This document shows positions 1-48,648 of a DNA stretch of 48,648 nucleotides, one piece after another. The DNA is from Octopus bimaculoides (Eukaryota), in NCBI RefSeq assembly GCF_001194135.2, contig NC_068981.1:93903013-93951660 (forward strand), read 5' to 3'. How positions within the stretch are numbered: position 1 is the first letter of the stretch; each line of letters opens with the position of its first letter. The notes beneath the pieces are model-generated. The model saw only the letters and a list, made by a program, of their open reading frames with translations, searched no databases and had not been told where the DNA came from. A program made the translations under genes and the position numbers.

Positions 1-41
<41 letters not shown>

Positions 42-44
42 AAC

Positions 45-210
45 CACGGGCTTCTTTTCGGTTTCCGTCTACCAAATACACTCACCAGGCTTTGGTTGGC
101 CCGAGGCTATTGTAGAAGACACTTTCCCAAGGTACCACGCAGTGGAACTGAACCTGGAACCTTGTAGTTGGGAACCAAGCTTCTTACCACACAGCCACGC
201 CTGCGCCTAT
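45..210 (-). mobile_element. tRNA-derived SINE, family A (head ggcgtggctgtgtggtaagaagctt), with (TA)n tail at 1-36
   Basis: Reverse complement has a tRNA-like head and a ccttgggaaagtgtct core. Homologous copies occur at 23820, 27195, 45780 and 47480. Confidence 0.8.
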
Positions 211-235
211 AATATATATTATACACGTCTCTTTG

Positions 236-892
236 GTCTTTGTTGATTTTCATACATTGTATTTCGTGTTATCACAACACTAAGCTTTCACTATGAGATA
301 CTCGCGCATATATAGCGTATGATTCATTGGCCTACACAGTACATTACTGAAAATAAGAGGCAGTCATTTGAAAATATTCTCCATCTCCGAATTTGAAGAT
401 ATAGATTTTATATAAGCTTGTTACCAGTTCGATACATATTCGAGCATGTAAGACGGCCATTCACTGCAGTTTATCATGGAGAAATATTCCCGTTGTAGAC
501 AAAAAGGCCTAAACACACTATGGTCAGTTCGAAGCATCCTCCATCCAGATCGATAGATGCATACATTTCGAAGTGTTTATTTTCTCATCAGCATCGAACA
601 TTAGAAAGAGACTTAGGCTTTTCCTTATAAGAATCCAATCGAAATATTATACTTTGACTGGTGACGCTGTCCGGCTTCCTTGCCGTAGTAAATATAAGGA
701 TTATAAGTCCTAAGCAATGTTTGATATAAATATAAACATGTTACCAGTTCAAATATGTTTGAGATATATTCGAACCCGCAAGAAAGTCATTAGCTGCAGT
801 TTGTCGTGGAGACACCATAATCAGCTCAAAATACACGATGATCAGTTCAAAGCATTCTCAATCCAGATCAATGGATGCATGCATTTCGAAGT
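236..892 (-). repeat. Degenerate ~318-nt tandem repeat carrying hammerhead motifs (retrozyme-like array 1)
   Basis: ttaccagttc at ~421 and ~741, and cagttc-aagcat-ctc-atccagatc-at-gatgcat-catttcgaagt at ~525-575 and ~843-892, give a period of about 318. Confidence 0.65.
550..597 (-). ncRNA. Type I hammerhead ribozyme
   Basis: Minus strand reads ucgaug CUGAUGA gaa-aauaaacac-uuc GAAA uguaugca UC uaucga. It has a 6-bp stem I, 3-bp stem II, near-palindromic stem III and an AUC cleavage triplet (C at 556). All core nucleotides are present. Confidence 0.8.
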
Positions 893-1045
893 AGCACGCA
901 GACTACGCGGTTTAAGATTCAGTCCTATAATCCCATTGTGCCTTAAATTGGGCAAATGTCTTTTACTACAATAGTTCCGGCACGACCAATGCCTTGTGAA
1001 TGAATTTGGTCGTGGAAAATTGTATAGAAACACGCCGCGTGTATA
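885..1045 (+). mobile_element. Degenerate SINE family A copy that truncates array 1
   Basis: ttgggcaaatgtcttttactacaatag...gaccaatgccttgtgaatgaatttggt matches family A and is followed by (TA)n. Confidence 0.6.
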
Positions 1046-1278
1046 TATATATATAATTCAAAAATCCATATATATNNNNNNNNNNNNNNNNNNNNNNNNN
1101 NNNNNNNNNNNNNNNNNNNNNNNNNNNNNNNNNNNNNNNNNNNNNNNNNNNNNNNNNNNNNNNNNNNNNNNNNNNNNNNNATATACATACATACATACAT
1201 ACATACATACATACATACATACATACATACATAAATAAATAAATTGAATTAAACGCAGGTGCTATTCAAATCTTTTTA

Positions 1279-1367
1279 CTTCCGACATATGTTTCGAAAA
1301 ATACATTGGTATTATTCCAGAAGGAATAAAATGATGTAAAACAATGCAATCTTCTCATCAGGGAAAG
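1279..1367 (-). ncRNA. Type I hammerhead ribozyme at the 3' end of a Penelope-like element
   Basis: Minus strand reads uuucc CUGAUGA gaagauugcauug...caauguauuuuuc GAAA cauaug UC ggaag. It has a 13-bp stem II with one mismatch, palindromic stem III ACAUAUGU, a GUC triplet (C at 1284) and a 5-bp stem I. Confidence 0.85.
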
Positions 1368-2228
1368 AAAGAAACCAAACATATCAGTTAGACATTTTAA
1401 CAGAATGTGATGACTGCGTATAAGGTGAAGGGAACGCTAGCAATTTTTTTTTTTTTTAACCGTTAATCGATATAACGTCAAAGGCAGTTTATAGAAAGAG
1501 GAGGAGAAAGAAAGAAATTAGCAGAAAACTAATAGCGGAGAGATACAAAGCGAAAGGTGAATAGGAATAAATCTTAAAGTATTGGAAGTAGATTCATTAA
1601 GTGGAAATGAAATGTAAGAAGACAGTAAAGGTCGAATTTTATAGAATGGTAGAAATCACTAATAGGAACTAAAGGTATGTTTTTGCCAATGTTAGCAACG
1701 ATAAACGCGTTCTTTAAACGTGTTTGCATGAGGAATCTCTGAGAACAGGATGAAATACATTTCATCGTTACGAAGCGGACAGAAAGCTTTACCTTTATCA
1801 TACGGAAATGATTTAGATAGAATATTCTATTCCAAATCAAATTGTTTATTCTGATCCTTTAGATACCAAATTAATTTACTAAGCCCAGTGTTGTTACGTT
1901 TAATGATCAAAAATTATTTTGGACAACTGAAATGGAGAACTACCTATATAAAACAGACGTCAGAACCGGAAGTAATTTTACATTGATAAATTGAGTTTCT
2001 AGTCTTAGAATTACTCCTAAGGAAACGAATGCGATTGAAATCCACATCAGAAACACTAACATCGCTGTTATTATTGTTTAAAGAATGGTTAGTGTTAACA
2101 ATATCAATGTTACTATTTTCATTAAGTGGATTTGTATTTAACTACATTACTATGCGAAGAGATGATTTGTGAAAGATTTTTTTGCGTTAGAAAACCCTAT
2201 CCTGATTCGGTGTGAGTTATTTGATATA
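1279..2228 (-). mobile_element. Penelope-like element 3' part (GIY-YIG endonuclease pseudogene, 3' UTR, HHR)
   Basis: With frameshifts and stops, minus-strand translation of ~2228-1671 gives RIRIGFSNAK/NLSQIISSH...NSIYQCKITSGSDV/FYIGSS...NTGLSKLIWYLKDQNKQFDLE*NILSKSFPYDKGKAFCPLRNDEMYFILFS...RC*HWQKHTF. This matches PLE GIY-YIG domains. Confidence 0.85.
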
Positions 2229-2498
2229 AACGTTTCTCTTAAGGATATACCCATTCTCCCAAGGAAGGTTTTCCTTAAGCAACTCATTAGTACGACAAAC
2301 TCCTTTGTTAACCGTATTAGATGGCTTGCCTTTTTCTTCGACAATAACGACATTAAACAGCCCTCTAACGATCTAACTTCTGAATTCAAAAAATTGTTTA
2401 AATCTAAAAATAATCCTCCACCTAACCCAAGATTGAAACAGCTTGAAGACGATCTCTGGTCTATCGAGAGGAATGTGAAATTTTCAGTTAATAGGTTA
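2225..2498 (+). mobile_element. Penelope-like element ORF N-terminal fragment
   Basis: VSLKDIPILPRKVFLKQLISTTNSFVNRIRWLAFFF...KSKNNPPPNPRLKQLEDDLWSIERNVKF matches the PLE pre-RT N-terminus (SLKNIP...RMRWKAFF...PP...FEDDL). Confidence 0.8.
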
Positions 2499-3579
2499 TA
2501 AACAAGTTTGATCCACAGTTTTCATATATATGAAATAATGTGTAACACCAACGATTTGATTTGCATCCAATGATATAGAGGTCCTTGAGAAAAAGGAAGA
2601 GTTTCTCTAATTGTATTTGTAATTCTCTTGGCGAGAACATGGTCAAATAATGAAAAGTTTACAAATAAAATGCAAAAGTATTTCTTAGTCTACTATCTTA
2701 GCGCCGCTTACCATTTTCTGTACTTATTGACCCCACCTCCATATCCCTCAAAGCCCTCACTAATTCTTAATTGTAACTTTAACACTTGCCTTTATTTTGT
2801 GATTTTTTTTATTTTTTTTATAAGACTCAGGTTAAGAACCACTAGTATAAAACTTAGATATTATTATCGTGTAAAGACAAACATCTTTTTCAGTTAATAG
2901 ATTATAAACAAGTTTGATCCACAGTTTTCATATATATGAAATAATGCGATTCTTTAAAATCAAGAAACATGCTGAAGCATTATCAAATCATTATTGTAAC
3001 ATACTAAGAAATATTAACTTAATTTTAAAAAATTGAAAACTCTTTTTAAATTTTAGCAAGATGAAAGGTGTGATATATTTAAAAATAGGAAATAAAACAA
3101 ATAGTATGCAATATGGTCTATTATCGCTCAATATAATGAAGTCTCAAAAAAATTAAAACACAGATTGAAAAAATAAAAAAATTTTAACAATAAAACCAAA
3201 ATTGTTATATTAAATGTTTATGGTAAAGATATAGTAAATTTTTTTGTAAGAAAAAATATAATATAAAGCCAAATGTTAAACTAAAATTCAGATTTAAATA
3301 TTACAAAAAGTACTAGGTAAAACTCAAAGCTATGCAAAATCTTTTCTTTTTTAAAGAAACTTTTTTTTATATTTTCGTACAAATAAATACAATATTTTAT
3401 GATACAAATCTTTCGTATAACTTTTCTTTTAATTTAACTTTTATTCCAAATGTTTTTGTTTTAATTTTTTTTTTTTCGGAAATTTTTACTCCAAGCGTTC
3501 CAACTTGGGCTAGCGTTCTAATTTGGGTTAGCGTTCTAACTTGGGCCTTCATATTACCTTACACGCGCCTTATTTTTTG

Positions 3580-5560
3580 TTCACATATTTGTGTTGTCCA
3601 CTGCACATCAAATAATTTGCAATGAATACAAAGTAACGGAAGTATATTCGATTTGGATTCGTGTCCCTCCAAAGGAGAGACACAGATGTCCCCCAGACTG
3701 TCACAGAAGTCCCCGCAGACTGTCACAGAATTCCCCGCAGACTGTCACAGAAGTCCCCCAGACTGTCACAGAAGTCCCCCAGAGTGTCACAGAAGTCCCC
3801 CAGACTCACAGAATTCCCCCAGAGTGTGGTATGTTACAAAACTTTGAGCAATGATGGAATGTGACCCTCACGCTTGGAACGCTATTTAAGGACAACACAT
3901 CCTGTTCTTGCAGGCAAACCCAAAGCATTCTTTGAAACAAAAAGACATTCCTTGAAGCAAGCTGAGTTGGACGGTAGTGGGGTATTTCGGCAGCAAACTT
4001 CAATAGTTGTTGAGGCTTCCTATGAGATCATCATGTTGATTGCAAAGAGCAAGGAGAGTCATAACATCGGAGCGTCTCTCATAAAACCAAATCTACTCCG
4101 TGCAGCAGAACTCGTTCTGGAGAAAGATAGTGCAAACAAGCTTTTCCTGGTCTCCCTATCAAACGATACGGTCAATGGAAGGATCGACGAATTGTTTCAA
4201 GACGTCAAAGATCAAATTCTCAACAAAGTGAGAGATTCTCCTGTTTTTGCCATCCAGTGTGACGAAATTACTGATATCGCTCAGTATTCCCAGCTACTGG
4301 TATCTGCTCGTTTTGTCTCAGGAAACTATATAAAAGAGGAAACGTTCTGTCACCTATTTTTCATGATGTATCAAACTTCTTTCAGGAAATCCAACTTTCG
4401 TGGGATTCGCTAGTAGGAGTGTGCGCTGTTGGAGTTCCAGCCATGCTTGGTCTGCAGTTTGGATTCATTACTGGGGTGAAAGAAAAAATTCCATCTGTTG
4501 TTGGTACACACTGCATATTTCATCATGAAGCCACAGCATCCAGAACCTTATCTACTGAAATGAGAAATGTCTTGAACGTGGCTATCAAGGTTATCAACTT
4601 TATTAAAGGTGGAGCCTTCAACAGTCGTCTTTTCAAACTGTTGTGTAAAGATATGGAATCTGAACATGAAGCATTGCTTTTTCACACGAACATACGATGG
4701 CAATCAAAGAGGAACAAGCTTGGACGGCTTTATGAACGACGAGAAGTAGCAATATTTCTAGATTTGTAGCAGAAGGCAAATCTCCATGACAAGTTCCAGT
4801 CTGAAGGCTTTCAGCTATCTCTAGCTTACCTGGAGGACATCTTCGAAACGTTGAATACTCTCGACCTTAAACTACAAGGGAAAAACATCAACATTCTCAC
4901 GCACCACGACACCTTTCGAACTTTCATGGACAAACTCGACCTCTGAAAATGTCGAATTCAGTAGGGAAATACAGCCAGTTTTAGTTACTTGATTCAGCGT
5001 TAAAGANNNNNNNNNNAATGTCGAATTCAGTAGGGAAATACAGCCAGTTTTAGTTACTTGATTCAGCGTTAAAGAAACAATAATCACTCATCTGACTTGA
5101 AAACAGAATTCATCAGATACTTCCCAGATACAGATGAAAAGTGTGAAGCTTGGAAATTCATCAGGGACCCATTTCAGTGTGAAGTGACTGACGTTTTGGA
5201 TGACGTGCAAGAGGAGTTTCTTGAGCTGAAGTTCAACTCCCCATCTAAGGAAGACTTCAAAGAACTGGATCTTGAAGCGTTCTGGATCACCCTCTGGTAT
5301 CACATCAGGCTCTTCGGATTTTAGCTATGTTTGGATCCATGTATCTTCGTGAAGCTGCATTTTCCACGCTCGTTGCTGTCAAGACCAAGTACAGAAACAA
5401 GCTGAACGTTGAAAGGAACTTACATTGTGCACTCCTTGGCATTCAACCACGCATTCAAGATCTTGTAGCTAAGAAGCAGTGTCAAATATCTCACTAATAA
5501 TGTGACTAATTCATATTGATTAAAAAAAGAATGGTGTGGATTCAAAGTGTCGATGTATAA
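3580..5560 (+). mobile_element. hAT DNA transposon, Buster/ZBED5-8-like, pseudogenised transposase (~3820-5497)
   Basis: BED finger (CVVCYKTLSNDGM...ERYL..TH), SLSNDTV, FAIQCDE.TD, C..H motif (HCIFHHE), LLFHTNIRWQS and C-terminal KTKYRNKLNV. Several stops and frameshifts are present. Element ends are approximate. Confidence 0.9.
3688..3825 (+). repeat. 20-21 bp minisatellite (cccagactgtcacagaagtcc), about 6 copies
   Basis: Tandem units are directly visible. Confidence 0.9.
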
Positions 5561-5569
5561 TGTGATTGA

Positions 5570-5597
5570 TCTATATATATAAAAATGAGAATGTGTA

Positions 5598-5650
<53 letters not shown>

Positions 5651-6847
5651 GTGAATCCCTAAAACTCGAGAACTACGCAACCAATTTCATTCAAATTTTA
5701 CAGATGCCTTACTTAGGGTTCCAGTTGTGTTTTAGTCAAAAAAAATTTTAACTTCTTGCAGAGTTCGAGCCCACGGCAACATAATATCTCCTCCACTATT
5801 TACGTATTACGTGTCAAAAGTGAAACAAAAACACTCATGTCAAATACTTTCACTTTAAAAATGAAACTATTCTACTAACTGAAACAATCACATTTTGATA
5901 NNNNNNNNNNNNNNNNNNNNNNNNNNNNNNNNNNNNNNNNNNNNNNNNNNNNNNNNNNNNNNNNNNNNNNNNNNNNNNNNNNNNNNNNNNNNNNNNNNNN
6001 NNNNNNNNNNNNNNNNNNNNNNNNNNNNNNNNNNNNNNNNNNNNNNNNNNNNNNNNNNNNNNNNNNNNNNNNNNNNNNNNNNNNNNNNNNNNNNNNNNNN
6101 NNNNNNNNNNNNNNNNNNNNNNNNNNNNNNNNNNNNNNNNNNNNNNNNNNNNNNNNNNNNNNNNNNNNNNNNNNNNNNNNNNNNNNNNNNNNNNNNNNNN
6201 NNNNNNNNNNNNNNNNNNNNNNNNNNNNNNNNNNNNNNNNNNNNNNNNNNNNNNNNNNNNNNNNNNNNNNNNNNNNNNNNNNNNNNNNNNNNNNNNNNNN
6301 NNNNNNNNNNNNNNNNNNNNNNNNNNNNNNNNNNNNNNNNNNNNNNNNNNNNNNNNNNNNNNNNNNNNNNNNNNNNNNNNNNNNNNNNNNNNNNNNNNNN
6401 NNNNNNNNNNNNNNNNNNNNNNNNNNNNNNNNNNNNNNNNNNNNNNNNNNNNNNNNNNNNNNNNNNNNNNNNNNNNNNNNNNNNNNNNNNNNNNNNNNNN
6501 NNNNNNNNNNNNNNNNNNNNNNNNNNNNNNNNNNNNNNNNNNNNNNNNNNNNNNNNNNNNNNNNNNNNNNNNNNNNNNNNNNNNNNNNNNNNNNNNNNNN
6601 NNNNNNNNNNNNNNNNNNNNNNNNNNNNNNNNNNNNNNNNNNNNNNNNNNNNNNNNNNNNNNNNNNNNNNNNNNNNNNNNNNNNNNNNNNNNNNNNNNNN
6701 NNNNNNNNNNNNNNNNNNNNNNNNNNNNNNNNNNNNNNNNNNNNNNNNNNNNNNNNNNNNNNNNNNNNNNNNNNNNNNNNNNNNNNNNNNNNNNNNNNNN
6801 NNTTCATTATTCTCTTTAACCCGGGCAAAGCCGGGTATTTCTGCTAG
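5570..6847 (+). mobile_element. Non-autonomous Helitron spanning an N gap
   Basis: 5' A|TCtatatatataaaa followed by (TGTC)n. The 3' end has hairpin acccgg-gcaaag-ccgggt (6819-6836), then CTAG|T (6844-6848). Insertion is at an AT dinucleotide with no target-site duplication. Confidence 0.7.
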
Positions 6848-7908
6848 TATATTATAAAATATTGAAAATGTGAAATAAAAATAAATGAGTTTGATGGTTT
6901 TGTTACGAAAATGTGACTATTATTACGTCATAATTAAGAAGTTATCCAAAAGATTCTGTTTAAGAGAAAACTTCAGTTTTGAAAACAATATTTCCCGTCT
7001 AAAAAGTCTTGAAAGAAAATTTTGATGTTGTCGAATAAGACATTTCTACCCAAAGATTCAAATATCATAAAAAGATGAAGACGGCTGTGACATGCAGAAT
7101 GGAGATAGGATTTGGGTATCATTTAAAAGTTTATGTGTATTAGCAATGTAAATGAAAAAAAAAGAAGATGCATATGACTGAGAATCTAAACTGTGTAGGG
7201 GACATGACTCACCGGCATAGCTAAAATTGCAGACCGCCAAATAACATTGCAAAGGAGATTTACTGGCGCTCTGTAGTGTAACCAGTAACGCTGTCGCCTT
7301 TGATTCGAATCCAGTCAGATGCCCGGTTATTCTTTTCTTTCTCAAATTTGTTTTTTGTATTGTCTAATATCAGTTTAAATTGAATGCACTAAATTAATTT
7401 CTTGTTGGCACCTCATTCAGACAGACAGATTTATAGAGGAGTGGACAATAGTCGGTTGAATCGATTTCGGTACTTGACTAGTATTTAAGTCTTATGTGGG
7501 AATTTGCAAAAATGATAAAGTTAAGAGACACAACTGAATAGTTCGTCACTCCTACATTTCTGACATCTTTCGCTCGATCAGAAATTATCCCCTGACGTCT
7601 CTGCATCGAGCCTTCACGGCTCATGAGATCGGAGTTAATCCGGTTCTTCAAGGTCTTTAAAGTGAGAGTATAAAACTTTCCCCTTAACAGGACGCCAGTT
7701 CGTCGTAGGGTGCTGTCTTAAGGCATGGACACACTATGCAGTTTTTCAGAGGGGCCCAAATCTGATCTATGTATGCTTTGCATTGCTGTCAATGAATAAA
7801 TACTATAGGGTCCAGTGCATTGATTTAGCCAACATTGTAGGCCAGGAGGCCTACAATACTGGCTAAGACGGCTCTGGTTAATACCCAAGTGTCACTGGTA
7901 TTCATTTT

Positions 7909-7962
7909 CAGTTGAATGTACAGGAACAGTTGAATGTACAGGAACAGTTGAATGTACAGGAA
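7909..7962 (+). repeat. 18-bp tandem repeat x3 (cagttgaatgtacaggaa)
   Basis: Directly visible. Confidence 0.9.
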
Positions 7963-8039
7963 CGATAAACTTTTGTATAATTGGAATATTAACGTTAAAA
8001 CAAACCTTCAGTCTCACTTAACACTAAAGCTAAATTTTA

Positions 8040-9125
8040 TTCTAACCATTAATTAACAAAAATCGCACCAAACAGCATCGAATATATTATACATTCGTGC
8101 GAAGTTTGTTGAAATATTTAACACGTTTGAGTACACTCAGACATGTAAAGTCCTTTCACTTGGGGAACAGTCTTGTGAGAAAAAATATTCTTCGTAAACG
8201 ATGCATAAAAACACATTGAGCCGTGAATGACATCATTGCTTTGTAGGACGCATTGTTTCTGTGTCGTTGTGAGTCATCAGCACCAAATACCAAATCAGCG
8301 TTTCAGATCCCGAACAGAATGATTCGTTTGTTTATTAGAACACCAAACAAGTCGAACGTTGATATGCATAAATCTTGATCAAGCTAGAATTTTATTAACT
8401 AAAGTTTCACGAGGCTGCTTTGAATAAAATGTGAGTGTACTGTAAGATTTAACTCGTTTGAGTACACGCAGACGTAAGGAAAACTTGCGCTGTGGAAATA
8501 GTCTGGCGAGACAATACTCTGATTGGATCGTAGAGCGCATGCGTTGCTGCGTGCCATCAGCTACGACTACTACATCTGAATCTCACCGCCCGAAAGGAAT
8601 GATTCGTTCTTATATTAGAACACTAATCGGTACTTTCACTTATATTATAAAGCTTGGTCAAGCTAGAATTAATTACAATTTGCACGAAACGGCGTTGAAT
8701 AAAACATATTCGTGTATATTCATATTTTATGCGTTCTAGTACATTCGGACGTGTGAAGTGCTTTCGCTTCGGAAATAGTCTCGGGAGAAATCATTTCGTC
8801 CTAAACGACATATGTTAAAGAACATTCAGCTGTGAATGACACCATTGCATCGTTGAACGAATGCGTTTCTGCGATGTTTCAAGTCATCAGCTACGAATGC
8901 CAAATCTGCATTTCACAACCAGAAAAGAATTATTCGCTTTTTTACAATGGCTGATGTACGTGAATCTTGGTCAAACTACAACTAATTAAGTCGCACGAAG
9001 CAACGTTGAATAAATATTCTTCGTGTAAAGTCATATTTAACACGTTCGCAACACGAATATTTTGACTGTTTCTCCAGCGAAAGGTCTTTACACGCCTGAG
9101 TGTACTCGTGCGTGTTAAATATTAT
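8040..9125 (-). repeat. Degenerate ~330-nt tandem array with decayed hammerhead motifs (retrozyme-like array 2)
   Basis: Recurrent gagtacac, gaatgattcg, caagctaga, ttgaataaa and catcag blocks. The catcag cores end at 8280, 8560 and 8890, giving periods of 280 (internal deletion) and 330. Confidence 0.65.
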
Positions 9126-9194
9126 TTTACACGTAATATATTTTAATCCTAAATCTAAACTTAACAATAACCCAACCCTAAAACACTAAACCGA

Positions 9195-9839
9195 ATTTGA
9201 GGCTAAATAACAACATTATGGTAAATTTCTATATTAACATCCGCACGATTTTCACTAAGAAAAAACAAAAAATTGGATTGGATTTTTTGCGTGGAATCAA
9301 GTACCCTGACCTCCTAATATGCAGCAAATCCCTTATTCTGGTTCGGAAAAAAATGGAGGTGGGGTGAGGGGAACCCGCCCCACCCCCCTCCAATCCTAGA
9401 ATCATTTGAAATTTTTGTTCGTTGAATGAATTCCTGTGACCTCCCAACATGATACAAAACCCTTTTTCGGGTCCGAAAAACAGGATGGGGTGAGGTGGAA
9501 GCCCTTTTTTTTTTACCTTAGTGAAAATCGTGCAGGTGAAAAGATCAACAGGGGTGGGGGTTAAATTTCCCAGGATTCCACCTCACCCCACCCCGTTTTT
9601 CGGACCCCAAAAGGGTTTTGTAGCATATTATAGGAGGTCACAGAAATTCATTCAACGAAAAGCAAAAATTTCCAATGACTCCGGGATGGAGGGCCCCACT
9701 CCTTTTTTCCGAACCAGAATAAGGGATTTGCAGCATATTAGGAGGTCAGGGTACTTGATTCCACACAAAAAATCCAAGTGAAAATCGTGCAAGTGTTAAT
9801 ATAGAAATTTACCATAATTTTGTTATTTTGTCTCAAATC
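9195..9839. mobile_element. Fold-back/MITE-like long inverted repeat
   Basis: Arms ~9195-9502 and ~9576-9839 are reverse complements, e.g. ggaatcaagtaccctgacctcctaatatg and attatggtaaatttctatattaac. Confidence 0.75.
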
Positions 9840-12117
9840 AACCCTGATGCAGCAAACCATTCCAGCCTGGTAAAAATCCCTGCCGTTAATTTGGTGTGGA
9901 TGGGTAACATCAAATAATTCAATCACAACATATATTCAAATTAAACATGAAAAAAATTGTAATATCATCATCACTTACATGGAAAAATTGAAATGCTATC
10001 TTTCAGTATTTTATAAGGTAAAATCTTAAAATTATTAATTGACACATTATTAATTATCTTATTACAGCAATACCTGGAAGAATCATGGATTACATGGAAA
10101 AATGCGAGCAAGAAAAGTAACATTCTTAAGATTATAAACCTGGAAAAGTACAGGACAAGTTATTACACCTGTAAAACTATAGGACAAGCGATTACTTCTA
10201 GTAAAGTAAAGAATAAGTAACTTTTTACTTACAATATTGCAGCTAAAATTAAAATTTGAATATTAAAAATTATTTTATTATAATTTACAAATTCTCTTAC
10301 AGGCGTAGGAGTGGCTGTGTGGTAAGCAGCTTGCTTACGAATCACAGCGCTAAGATTAAGGCTAAATTTAGCGCTAGCACTAATGTAAATATAAGGCTTA
10401 GTACAAACAAACACTAAAGTTAATGCAATGGCTAACACTAACAATTACCTGAAATATGAAATAACACTAAAATGGAACTAACCCTAAATTTCATAACGTT
10501 AATGTAGATCCTAATCTTAATGCTAACATAGCACTAACCCTAACATTAAACGAACGCTATATATAATGAAAACCTTAATCTTTTCCCCAAACTGAACGAT
10601 ATACATATAAGCTAAAACCTAAACCCATTCAGAGTCCTTACCTTAAACTTAACACAATAAATCTAATAATAACATGACCTCTAACCATGAACGCTAAATC
10701 TTAACACATACTCTAATCCTAACACTAGCCCAAAAGCTAATTTTAAACCTAACCCTAAACTTAAAGTTAATGTTTAATCTTTAATATAAACTGCATGTTA
10801 ATGGAAACTCTAAAACTAAATCTATCCCTGAAACCTAAGCTTAAATCTAACTTTTAAAATAAACTTAACCCAAAATCGAAACTTATTTTTAAACCTAACT
10901 TAAGCCTAATATTAAATTTAACATTAACACTAACCATAGACATCAATATAATACGAACTCTAAATCTATAGATTAACATGAACCTAGTCCTAAACTTTAA
11001 AATTTCCTCTAATGCTAATATTAAACATAGTAACTTCAACTGTGGTTATAAAACTAGACCACAAGTAAACGTAATGTTAATTCTAAACCAAAAAGAAATG
11101 TAATCTGAACCCTAAGAACAAAACTAATACTAACAAAATACTAACCCTTAACATAGATTGGAACCTAAGCCTAATCCTAACATAATCCTAAAACTTTTTC
11201 TGTAATCCTGATTCTAACTCTAATACTATTCTACTCTAACTGCTATGCGCTTACCTAACAATAACGCTAACTCTAACAGTAACGCAAACTCAGAACTTAA
11301 TTCTAACCCTTAACCTAAAAGTAAATCTAAACATAATCTTAAACTTAGTTTTAACACTAAATAGAAAGGTAAAACATAACTAACTCAACAGGCGAATTTA
11401 CCCTGACACTTGCACGATCTCTAAACTTACCCTTCACAAACTTAAACCTAAAATTAATGTCAGCACTCATAATAGCTTTAGCAATAACAAAAATCTAAAC
11501 ATAACACTAAATATAAACCAAGCCCTAAAATTTAACAGTAATCTAACAATAAGCACTAAACCGCCACCTAATAGTATCTCGGACCTTAATCTGAACCATA
11601 ACTATAAAACTAACCAAAATCCTGACGGTAAACTTAACCTTAATCCTTACACTCACCATAACCTAACAATAGCAATAACTATCACGCTAAATTAACTTAT
11701 TAACCGTAATCCTAATATTGATTCTAAAGCTAAACTATAACACACTAACTCTCAACCTAATGCTATTCTTAATTATAATACTTCGCCATCGCTAACACAA
11801 ACGTTAGCCTTTAAATGAAACGTAACTCTCATAATAAACTTAATGCTAAACCTTACGTAAGCCGAACTAAACCAAACTCTAATCATGACCCAAATACGAG
11901 CATTGAGCCAAACATTAACACTAGTAGAAAACCTATCGTTAAAATCAATCCTGATCACGACCCTAACTCTAACACGACCCAAAATATAAATATGAGGTTA
12001 ACCTTAAAACAAAAGTAATAGGAACGCTAACCGTAACCCGAGTATGAACTATAACTCTAAAGACGAACGAAATTCCGCTAACAATTCAGTCAGCCTAATA
12101 TCAAGACTACCACAAAG

Positions 12118-12302
12118 CCAACGAGTTGCAGAACCGTTAGCACGCCGGGAAAAATGCTTAGCGTCATTTCGCCCGTTTTAACATTCGGAGTTCAAATTTC
12201 GCCGAGGTCGACTTTGTTTTTCATCCTTTCGGGGACACTGGATTCCATGTAATCGACTTACTCCCACCTCAGAAGTGCTGGCTTTGTGCTGAAATTTGAA
12301 AC
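12118..12302 (+). mobile_element. tRNA-derived SINE, family C
   Basis: gcagaaccgttagcacgccgggaaaaatgcttagc...gagttcaaat...gaggtcgactttg...tcatcctttcgggg. Homologs occur at 25490, 27945, 28220 and 32290. Confidence 0.75.
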
Positions 12303-12828
12303 CGATATTAAAATCATCACTAACCCTAAACTTAAATCTGAACATAACGTTTAAAATGTGTAAATTTAATACTAGTTCCATCTCTAACCTTAACATAGAA
12401 ATTAACACTAAACTAAACCAAACATTATACATAAATCTAACCATAGAATTAACCTTAACCTTAAAAATAACCAAACATCATTAACCCTTAATTTAAAACT
12501 AATTTAAGAATAAACTTAAATGTAACACTAAACCTCATTATAATACTAATGTCAAATCTATCCCTAACTGCTAGTATAACACTAAACTAAAACTGAACGC
12601 ATGACCTAAAAATAACCAAACATTAAAAAAAACATTAACCCTAGACGTAATCTTCGATAGATTGTTAATCTAAATCCGAAGCATAACACTAACTCTAACC
12701 CTAACCTTAACCTTAAGTATAACACTAATCCTATACCAAATATTAAATGTGAACTTGCCTCTAAAGTTAACATATAACCCTAAAACTAAACCCTCGCTTA
12801 AACCCAAAATTAAATTCGAAGATAATCT

Positions 12829-13110
12829 ACGTGGTGTTCAGGTTACATTTGACATTTTGCATAGAAGGAAAAGGAAAAAAAAACATAATATTCCATCCAA
12901 AAATAAAAGTATTTTAAAAAAAATAAAAAAATATCAACTAGATTATAGTTGGAAGATAACAGCTTACTCAAAGTAGCCAACCTCAAGATTCCACCAAAGC
13001 CTGAAGGCTCCTCCAAAACCTGGTTCGTGCGTTCCTCACTGTGTCTCTGTGAAGATCTTCGAACAGGCCGTCTGTGATGAAATATCTTTTTAAACTCCCT
13101 CAAAACATCT
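12829..13110 (-). mobile_element. Tc1/mariner (maT-like) 3' terminal fragment
   Basis: Similar to the left end of 26270-27071 (ggtgttcaggttacatttgaca...gataacagcttactcaaa). Confidence 0.55.
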
Positions 13111-13562
13111 ACAAAGTATTCTTTGTTGACCGTCTAGCTTGAGGGAACCTAGTGGGTGTAGATGATGCCCTTGTTGTTGGAAAAGGGATTCATCATGAGC
13201 TTCCTGGTTGACCTGCTTTGCCTTACCTCTTGTGCCAGCAAAAAGCAAATGCTCGGTTCATACAAGTTAATCCATAAGCAGGCTGGAGCATTTCATAAGT
13301 TTCTGTAGCGTTTTTTCCATGTTTAACACAAAAATTTATTGCATAATGAGCTTCCAAATTGTCTTCACGTCCTAACTGCATTCTCCAAAATAATTAGTTG
13401 TGATAAATAGTAGGCTGTTGCGGTCGTCTCATTTAATTTGGAATAAAGAAAAGTTGGCAGGTCCATACTAAAATTATAATAATCTGGGATAGTTATAACT
13501 GCCTCTCCTAAAAAAAAAGTCTGAAAACTTCTGGAATGAACCTCGTAATTCTATCATTTGTT

Positions 13563-13939
13563 TGTTGGCACTCCGTCGCTTACGATGTCGAAGGTTCCAG
13601 TTGATCCGATCAACGGAACAGCCTGCTCGTGAAATTAACGTGCAAGTGACTGAGCACTCCACAGGTACGTGTACGCTTAACGTAGTTCTCTGGGATATTC
13701 AGCGTGACACAGTGTGAAAAGGCTGACCCTTTGAATTACAGGCACAACAGAAACAGGAAGAGTGAGAGAAAGTTGTGGTGAAAGAGTACAGCAGGGTTCG
13801 CCACCATCCCCTGCCGGAGCCTCGTGGAGCTTTAGGTGTTTTCGCTCAATAAACACTCAGAACGCCCGGTCTGGGAATCGAAACCACGATCCTATGACCG
13901 CGAGTCCGCTGCCCTAACCACTGGGCCATTGCGCCTCCA
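13563..13939 (-). mobile_element. tRNA-derived SINE, family B, near full length
   Basis: Reverse complement of 44277-44657, with head tggaggcgcaatggcccagtggttagggcagcggactcgcgg. Confidence 0.85.
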
Positions 13940-14063
13940 ATTCTATCCATAAACATGAACTTAATCTCAAAGGTACAGTTAATGTGAAGGTAACTTATCA
14001 ATCCATCAATACAAGTATGCGTAACAAAAAAATTAGCGTTAACGCTAAATATGATCCAAACTC

Positions 14064-14654
14064 TACGAGGTTGTATCAAAAGATTGCCGGACTAGTTATG
14101 TTTAATAAGAAAAAAATGACTTATTTACCTAAGTTTTAACATCATCTCGTACGAAATAGTCACCTTGCGCAGCAATACACTGGTCCCAGCGTTCCTGCCA
14201 CCTTTGGAATCCGGTCTGGAAGTCATTTAGCGTAAGCGAATCGAGGACCTTTTGCGATTTAACACCGTTGTAGAGATCCAGAGCGTCAACCAGGGACGTT
14301 CTTCCGCTTTTGAAGCGTCTGCACCACTCGAAACATTACGTACGATCCATTGCCTCGTCGCCGTAAGCTTGACGAAGTGTACTCAATCTCTTTGTAGCAG
14401 ACTTCCCAAGTTCAACGCAAAATTTCACGTTAGCTCTTTGTTCCAACTTCCTGTCTATGACAAAATCGCAGATTACAGCTTAGACGTGATCACAAAAACA
14501 CAAATTTCACAACCTGCAAAGTAAACACAACGATGTCACTTGGCTCACTGCCTCATGAAGGCTACTGCTAGCTCTCACTGCGCACGCAACCGTGTACTGC
14601 CATCTGCTGGCACGTTACGGAACTAGTCCGGGAACTTTTTGCTACCACTTCATA
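14064..14654 (-). mobile_element. Internally deleted mariner element
   Basis: Imperfect ~34-bp terminal inverted repeats ending in ccggactagtt/aactagtccgg, with flanking TA. The minus strand encodes DRKLEQRANVKFCVELGKSAT...AYGDEAMDRT*CFEW.RRFKSGRTSL (mariner HTH) joined to the C-terminal WQERWDQCIAAQGDYF. Confidence 0.85.
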
Positions 14655-16176
14655 AATCGAAAAATATAAGCACAAACCAGCACGAAACTCACTAAACATA
14701 TCTCTAAAGCTGGAATTAACGATAGACGTAAACCTAACCTTAATTCTAAGCAAAACCTTAACCGAAAGCCTAACACTAGTACTAATTCTAAACCTAAAAT
14801 TAAATTCAAAACTAACCCTAACTATAACCCAAAAATATTTTTAGTAATACCAGCCTTAAGTTTAACATTAATCGTAATGTAAGTTCTAGCTTTATCCAGT
14901 AACCTAGCCGTAGCACTTAACCTAAAATTCATTCTAACATGAAACCTAACCCCGACCTTAAACCAAGCCCTAAATCTTGCAAAAATAATCTAACCTTAAG
15001 CATAAAATTAAGCACAGTATTAAGCAGAACAGTAAATATAAACCTAAATCTAAGAATAAATTTACCTGACATTAATCATAACAAAACCCTGATCCTAACT
15101 CTAAACCTAAATCTAAAATTAACACTAATGTTAACTTTAACCCAAATTCTACATTGTCTGACTCCAAATCTAATATTAATACTAACGCTAAAAATAAAGC
15201 TTAAAAGGAAACCTAATGTTAAACATAAATAACCTTAAGACTAGCATTAACAAGAACGTTAGCCTAAAACAAAAGCTCCTGATCACCATAACATTAAACG
15301 TAACGCTAAACCTAGCATGAACCCGAACTATAAACCTAAAGTGAATCTCAAAACGTACCTAGAACTTAACTATCATTTACACGTAAAATATAATACTAAC
15401 ATTAACATAAAACTTAACGCTAACTTTAATTCAAATATTAGCCCTAATGTTAAACCTAACATATCGCTAACACTAAATATAAACATAGGTCTAGTCTTAA
15501 AACGAACGAAACCCAGTAGTGAAGCTTAACAGAAAAACTACTGATCACTCTAAAAATAACAGTAATGTAACGGTAAATATTAACTAATGCTAATCCTATT
15601 GCTAGCTCTACAACTAATCATAACACTAAACCTAAACTTAACCCTAAAATATCACTTGTCCTAACACTAGGCCTAGAAGTAAACTCAAAACCTGACAGTA
15701 ACACCATCTCTGACAATCTTCAACTCTAAACAAGACTTTGAATGTAATACTAACTTCAATCCTCACTATAAAACTAACCCTACCAGTAACTCTAATATCT
15801 AACCACACATACCGCTAACCTAACACTCAAGCCTAGCACTAAATTAAAATCTAAACCTAATACTAAACTAACTCTAAAATTAATCCTAACCAAAACACTA
15901 AAACTAATTTAGTTCTATCCCCGAAACTCTACCTTGCATTAAAATTAACCCTATTAGTAACCTTTAACATAGATATGCCATTAACCCTAGCTCTAAACTT
16001 AAAACTAAAATTTTTAAAAATGAAAACTAACCCCAACATGAATCTTAAAGCTAACGATAATCATGACGCAAATCCTAACTCTAACCTCAAACATGGTGCT
16101 ATCTCTAAATTTACTCAAATAATAAATATAACACTACAAATTAACCTAATCCCAACCCTAACTTTCACGCTAATTA

Positions 16177-16924
16177 TTGGGTTGTCAGATAAAAATGTTC
16201 GTTGGGGTTTTTTCATTCATTTTAATCCTTATTTTTCAACAATTTTAACGAATCAATCAATTGTTATATTCTCCATCATTGTTCCTGATTTCTTTGTAGC
16301 TCCGGGGTCGGGGAACTTTTTAACCAATTACCCCCAAAATATATTTATTTACGCCGACATTAACCCCTTGATTTGAAAAGAAGAAAATCATAGATTCTTC
16401 GAATTCAAAAGATTTATTGAATCTATTTATACGAATCTATTTATACGAATCTATTTATACGAATCTATGTACATGTCCAATAAACTGGACCGATGCAGTA
16501 TTGCCAGAAGAAAAATTTCTGTCATAACAAGGAACACGTTTTTTATATAATTCTATTTATGTCTAATGAGTCCTCATTAATCCCCACCCCCACCCCCACC
16601 CCCAAGAATTTCATTTTTACCCCCACTTGGAATAATTCACTGACCCGTGCGCTAGTATACAGTACAGATGACGTGAATGGCTTTTGGTAGCTTTGGAACC
16701 GTTATTATAATCAAAGAGAAGCACATGTCGAAAATGTTTTTGTTTTTGTTTTTTTTACTTGGCACTCAATCTGAAGAGAGGTAAAAATTTATTCACATTT
16801 AAAAAATGATAAACAAAAGTTGCCTAGGTAGAACAAAGCTACATGAAACACTACGATAAAAATATTTATCATATTAATTCAGGTAACTTTGGAAAGAAAC
16901 GAACGAATTTATTTGACAACCCAA
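16177..16924 (+). mobile_element. Non-autonomous mariner-like element
   Basis: Terminal inverted repeats ttgggttgtcagataaaaatgttcgtt / aacgaatttatttgacaacccaa, with TA on the left. Confidence 0.55.
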
Positions 16925-19650
16925 TGACTAACCCTAACACTGACAATAAACCTAAAATTAATGCTAATACGAAACCGAAGCCTAGTCTAACTCCTAAAGA
17001 CTAAACCTAAACTTAAATCGATCATTTAGGCAAGTATTAAAATATATCGGTAAAATTGACACTAAATAAGACCAAATGCTAGAGGTAATTAGTACTAAAC
17101 AATATGAGAGGATAAGCTCAAGAATCAAGAATTCTTCGAGAAGACAAGATGGTTGTTGTGATCACATGTTTCTACCTCCATAGGCATCATCAACACAGCA
17201 ACTTCTCTACCTTACCTTCACTAGATCACACTTAGACATATACCAAAATAGAACATATTCATTTATGACCTTAGGTCATTTGCATAAATGAAACGAAAAT
17301 GAGCAATGAGAAATGCCTCCGAATGGCCAGTAACGTGTCTTTGAACAACAAAGACGAATAAGAGTACATCACTTGCAGGCGCACACACACACACACACAC
17401 ACACATCCATCCATCCATCCATCCATACATACATACATACATACATACATACATACAAACAAAACTATATTGAGGTGATATGACAAATAAGATCGATAGA
17501 CAAAAATTGTTGCGGAAGAATAGAACTACAAATAAACAAGCATAAAACACTGATAAAAGTATTTTCCGTATTAATTCCTATTCTTTTCTACTCTTATAGC
17601 ATAAGCAGAAAACCTCTCTAATCAATATTATAAGAGCCGTGTCTCTCTGTCCGTATGTCCGTCCGTCACACGCTCAGATTCTCACAATCAGATGATTTTC
17701 AAGTAATTTATTTAGAGAAAAGAAATAAAAATAAAAAAACAGTGAATTTATTTAATTTTTTCGTTTAATTCACATATGCAGCATAAGGAAAAATAAAGTT
17801 TGTTTATTCTTTTTTCATTTTTATCTTGTCAAAGTTCATTTTTCGCTCACACGCCACCGAAAAAAAAGATGGCCATGAATATTTTACTAGCAAATATAAC
17901 AAAGGACAAAGTGTTTCATGATGATCAGAAAAGGAGAAAGCTGGGGAGACAGGAAGAAGAAAAAGAAAGGTAATGTTGAACACAGAACCTTGACTAAGGA
18001 ACATTGTATATAAAGAAGTCGTTTAATTAAATGTAAATATTGCACAATGTATATTCATTAAGTTTGCAGGATATGTAATGTAATATCTTGTAGTAAATAT
18101 AAAAAGATCATTTATTAAAACTTCGTTCAGAAAGACGACCTAAATTTTAATAATTTATCAATTTCAGAAAATGCTAATATAAATAACAAACATTTCTGAA
18201 AATGAAAAAATAGGGGGAAAAAAGTTAGTAACTTTGTAATTTTTTCAAAGCCTTTTGTTTTTAGCTTAAATACATTTTACATGAAAGACAGTATTTTAAA
18301 TGGATAGAGAATTTTGATTTGAAATTTTATCGTTTTGCTGTCAGCAATGTGACGGGTGTTGAACTAGTATATATTATAATGGCTAAAGAAATTGCATAAT
18401 GTTCATTTTACACCCAGAGCATTAGGAGAGAAAGAAAAATTAAGCAGCGGCGACTGGGGTATGCCAATTAGATCAGGGATTGAGATTTATCGCAGGGAGG
18501 GCGCTCTCTCTCACTCTCTCTCTCTTTCTCTCCCTCTCTCTCTTTCTCTCCCTCTCTCTCTCTCTCCAACAATGATTGTAATAACGAAAGAATAACTTGG
18601 TAGAGTTCATTAAGCCCATCACAAAGGATTTAATAGCCCAGTCTCTTGAATGAAACATGCTTGCTTGTCTCCACTTTCTTTCTCTCTCTTTGTCTCTCTC
18701 TCTCCCTCCCTCTCTCTATTAACTTTTTCCTTCCAACATAATTACCGGAAATTTGTATTTTTTTTTTCCGTGAGATATTTTTTATTCCACACCATTAGGT
18801 AGTTTTTAACCACATAAGCGACATCAGATGATTTGGAAAATATTGACCATAAAAATTGACCATAAATCATTTCAAACCCAACACAAAATAAAACAATCCC
18901 TCACTCTCTCTCAGTTCTTTTGCTGTCTTCTTCTCCCTCTCTCCCTCTCTCTCTCACACACACAAACACACACACACATACACACATACATACATGCACG
19001 CACACAAACCACACCATTTGTCGACCAAAATGTCTTTCCAATCGACTGACTAACAGAAAAAAAAATGGAAATGAGCTAAATCAATCAATCACTTATCAAA
19101 ATCTTTATTAGCGACATCAGTTACTAACTGCAAATGTCCGAGAGAGAAAATCTGGAAGAAAAAAAAATCATTCTTTTTGAACTTTTTTCCTCTGAGACTT
19201 TGAAATGGTCAATCAAGTCAGTCCAGTGTTTTTTTTGTTTTTTTTTTTGCTTTTCTTTTTCTTTTCTGTTTGTGTCATTTTTTTTTTGTCTTTTTTTTAA
19301 TTTGGATTGACTGACCACTTTGATTTTTTTTTATTATGTTCCTAGTGAGCTCAGAACGTGGACTGGTTTCAATTTCTGGGAGAAGATAAAATTATCTTCA
19401 GTTATTAATAAACATAAACACAGCTGGATGCTCTCAGGAAAAATCATAATAAACGTCACACAAATTCATTTCTCTTCCTCCGTAACATTGTAATTCTGTA
19501 ATTCTCTGATTAAGATGTTCATTTATTGTTGTTGCTTTTCATATTAATTTTTTTATTTAGTTTTCTGGCAGATAGCATTAAAAATGAATGAATGCATCGT
19601 TGAGAGCTGAAATTTTATAAAATTGTCGATTAAAGTCGGATGTTTTTTTT

Positions 19651-19695
<45 letters not shown>

Positions 19696-20462
19696 TCTTT
19701 CACCCCGCCAGAACTCATTAAGTGGGACTGCATACAACGGACAAGAAACTATATATTTATTTGTTCATATCCATTGTAGTTTTTATGGCAAGGCAGCGGA
19801 GTTTGCGAAAACAGTGTAGCACTGGACTAATTTAGTCTCGTTTTCTTTCTGTTCTGGGGTTCTTCAATTTTATCTCTATTCACCCCAAGGTCAAAAAATG
19901 TAATACACCATGAACAAGGATCGACCCAAATGACAAATGTGTGTTAGTTACAATGGCATTGTGAGAAACCATAATTAACTTCTAGTTTTTATTCCTGCAC
20001 AAAACTTACTCCAAAATTTGTGGCAATCTCCGCTTGCGTGAAACCAAAGGATAATCTGATTGCAAGCGTCGCAGAGGAGTCAACACAACGAGCTTCTTTC
20101 ATCGGAACTCATGTGAAAAACTAGGTTTCCAGGTAAGTGACAGCGTCAATAAATCCTTATTTTATGAACATGTGTGTATGTGCGTGTGTGCTTGTATGTG
20201 TGTGTGTGCATTTATTATTTTTTTGTTATTTTTCTTTAATAAAACTGTGGATTGGTTGAATCATTCAAGGGTCGGACGAAAAGCTTTGCGGTATCCACAT
20301 TTTTACGTTCTAAATTCAAATCGTGCTGCGGTCGATTTGCTTACCCTGAGGTTGATATAATCGGCTGTTTCCTTTCCCCAAAATTCTATATCTTGTACCT
20401 AAGTACCATAACTACAAAAAGAGAAAAGTAAAAATTATAATAATTCAATTATCTTCATAGAA

Positions 20463-20736
20463 GGCACGTGGCTTAGTGGTTAGGGCATTCGGCTCGCGAT
20501 CGTAATGTCGTGAGTTCGATTCCCGGCGATGCGTTGTGTCCTTGAGCAAGACACTTTATTTCACGTTGCTCCAGTCCATTCAGCTGGCAAAAATGAGTAG
20601 TACCTGTATTTCAAAGGGCCGGCATTGTCACGCTATGTGTCACGCTGAGTTTCCCTAAGAACTACGTTGGGGGTACACGTGTCTGTGGAGTGCTCAGTCA
20701 CTTGCACGTTAATTTCACGAGCAAGCTGTTCCGTTG
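20463..20736 (+). mobile_element. SINE sharing its 3' half with family B
   Basis: tRNA-like head, then gtgtccttgagcaagacact, then gtacacgtgtctgtggagtgctcag. Related minus-strand copies occur at ~24335-24497 and ~25070-25205. Confidence 0.75.
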
Positions 20737-21734
20737 CTGTGCTGCAATTATCTTCATTATCGTTAAAACATTTCCTACCAAACGGTAATGTATGCATATA
20801 TATCATCAGCATTGTTTAATGTCCACTTTTCCCATGGATTGGACAGAGTTCATTAAGGAAGATTTTTCTACGGCCGGATGCCCTTCCTGTCACTATCCCT
20901 CACCAGTTTCCAAGCAAAATATATTTCCCCATGGCCAGATATGTTTCCACAATATTTGAAATGAATGACACTGCTTGTATAACATAACAGTGACACTCAT
21001 TTGTAATCGTTACAAGATAAGGAAACGCAGACGTACACTCACATATACACACACGCATACATACATATACGTACATGCATATATGTGTGTGTGGGAGAGG
21101 CTATATGTATATGTGTCAGTCCTTGATACTTAAAATCGAGCGCATACTCGATGTCAGTTGGACGATACAACTAGCAATAATCACGCCTAGGATTTACCTC
21201 ATTGGCCATGGTACCGCCTCTGCACAAAGCTACACTCGTCTTCTGTTATAAGACCATTCTTAACTAAAATAATTTTATAGGAATATTGAATCGACTGATA
21301 CTTTTTGTCATTGACCTGGGTTTAAACGCAGATCATGAAGAGCCGTACAGCAAGTGCTTTGTCCGACGTTCTAACGATTCTTTTCATTCCTGCAATAATA
21401 ACAACTCGTATCTGATAATTTGTCATCTTTATTGTAAGAATCGATAAAGACCTTAGTCAATCACTAGATTATTTAGCGTAAGCGTTTGTAACAATAAATA
21501 TGAAAACTCAACACTGAATATTAAGTGTTATATATATCATATTGGAAGCCGAAATTTTACAAATCGTAAATCAGATCTTCGGGCACTAAAATCAACCAGA
21601 TCAGAAATGTGGAACTCGGAGTAACGATCCGTAAATGTTCAGTTTACTGTAAAAATATTCGGTATTATTACACAGTTCGGACACTCCAAGCTGTGTATTG
21701 AGTGGTCTAGAACTAACCTTTCTGGGTTAGTATT

Positions 21735-22050
21735 ACATATGATGATGGTGATGGCCATCCACTCGTGACCGAGGAAGACCATTGCCGACCTTCAGGAACA
21801 TTGTGCGCTCTAGGACTAACTTATATTTTGCATTTGCGGCTCCGTTGGAGGCTAATGAGCCATGCTCTTGACAAGCATACACGACTGCAAACATTGCAGA
21901 TCAAGCTTTCCCCATTCACTATATGAGCCGTGCGCTTTCGCGCAGCTTGCTTAAGTTCTTCATGCTGGATACGTGCTCTCTCAAAAGCGTCGATCCCCTC
22001 CTTAACCTGCTTCCGCCATTTGTGGCGATGACAGGCATTGTTCTCCCAGT
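21735..22050 (-). mobile_element. RTE-clade LINE 3' end
   Basis: WENNACHRHKWRKQVKEG...CNVCSRVCLSRAWLISLQRS matches the RTE C-terminal WE..A.DR..WR and C..C.R.C.SR.GL.SH motifs. A short (CAT)-type tail follows. Confidence 0.75.
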
Positions 22051-22074
22051 CATACATACATACATATATACATA

Positions 22075-22460
22075 CTGGGGGAATGTACCAGTGAAGACCT
22101 CAATAAAATGTAAGCACAACAGACCTGATATAATGATTTGGGATAGAGGAGAGAAACTTTGTACAGTTGTGGAAATTAGCGGCCCAGTGGGTGTTAACAT
22201 AAAGCTGAAGATCAGTGAAAAAAAGAACACCTAAGTTGAACTATTGAGAAATCTGCAGTTACTCTATCCAGATTACAAGTTCAGGTTTATACCTGTAATT
22301 ATTGGGGTCCTGGGATATGTAACACACTGCCTAAATAACAATCTTGAGAAATTAGGCTTCTCGAAACCAGAAAAGAGAAAGCTAATTCGAGGACTACAGG
22401 TCCAATCTATCACTGGAACTGTAAAAATATGGAAAAACTTTCCAGAAGTTTATCATTTAA
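22075..22460 (+). mobile_element. Non-LTR retrotransposon 3' fragment with restriction-like endonuclease (R4/NeSL/HERO-like)
   Basis: HNRPDIMIWD...VVEIS.P...NI..K..EK...Y....IPVIIG.LG is a PD-(D/E)xK RLE domain. One internal stop is present. Confidence 0.8.
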
Positions 22461-22797
22461 ATATATATATGAGCATGTCTAGATATGTAACTATATGCAT
22501 GATAATACATACATAAAACATACAAATCTCACATACATACATACATACATACATACATACATACATACATACATACATACATGCAACAAAAATGCCCTAT
22601 TGTTGATGTTGAATTTCCAATGAAGGAGCTTTGGATCTAGGTTAGAAACCGGTTCTTTCTCTATTGGCAAGAAATCGTGAAATAAACTGAATAATGACAT
22701 ACATACATATAAACACACAGGCACGCACATATATGAATGAAATTACAAATGTGAGATATCATACTGATTACTCTCCTCGTTTTCTTTTTCTATCTCT

Positions 22798-22837
<40 letters not shown>

Positions 22838-22849
22838 ATCTCTCTCTCT

Positions 22850-22885
<36 letters not shown>

Positions 22886-22961
22886 CACACACACATGTGT
22901 ATGTATGTATATATGTAATGTATGTATGTATATGTGTGTGTATGAATGAATGAATGAATGT

Positions 22962-23019
<58 letters not shown>

Positions 23020-23350
23020 CCACGTGCGTGTGTGTGTGTGTGTGTGTAATTTTTCCACATCGTTTCACCTTTCAGTCTGACAGGGTCTTAAAAACGAAAC
23101 TTTTATTTCGCTTTCTTTTTCTTGCGCCATTGATCAATCTCCTGTGAGATGGTGGGTAGCAGCAGTAGTAGAGATGGTGACTACAAAAGCGGCGATGGAG
23201 AAAGCGGCGACAATAGCAATGGCGTACATAAATAAAAGTCGGGAAGAGAAAAATTATGAGCAGATGGCAACAAGACGGACATTTGCAATTTCCATTTTAT
23301 ATGTTTTATACATTTGTTTTATTTTCTTCCTTTTCTTTTTACTCTATTAC

Positions 23351-23405
<55 letters not shown>

Positions 23406-23569
23406 CTCAATTCATTCAGTGTTTTGTTGTTTGTGTTCTTGCTTCTTGCAGCTCTATTATCCACGCGTGTGCGATAAAGAATAAATAGATGGCGGGAGCG
23501 AAAAGGGAAATGGGGAAAGGGATGAAGGGAAGGTGATGGGTGGGGAGTCTTTATTCATTATCCCTTGTA

Positions 23570-23970
23570 TTTTACTTGTTTCAGTCATTGAACAGCGACC
23601 ATGCTGGGGCACCACCGCCTTGAAGGGTTTTAGTCGAACAGATCGACTCCAGTACTTTTTTTGAGTCTGGTACTTATTCAATCAGTCTCTTTGACCGAAC
23701 CACTAAGTTATGGGTACCTAAACAAACCAGCACTGGTTACAAAGCAATGGTTATGGACAAACACTAAGACTCTCTCTCACACACACACAAACACGCGCGT
23801 GCACGCACACACATAACAGATTTCCACAGTTTACGGCTACCAAATTCACTCACAAGATATTGGTTGGTCCAGGGCTATAGTAGAAGACACTTGCCTAAGG
23901 TGCCATGCGGTGGGACTGAACCCGAAACCATGTAGTTGTAAAGCGACCTTCTTAACCAAACTGCCATACC
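23570..23970 (-). mobile_element. Full family A SINE with internal (CA)n and 3' segment
   Basis: Head at ~23970-23820, microsatellite at ~23770-23815, tail segment at ~23765-23570. The same layout occurs at 45590-45935 and 47265-47575. Confidence 0.75.
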
Positions 23971-24574
23971 ATACCTGCGTCTATATGTAAAATGATGAAG
24001 AATGGAAAAACCTGAATATACAATGAAGACAAGGTCGTGCCAGGCGCTAAGAGGGTGCATTGGACAGCACTGCCCCTTCACTATTCAATGGTGCACCCCT
24101 CAGATTGACAGTGATATTCTTATTTCAGAACTCCACTTTAGCATTATTACAGATTAGTGGGTAAAGACCCCCTTCGATCATGAATGACCATGAGATTGCA
24201 CCTAGAAAGTTACCCTCCAAGGCACACGTCCGGGCAAGGCTGTTTATGAAAGACCAGCAGTCGCCCATGCATACCAGCCTCCTCTCTCCTCGTCACTGAT
24301 GTTATCCAGGGGGAAAGCAATGGCCGATACAGCTTGGCACAAGTGACGTCGTAACTCATTTCTACAATTGAGTGAACTGGAGCAACGGGAAATAAAGTGT
24401 CTTTCTCAAGAACACAATAAACAGCCCGGTCCGGGAATCGAACGCGCTACCACATGACTGTGAGTCTGATGCTCTAACAACTGAGCCATGTGCTCCCAGA
24501 ATATTCTGAAACACCCCCAGGCACGAAAGCTTGGCGACGGGTCTGCGCAAAGTAGAGAGAGAGGAGGGAGAGAT

Positions 24575-24616
<42 letters not shown>

Positions 24617-24705
24617 AGTGACTTGAACATTGGTGCAAAATGTAAACGACCAACAAAATTGATAAACANNNNNNNNNNACAGATCCATAGACAACCAAAC
24701 GAACA

Positions 24706-24753
<48 letters not shown>

Positions 24754-25240
24754 GGACAGACAGAGACAGACAGACAGACAGAGGACAAGTGGGTGATTGG
24801 TTAAAAAGTTTGCTTCACAACCATGAGGTTTTGGCTAAGACTATATGGTGGAGAGTGTAAGTTTGGCTAAACTTGTATGTTGTGTGGAGAAAATGTCAGT
24901 GCTATCTTGCACTTCAGCTGAAGAGTTAATTTTCCTCTCTCTTTGATGAAGAGTCATTCTCGAAACGTCACAAGGTTTCCATAGTGTATAAGTAACTGAG
25001 ATTACAGCACTGTCCACCACCCCTGAACGGAATGCCGGTCCGTCAAAGGGTTTACTTACCAGCAGCTTGCTGAAACTCATTTACAGCTGAGCAACTTGAA
25101 ATGAAGTGTTCTGCCCAACAATAACAACGCACCGCCCAGTCTAGGAGTTGAAAGCATGATCTTACGATCCTGTGTGCAACACGCTAATCACTAGGCCACG
25201 TGTCTATACACACATAGATATCAAAATCCAAAATCAACCC

Positions 25241-25349
<109 letters not shown>

Positions 25350-26269
25350 CGGACAGACAGAGACAGACAGACAGACAGACAGAGGACAAGTGGGTGATTG
25401 GTTAAAAAGTTTGCTTCACAACCATGAGGTTTTGGATTCGATGTCAGTGCGTGCCATCTTATGGAAGTGTTATTTTCCCATAGCTTCAAAAGCGGCGACC
25501 CGACAGAATCACTATCACGCCGGACAAAACGCTTAGCGATATTTCACCCGTCTTTACATTCTGAGTTCAAATTTCACCGAAGTTGACATTGCCTTTCATC
25601 CTATCGAGATCGACAAAAGCAAGTACCAGTCAATTACTTGGGTCGATGCAATCGATTATCCCCTCCCTTCTCCCAGAATTTCTGATCTTGTGCCTACAGT
25701 AGACAGAATTTTCCATAGATTCGAATCGACTCATACCTTGAAAGTAAAACTGGGTAGACGGAAACTATGTAGAAGCTCGCTGGATGGATTGTACATGTAA
25801 TTCAAAGGTCCGACCGTATCATTGTGTGTACACTGATTTGGCCTCTGGACTGGTGCAATGGACAAAAAGATCGTTTAGATCTGTGGTTCTCAACCATCTT
25901 TTACCGGATATATTTTCTCGATAAACTTTCCTCACGGTGAACTTATGGCGGCAGGCTTTCCCTGCGGTGAATTGATGGTGGTGAACTTAACCTGTAATCG
26001 GTTACCAGGATGGAGTTGTGGACTGGTGCATTTTCTAGGAGCAGGTGCCGCTAATTCGAGTGGAAGAGTTCTTATCTTTTACAACGAAATCTCTTCCTAA
26101 AGGGTTTTAGTTAAATGAATCACCCTAAATATTTATTCTTTTAAAGCCTGGAACTTATTCTATCGATCCTTTTGCTGAAGCGCTAAGTTGCGGATATGTT
26201 AACAAACCAGCAATGGTTAAGAAGGGGTGATGGAAAACAAATACAAAGACACACAGGTGCATGTACGTA

Positions 26270-27071
26270 CAGGGTGTCCAGGCTAAATTTGACAGTCTGC
26301 ATAAAAGGAAAAGAAAACAAAATATCTCATCCAAAAATAAAATTAAAAAATAATTTTTTTTAGAGTATGGCAGAGAGATAACAGCTTACTCAAATTAGCC
26401 GCCCGCAGATTCCAACACAGTCTGGCGGCAGCTTCGGAACATGGAACATCGTTGTGTCCCTGTGAAGAGCTTCGAACTCCTCCTTGATCTTGGCCCCCCC
26501 GCTCGGCCTTGGAGTTGCAGACAGAGCAGTTGATGTCTTTCTCAACTGCGCCCTACACATAGTAATCCATAGGATAACAATTGGAGGAATTAGGAGATCA
26601 GAAATTGGAGCTGGGGAAGTTGTAGAAATTCTTCAACAACCACTTCTGACTCTTTTTCGGAGGTATGGTAAGGGATTTTCCAGCAGTAACCCTCTCCAGT
26701 TAAGGTTTGAATCACGGTCTCAGCAGCTTCACATAGTCGTCTGAACTGAGCTTAGGCCCTGTTCCAAGATGTGGGTGGTATAATGTCACCCTCACTGAAG
26801 ACATACCCAAAGACTATCATATTTTGGGGAACTTAGTTTACATGATGTCCATGTCAGGTCTTACAACCATTACAGTGTTCACAGAGCATTGAGCAGCATA
26901 ATATAGGAAACCCTTTTCCAATATTCAGATGGCATCCAGTCCTCCGTGTCAGCCAACTTTTTCTCAATATCTCTAATCTTTATGCACTCCAACGCTGTTT
27001 AGTGTTCACCAATACATCAAGCTGTTCCTAAAAAAAAGATAAAAATCATCAAATTCATCCTGAACACTCTG
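26270..27071 (-). mobile_element. maT/DD37D-like Tc1-mariner remnant
   Basis: TA-flanked terminal inverted repeats cagggtgtccaggctaaatttga / tcaaattcatcctgaacactctg. The minus strand encodes SPNSSNCYPMDYYV*GAVEKDIN, a decayed SPD.NP.DY..W motif. Confidence 0.75.
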
Positions 27072-27104
27072 TACGTACATCCATCCATCCATACATACAT
27101 ACAT

Positions 27105-27139
<35 letters not shown>

Positions 27140-27156
27140 ATANNNNNNNNNNACAT

Positions 27157-27193
<37 letters not shown>

Positions 27194-27194
27194 A

Positions 27195-27335
27195 TAGGCT
27201 CCTTTCAGTTTTCGTGTACCAAGTCCACTCACACTGGTTTGGACGGCCCGGTGTTATAGAAGATACCTGCCCAAGGTGCCATGCAGTAGGACTGAACCCA
27301 AAACCATGTAGTTTGGAAGCAAACTTCTCGCCACA
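27195..27335 (-). mobile_element. SINE family A
   Basis: Homologous to 45-210. Confidence 0.7.
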
Positions 27336-27944
27336 TTATATTGCATTCATGCATATCTGGGTAACACACATCTTAATTTCTTTGAGTAGAGATTACCAAC
27401 CCCTCACTCAACCTCTTTTTTTTTTTCATGCGTGATATCAGCTGGTATCCATATTTGAATGGCAAAAGCTAGATGAAGATGAACTGCCTCTGAGAGAAGG
27501 GGAGAAACGCAGGAATAAGCACTCGCTTTCTCTGTGTCTATCTTACTGTTTTTCATACACTCGCATGCACACTCTATCTACCTACCTATCTACCTACCTG
27601 CTTTCCTTCCTCCCTTCCTTAAAATATATAAGCGTATCTAAATAATTACACTTGGAGCAGAGAGTAATTTTCAGAAACTTCAGACACCATGAGATGGTCA
27701 ACGGCCTGTCCTAATCAGTCACATCTTGGACTCGGGGTCTACCCTGTATGCAATGAAAGATTTTATGAATATGTTCCCTACCTACTTTTCTCTTGGGGAT
27801 TTACAATTGCCAGGTGAGTTTTTGTTGGGTTTTTTTTTCACTTTTTTTTTTTTGGCAAGTACCAATTCAGTATTACAGAGCCATTTGCTGTTATTGTTGT
27901 GCTTCTTCTCTTCTTCTTCTCGTTATTATAATTATTAAGAAAAC

Positions 27945-28157
27945 GGTAAGAAGGTAGCACGCCTGGCTAAATGCATTGCGGCACTTGTTCGTCTTTACGT
28001 TCTGAGTTCAATGTTGACCGATGTTGACTTTGTCCTTCATCTTTTCAGGATCGGTAAAATATGCACCACTTGAGCATTGGCGTCAATGTAATAGACTAGC
28101 CCCTCTCCCAAACTTTCGGGCCTAGTGCCTATAGTAGAATGGATGATGATGATGATG

Positions 28158-28195
<38 letters not shown>

Positions 28196-28385
28196 GAAGA
28201 AGAAGAAGAAGAAGAAGAAGGCGAGTTGGCAGAAGCATAAGCACGACGGACGAAATCCTTAGCAATTCTTCCGGCTCTTTACATTGTGAGTTCAAATACC
28301 GCTAAGGTTGATTTTTGCCTTTCATCCTTTCGGTGTCAATAAAGTAAGTATCGAGTGAGCAATAGAGGTCGCTGTAATTTTGACA
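27945..28385 (+). mobile_element. Two family C SINEs separated by (GAT)n(ATT)n(AAG)n
   Basis: Both segments match 12118-12302. Confidence 0.65.
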
Positions 28386-28576
28386 GAAACACTACCTCCG
28401 GCACTACCACTAATATCATCTCAACTGAAAAATTTTTCTCTCAATGAATAAAGACAACTCCAACATGATCACCAACGATAAAACAAACACAAACGGCTCG
28501 ATTTGTAGCAAGAGCGCTTGCAACAATGAGCGCAGCCAGGCAGCTGCAAAGGCTTCTTTTTTTTTCTTTCTTTCTT

Positions 28577-28620
<44 letters not shown>

Positions 28621-28699
28621 AAGCGCTGAAAAAATCTAGATAGATACCATGTAAGCCAAGATCTAAAATTGGTCAGATAGGCTGAAAAAATTGTACGAG

Positions 28700-31600
28700 G
28701 CGTAACAATAAAGCCACCACCTTTAGTATGCTAAATACTGTGCACAAGGATGCACGGTAGTATACTGCTGCAATGAAACAAAATTGTGTCGGGTGGAAAG
28801 TGCAAGTAGAGCCCAAATACAAAAGTACTTTGGTCGTACAAGACGTATATTACACGAGGGAAAAAATACAGCACAGTTGCAGAGAGATTTGAATTAGGAG
28901 CAGAGGCAAGATTTCACTCTACAATAACACTGAAGAATGAGGCTCTTTACCAAATCCTTAACTTTCACAGCCAACGCCTGACAAAAGTGAGAGTCATAAA
29001 CGTACCACCAGAAATAACCATTACCTGGTTAGTGGCAGTCGTCTTGGCCGATTCCGTAGAAGATGCGAAATCTTATAGGCGAAGATACTAAAACAAAACT
29101 GGTCATGGATAGGTATGGAACTAACAATACAAGCAAATCAAGAAAACATCGAAGACATATCAAATCTGATTGACCTCCCGGGTGGCACCCACCTATCTGT
29201 GACAGTGCAGAGAAGAAAGCCAAAATGTCGCATATGTGGAGCTGTGATACATTTGAAGACGTTCTTCCTCCACTGAGTTGAGAAAGAAACGAGACACTCA
29301 ATGCAACAAATACGGAGCCCATAGCTACAAAAGTAGGAAAACACACTAATAGCATCAATGACAGAAGTAACAGCAATAGAAAAGGCCACAGAGGCTGCAA
29401 CAACAGCAGTAGAGGCACCAAAGACAAGAGCAACAACAGTAACAACATCAGTGTCAGGAACACCAGCAATACCAAAACACCTAACTCTCAGAAAAACTCT
29501 GACACCAACAATAGGAATATCAAAAGCAGAATCCTTCAGAACCAACATCGTCAACATCCGATATTAGTTAGTTTTAGTAAAGAAACAGTGATAGAAAATT
29601 CTGGAGTAGGAGAATTCCAGAGAAAAGGCGATTAGAAAAGATATCGTGACTGATATGCCGGCGGCGAGATTAACCCTTAATTGACTCTTCAATGCTAAGC
29701 ACGGTATTGTCAGAGCTAGAGCATGAGGGAATGAAAGCTATTAGTTTGGCCCGGAGGGCATAGTCGCAACGCGGCAACAAAACCACAATTTGGTTTTTGA
29801 AGAAGGAAGAGGTGCGAGCTACTCGATTCCAAGCAGATGTATGAGAATCTTCAGTGGCACTTTACTCAACTATTTGGGGCGGACGGTGGACCAGAAACGG
29901 AATGGGCTTTACCGCCTACCTCGACTGTGGATGCGAAGTTATGCGAAAAGCTGATAACAACTGCTGAAATACGGGAAATGATGACGGTCTGCACGGTGGG
30001 GAAGTCACCGGAGCTGGATGATCTGCTCTACGAACTATTTCATCATACGCTAGACTTGTTCTGAGGTTTCTCAGTAGATGTCTACTGCAACTGGTAGCAG
30101 AACACGAAATTTCCCAGTCCTGCGAAAAGAGATGTGGTGCTGCTGAGAAAGGGTCCCAACAATTTTAACGAATTCGAGCCCATAACTCTGAAGATTATGC
30201 TCAACCAAGATGATGAAGCTTGCTATCGATACTCATAGACAGCATGCAGATACTTGCTATATCAAACAGATCTATCCACAACAACCCCCACCTCGCATGA
30301 TACACCATAGAAAGGTTGGATAAAGAATTTGGCATGGGTGGGGCTTTAATCAGTTTAGTTCAGTCGAAAGCTTTCGATCGGGTCGGTCCTCAATACAGCG
30401 ACATTTGCTCGGTGGACAGACTAAATAGCTATCTGATAAAGTTCTTTGGTATCATGCGATCGGTCCGTCAAAGATGCTCCCCACCGCCATCTACTCTTCT
30501 GTAGGAACTGACTCTAAGAGTCACTACCGTAGAAGCTGAAGGTTTCTAGGAGCAACCCGTGCGAATTAAGATGCAAAGGCTCCACGTATGCATATTCGGA
30601 CATCATCGTAATAGTGTTGGTCACCAAACACATTGAGGTGATTATCCTAAGGGAATGCGAGGCGGTAAAAAAAGCAAAAATTAACCAAAGTGGTTAAGCC
30701 TGCAGCTCTGTACCTGGAAAGGCAAGTCCATACCATTCAACAGTGCCATTGGGCGCAGAACGGATGAACTGGTTAAGTTGCTTGAGATTGGGCTTAGTCC
30801 AGACCTCGAAGCTGATCAGAGTTAGGAAGAGGTGACGAGCAGGATAATTAGTCTCACCTAGGGCAGGTAGGGAACTATTAAACGGAGGGTCAAACGGAGG
30901 TGGCGAATGCCTACATCACTGTTCTGCTTTTTATGGAATGGATGCGTCCCGCTTGTCAAACGACCCATTTGCTGTCAGCATCCGCTGCTTGGAGGACTGG
31001 GCGTGACGGGTTAATGATGCACAATCATGAGCTGAGGCAACAACCTCTCCACATTTTCCTTGATGTTGAGCAAGTATGGTCGCCAATTGTTAGACGTGCT
31101 TTTCCGCAGCTCGTCACTTTAATATGCAGTCCTGAATCTAGCGTAGACTGAGATAGGGTGCCTGGCATCTTGAGTGCTGTCAGGTCCTCATAGCCCTCTA
31201 CCTGTCGAGCAATGTGGTCGGTGGATATTCCACCATTGCATTCTATTGAAGGTTAGTGGTGTGTAAGAGCGATGGCGTCTTCAGGAAAACTTTGAGCGTC
31301 TGGTCTTTTCCAGAGAACTTTCGAGTCGGAGTCCATGGATAACTTCCAGAAATTCCAAGCTTGGCAGTTCTACTAGGTAAGATGGGGAAATATATTAGTG
31401 CCGTTATCCGCGCAAGCCTGCTCGAGATGCGCACAGAGCGACAGAAGCGTCCTACACACGCTCATACAACGCTCCAGCATTGCTGATTTGTGGAGTTATG
31501 TCAAGCAGCTGCTATCAAGTGCAGGACGGGTCCAGCTATTGGTCACCTCTTCACCTTCATTTTGGTCAGGAAGCACGGACAGTTTTTTTATGTCTAGTGT

Positions 31601-31927
31601 TGTTAGTGAAAGTAGCTGTATGGTAGATTGAAAAAATTGAAGATAAACACTTTCCTCTTCGTTTTAAAATACTGTCTGAAAAAGAAAGTGAGGTTTGAGG
31701 GGTATGTGCTGCCCTCCATTGAATTTGTTGAAAGATGAGTGAATGTGGAGAGGATCACTCGAGTAAGTGGGCCAACTCTAAGCTGATGCCTGTAGGCTGA
31801 GAAATAAAGAGGAGAGAGGAGCTCTTACTTTGGAACTCCTGGTGAATAGGCTGGCTTGGGATCTGTGAGGTCCATAGTTGCCCTTAGGTGACGTTTTCCT
31901 CCCACTGGGGGCTTTTTATTGCTTACA

Positions 31928-31930
<3 letters not shown>
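28700..31930 (+). mobile_element. Decayed L1/Tx1-clade LINE
   Basis: Fragments ITTAEIRE....GKSPELDDL.YELF (29837 ORF), ALISLVQSKAFDRV (30316 ORF) and CSRC...SVLHTLIQ...LW.YV (C-terminal zinc finger, 31398 ORF) occur in the expected order. The element ends at (TG)n. Boundaries are approximate. Confidence 0.7.
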
Positions 31931-31987
<57 letters not shown>

Positions 31988-32046
31988 NNNNNNNNNNNNN
32001 NNNNNNNNNNNNNNNNNNNNNNNNNNNNNNNNNNNNNNNNNNNNNN

Positions 32047-32085
<39 letters not shown>

Positions 32086-32090
32086 CGCGC

Positions 32091-32125
<35 letters not shown>

Positions 32126-32809
32126 TACGTAAATCTCCACTGTCCTTAGTCTTTGTATTGTCCTGAATGCTTTTCACGACCTTTCTAGCAAATATTTACG
32201 GTTTGAATGCAAATCTTCCCACCACTCCATCTAAAAATTGATGGCTTCGTGCCAAAATGAGAAAGATTTGTTGGTATACACAATACGAAAACGAACTGCA
32301 GAATTGTCAACACACCGGACAAAATGCTTAGCGGCGTTTAGTCCGTCTTTACGTTCTGAGTTCTGATCCAGCCACAGTCAACTTTGACTTTCATCTTTTC
32401 AGAGTCGATAAAAACTAATCATTAGGTCCATCCCAGGTAGTATCGTATGGGGGCGACACTTTTGCATTTGCTGTATAAATCTGTATAGGGAGCAGAGCAG
32501 CAGGAAACATAAGGACTGCCCCGAGCGGCACACATTCTAGCTACATCACTGCCTGAGAAACATTAGCGCTGAATTTTAAGCCATTGTCAGTCATGAGCTT
32601 CCACCTCTGTATAAAAAGAAAAAATGAACACGCAAGTAATTTGCAATAACATTTGATCAACGGAATCACATTTTACAGTAATCGTGGGAGACACAGAGTC
32701 ATGACATGTATAAGCCACCCAAGAACATGCATAGAAGGCAATCATAAAACAAAACAATACTTAATTTACTATATTATAGTATTGGACATGTAAAGTTTAA
32801 ATTGTGTGA

Positions 32810-33865
32810 TTTTTTTTTCCAGAATCTTCCAGATGTATATTACTGCATACCTCTCTCGCCTTCTCTCCAAGGAGTAGAGTCTTAGCTGTTTCAGCTTTTC
32901 CCAGTAGCTGAGCAGTTGCAAAGAGACGATCTTTTTTGTGAATCTTCTCTGGGTTGCTTCAAGGTCCGCTGTTAATTTCACACTGGTGGGTGACCATAGC
33001 TGTGAGTAGTAATCCAGGCGGCTGAGGACGAATGTCCTCCAGAGGACCATCATGGTTTCCTTATCTCTGGTTCTGAATGTTCTCAGGATTCAACCAGTCA
33101 GTCGTCTGCACTTTGTCACCATCCTGGTAATGTACACTTGGAAAGAGGTATCATCGCTCATGTCGATATCCAGGTCCCTTACTGATTTAGGCTCTGGATT
33201 TGAAATTCCCTGTGGACCAGTGTACTCTGTAAGTTTCATATTCAGTTTTGGACGCTGGTAGCACAGGGCTTGGAATTTTTCAGCATTAAACTGCATATTA
33301 TTATCTTCAGCCCATCTGTAAATTGAGTCCAACTCCTGCTGCAGGTGTGCAACATCGCTGGGGTTCTGTATTTTCTGCGAGACTTTCGTATCGTCAGCGT
33401 AGCTTGCAAGGGTGGCTATCCGGGCACTTGAGGGCATATCTGAGAAGGCCGCTATAAAAAGCAGTGGTCCCAAGACAGTGCCCTGTAGAACACCGCTCAC
33501 TATTTGTGTTTTCATAGAGGTGGCTCCATTAGCTACTACTGCCTGACTTCTATCTTTCAGAAAGTCATGTAACCACTCTCCAAGTTTTCCAGCTATGCCG
33601 AGATCACGCAGTTTGTGGCATATCATACCATGATCCACTTTGTCAAAAGCTTTTGCAAAATCAAGGTATATTACGTCCACATTTGAGTTGTTGAGTAACT
33701 GTCTCAACACCCAGTCATAATGTTGTAAGAGCTGGGTCAGGCAGCTCCTACCTAGTCGAAAGCCATGTTGGGTATCACTCACCAAGTTATTTTCTTCAAG
33801 GAATGCGATGAGTTTCCCTCTGACTATCCGTTCCATGACTTTGCTGATGTGTGAAGTCAGAGAGT
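32810..33865 (-). mobile_element. CR1/L2-type LINE reverse transcriptase fragment, 5'-truncated
   Basis: QHGFRLGRSCLTQLL, VDVIYLDFAKAFDKVDH, GVLQGTVLGPLLF, YADDTK and SLERRR motifs. Confidence 0.9.
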
Positions 33866-34500
33866 AATGAATAAAGTTGTTCTAGTATTTTATATGTGCA
33901 TAGTCTATATGTCCAACTTAGTCCAATTATATGTGCGAGCAAACTTATAAATGGATCTGAATAAATGAACATTCAGTATTTATTGGTGTGCAATGAGCAC
34001 TCGTAATTTAAATACACACTTAATTTGAACTTCAAAATCCCCCCCCAAAATCTTTATATAATACGCGTTATAGGATGGTACTCAAATAATTTTTGAAATA
34101 TATGTATATTACAAAACCTGCAATTACTATTGCATTAAACTTGTTATCGTGTATAATTCACATCTCTATGAAAAGTGTATATCATACATACTAATCACGG
34201 TAATATACTAACCTAATGAAAAGAAGCTAAAAACTATAAGATATTTGTTGTAATTTATGCTAATTTTTTTCCCAGCATTTACCACATTTTTTCCAACTTG
34301 TCAAAGAATGGAAGAAACGCCCAGCAGAGAAGCTGACGCCAAAATTACTTAGGGGAGATAGGCCAGGTAATGCCCGTACCAAGAGCTGCGGGGTTAAAAA
34401 AAGCTAGCATGAGGCAGATGAAATTTTGCATACCTTAACATCTGAGGGCAAGAACTTCTCTTTCTCGCCTTTCTCTGCTACGCCTCAAGAATAATAACGA

Positions 34501-34756
34501 AACTGGGCTATCCTTCGTTTTGAGTCACAGTGTTGTCAATGATCTATCAGCTAAGGTACAGCGTTCGGTAAATTCCGTAAAAAATTTTTTTTTGTTTTTT
34601 TGAACTGGAAATGAACATTTTGTTTGATGTCAGCATAAAGTGAAAGAGACATGTGTATATGTTGATGGTGAGGTGCGAGATAGAAAGTGTGTGTATGTGT
34701 GTGTGTGTGAGAGAGAGAGAGAAGGTGTGTGTTGATGTGTTTGGGAGAGAGAGAGA

Positions 34757-34837
<81 letters not shown>

Positions 34838-35236
34838 NNNNNNNNNNNNNNNNNNNNNNNNNNNNNNNNNNNNNNNNNNNNNNNNNNNNNNNNNNNNNNN
34901 NNNNNNNNNNNNNNNNNNNNNNNNNNNNNNNNNNNNNNNNNNNNNNNNNNNNNNNNNNNNNNNNNNNNNNNNNNNNNNNNNNNNNNNNNNNNNNNNNNNN
35001 NNNNNNNNNNNNNNNNNNNNNNNNNNNNNNNNNNNNNNNNNNNNNNNNNNNNNNNNNNNNNNNNNNNNNNNTCTCTCACACACACACACACTCTCTCTCT
35101 CAGTCAATCATTCACCCCAAAAAGATGCGAGGAAAAATAAATTAAAAAACGTACGCTGTCACTCTCTCTCTCTCCCACACACATCAACACACACCTTCTC
35201 TCTCTCTCTCTCTCCCACACACATCAACACACACCT

Positions 35237-35268
<32 letters not shown>

Positions 35269-35483
35269 ACACACACTTTCTATCTCGCACCCCACCAACA
35301 TATACACATGTCCCTTTCATTTTCTCTCTCTATCACTCTATGCTGACATCAAACAAAATGTTCATTTCCAGTTCAAAAACAACAAATAAAATTTGTTTAC
35401 AGAATTTACCGAACGCTGTACTTTAACAGCTGATAGATCATTGACAACTCTGTGATTCAAAACGAAACGAAGGATAGCCGGTT
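34501..35483. repeat. Local inverted duplication around a (GA)/(GT) microsatellite and N gap
   Basis: ~34501-34830 is the reverse complement of ~35160-35483, e.g. gaactggaaatgaacattttgtttgatgtcagcata. The arms differ by substitutions and indels. Confidence 0.8.
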
Positions 35484-35989
35484 GTGTCTGTTCTCACCTA
35501 CAGCCTTCCTGGGATACAGATTTTATTGATTCGTCGCAAGTTTGAGCCAATATAGAAAACTTAGTGTGGAGAGATAAATAGTGCAACATAAAGAAACTGA
35601 TTCAGTTTACCAAAATTTAATATATTATGAATTTCACGTTCAGAAGGAGCATTGAGCGATGGATGCAAGTAGAATGTTTACCTTACGCGTGAGCAATCAT
35701 ACATTTTGAAGAAAAAATAGGTTAAATTCCCAACCTTTTCAGTTCGTTTTTCGCTGTATCCAGTGTACTTTTTATAGTTACCTTATATATATAGAGAGAG
35801 AGAGGTATATATATAGTCTTCAAGTAAAGTGAAAGCTAAATTTTATTGCTGTTTTTTTTTTTCTGCTAGAAATAAATTTGAAAGTAAATCCTTATATTTA
35901 TTTTGAAAATAATTTTCTTTATCAAAAAGTTTCAATCAAGACATAAATACAATAACTGTATCACTTTTAATTAATTCCTTTATTTAGTT

Positions 35990-36060
35990 CGAAAATAAAC
36001 AGCTGGAATTTTAATGGCGGTATCTACACGATCGTAACCGCAGACAAAAACTGTGTTGTT
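35990..36060 (+). promoter_or_regulatory. Putative promoter/5' UTR of the TPP1-like gene
   Basis: aatggcggt (YY1-like ATGGCG motif) and retained CpGs lie just upstream of the ATG at 36061. Confidence 0.4.
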
Positions 36061-36156
36061 ATGCCGAGAGTACGTTATCCTCTTAAACCTTGGTTAATTC
36101 AATACATCTTAAACGATGATAATCGTAAATCAGCTCAGACTTTACAAGTACTTCAG
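36061..36156 (+). CDS. ACD: TPP1/ACD-like shelterin protein, coding exon 1
   Basis: MPRVRYPLKPWLIQYILNDDNRKSAQTLQVLQ resembles human TPP1 LRPWIRELILGS...GQLLEVLQ. The donor is CAG|gtttgt, phase 0. Confidence 0.75.
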
Positions 36157-36624
36157 GTTTGTGCCATTTGTCTTCCCCCGTTACAATGAGCATTACAGTA
36201 GGGATGAACTATGTATTGTCTGATCATTGAAATTGACTTTTGTTTCATAAATAGAGAGATATAACGTAAAATTTGTAGAACTAAAGGAGTTTGCCATACA
36301 ACGTTATTTTCAATAATTCATTTTTTAAAAATACTATATTGATTACAAAAAAAACAAATGATATTGATTAGAATTTCATGTTAATCGAATATAACGAAAT
36401 TGTTGACATTAGTTTCCCCTCTTAAATTGAAACTAATGTCAACAAGAAAAATACATTTCAATTATTGAAATGTATTTTTTTTCGAAGATAATTTGGTCAA
36501 ACTAAAGCGGTATCTACATCATCAATAACATGATATAGTATTTAATTCAAAATCCTTTTAGTTTTATATATTCCCACTTTGATCCAGTCCAGTTGTTTAT
36601 AAAATTATATATAATATTCAACAG

Positions 36625-36722
36625 CATTGTGATGGCCCACTGGATGATGGCACCATGGTTATGATTGTCGGAGACGGAAAAACTCTTATGAAAGCCTATT
36701 TTCCTAAGACTGCTTATGAAAA
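36625..36722 (+). CDS. ACD: TPP1/ACD-like, coding exon 2
   Basis: caacag|HCDGPLDDGTMVMIVGDGKTLMKAYFPKTAYE+AA|gtaagg, phase 0 to 2. Resembles TPP1 LLVSDGTHSVRCLVTREA. Confidence 0.75.
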
Positions 36723-36780
36723 GTAAGGTTATTTTCATTTCTTGTACTTTTTTCGTGTGCGCCAATTATTTGTTAACTTT

Positions 36781-37227
36781 GTATCTGTCTGTCTGCCTGT
36801 TGCTGGCCTGTCGATTCTTTGGCTACTGACAGCTAATACCATGACTGGCCGGAGCGAGCTATATGTCTGTCTCTCTCTCTCTCTATCTATCTATTACTCG
36901 AAATTTCGCGCGTCCGCGCTAGCTAGTCGTGAGTAGAAAACATAAATTTAATATAAAAACATATTTCCTGAAATTGCAAATTATTTAAAATATAAAAATA
37001 TAATTTTCAACAGAGAATTTATCAAAATAGAAAACAAATGAAGTTTGAAGTTTAAAAATAATAGGATCGACCACTCACGACTAGCTAGCGCGGACGCGCG
37101 AACTTTCGAGTAATAGATAGATAGATAGAGAGACAGACAGACAGACATATAGCTCGCTCCGGCCAGTCATGGTATTAGCTGTCAGTAGCCAAAGAATCAA
37201 CAGGCATACAGGCAGACAGAGAGATAC
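36781..37227. repeat. CpG-rich inverted repeat in intron 2 (arms ~155 bp, AT-rich spacer ~138 bp)
   Basis: 36781-36934 is the near-perfect reverse complement of 37073-37227. Confidence 0.9.
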
Positions 37228-38905
37228 TTCACTAGCAGTGAGCACTTTCACTTCTGACAGCTAATAGCTTGATCTACTTGCCAGCTGACAAGAAAGTATC
37301 TAAACGTTGTCGTTGGACCTGCGAGAAATAGCAGGCAATTTCCCTTTCAAATCACACTCAACTGTCTTAAAATAAACGGAAAGACACATTGGGTAATGTT
37401 GTCCTAGATACACTGTGTCTGAAGAAAAACAAATGTTAGGATGCTTTTCATGAAATACCTTTTTGATGAAAGATCACAAAAATACGAGTCAATATGGTCA
37501 TGGCTGGAACGCCTCTCAGAACTGATCCAGGGTTAGCACTAGCTTACATAGGGATTTTTTTATTTTTTTATTTTATCTGCCCAGAGAAATCCTTACACCA
37601 GTCACGAACAAACTGCATCTCTCAGGACTTTCAAAATGGCATACCTAAGCTTGTTCAATACAGTTGTACATCCTATTAGAATTAGCAACTAAATCTAATT
37701 GTGTTGGACGGTTTGACTAGAGCTGGTATGCCCGCGGGCCACACCAAGCGCCATTGTTCTAGCATGGATTCTACAACCGGATGCCCTTCCTGATGTCAAC
37801 CATTCCACAGAGTGTACTGGGCGCTTTTTCTATGTCACCAGCACTAGTCTAAATTCTGCTGTGGTTTCAGGCAGCATTCGGGCTGGCTCCTGTGGAGGGC
37901 ACCTTTGAGGCCTTCACGATCCATTTTCCATGTTTCTATTTTTTTTTTTTTTTCATTTTATTCTGACGATGAAAGTTTGCGACACTTTCACAAAGTTATA
38001 TGTGCTTCCAAACTCACTGCAGTAATTAATTCACTTCATACTTTTAGACTTGAACCTCCATTCGTACTAAGCAAGTGAAATGTATGACTATCACAACTAT
38101 CATAATGTTTCCATCACTTCACCATTTCCGAAAAAATATTAAAATGGGATTGAGATAAAATGAATAGGATCCATTTCATCTCAATCTCATTCTATCTTCT
38201 GTTACAAATTTTTAGTGGGATACTGTAACTGGAACAAGAAGATTTTAGTTTTCCACCTAGACATAAGTTTCATAAACTGCAAAATATTAATATCCACACT
38301 ACCACACCTGAAACATACCTGCTGTAACTCTTTATCTCGATTTGAATGTACGTGAAGGTATTTAAGAATACTCAAATTTATTTCTGCAAATGTGTTAAGC
38401 ACCAATGCTGATCATAGTTTAATTAATAAACATAGGAGCGAGGTAAATGCAGTAAAAATAGGAGGTCAGTGGGGCCCATTTAAGCTGCCCTTCAGAAATT
38501 GAACCTCCTTATGATACTCCCTGGGAGTTCATGGTATGAAATCCATTGTCATTGCTCCAATTTGGTTGCCAATGCTATGTATTTAGTTTTAAATGCAGTA
38601 AAAATAGTGGGGGGTGGGTTAGTAGAGCCCCAACTAGGCGGCCCTTAAAAAAATAGATCCCCTTAGGACATTCCCTGGGATTAGGGAAGTTGTTAGTTTG
38701 AGTTTTGTTGTCTTTGCACCAACAGTCTAGGAGGAGTTAACAAGCATAAAAACGTAACGGACAGAAACACCACTCAAATTTCTTTAAATAAATATATATA
38801 TATATACACAGATATAGCGTAAAATTAATAATTAATAATTTTACCAAGTAGTTTGGTATGTTAAAAGAACCATTATTGGTAAACTTATACAGAAGTTTTA
38901 TAATT

Positions 38906-39759
38906 ATAAGCATAATTATAATTCAGGTTCAGCAAAAATTGCTTCACTACATACCGAAATTTAGAAATACCAGTTAAAACACTATTCCACTACCATAATA
39001 TAACTCCCAGATTCACATAAGCAAAGAGAAAAAATAACAAATCCACCCGGCTTTGATTAACTGTGTACGCATTTCAGGATTAAAGAGATGTAAAAATATA
39101 TTACTCACTCACTTCTATCATCAGCACAGTATTTCAAATTATAAATCCGTGAATGCTAATTATTAAGAATATGCATTTAACCAAGCGCCATCGAACATTA
39201 TTTATACTTGTATAGATTGTAATATTCACAGATGGCATAAGTTGAGCAGTTTGATGGGATCTGTGAGCCAGAAGACTGTGAGTTTCATTGTCTTTGGTAT
39301 AGCTTCTACTGCTAGATGTCCTTCCAAATCACTTTACAGAGTGTACTAAGTGCTTTTTTTTTTTCAGTATTTCAAATTATAAATCAGAAAATGCAATTAA
39401 GAATATTCTTACAATATTTACAATATTCTTACTATTAAGAATATGCATTCGACCAAGCCCCATGGTGCTTGGTCGAATGTATATTCTTAATAATTAGCAT
39501 TCTCGGATTTATAATTTGAAATACTGTGCTGATGATAGAGGTGAGTAATATATTTTTACATCTCTTTAATCCTGAAACACGTACACAGTTAATCAAAGCT
39601 GGGTGGATTCGTTATTTTTTCCTCTTTGCCTATGTAAGTTGCGAGTGCTGCTGTCTGGGAGTTATATTATGGTAGCAGAATAGTGTTTTAACTGCTATTT
39701 CTAAATTTCGGTATGTGGTGAAGCAATTTTTGCTGAACCCTAATTATAATTATGCTTAT
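38906..39759. repeat. Inverted repeat with HHR-like motifs in both arms (probably PLE-terminus derived)
   Basis: 38906-39186 matches the reverse complement of 39467-39759. CUGAUGA...GAAA.cg.UA with acugug/cacagu stem I occurs at 39060-39130 (-) and 39523-39589 (+). Confidence 0.8.
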
Positions 39760-40324
39760 GTATATATATATATATATCCCTATAACTAAAACACAAAAAA
39801 TCTCTCAAATATCANNNNNNNNNNNNNNNNNNNNNNNNNNNNNNNNNNNNNNNNNNNNNNNNNNNNNNNNNNNNNNNNNNNNNNNNNNNNNNNNNNNNNN
39901 NNNNNNNNNNNNNNNNNNNNNNNNNNNNNNNNNNNNNNNNNNNNNNNNNNNNNNNNNNNNNNNNNNNNNNNNNNNNNNNNNNNNNNNNNNNNNNNNNNNN
40001 NNNNNNNNNNNNNNNNNNNNNNNNNNNNNNNNNNNNNNNNNNNNNNNNNNNNNNNNNNNNNNNNNNNNNNNNNNNNNNNNNNNNNNNNNNNNNNNNNNNN
40101 NNNNNNNNNNNNNNNNNNNNNNNNNNNNNNNNNNNNNNNNNNNNNNNNNNNNNNNNNNNNNNNNNNNNNNNNNNNNNNNNNNNNNNNNNNNNNNNNNNNN
40201 NNNNNNNNNNNNNNNNNNNNNNNNNNNATATTTAATCCTTTATATTGAACATTCAATATTTCATCTATTCAATAAGACATATTCCATATATTCAATAAGA
40301 CATTCAATACTTTATTTCATTGTA

Positions 40325-40490
40325 CCACTCTCTGAGTGGTTGGCGTTAGGAAGGGCATCCAGCTGTAGAAACTCTGCCAAATCAGACTGGAGCCTGGTGT
40401 TGCCATCCGGTTTCACCAGTCCTCAGTCAAATCGTCCAACCCATGCTAGCATGGAAAGCGGACGTTAAACGATGATGATGATGATGATGA
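40325..40490 (+). mobile_element. SINE family E 3' part with (GAT)n tail
   Basis: gttggcgttaggaagggcatccagctgtagaaac...ggacgttaaacgatgatgat. Near-identical to copies at 46340-46503 and 48373-48540. Confidence 0.8.
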
Positions 40491-40659
40491 TTGTATATTC
40501 CATATTCTATATCCCACATTGGTTTTGCAGGAATATAAATAAAACATAAAAAACAGAAGGGATCGTGAGCCAGAGGTCTGAGTTTCATTGTACTCCTCAG
40601 CTGCATAATGGAATTTCATTTTAGAAAGTCATTTTGTAGATATGTGCAAAAACAAGAGT

Positions 40660-41760
40660 AGGAGAAGAAGAAGAAAATACCATCTTGACTGGGCTGCCAA
40701 TCAACAGTCTAGTGAATCAAACAAGAATTTAATTTCTATATATTCTAATTGGAGGGGTAAGATAGCAGTAATTTCATTTTAGAGGAAGGTAGATTAAGTA
40801 GTAATGGACAGCAGGTTAGGGGTAAATCAAGCAAGAGAAAGAAAAAAAAGAAGAAAAAAAAAGATAAGAAAAAAGGAAAAAATATATATAGAAATAAAAT
40901 GAAAATGGAAGGACAATACCCTAAGGAGTGGCTAGAGGAAATTTAAGGTAAGGGAATTTAGGTCAAGATATTGAAGAATTAAGAATATATCTATTCCTCA
41001 GTATATTTAGAATAATATAACAAAACACTAAAGTTCTAAATTTAAAACCATAGGGAACATTAATAGTTAAATTAGAACAAGACAAACATTTATAGTTAGA
41101 ATAAGATATGCATTAATGTGGGGTAGTAGAAGAGAGATATTATTTATAAGTAAAACCATAATATTAATGGCCAAAACCAGAACAAAGAGAAAGGAGGAGG
41201 AATAAAGTTAGAAAATCAGGACTAAACTAAGAGAATTAAAGCTAAGGTTTCAGAATTGATAATATGGTAGAAGAGACTTAGAATTAGCTAGAGAAATGTA
41301 GAATTAGCTAGAGAAATGTGGGTTGGGAAAGGTTAAAATGTATTCTAAATTTATACTTTAAAGCTATAACTCAAATAAAGTAGTTAATAGTCAGGGAAAC
41401 AAGAGGAATTAAAATAATATATTATTAGCAAGATTTACTTTTTAAAATATTTAAAGGTACGAGAGTAACAATATACACATAGAACCCTAAGGTCAGATCT
41501 ATTGTTAATTAGATTAGGATTATCTTTAAGTTTAAAAATTTCATAAATTTCCATAGAGCACAGTCCACATCCGTATCTACTATTTCTATAGGGTTGTGCT
41601 CTCTTGACGATTTCCCATTTAAGGTTAAAATCGATACCATTTTCTTTCAATTCCCAAATTTTATTAGATAATGATGTGCTATTGTTTAAGTCTAAACGAG
41701 GAAAAATGATTGTATAATCGCTGTTTAAGATTGATTTACCCTCTCTCATCACCTTGATTT
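40660..41760 (-). mobile_element. Penelope-like element 3' fragment in TPP1 intron 2, antisense to the gene
   Basis: STSLSNKIWELKENGIDFNLKWEIVKRAQPY...CGLCSMEIYEIFK...LINNRSDL is the PLE GIY-YIG C-terminus, followed by a pyrimidine-rich UTR. The left boundary is uncertain. Confidence 0.75.
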
Positions 41761-42342
41761 AAATAATCACACTCTCTTTCCTAATCTTCTTCAGTTATAA
41801 AAGACCCTTTAGTCTTGTAAGTTGCAAAGTGAACTCACTAATGGTAGTGCTATGAAAACACTCTATAAAGGGGTTGGCATTAAAAAAGAGTATCCAGTTG
41901 TAGAAATCATACCAAAACAGACACAGAAGGATGATGTGGACCTCCAACTCTTTGTATCCTGCCAAATTGTCCAACCCATACCAGCTTGGAAAGATGACAT
42001 TAAATGATGGTAAGAATGGCAACTCACCACTACGACCATCACAAAGACAGGATATTCACAGTTGGAATGCCTCTGACCATAGGTCTACTAGATGAGGACT
42101 GATGTGAGAGGCTAAACAGCAACAACAACATTTTATTTGCTGCTATATGTACTGAGCCATAAAATTCACATACTGTAACATTACAAATACTGGTTGGTAA
42201 ACTTAGTCATATACAAAGGTTACACACCTTTAATATATACCCAGTCAACTGCGACTCTGTATTTTAAAGAGTATGTTGAATCAAGTTGATTCTCATCTTT
42301 CGTTTTAATTCATTTCCCTTTTAAACATATATATTTATTTAG

Positions 42343-42430
42343 CCTTGAAGGTTTCCAACGGGAATGCTGGCAACGATCCCTTATAAAAGTCACTGATTGG
42401 AATATGTTACTAATGTTAATGGATACTAAA
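42343..42430 (+). CDS. ACD: TPP1/ACD-like, coding exon 3
   Basis: ttatttag|C+LEGFQRECWQRSLIKVTDWNMLLMLMDTK|gtgagt, phase 2 to 0 and in frame with exon 2. Confidence 0.7.
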
Positions 42431-44276
42431 GTGAGTACTTAGTATTATTTATATTTGTATAGATTGTAATATTCACAGATTGCAGTTCTCAAAATCATTT
42501 AATGTTCATCATCCATGCTGGCATGAGTTGAGCAGTTTGATGGGATCTGTGAGCCAGAAGACTGTGAGTTTCATTGTCTTTGATATAGCTTCTACTGCTA
42601 GATGTCCTTCCAAACCACTTTACAGAGTGTACTAAGTGCTTTTTTTTTCATGACAAAGAAGAAGACCCCTCAACTTGGGGTTTTAGTAGAGAGGGATATG
42701 ATTTTATGCTTATTGTTGAGAGATTATATAAGGGTGGGTGTGAGTAGCTTGAAAGAAGACTGATGTAGTTACAAGATATTTGAGTGTATTCTCAAGATAT
42801 AAAAGGTGAGTGTGAGAGATAACACAAACAAAGGATTGGGAAGTTCACTGGAGTGTGAGTGGAAAGTGACTGATGGTTATAGATAGAATGTTGAATGTAA
42901 TGAAAGGAACAAGGTTGAAGGTAAATATTAGTATGAGTGGTGGGGAGAAATAAGAGTGGCTAAGGAAGGAAGAAGTGATAAGTGGCAGTGCAGGAGATGA
43001 GGCCATTGATAGCAGATGTGAGAGTGTTGAGAATGATAGCAGATCATGATCCATATTGCTTATTCTAGACCCAGCAGATATTCTTGGATGTTCCACTTAT
43101 GACTTGACCATCTTGAACCACATTATTCAATTGTCCTACTTTTTTTCAAGACAGTGGAGCATGGTTTGATAGAGATTTGCGTATTTCTCCAGCAAGCTGA
43201 ACAACCACATAGAGGTTTCCTAACTGATTTTGAATGTGAAGCATTTGCAAAAGCTGGAAGGAAATGAGGCAAGCATACTCTGATAGGTGTGTAATATTAG
43301 TGTTCATGAACAACAAAGCACAAAGGAACTAAGTAAAAAGTATAAGAGGAAGCAGATGTAGTGTGCTGAGAGAAGATTGCACTAATAAAGATGATGACAG
43401 TTGTGTAAAGTGCTAAGCAGTCTGATTGGAAGCAACATGTGGAAGTGGAAGTGAAAGCTAAAAATGCCAAAGATCTGCAGCAATAAATGGCAAAACACTG
43501 CAGTGAAGAAGACATTCATAGCAAGCTTGTAAAAACAAATGCAAAATGATGATGATGATATTGAGTTACAATCTACTCCATAGTGTTGCAATGATATTGT
43601 AATACTTAAGCAGTCATTTTCTTCTGGTGGACTCTGTCATTCAATGATTGTGTAGCATATTAAGTGACCAATATAAGACATGATAATACTTCAAATATAG
43701 AAAGGGTGTGATGGGGGTGGTCAAAACAGTAGAGAATGAAACTAAATACTTTTCCGTATTTAGTTTTATATCTTGTTCTGACTATATTTGACTTTTTATC
43801 TTTTGATGCTGTGTACTAATAATGTTCTGGGGCCTATACAATTTACAATATTCTTTCATCTAAAAAAATTTGGGCTTGTGGAAAATAAAAAAAAGTATCA
43901 GTCCTGCCACCACCATTTGACAACTGGTGTTGGTGTGGTTGCATCCTTGTAACTTAGCAGTTCAGCCAAAGAGACTTAGAATAAGTATCAGGCTTTAAAA
44001 CAAAAAGTACTGGAGTCAATTCATTCAACTAAAATATCAAGGCGGTGCCCCAGCATGACCACAGTCTAATGACTGAAGCATTTTCATGTTTGTTGTAAAC
44101 ATCCATGCTTGTTTTTAGGCTTTTAGCTAGCCCTCGTTTGATACGTTCTGAATAATAAAAAGCTTTCCTGTCATAAGTTCCAAGTTACTTTGGTGGCTGA
44201 ATAAAAAAACTGGGACTATACATCATGTGATGCATGGACAATAGGGAAATATGTCCTGTGTATCACTTGACTGGAG

Positions 44277-44657
44277 TGGAGGCGCAATGGCCCAGTGGTT
44301 AGGGCAGCGGACTCGCGGTAATAGGATCGCGGTTTCGATTCCCAGACCAGGCGTTGTGGGTGTTTATTGAGCGAAAACACCTAAAGCTCCACGAGGCTCC
44401 GACATGGGATGGTGGCGAACCCTGCTGTACTCTTCCACCACAACTTTCTCTCACTCTATCTTCCTGTTTCTGTTGTACCTGTATTTCAAAGGGTCAGCCT
44501 TGTCACACTGTGTCATGCTGAATATCCCCGAGAACTATGTTAAGGGTACACGTGTCTGTGGAGTGCTCAGCCACTTGCACGTTAATTTCACGAGCAGGCT
44601 GTTCCGTTGATTGGATCAACTGGAAGCCTCGACGTTGTAAGCGACGGAGTGCCAACA
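44277..44657 (+). mobile_element. tRNA-derived SINE, family B
   Basis: A-box (tggcccagtgg) and B-box-like (ggtttcgattccc) head. An inverted homolog lies at 13563-13939. Confidence 0.85.
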
Positions 44658-44799
44658 CATCACTTGACTGGCAAAGATTAAATCTAAAAGGAATTACTAT
44701 GTGAAATGTGTAAGCAATATAGTTTGAATTATATGACAACTTGTAAAGTTTTGCTTCAGCAGTTAGCAATGTTAATTCTTTCTTTTTTCTCTTTATTAG

Positions 44800-44888
44800 G
44801 AGAAATCAGATTATGGGATCACAATAAAAGCTTTTGATGTTTGGAACAATGAAGAAGGGCTCTCGCATAAAAAAAGGCAGACGCCATG
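44800..44888 (+). CDS. ACD: TPP1/ACD-like, coding exon 4 (gene continues; next exon not resolved)
   Basis: Long polypyrimidine tract ending ttattag|EKSDYGITIKAFDVWNNEEGLSHKKRQTP+TG|gtaaat, phase 0 to 2. Aligns with TPP1 AEFYLQVDRFSLLPTEQ. Confidence 0.7.
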
Positions 44889-45589
44889 GTAAATCAATAA
44901 CTTCCTTTCAAGATTTTCAAATACAAAATATTGTACATAAGAATTTAACTAATATCTACTGCCCTGCAGTTATCAGCCATTTATTTCTACTTGTTGAATA
45001 TAGTATTCAGTGCAGAGACCATTGAAAAGATAACTGAAGATAATCTGTTGAGAGTGGTGGGGATATTAGTCAATGATTGATAACATTTTAACATTTTAAT
45101 TTTAATTACTTTAGGAAATATGGGAGGCAACTCAAGACATGTTTCATTCTTATTAAAGTCTCATTGGAAAGCATGGATGTTGCTGTACTTTCTGAAGTAG
45201 TGAGGGGAGAATCATAAAGTAAAAGCTTGTATGCTGGTTAGTGTAAAGAATAAATAATAGAGATGTGATCCTCGTGAAAAAACAGTGTTTAAGTTAGTGG
45301 TAACATATTTAATGTACCCTTAAAAAGGTAACTAAAAATAAAATAATTGTGCAATAAGGAGGAAAAACTTTAGTTAATAATCGATATATTCTTGAAAATT
45401 CTTTGTAATATTTTGATGGAGTAAACATTTCAATTATTAGTTTACATTCACCTTCGACATTTCAACTTTGTTAAAAGCTACATGTAAGGTCACAATAGTA
45501 ATGGCAAAATGTATTACAAATTAATCAGTTGCACTTGTAAGGAAATTGCCAATGAATGCTGATTGAGCCTTACTTAATATATACACTCT

Positions 45590-45716
45590 ACCAGATATGT
45601 TCAACCAATCTCTTTTGCTGAACTGCTAAGTTATGGGGACACAAACACACCCACATCGGTTGTCAAGCGATGGGAGGGGGACAAACTGACACAAGGACAC
45701 ACGAACATTTATACAT

Positions 45717-45748
<32 letters not shown>

Positions 45749-45935
45749 TTGTGTGTGTGTGTGTGTGTATATATATATGTGACGGGCTTCTTACAGTTTC
45801 TGTCTACCAAATCCACTCACAAGACTTTGATTGACCTGAGGCTATAGTAGAAGGCACTTGGCCGGGGTGCCACACACTGGGACTGAAACTGGAACCATGT
45901 GGTTGGAGAGCGGGCTTCTTACCACACAGCCACTT
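45590..45935 (-). mobile_element. Family A SINE with internal microsatellite
   Basis: Same head-microsatellite-tail layout as 23570-23970. Confidence 0.75.
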
Positions 45936-45974
45936 CTTTATATATATTGAGTAAATTGGACACTAAACTCCACT

Positions 45975-46503
45975 TGCTAAGACCTGTTGAGGCAAGTGAA
46001 ATCGAAATCGAGTTAAATTCGACGACTGGCACCCATGCCAATGTCATCTCCTTCATTGGANNNNNNNNNNCGAGTTAAATTCGACGACTGGCACCCATGC
46101 CAATGTCATCTCCTTCATTGGACATGAAACTCAGCTTGCGAAGACTTATTGGGGCAAGCGAAAGCGAAATCGTGATGTCACTTGTGCCCATGGCATGTGT
46201 AAGGACTTTCGAGAGAGATCGTTGCCAGTTCCCCTGGACTGGCTCTTGTGCAGGTGGCACATAAAATACACCATTTTGAGCATGGCCGTTGCCAGTACCG
46301 CCTGACTGGCCTTCGTGCCGGTGGCACGTAAAAGCACCCACTACACTCTCTGAGTGGTTGGCGTTAGGAAGGGCATCCAGCTGTAGAAACTCTGCCAAAT
46401 CAGATTGGAGCCTGGTATAGCCATCCGGTTTCACCAGTCCTTAGTCAAATCGTCCAACCCATGCTAGAATGGAAAGCGGACGTTAAACGATGATGATGAT
46501 GAT
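45975..46503 (+). mobile_element. SINE family E, long copy
   Basis: Reverse complement of 47789-48283, with a (GAT)n tail. Confidence 0.8.
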
Positions 46504-47788
46504 AGCAAGGAGACAAACCAGGAACCCTACAATATATGAGGAATATCTTACATAGAATCATGTTGAAACTCCCTAACATGTACTATATCCCTGGTTTAGA
46601 ATTAAAAATGAAGATACAGTAGACATCAGTGTGCAGGTGGTAGAGCTACAACATAATTATATTCTAATAACTAACTAAAAAGTGAAGATATAAATCATTA
46701 TGCATCATCATCATCGTTAAAGCTGCTTATTTATTAGTTTGGAGTATGTAACTTTTACTAAAAGAATGCAGTTATTAAAGTCTGCACTTTCTAGAAAATT
46801 CTAATTTTAATATATTTTTATCAAAGTGTAGTTTTAGCTTCCTTTTATTATTAAAAATTTCAACTATAGAAAACTAATTTTAATTCATTGCAAGATAGCA
46901 TTTTTTAACACTGATTTCATTCCATCTTTGTCTTCTCTCTCTCTCTCTCTCTCCCTCTCTCTCCACCTCTCTCTCTCCACCTCTCCCTCTTTTTCTCTCT
47001 CACCAGCACTGATACCATTTCTGCTGTGGCAGATGGGTCTTCTTTAGTACAGCAATGCACCAGATATCTCAATATTTAGTCATCTCCTTCATAAGGCTCA
47101 GTTTTCAATAGTTCATCCCATGTTTTCCTGGGTCCCTCTCTCCCACATGTTCCATCCACTTTAAATGATCCAGCACTTCTGAAAAATTACACAAACATGT
47201 CTTGAGTTGCCTTCCTTTTGGAATTTAAATCTTTTTTTTTTTTTTACTTCTTTTAGTTATTAGACTATGGCCATGCTAGGGCACCACCTTAAAGAATTTT
47301 AGCCAAACGAATTGACCTCGGTACTTTTTTTTTCTCTTTTTAAGACTGGTACTTATTCTATCAGTCTCTTTTGCCAAACTGCTAAGTTACACGGACTTAA
47401 GCACACCAACACCAAGCTGTCAAGTAGTGGTGGGGTACAAACAGACACAAAGACACACACACACATAGATATATGTATATAACAAGCTTCTTTCAGTTTC
47501 CATTTCCCAAATTCACTACCAATACTTTGGTCAGCCCAAACTATGTAGTTGGGAAACAAACTTCTTACCACACAACCTATATGAGTATTTTTTAATAAAA
47601 TGAAATTTTCCAGAGATGCCAACATAATTTGAAAAGGAAATATCAGTGGTAGATTTGTTGGTATGGCTGTTTCATGTGCTGTAGACCTTTGATTATAACC
47701 CTTTTGATTCCTTCTATTTCCATCATTCTAAATAACCATACAGAGGCTACTTTTTGAGTTTGTTTAAAAGAAAGAGATTAAGACTGCA

Positions 47789-48283
47789 ATCATCATCATC
47801 ATCATCATCATTTTACGTCCGCTTTCCATGCTAGCATGGGTTGGACGATTTGACTGAGGACTGGTGGAACCCGAAGGCTACACCAGGCTCCAATCTGATT
47901 TGGCAGAGTTTCTACGGCTGGATGCCCTTCCTAATGCCAACCACTCCGAGAGTGTAGTGGGTGCTTTTACGTGTCACCGGCACAAAGGCCAGTCAGGCGA
48001 TACTGGCAACGGCCACGCTCAAAATGGTGTATTTTATATGCCACCTGCACAAGAGCCAGTCCAGGGGCACTGGCAACGATCTCGCTCGAAAGTCTTACAT
48101 ATGCCACAGGCACAAGTGCCAGAAAGGCGACGCTGGGCACAGGTGCCATCCCGAATTCGCTTGCCCCAATAAGTCTTTGCAAGCTGAGTTTCATGTCCAA
48201 TGAAGGAGACGACGTTGGCATGGGTGCCAGTCGTCGAATTTAGTTCGGTTTCTATTTCACTTGCCTCAACAGGTCTTCGCAAT
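47789..48283 (-). mobile_element. SINE family E, long copy
   Basis: (CAT)n followed by ttttacgtccgctttccatgctagcatgggttggacg, matching 45975-46503 in inverted orientation. Confidence 0.8.
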
Positions 48284-48372
48284 AAAATAATGACAGAAAT
48301 ATTTAGTGAGCAAATAAAAGATACAAAGGAAAATTAGACATAACATATCAGAAAAGTTATACAGACTAGGAA

Positions 48373-48648
48373 TCATCATCATCATCATCATCGTTTAACG
48401 TCCGCTTTCCATGCTAGCATGGGTTGGACGATTTGACTGAGGACTGGTGAAACCGGATGGCAACACCAGGCTCCAATCTAATTTGGCAGAGTTTCTACAG
48501 CTGGATGCCCTTCCTAACGCCAACCACTCAGAGAGTGTAGTGGGTGCTTTTACGTGTCACCCACACGAAAACGGCCACGCTCGAAATGGTGTCTTTTATG
48601 TGCCACCCGCACAAGCCAGTCCAGAGGCACTGGCAACGATCTCGCTCG
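48373..48648 (-). mobile_element. SINE family E, runs off the window end
   Basis: Same sequence as the previous copy. Confidence 0.8.

What the first reader, a model, noticed from the sequence alone, without database searches (positions are those of the whole stretch)
36061..44888. Hidden TPP1/ACD (Est3-type OB-fold) gene absent from the ORF track
Four exons of 88-98 bp with canonical splice sites and matching phases (0, 2, 0, then 2) give ~123 aa resembling the TPP1 OB fold. Acidic residues at YENLEGF and VWNNEE fall where the human TEL patch (E169/E171, L212/E215) recruits telomerase. TPP1 diverges quickly and is often unannotated in invertebrates, so a cephalopod ortholog is informative for shelterin evolution.
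Basis: partly seen in the sequence, partly recalled or inferred. Interest (0 to 1): 0.7.

Follow-up and report, generated by a model that had tools for sequence, protein, structure and literature searches.

The report
Start of a TPP1/ACD telomere gene
Four small exons on the + strand most likely encode the first 123 residues of an invertebrate version of TPP1/ACD, the shelterin protein that recruits telomerase in mammals; this is an ordinary gene that prokaryote-style ORF listing misses, and only its first two exons are firmly identified.

Summary
Exons at 36061-36156, 36625-36722, 42343-42430 and 44800-44888 (+) have AG/GT borders and phases 0, 2, 0, 2. They splice to an open 123-aa product. 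The 413-N gap lies inside intron 2, so reading frame across it does not matter.

The exon pattern alone is not beyond chance: about 7% of random four-exon chains in this window stay open. Homology is what counts:
- Pfam's only hit is TPP1 (PF10341), E 0.027 and 14.7 bits, below the 26.5-bit cutoff.
- A TPP1 OB profile I built from 53 mostly vertebrate sequences gives 21.8 bits (E 5.5e-9). The best of 5000 decoy chains scores 8.9.
- hhalign gives 93% probability.
- Squirrel ACD has the same intron phases, at positions 0-3 codons away.

Exons 1-2 carry 17.1 of the 21.8 bits and are solid. Profile scores do not separate exons 3-4 from decoy exons. They are, however, the top pair of 3900 structure-compatible pairs on two separate criteria (chance about 7e-4).

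The TEL-patch claim is unproven. No exon 5 was found. Structure prediction, transcripts and the "unannotated" claim could not be tested. Verdict: a new member of a known family, of modest interest.

The parts
36061..36156 (+). Coding exon 1 (96 nt, ATG start, ends phase 0): MPRVRYPLKPWLIQYILNDDNRKSAQTLQVLQ. It covers the N-terminal helix and strand beta1 of the TPP1 OB fold (L-[KR]-P-W-[IL] motif).
   Evidence: Its open piece is the best six-frame hit in the whole window to both TPP1 OB profiles, matching profile positions 7-38. There is no in-frame ATG between the upstream stop at 35968 and this ATG.
36157..36624 (+). Intron 1 (468 nt, phase 0, GT..AG)
   Evidence: Squirrel ACD has a phase-0 intron 3 codons upstream in the alignment (LLK|VLQ against octopus-type VLQ|HCDG).
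36625..36722 (+). Coding exon 2 (98 nt, ends phase 2): HCDGPLDDGTMVMIVGDGKTLMKAYFPKTAYE(N). It covers strands beta2-beta3, with the [SG]DG motif.
   Evidence: It is the second-best six-frame hit in the window, matching profile positions 41-74. Exons 1+2 together score 17.1 bits on the diverse profile.
36723..42342 (+). Intron 2 (about 5.6 kb, phase 2). It contains the assembly gap 39815-40227, two large inverted repeats and SINE-like copies.
   Evidence: In squirrel ACD the matching intron is also phase 2 (TG|G in the Trp codon before EEKEFGF), 0-3 codons away depending on how the loop is aligned.
39815..40227 (.). Assembly gap (413 N), intronic
   Evidence: The profile alignment is continuous across the exon 2/3 junction.
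42343..42430 (+). Probable coding exon 3 (88 nt, phase 2 in, phase 0 out): (N)LEGFQRECWQRSLIKVTDWNMLLMLMDTK. It covers the acidic loop and strand beta4.
   Evidence: It ranks 2nd of 69 structure-compatible candidates by a crude splice score. Paired with exon 4 it ranks 1st of 3900 pairs both by splice score and by beta4-beta5 block score. It is not separated from decoys by HMM or Pfam score.
42431..44799 (+). Intron 3 (2369 nt, phase 0)
   Evidence: Squirrel ACD has a phase-0 intron one codon away in the alignment (AEGSS|PAEFY).
44800..44888 (+). Probable coding exon 4 (89 nt, phase 0 in, phase 2 out): EKSDYGITIKAFDVWNNEEGLSHKKRQTP plus a split TG. It covers strand beta5 (DYGITIKAFDV against vertebrate EFYLTVxxFxV).
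   Evidence: It ranks 1st of 94 candidates by splice score. It ends in CCA TG|, like the vertebrate P-x-Cys codon split TG|C by a phase-2 intron. The D84-to-F106 spacing across the exon 3/4 junction equals that in human TPP1 and in P0105.
44889..48648 (+). Start of intron 4. No further exon is recognisable before the window ends, and the stretch is mostly SINE-like repeats.

Best explanation
The region holds the 5' part of a protein-coding gene on the + strand that is the orthologue of TPP1/ACD, the shelterin subunit. Four short exons encode the start Met, the N-terminal helix and strands beta1-beta5 of its OB fold. The C-terminal helix of the OB fold and the rest of the protein lie beyond exon 4, probably outside the window.

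Shown here: the exons, their splice borders and phases; the profile-level similarity to TPP1, carried mainly by exons 1-2; and the agreement of intron phases and near-agreement of intron positions with a mammalian ACD gene.

Inferred from the family, not tested: the protein partners a POT1 orthologue at the telomeric single-stranded overhang and helps bring in or stimulate telomerase through its OB fold. Whether it uses a TEL-patch-like acidic surface is not established.
For: 1. TPP1 (PF10341) is the only Pfam family hit by the 123-aa product at E up to 10 (E 0.027, 14.7 bits; aa 21-85 on profile 32-104). The hit disappears when the exon order is permuted, when the sequence is reversed, and for each of the three fragments made of two adjacent exons.
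2. I built a profile from 53 TPP1 OB domains, mainly mammals and fishes. These came from a full HMMER search of 1.84 billion representative proteins with a mammalian alignment. The product scores 21.8 bits, E 5.5e-9 for one comparison, aligned over residues 6-107 to profile positions 7-121. The best of 3000 shuffles scores 6.5. The best of 5000 decoy spliced chains from the same window scores 8.9, and the four highest-scoring decoys, the only ones whose coordinates were checked, all contain exon 1.
3. They are adjacent, on the same strand and colinear with the profile. The best colinear chain sums to 18.2 bits, against at most 12.8 for 40 column-shuffled profiles and 10.6 for the reversed profile.
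4. hhalign against the diverse alignment gives probability 93%, E 3.5e-7, over 105 columns.
5. Gene structure: squirrel ACD (locus L001) has introns of phase 0, 2, 0, 2 at LLK|VLQ, SD(W)|EEKEF, AEGSS|PAEFY and VTG(C)|NQD. The octopus-type model has phases 0, 2, 0, 2. In the alignment, three introns lie 3, 0-3 and 1 codons from the squirrel positions. The fourth lies in a poorly aligned loop, in a split TG| codon after a Pro, as in vertebrates. Read-through ORF fragments from many vertebrates break at the same profile positions (34/35, 79/80, 110/111, 135).
6. The Met lies 10 residues before the conserved P-W, as Met87 does in human TPP1 (MAGSGRLVLRPW against MPRVRYPLKPW). The human sequence was verified against PDB 2I46/7QXA.
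7. For exons 3-4: 3900 candidate pairs obey the vertebrate phases and approximate lengths. The null rate of reaching 9.9 bits is 7e-4 per pair.
Against: - The Pfam score is below the gathering cutoff (14.7 against 26.5 bits).
- Exons 3-4 add only 4.7 bits to the custom profile score.
- Exon 3 ranks 48th of 733 in-phase candidates and exon 4 ranks 20th of 546.
- With a local sub-profile the real pair scores -1.5 bits, rank 57631 of 190282.
- Single-sequence queries give rank 178 (P0105) but no support from P0113 or human.
- Decoy third exons give Pfam TPP1 scores of 12.7-15.0 against 14.2 for the real one.
- My splice-site scoring matrix is crude and written from memory.
- No exon 5, POT1-binding or TIN2-binding part was found.
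- There are no transcript data, no orthologue from a related species and no structure prediction.
- No identical or similar protein was found in the 5.8-billion-protein collection. That collection is clearly thin for eukaryotes: it does not return full-length human ACD.
Confidence: 0.8

Rival explanations
1. Exons 1-2 are genuine TPP1 exons, but exon 3, exon 4 or both are mis-assigned. The true exons would lie elsewhere in the introns, or inside the 413-N gap, which is wide enough for an exon of about 90 nt.
For: Profile and Pfam scores do not separate the proposed exons 3-4 from decoys. The gap sits between exon 2 and exon 3.
Against: The proposed pair is first of 3900 structure-compatible pairs on two separate criteria, with chance about 7e-4. 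The conserved D-to-F spacing of beta4-beta5 is reproduced exactly across the proposed junction. Exon 4 ends in a Pro codon plus a split TG, as in vertebrates. No other downstream piece matches profile positions 75-130 better than noise.
Confidence: 0.12
2. The locus is a decayed or partial copy of a TPP1 gene (a pseudogene or a 5' fragment duplicated by the surrounding mobile elements) rather than the working gene.
For: The neighbourhood is dense with repeats, palindromes and retroelement fragments. No exon 5 is found in the 3.76 kb that follow. No transcript evidence is available.
Against: All four exons are open and all eight exon borders are canonical. The intron-containing structure matches the ancestral one, so it is not a processed copy. 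Introns of 2-6 kb are normal here, so a next exon lying beyond the window end is unremarkable.
Confidence: 0.08
3. The four 'exons' are chance open stretches in AT-rich repetitive DNA, and the resemblance to TPP1 is fortuitous.
For: Open AG..GT segments are abundant and about 7% of random four-chains stay open. The Pfam hit is below threshold.
Against: The product scores 21.8 bits against at most 8.9 for 5000 decoys and 6.5 for 3000 shuffles. Exons 1 and 2 are the top two of 2004 six-frame pieces and are colinear. hhalign gives 93%. Intron phases match ACD.
Confidence: 0.03

Closest known systems
Human TPP1/ACD OB fold (residues 90-250; PDB 2I46, 7QXA, 7TRE; Pfam PF10341)
   Same: - The same order of elements: Met, L-[KR]-P-W-[IL] helix, beta1 (QxLxVLQ), [SG]DG turn in beta2, beta3, acidic loop, beta4 (hydrophobic run ending in D-aromatic) and beta5 (acidic-aromatic-x-[IL]-T/Q-[IV]-x-x-F).
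- The same intron phases 0, 2, 0, 2 as a mammalian ACD gene.
- E112 aligns with TEL-patch E215, W109 with L212 and E72 with E171.
   Different: - About 20% identity only.
- The beta1-beta2 loop is much shorter, and there is a 4-residue deletion where human R180 lies.
- The loop after beta5 is 3-5 residues longer.
- Intron 1 lies 3 codons further downstream.
- The C-terminal helix of the fold, the POT1-binding domain and the TIN2-binding motif are not seen in the window.
- The Pfam score is under the cutoff.
Non-mammalian TPP1 proteins found (teleost-type P0104, P0109 and others; divergent P0105 of unknown taxon)
   Same: - The same OB-domain layout.
- An ungapped 45-residue alignment with P0105 across exons 3-4, with D and F anchors at the same spacing.
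- The ...T-P-C context at the end of exon 4 resembles fish ...TPCC.
   Different: Pairwise scores are all weak (phmmer at most 9.4 bits). The taxa of these proteins are not given by the tool, so none can be called a close relative.
Est3 (budding yeasts), TEBP-beta (Oxytricha), Tpz1 (fission yeast) and p50 (Tetrahymena), the wider TPP1-like OB group
   Same: From established knowledge, these share the TPP1-type OB fold and roles in telomerase recruitment or stimulation.
   Different: No sequence-level match to any of them was obtained here. The Pfam scan up to E 10 lists only TPP1, and phmmer against PDB lists none. The relation would need a structural comparison, which could not be run.

Membership tests
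TPP1/ACD (Pfam PF10341) | Match to the curated family profile at or above its gathering score | tested here: not met
   The product scores 14.7 bits, E 0.027, against a cutoff of 26.5, though TPP1 is the only family listed. The product covers only profile positions of about 32-104 of 158, because the exon for the last third of the domain was not found. A shortfall is therefore expected and does not exclude membership.
TPP1/ACD | Statistically significant homology to the TPP1 OB domain with an independent profile | tested here: met
   A custom 53-sequence profile gives 21.8 bits, E 5.5e-9 for one comparison. Decoys reach at most 8.9 bits and shuffles at most 6.5. hhalign gives 93%, E 3.5e-7. 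The signal is mainly in exons 1-2 (17.1 bits).
TPP1/ACD | Conserved gene structure of the OB-fold exons (intron positions and phases as in vertebrate ACD) | tested here: met
   Phases are 0, 2, 0, 2 in both. Positions lie within 3, 0-3 and 1 codons for introns 1-3. Intron 4 lies in a split TG| codon after Pro in both. Only one mammalian gene was mapped directly. Other vertebrates are inferred from the break points of read-through fragments.
TPP1/ACD | Three-dimensional OB fold resembling human TPP1 (2I46), Est3 or TEBP-beta | not testable with these tools
The pattern of hydrophobic strands is compatible with the fold, but that is not a test.
TPP1/ACD | POT1-binding (RD) helices downstream of the OB fold | not testable with these tools
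   No exon downstream of 44888 is recognisable in the remaining 3.76 kb. The gene presumably continues beyond the window.
TPP1/ACD | C-terminal TIN2-binding motif | not testable with these tools
   It lies outside the window. According to PMC8653790 this motif is absent from most invertebrate TPP1s anyway.
TPP1/ACD (mammalian functional subtype) | TEL patch (E168, E169, E171, R180, L183, L212, E215) for binding the TERT TEN domain | tested here: inconclusive
   In the alignments E112 pairs with E215, W109 with L212 and E72 with E171. E168 and E169 align with F69 and Q70. R180 lies in a 4-residue gap. The loop alignment is uncertain. PMC8653790 states that these residues are not conserved outside mammals.
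Expressed protein-coding gene | Transcripts that use the proposed splice junctions | not testable with these tools
   No transcriptome of the source organism is reachable. An exact-protein look-up of the exon 1 read-through ORF found nothing, and a metagenome scan found nothing.

The most novel reading that the evidence does not exclude
The most novel reading still open is that this mollusc-type TPP1 keeps a functional TEL-patch-like surface. It would consist of E72 and nearby acidic residues of the YENLEGFQRE loop, together with W109 and E112 after beta5, and would recruit telomerase. That would make the TPP1-TERT interface ancestral to bilaterians rather than a mammalian acquisition, contrary to the lack of residue conservation reported outside mammals.
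Probability: 0.1. Interest if true: 0.55.

Novelty: new member of a known kind. Interest (0 to 1): 0.3.

Why it matters
If the model is right, it gives the start and OB-fold exons of the TPP1/ACD gene of this animal. That is useful for correcting an annotation. It also adds a lophotrochozoan data point to comparisons of shelterin.

The intron phases of the OB-fold exons (0, 2, 0, 2) would then be shared between this invertebrate and mammals, so this exon structure would predate the protostome-deuterostome split. It also offers a construct for asking whether non-mammalian TPP1 proteins recruit telomerase through the same face of the OB fold. PMC8653790 names that question as open.

It does not change what is known about the family. 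TPP1 OB folds are already reported across metazoans.

Tried and rejected
I therefore did not submit it to the structure predictor, which states the same rule, and no fold search was run.
- Word-indexed homologue searches found nothing, with the 123-aa product or with a three-sequence alignment of the octopus-type product, P0105 and P0113. The human query returned only mammals. The collection is thin for eukaryotes, so these negatives say little about whether the gene is annotated.
- phmmer of the product against PDB gave only chance hits, such as AhpF.
- BLASTP against human TPP1 was not significant. hhalign against a mammals-only alignment gave 29% probability over exons 1-2 only.
- An exact look-up of the exon 1 read-through ORF and a metagenome scan with back-translated peptides found nothing.
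- Exon 5: the candidate at 45116-45201 adds nothing to the Pfam score and resembles an inverted copy near 47190. Profile and motif scans of 44889-48648 found nothing convincing, and the best hits lie in SINE-like copies.
- Attempts to validate exons 3-4 by local HMM, single-sequence or Pfam scores failed to separate them from decoys. I report this as a weakness rather than hide it.
- I considered an alternative exon 1 donor at 36147|36148 (CAA|GTACTT), which would match the mammalian intron position exactly. I rejected it because it removes the conserved VLQ of beta1.
- tRNA scan of the window: none.
- Literature search for TPP1, shelterin and octopus: nothing relevant.

Full report
**What is there**

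On the + strand there are four short segments: 36061-36156 (96 nt), 36625-36722 (98 nt), 42343-42430 (88 nt) and 44800-44888 (89 nt). The first starts at an ATG and the others follow an AG. All four are followed by GT (GTTTGT, GTAAGG, GTGAGT, GTAAAT). The acceptors of exons 3 and 4 follow T-rich tracts.

Joined, they give 371 nt with no stop and end phases 0, 2, 0, 2. The 123-aa product is MPRVRYPLKPWLIQYILNDDNRKSAQTLQVLQHCDGPLDDGTMVMIVGDGKTLMKAYFPKTAYENLEGFQRECWQRSLIKVTDWNMLLMLMDTKEKSDYGITIKAFDVWNNEEGLSHKKRQTP.

Each exon's frame is closed by stops within a few codons of its borders. The ATG at 36061 is the first in-frame ATG after a stop at 35968. In a prokaryote-style ORF list only exon 1 shows up, as a 42-aa ORF. 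That explains why the gene is missing from an ORF track.

**The gap**

The N run 39815-40227 lies wholly inside the 5.6-kb intron 2, more than 2 kb from either exon. Frame continuity across it therefore does not matter.

The profile alignment runs from exon 2 into exon 3 without skipping any profile column. The only deletion, of four residues, lies 12 residues inside exon 3. On the proposed model nothing coding is missing in the gap. Two things remain untested: whether the scaffold join is correct, and whether a different true exon 3 hides in the gap. The latter is kept as a rival.

**Is it more than chance?**

The exon pattern alone is not. The window has 1931 (+) and 2315 (-) open AG..GT segments of 80-105 nt, and about 7% of random ordered chains of four remain open. 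The case rests on homology.

- Pfam lists one family for the product at E up to 10. It is TPP1 (PF10341), E 0.027 and 14.7 bits, below the 26.5-bit cutoff, aligning aa 21-85 to profile 32-104 of 158.
- The hit vanishes for each of the three two-adjacent-exon fragments, for two permuted exon orders and for the reversed sequence.
- To get a sharper test I first confirmed the human TPP1 OB sequence against PDB 2I46/7QXA. I then collected mammalian homologues, aligned 15 of them and searched 1.84 billion representative proteins with that profile. This gave 98 TPP1 relatives, many of them of fish type.
- A profile of 53 OB domains from these scores the octopus-type product at 21.8 bits, E 5.5e-9 for a single comparison, aligned over residues 6-107.
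- Controls: 3000 shuffles reach at most 6.5 bits. 5000 decoy spliced chains from the window reach at most 8.9 bits. The four highest-scoring decoys, the only ones whose coordinates I checked, all contain a segment overlapping exon 1.
- hhalign against the same alignment gives 93% probability, E 3.5e-7, over 105 columns.
- An unbiased scan of 2004 six-frame open pieces puts the exon 1 and exon 2 pieces first and second (profile positions 7-38 and 41-74).
- The best colinear chain in the window sums to 18.2 bits. The 40 column-shuffled profiles reach at most 12.8, and the reversed profile reaches 10.6.

**Gene structure as independent evidence**

I fetched the squirrel ACD gene and mapped its exons. 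Its introns are:

| Intron | Squirrel ACD | Phase |
|---|---|---|
| 1 | LLK\|VLQ | 0 |
| 2 | SD(TG\|G)EEKEF | 2 |
| 3 | AEGSS\|PAEFY | 0 |
| 4 | VTG(TG\|C)NQD | 2 |

The model here has the same phase series. In the profile alignments its introns lie 3 codons (intron 1), 0-3 codons (intron 2, in a loop that cannot be aligned firmly) and 1 codon (intron 3) from the squirrel positions.

Exon 4 ends ...CCA TG|. That is a Pro codon followed by a split TGx codon, just as vertebrates have P-x-Cys with the Cys codon split TG|C.

Read-through ORF fragments from many vertebrates start and stop at the same profile positions, so the structure is general in vertebrates. The start Met also sits where the shorter human form starts (MAGSGRLVLRPW against MPRVRYPLKPW).

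**How firm is each exon?**

Exons 1-2 carry 17.1 of the 21.8 bits and are firm. Exons 3-4 are not validated by profile scores:

- They add only 4.3 and 0.4 bits.
- Among in-phase open candidates, exon 3 ranks 48th of 733 and exon 4 ranks 20th of 546. Glutamate-rich decoys do better.
- A local sub-profile gives the real pair -1.5 bits.
- Single-sequence queries give rank 178 of about 179,000 with P0105, but nothing with P0113 or human.
- In Pfam, decoy third exons give 12.7-15.0 bits against 14.2 for the real one.

Support for exons 3-4 comes from elsewhere. I imposed only what the vertebrate gene predicts:

- Exon 3: phase 2 in, phase 0 out, 79-109 nt.
- Exon 4: phase 0 in, phase 2 out, 62-92 nt.

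That leaves 69 and 94 candidates and 3900 ordered pairs.

It is also first by an ungapped 33-column beta4-beta5 block score. That score is 9.9 bits against 6.4 for the next pair, and the block spans the exon 3/4 junction.

Across 43,265 structure-compatible pairs on both strands of the window, only 7e-4 reach 9.9 bits. So the pair picked by splice signals has a block score with chance about 7e-4.

The block match is visible by eye: LIKVTDWNMLLML...SDYGITIKAFDV against IIILQDYxVxF...CEFYLTVxxFxV, with the D-to-F spacing identical to human and to P0105. I rate the four-exon model as probable, not proven.

**What it most likely does**

By family membership this is the shelterin subunit that binds POT1 and, through its OB fold, engages telomerase. 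None of this is tested here.

In the alignments E112 pairs with human E215, W109 with L212 and E72 with E171. E168 and E169 pair with F69 and Q70. The acidic residues of YENLEGF lie a few residues upstream, and R180 falls in a deletion. Myler et al. 2021 state two relevant points. The TPP1 OB fold is conserved in all metazoans, while the TEL-patch residues are not conserved outside mammals. How non-mammalian TPP1 recruits telomerase is open (PMC8653790).

**What is missing**

- No exon 5 (C-terminal helix of the OB fold) or later domain is recognisable in the 3.76 kb before the window ends. That stretch is mostly SINE-like repeats.
- No transcripts and no related genome were reachable.
- The claims that the source is a cephalopod and that the gene is unannotated could not be checked.
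- The same paper covers TPP1 orthologues of invertebrates and treats mollusks among its invertebrate clades, though it names them only for TRF in the passages I read.

**Verdict**

This is a real and ordinary feature: the 5' part of a TPP1/ACD orthologue, a new member of a known family. Confidence is about 0.8 overall, higher for exons 1-2 and lower for exons 3-4. Interest is modest. The conserved intron phases between this invertebrate and mammals, and a possible test case for telomerase recruitment outside mammals, are the useful points.

Noticed in passing
window 46009-46122: Two identical 52-nt copies (46009-46060 and 46071-46122) flank the 10-N gap at 46061-46070. This looks like two contig ends that overlap and were joined with a spacer instead of being merged, so it is an assembly artefact rather than biology.
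   Followed up: partly
window 34579-35397: A large imperfect palindrome surrounds the 234-N gap at 34838-35071. The arms, for example 34579-34649 against 35327-35397 (90% complementary), include (GA)n/(GT)n runs facing (TC)n/(AC)n runs. It lies about 0.7 kb upstream of exon 1. It could be a foldback element or a mis-assembly.
   Followed up: partly
window 36806-37205 and 38899-39766 (intron 2): Two long inverted repeats lie in intron 2: arms of 89 nt at 97% complementarity, and a nested set of 81-113-nt arms at 92-95%. The second ends about 50 nt before the 413-N gap. They are foldback or MITE-like elements, or assembly palindromes.
   Followed up: no
window 40318-40495 (+), 46336-46506 (+), 47790-48290 (-), 48373-48648 (-): Several copies of one SINE-like element carry a (GAT)n/(ATC)n tail (core ...GGTTGGCGTTAGGAAGGGCATCCAGCTGTAGAAACTCTGCCAAATCAG...). 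They sit in the introns of the gene and make up most of the sequence after exon 4. I saw this by reading the sequence. ORFs of 102-119 aa through them have no Pfam match.
   Followed up: no
window 33090-33836 (-): A 248-aa ORF matches reverse transcriptase RVT_1 (E 7.9e-23). It is a fragment of a non-LTR or retroelement copy about 2.2 kb upstream of exon 1.
   Followed up: partly
window 3874-4769 (+): Two adjacent ORFs of 179 and 116 aa look like a broken transposase-type gene when read by eye, but they have no Pfam hit at E up to 0.01.
   Followed up: partly
window 45116-45150 and about 47187-47215: A short stretch after a good-looking acceptor at 45115 (GGAGGCAACTCAAGACATGTTTC) recurs as its reverse complement near 47190. 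This suggests the ends of a mobile element rather than an exon. As an exon 5 candidate it adds nothing to the TPP1 score.
   Followed up: partly
window 44280-44360 (intron 3): A stretch resembling a tRNA-derived SINE head (GGCGCAATGGCCCAGTGGTTAGGGCAGCGGACTCGCGG...GGTTTCGATTCCC) is present. ARAGORN calls no tRNA anywhere in the window.
   Followed up: partly
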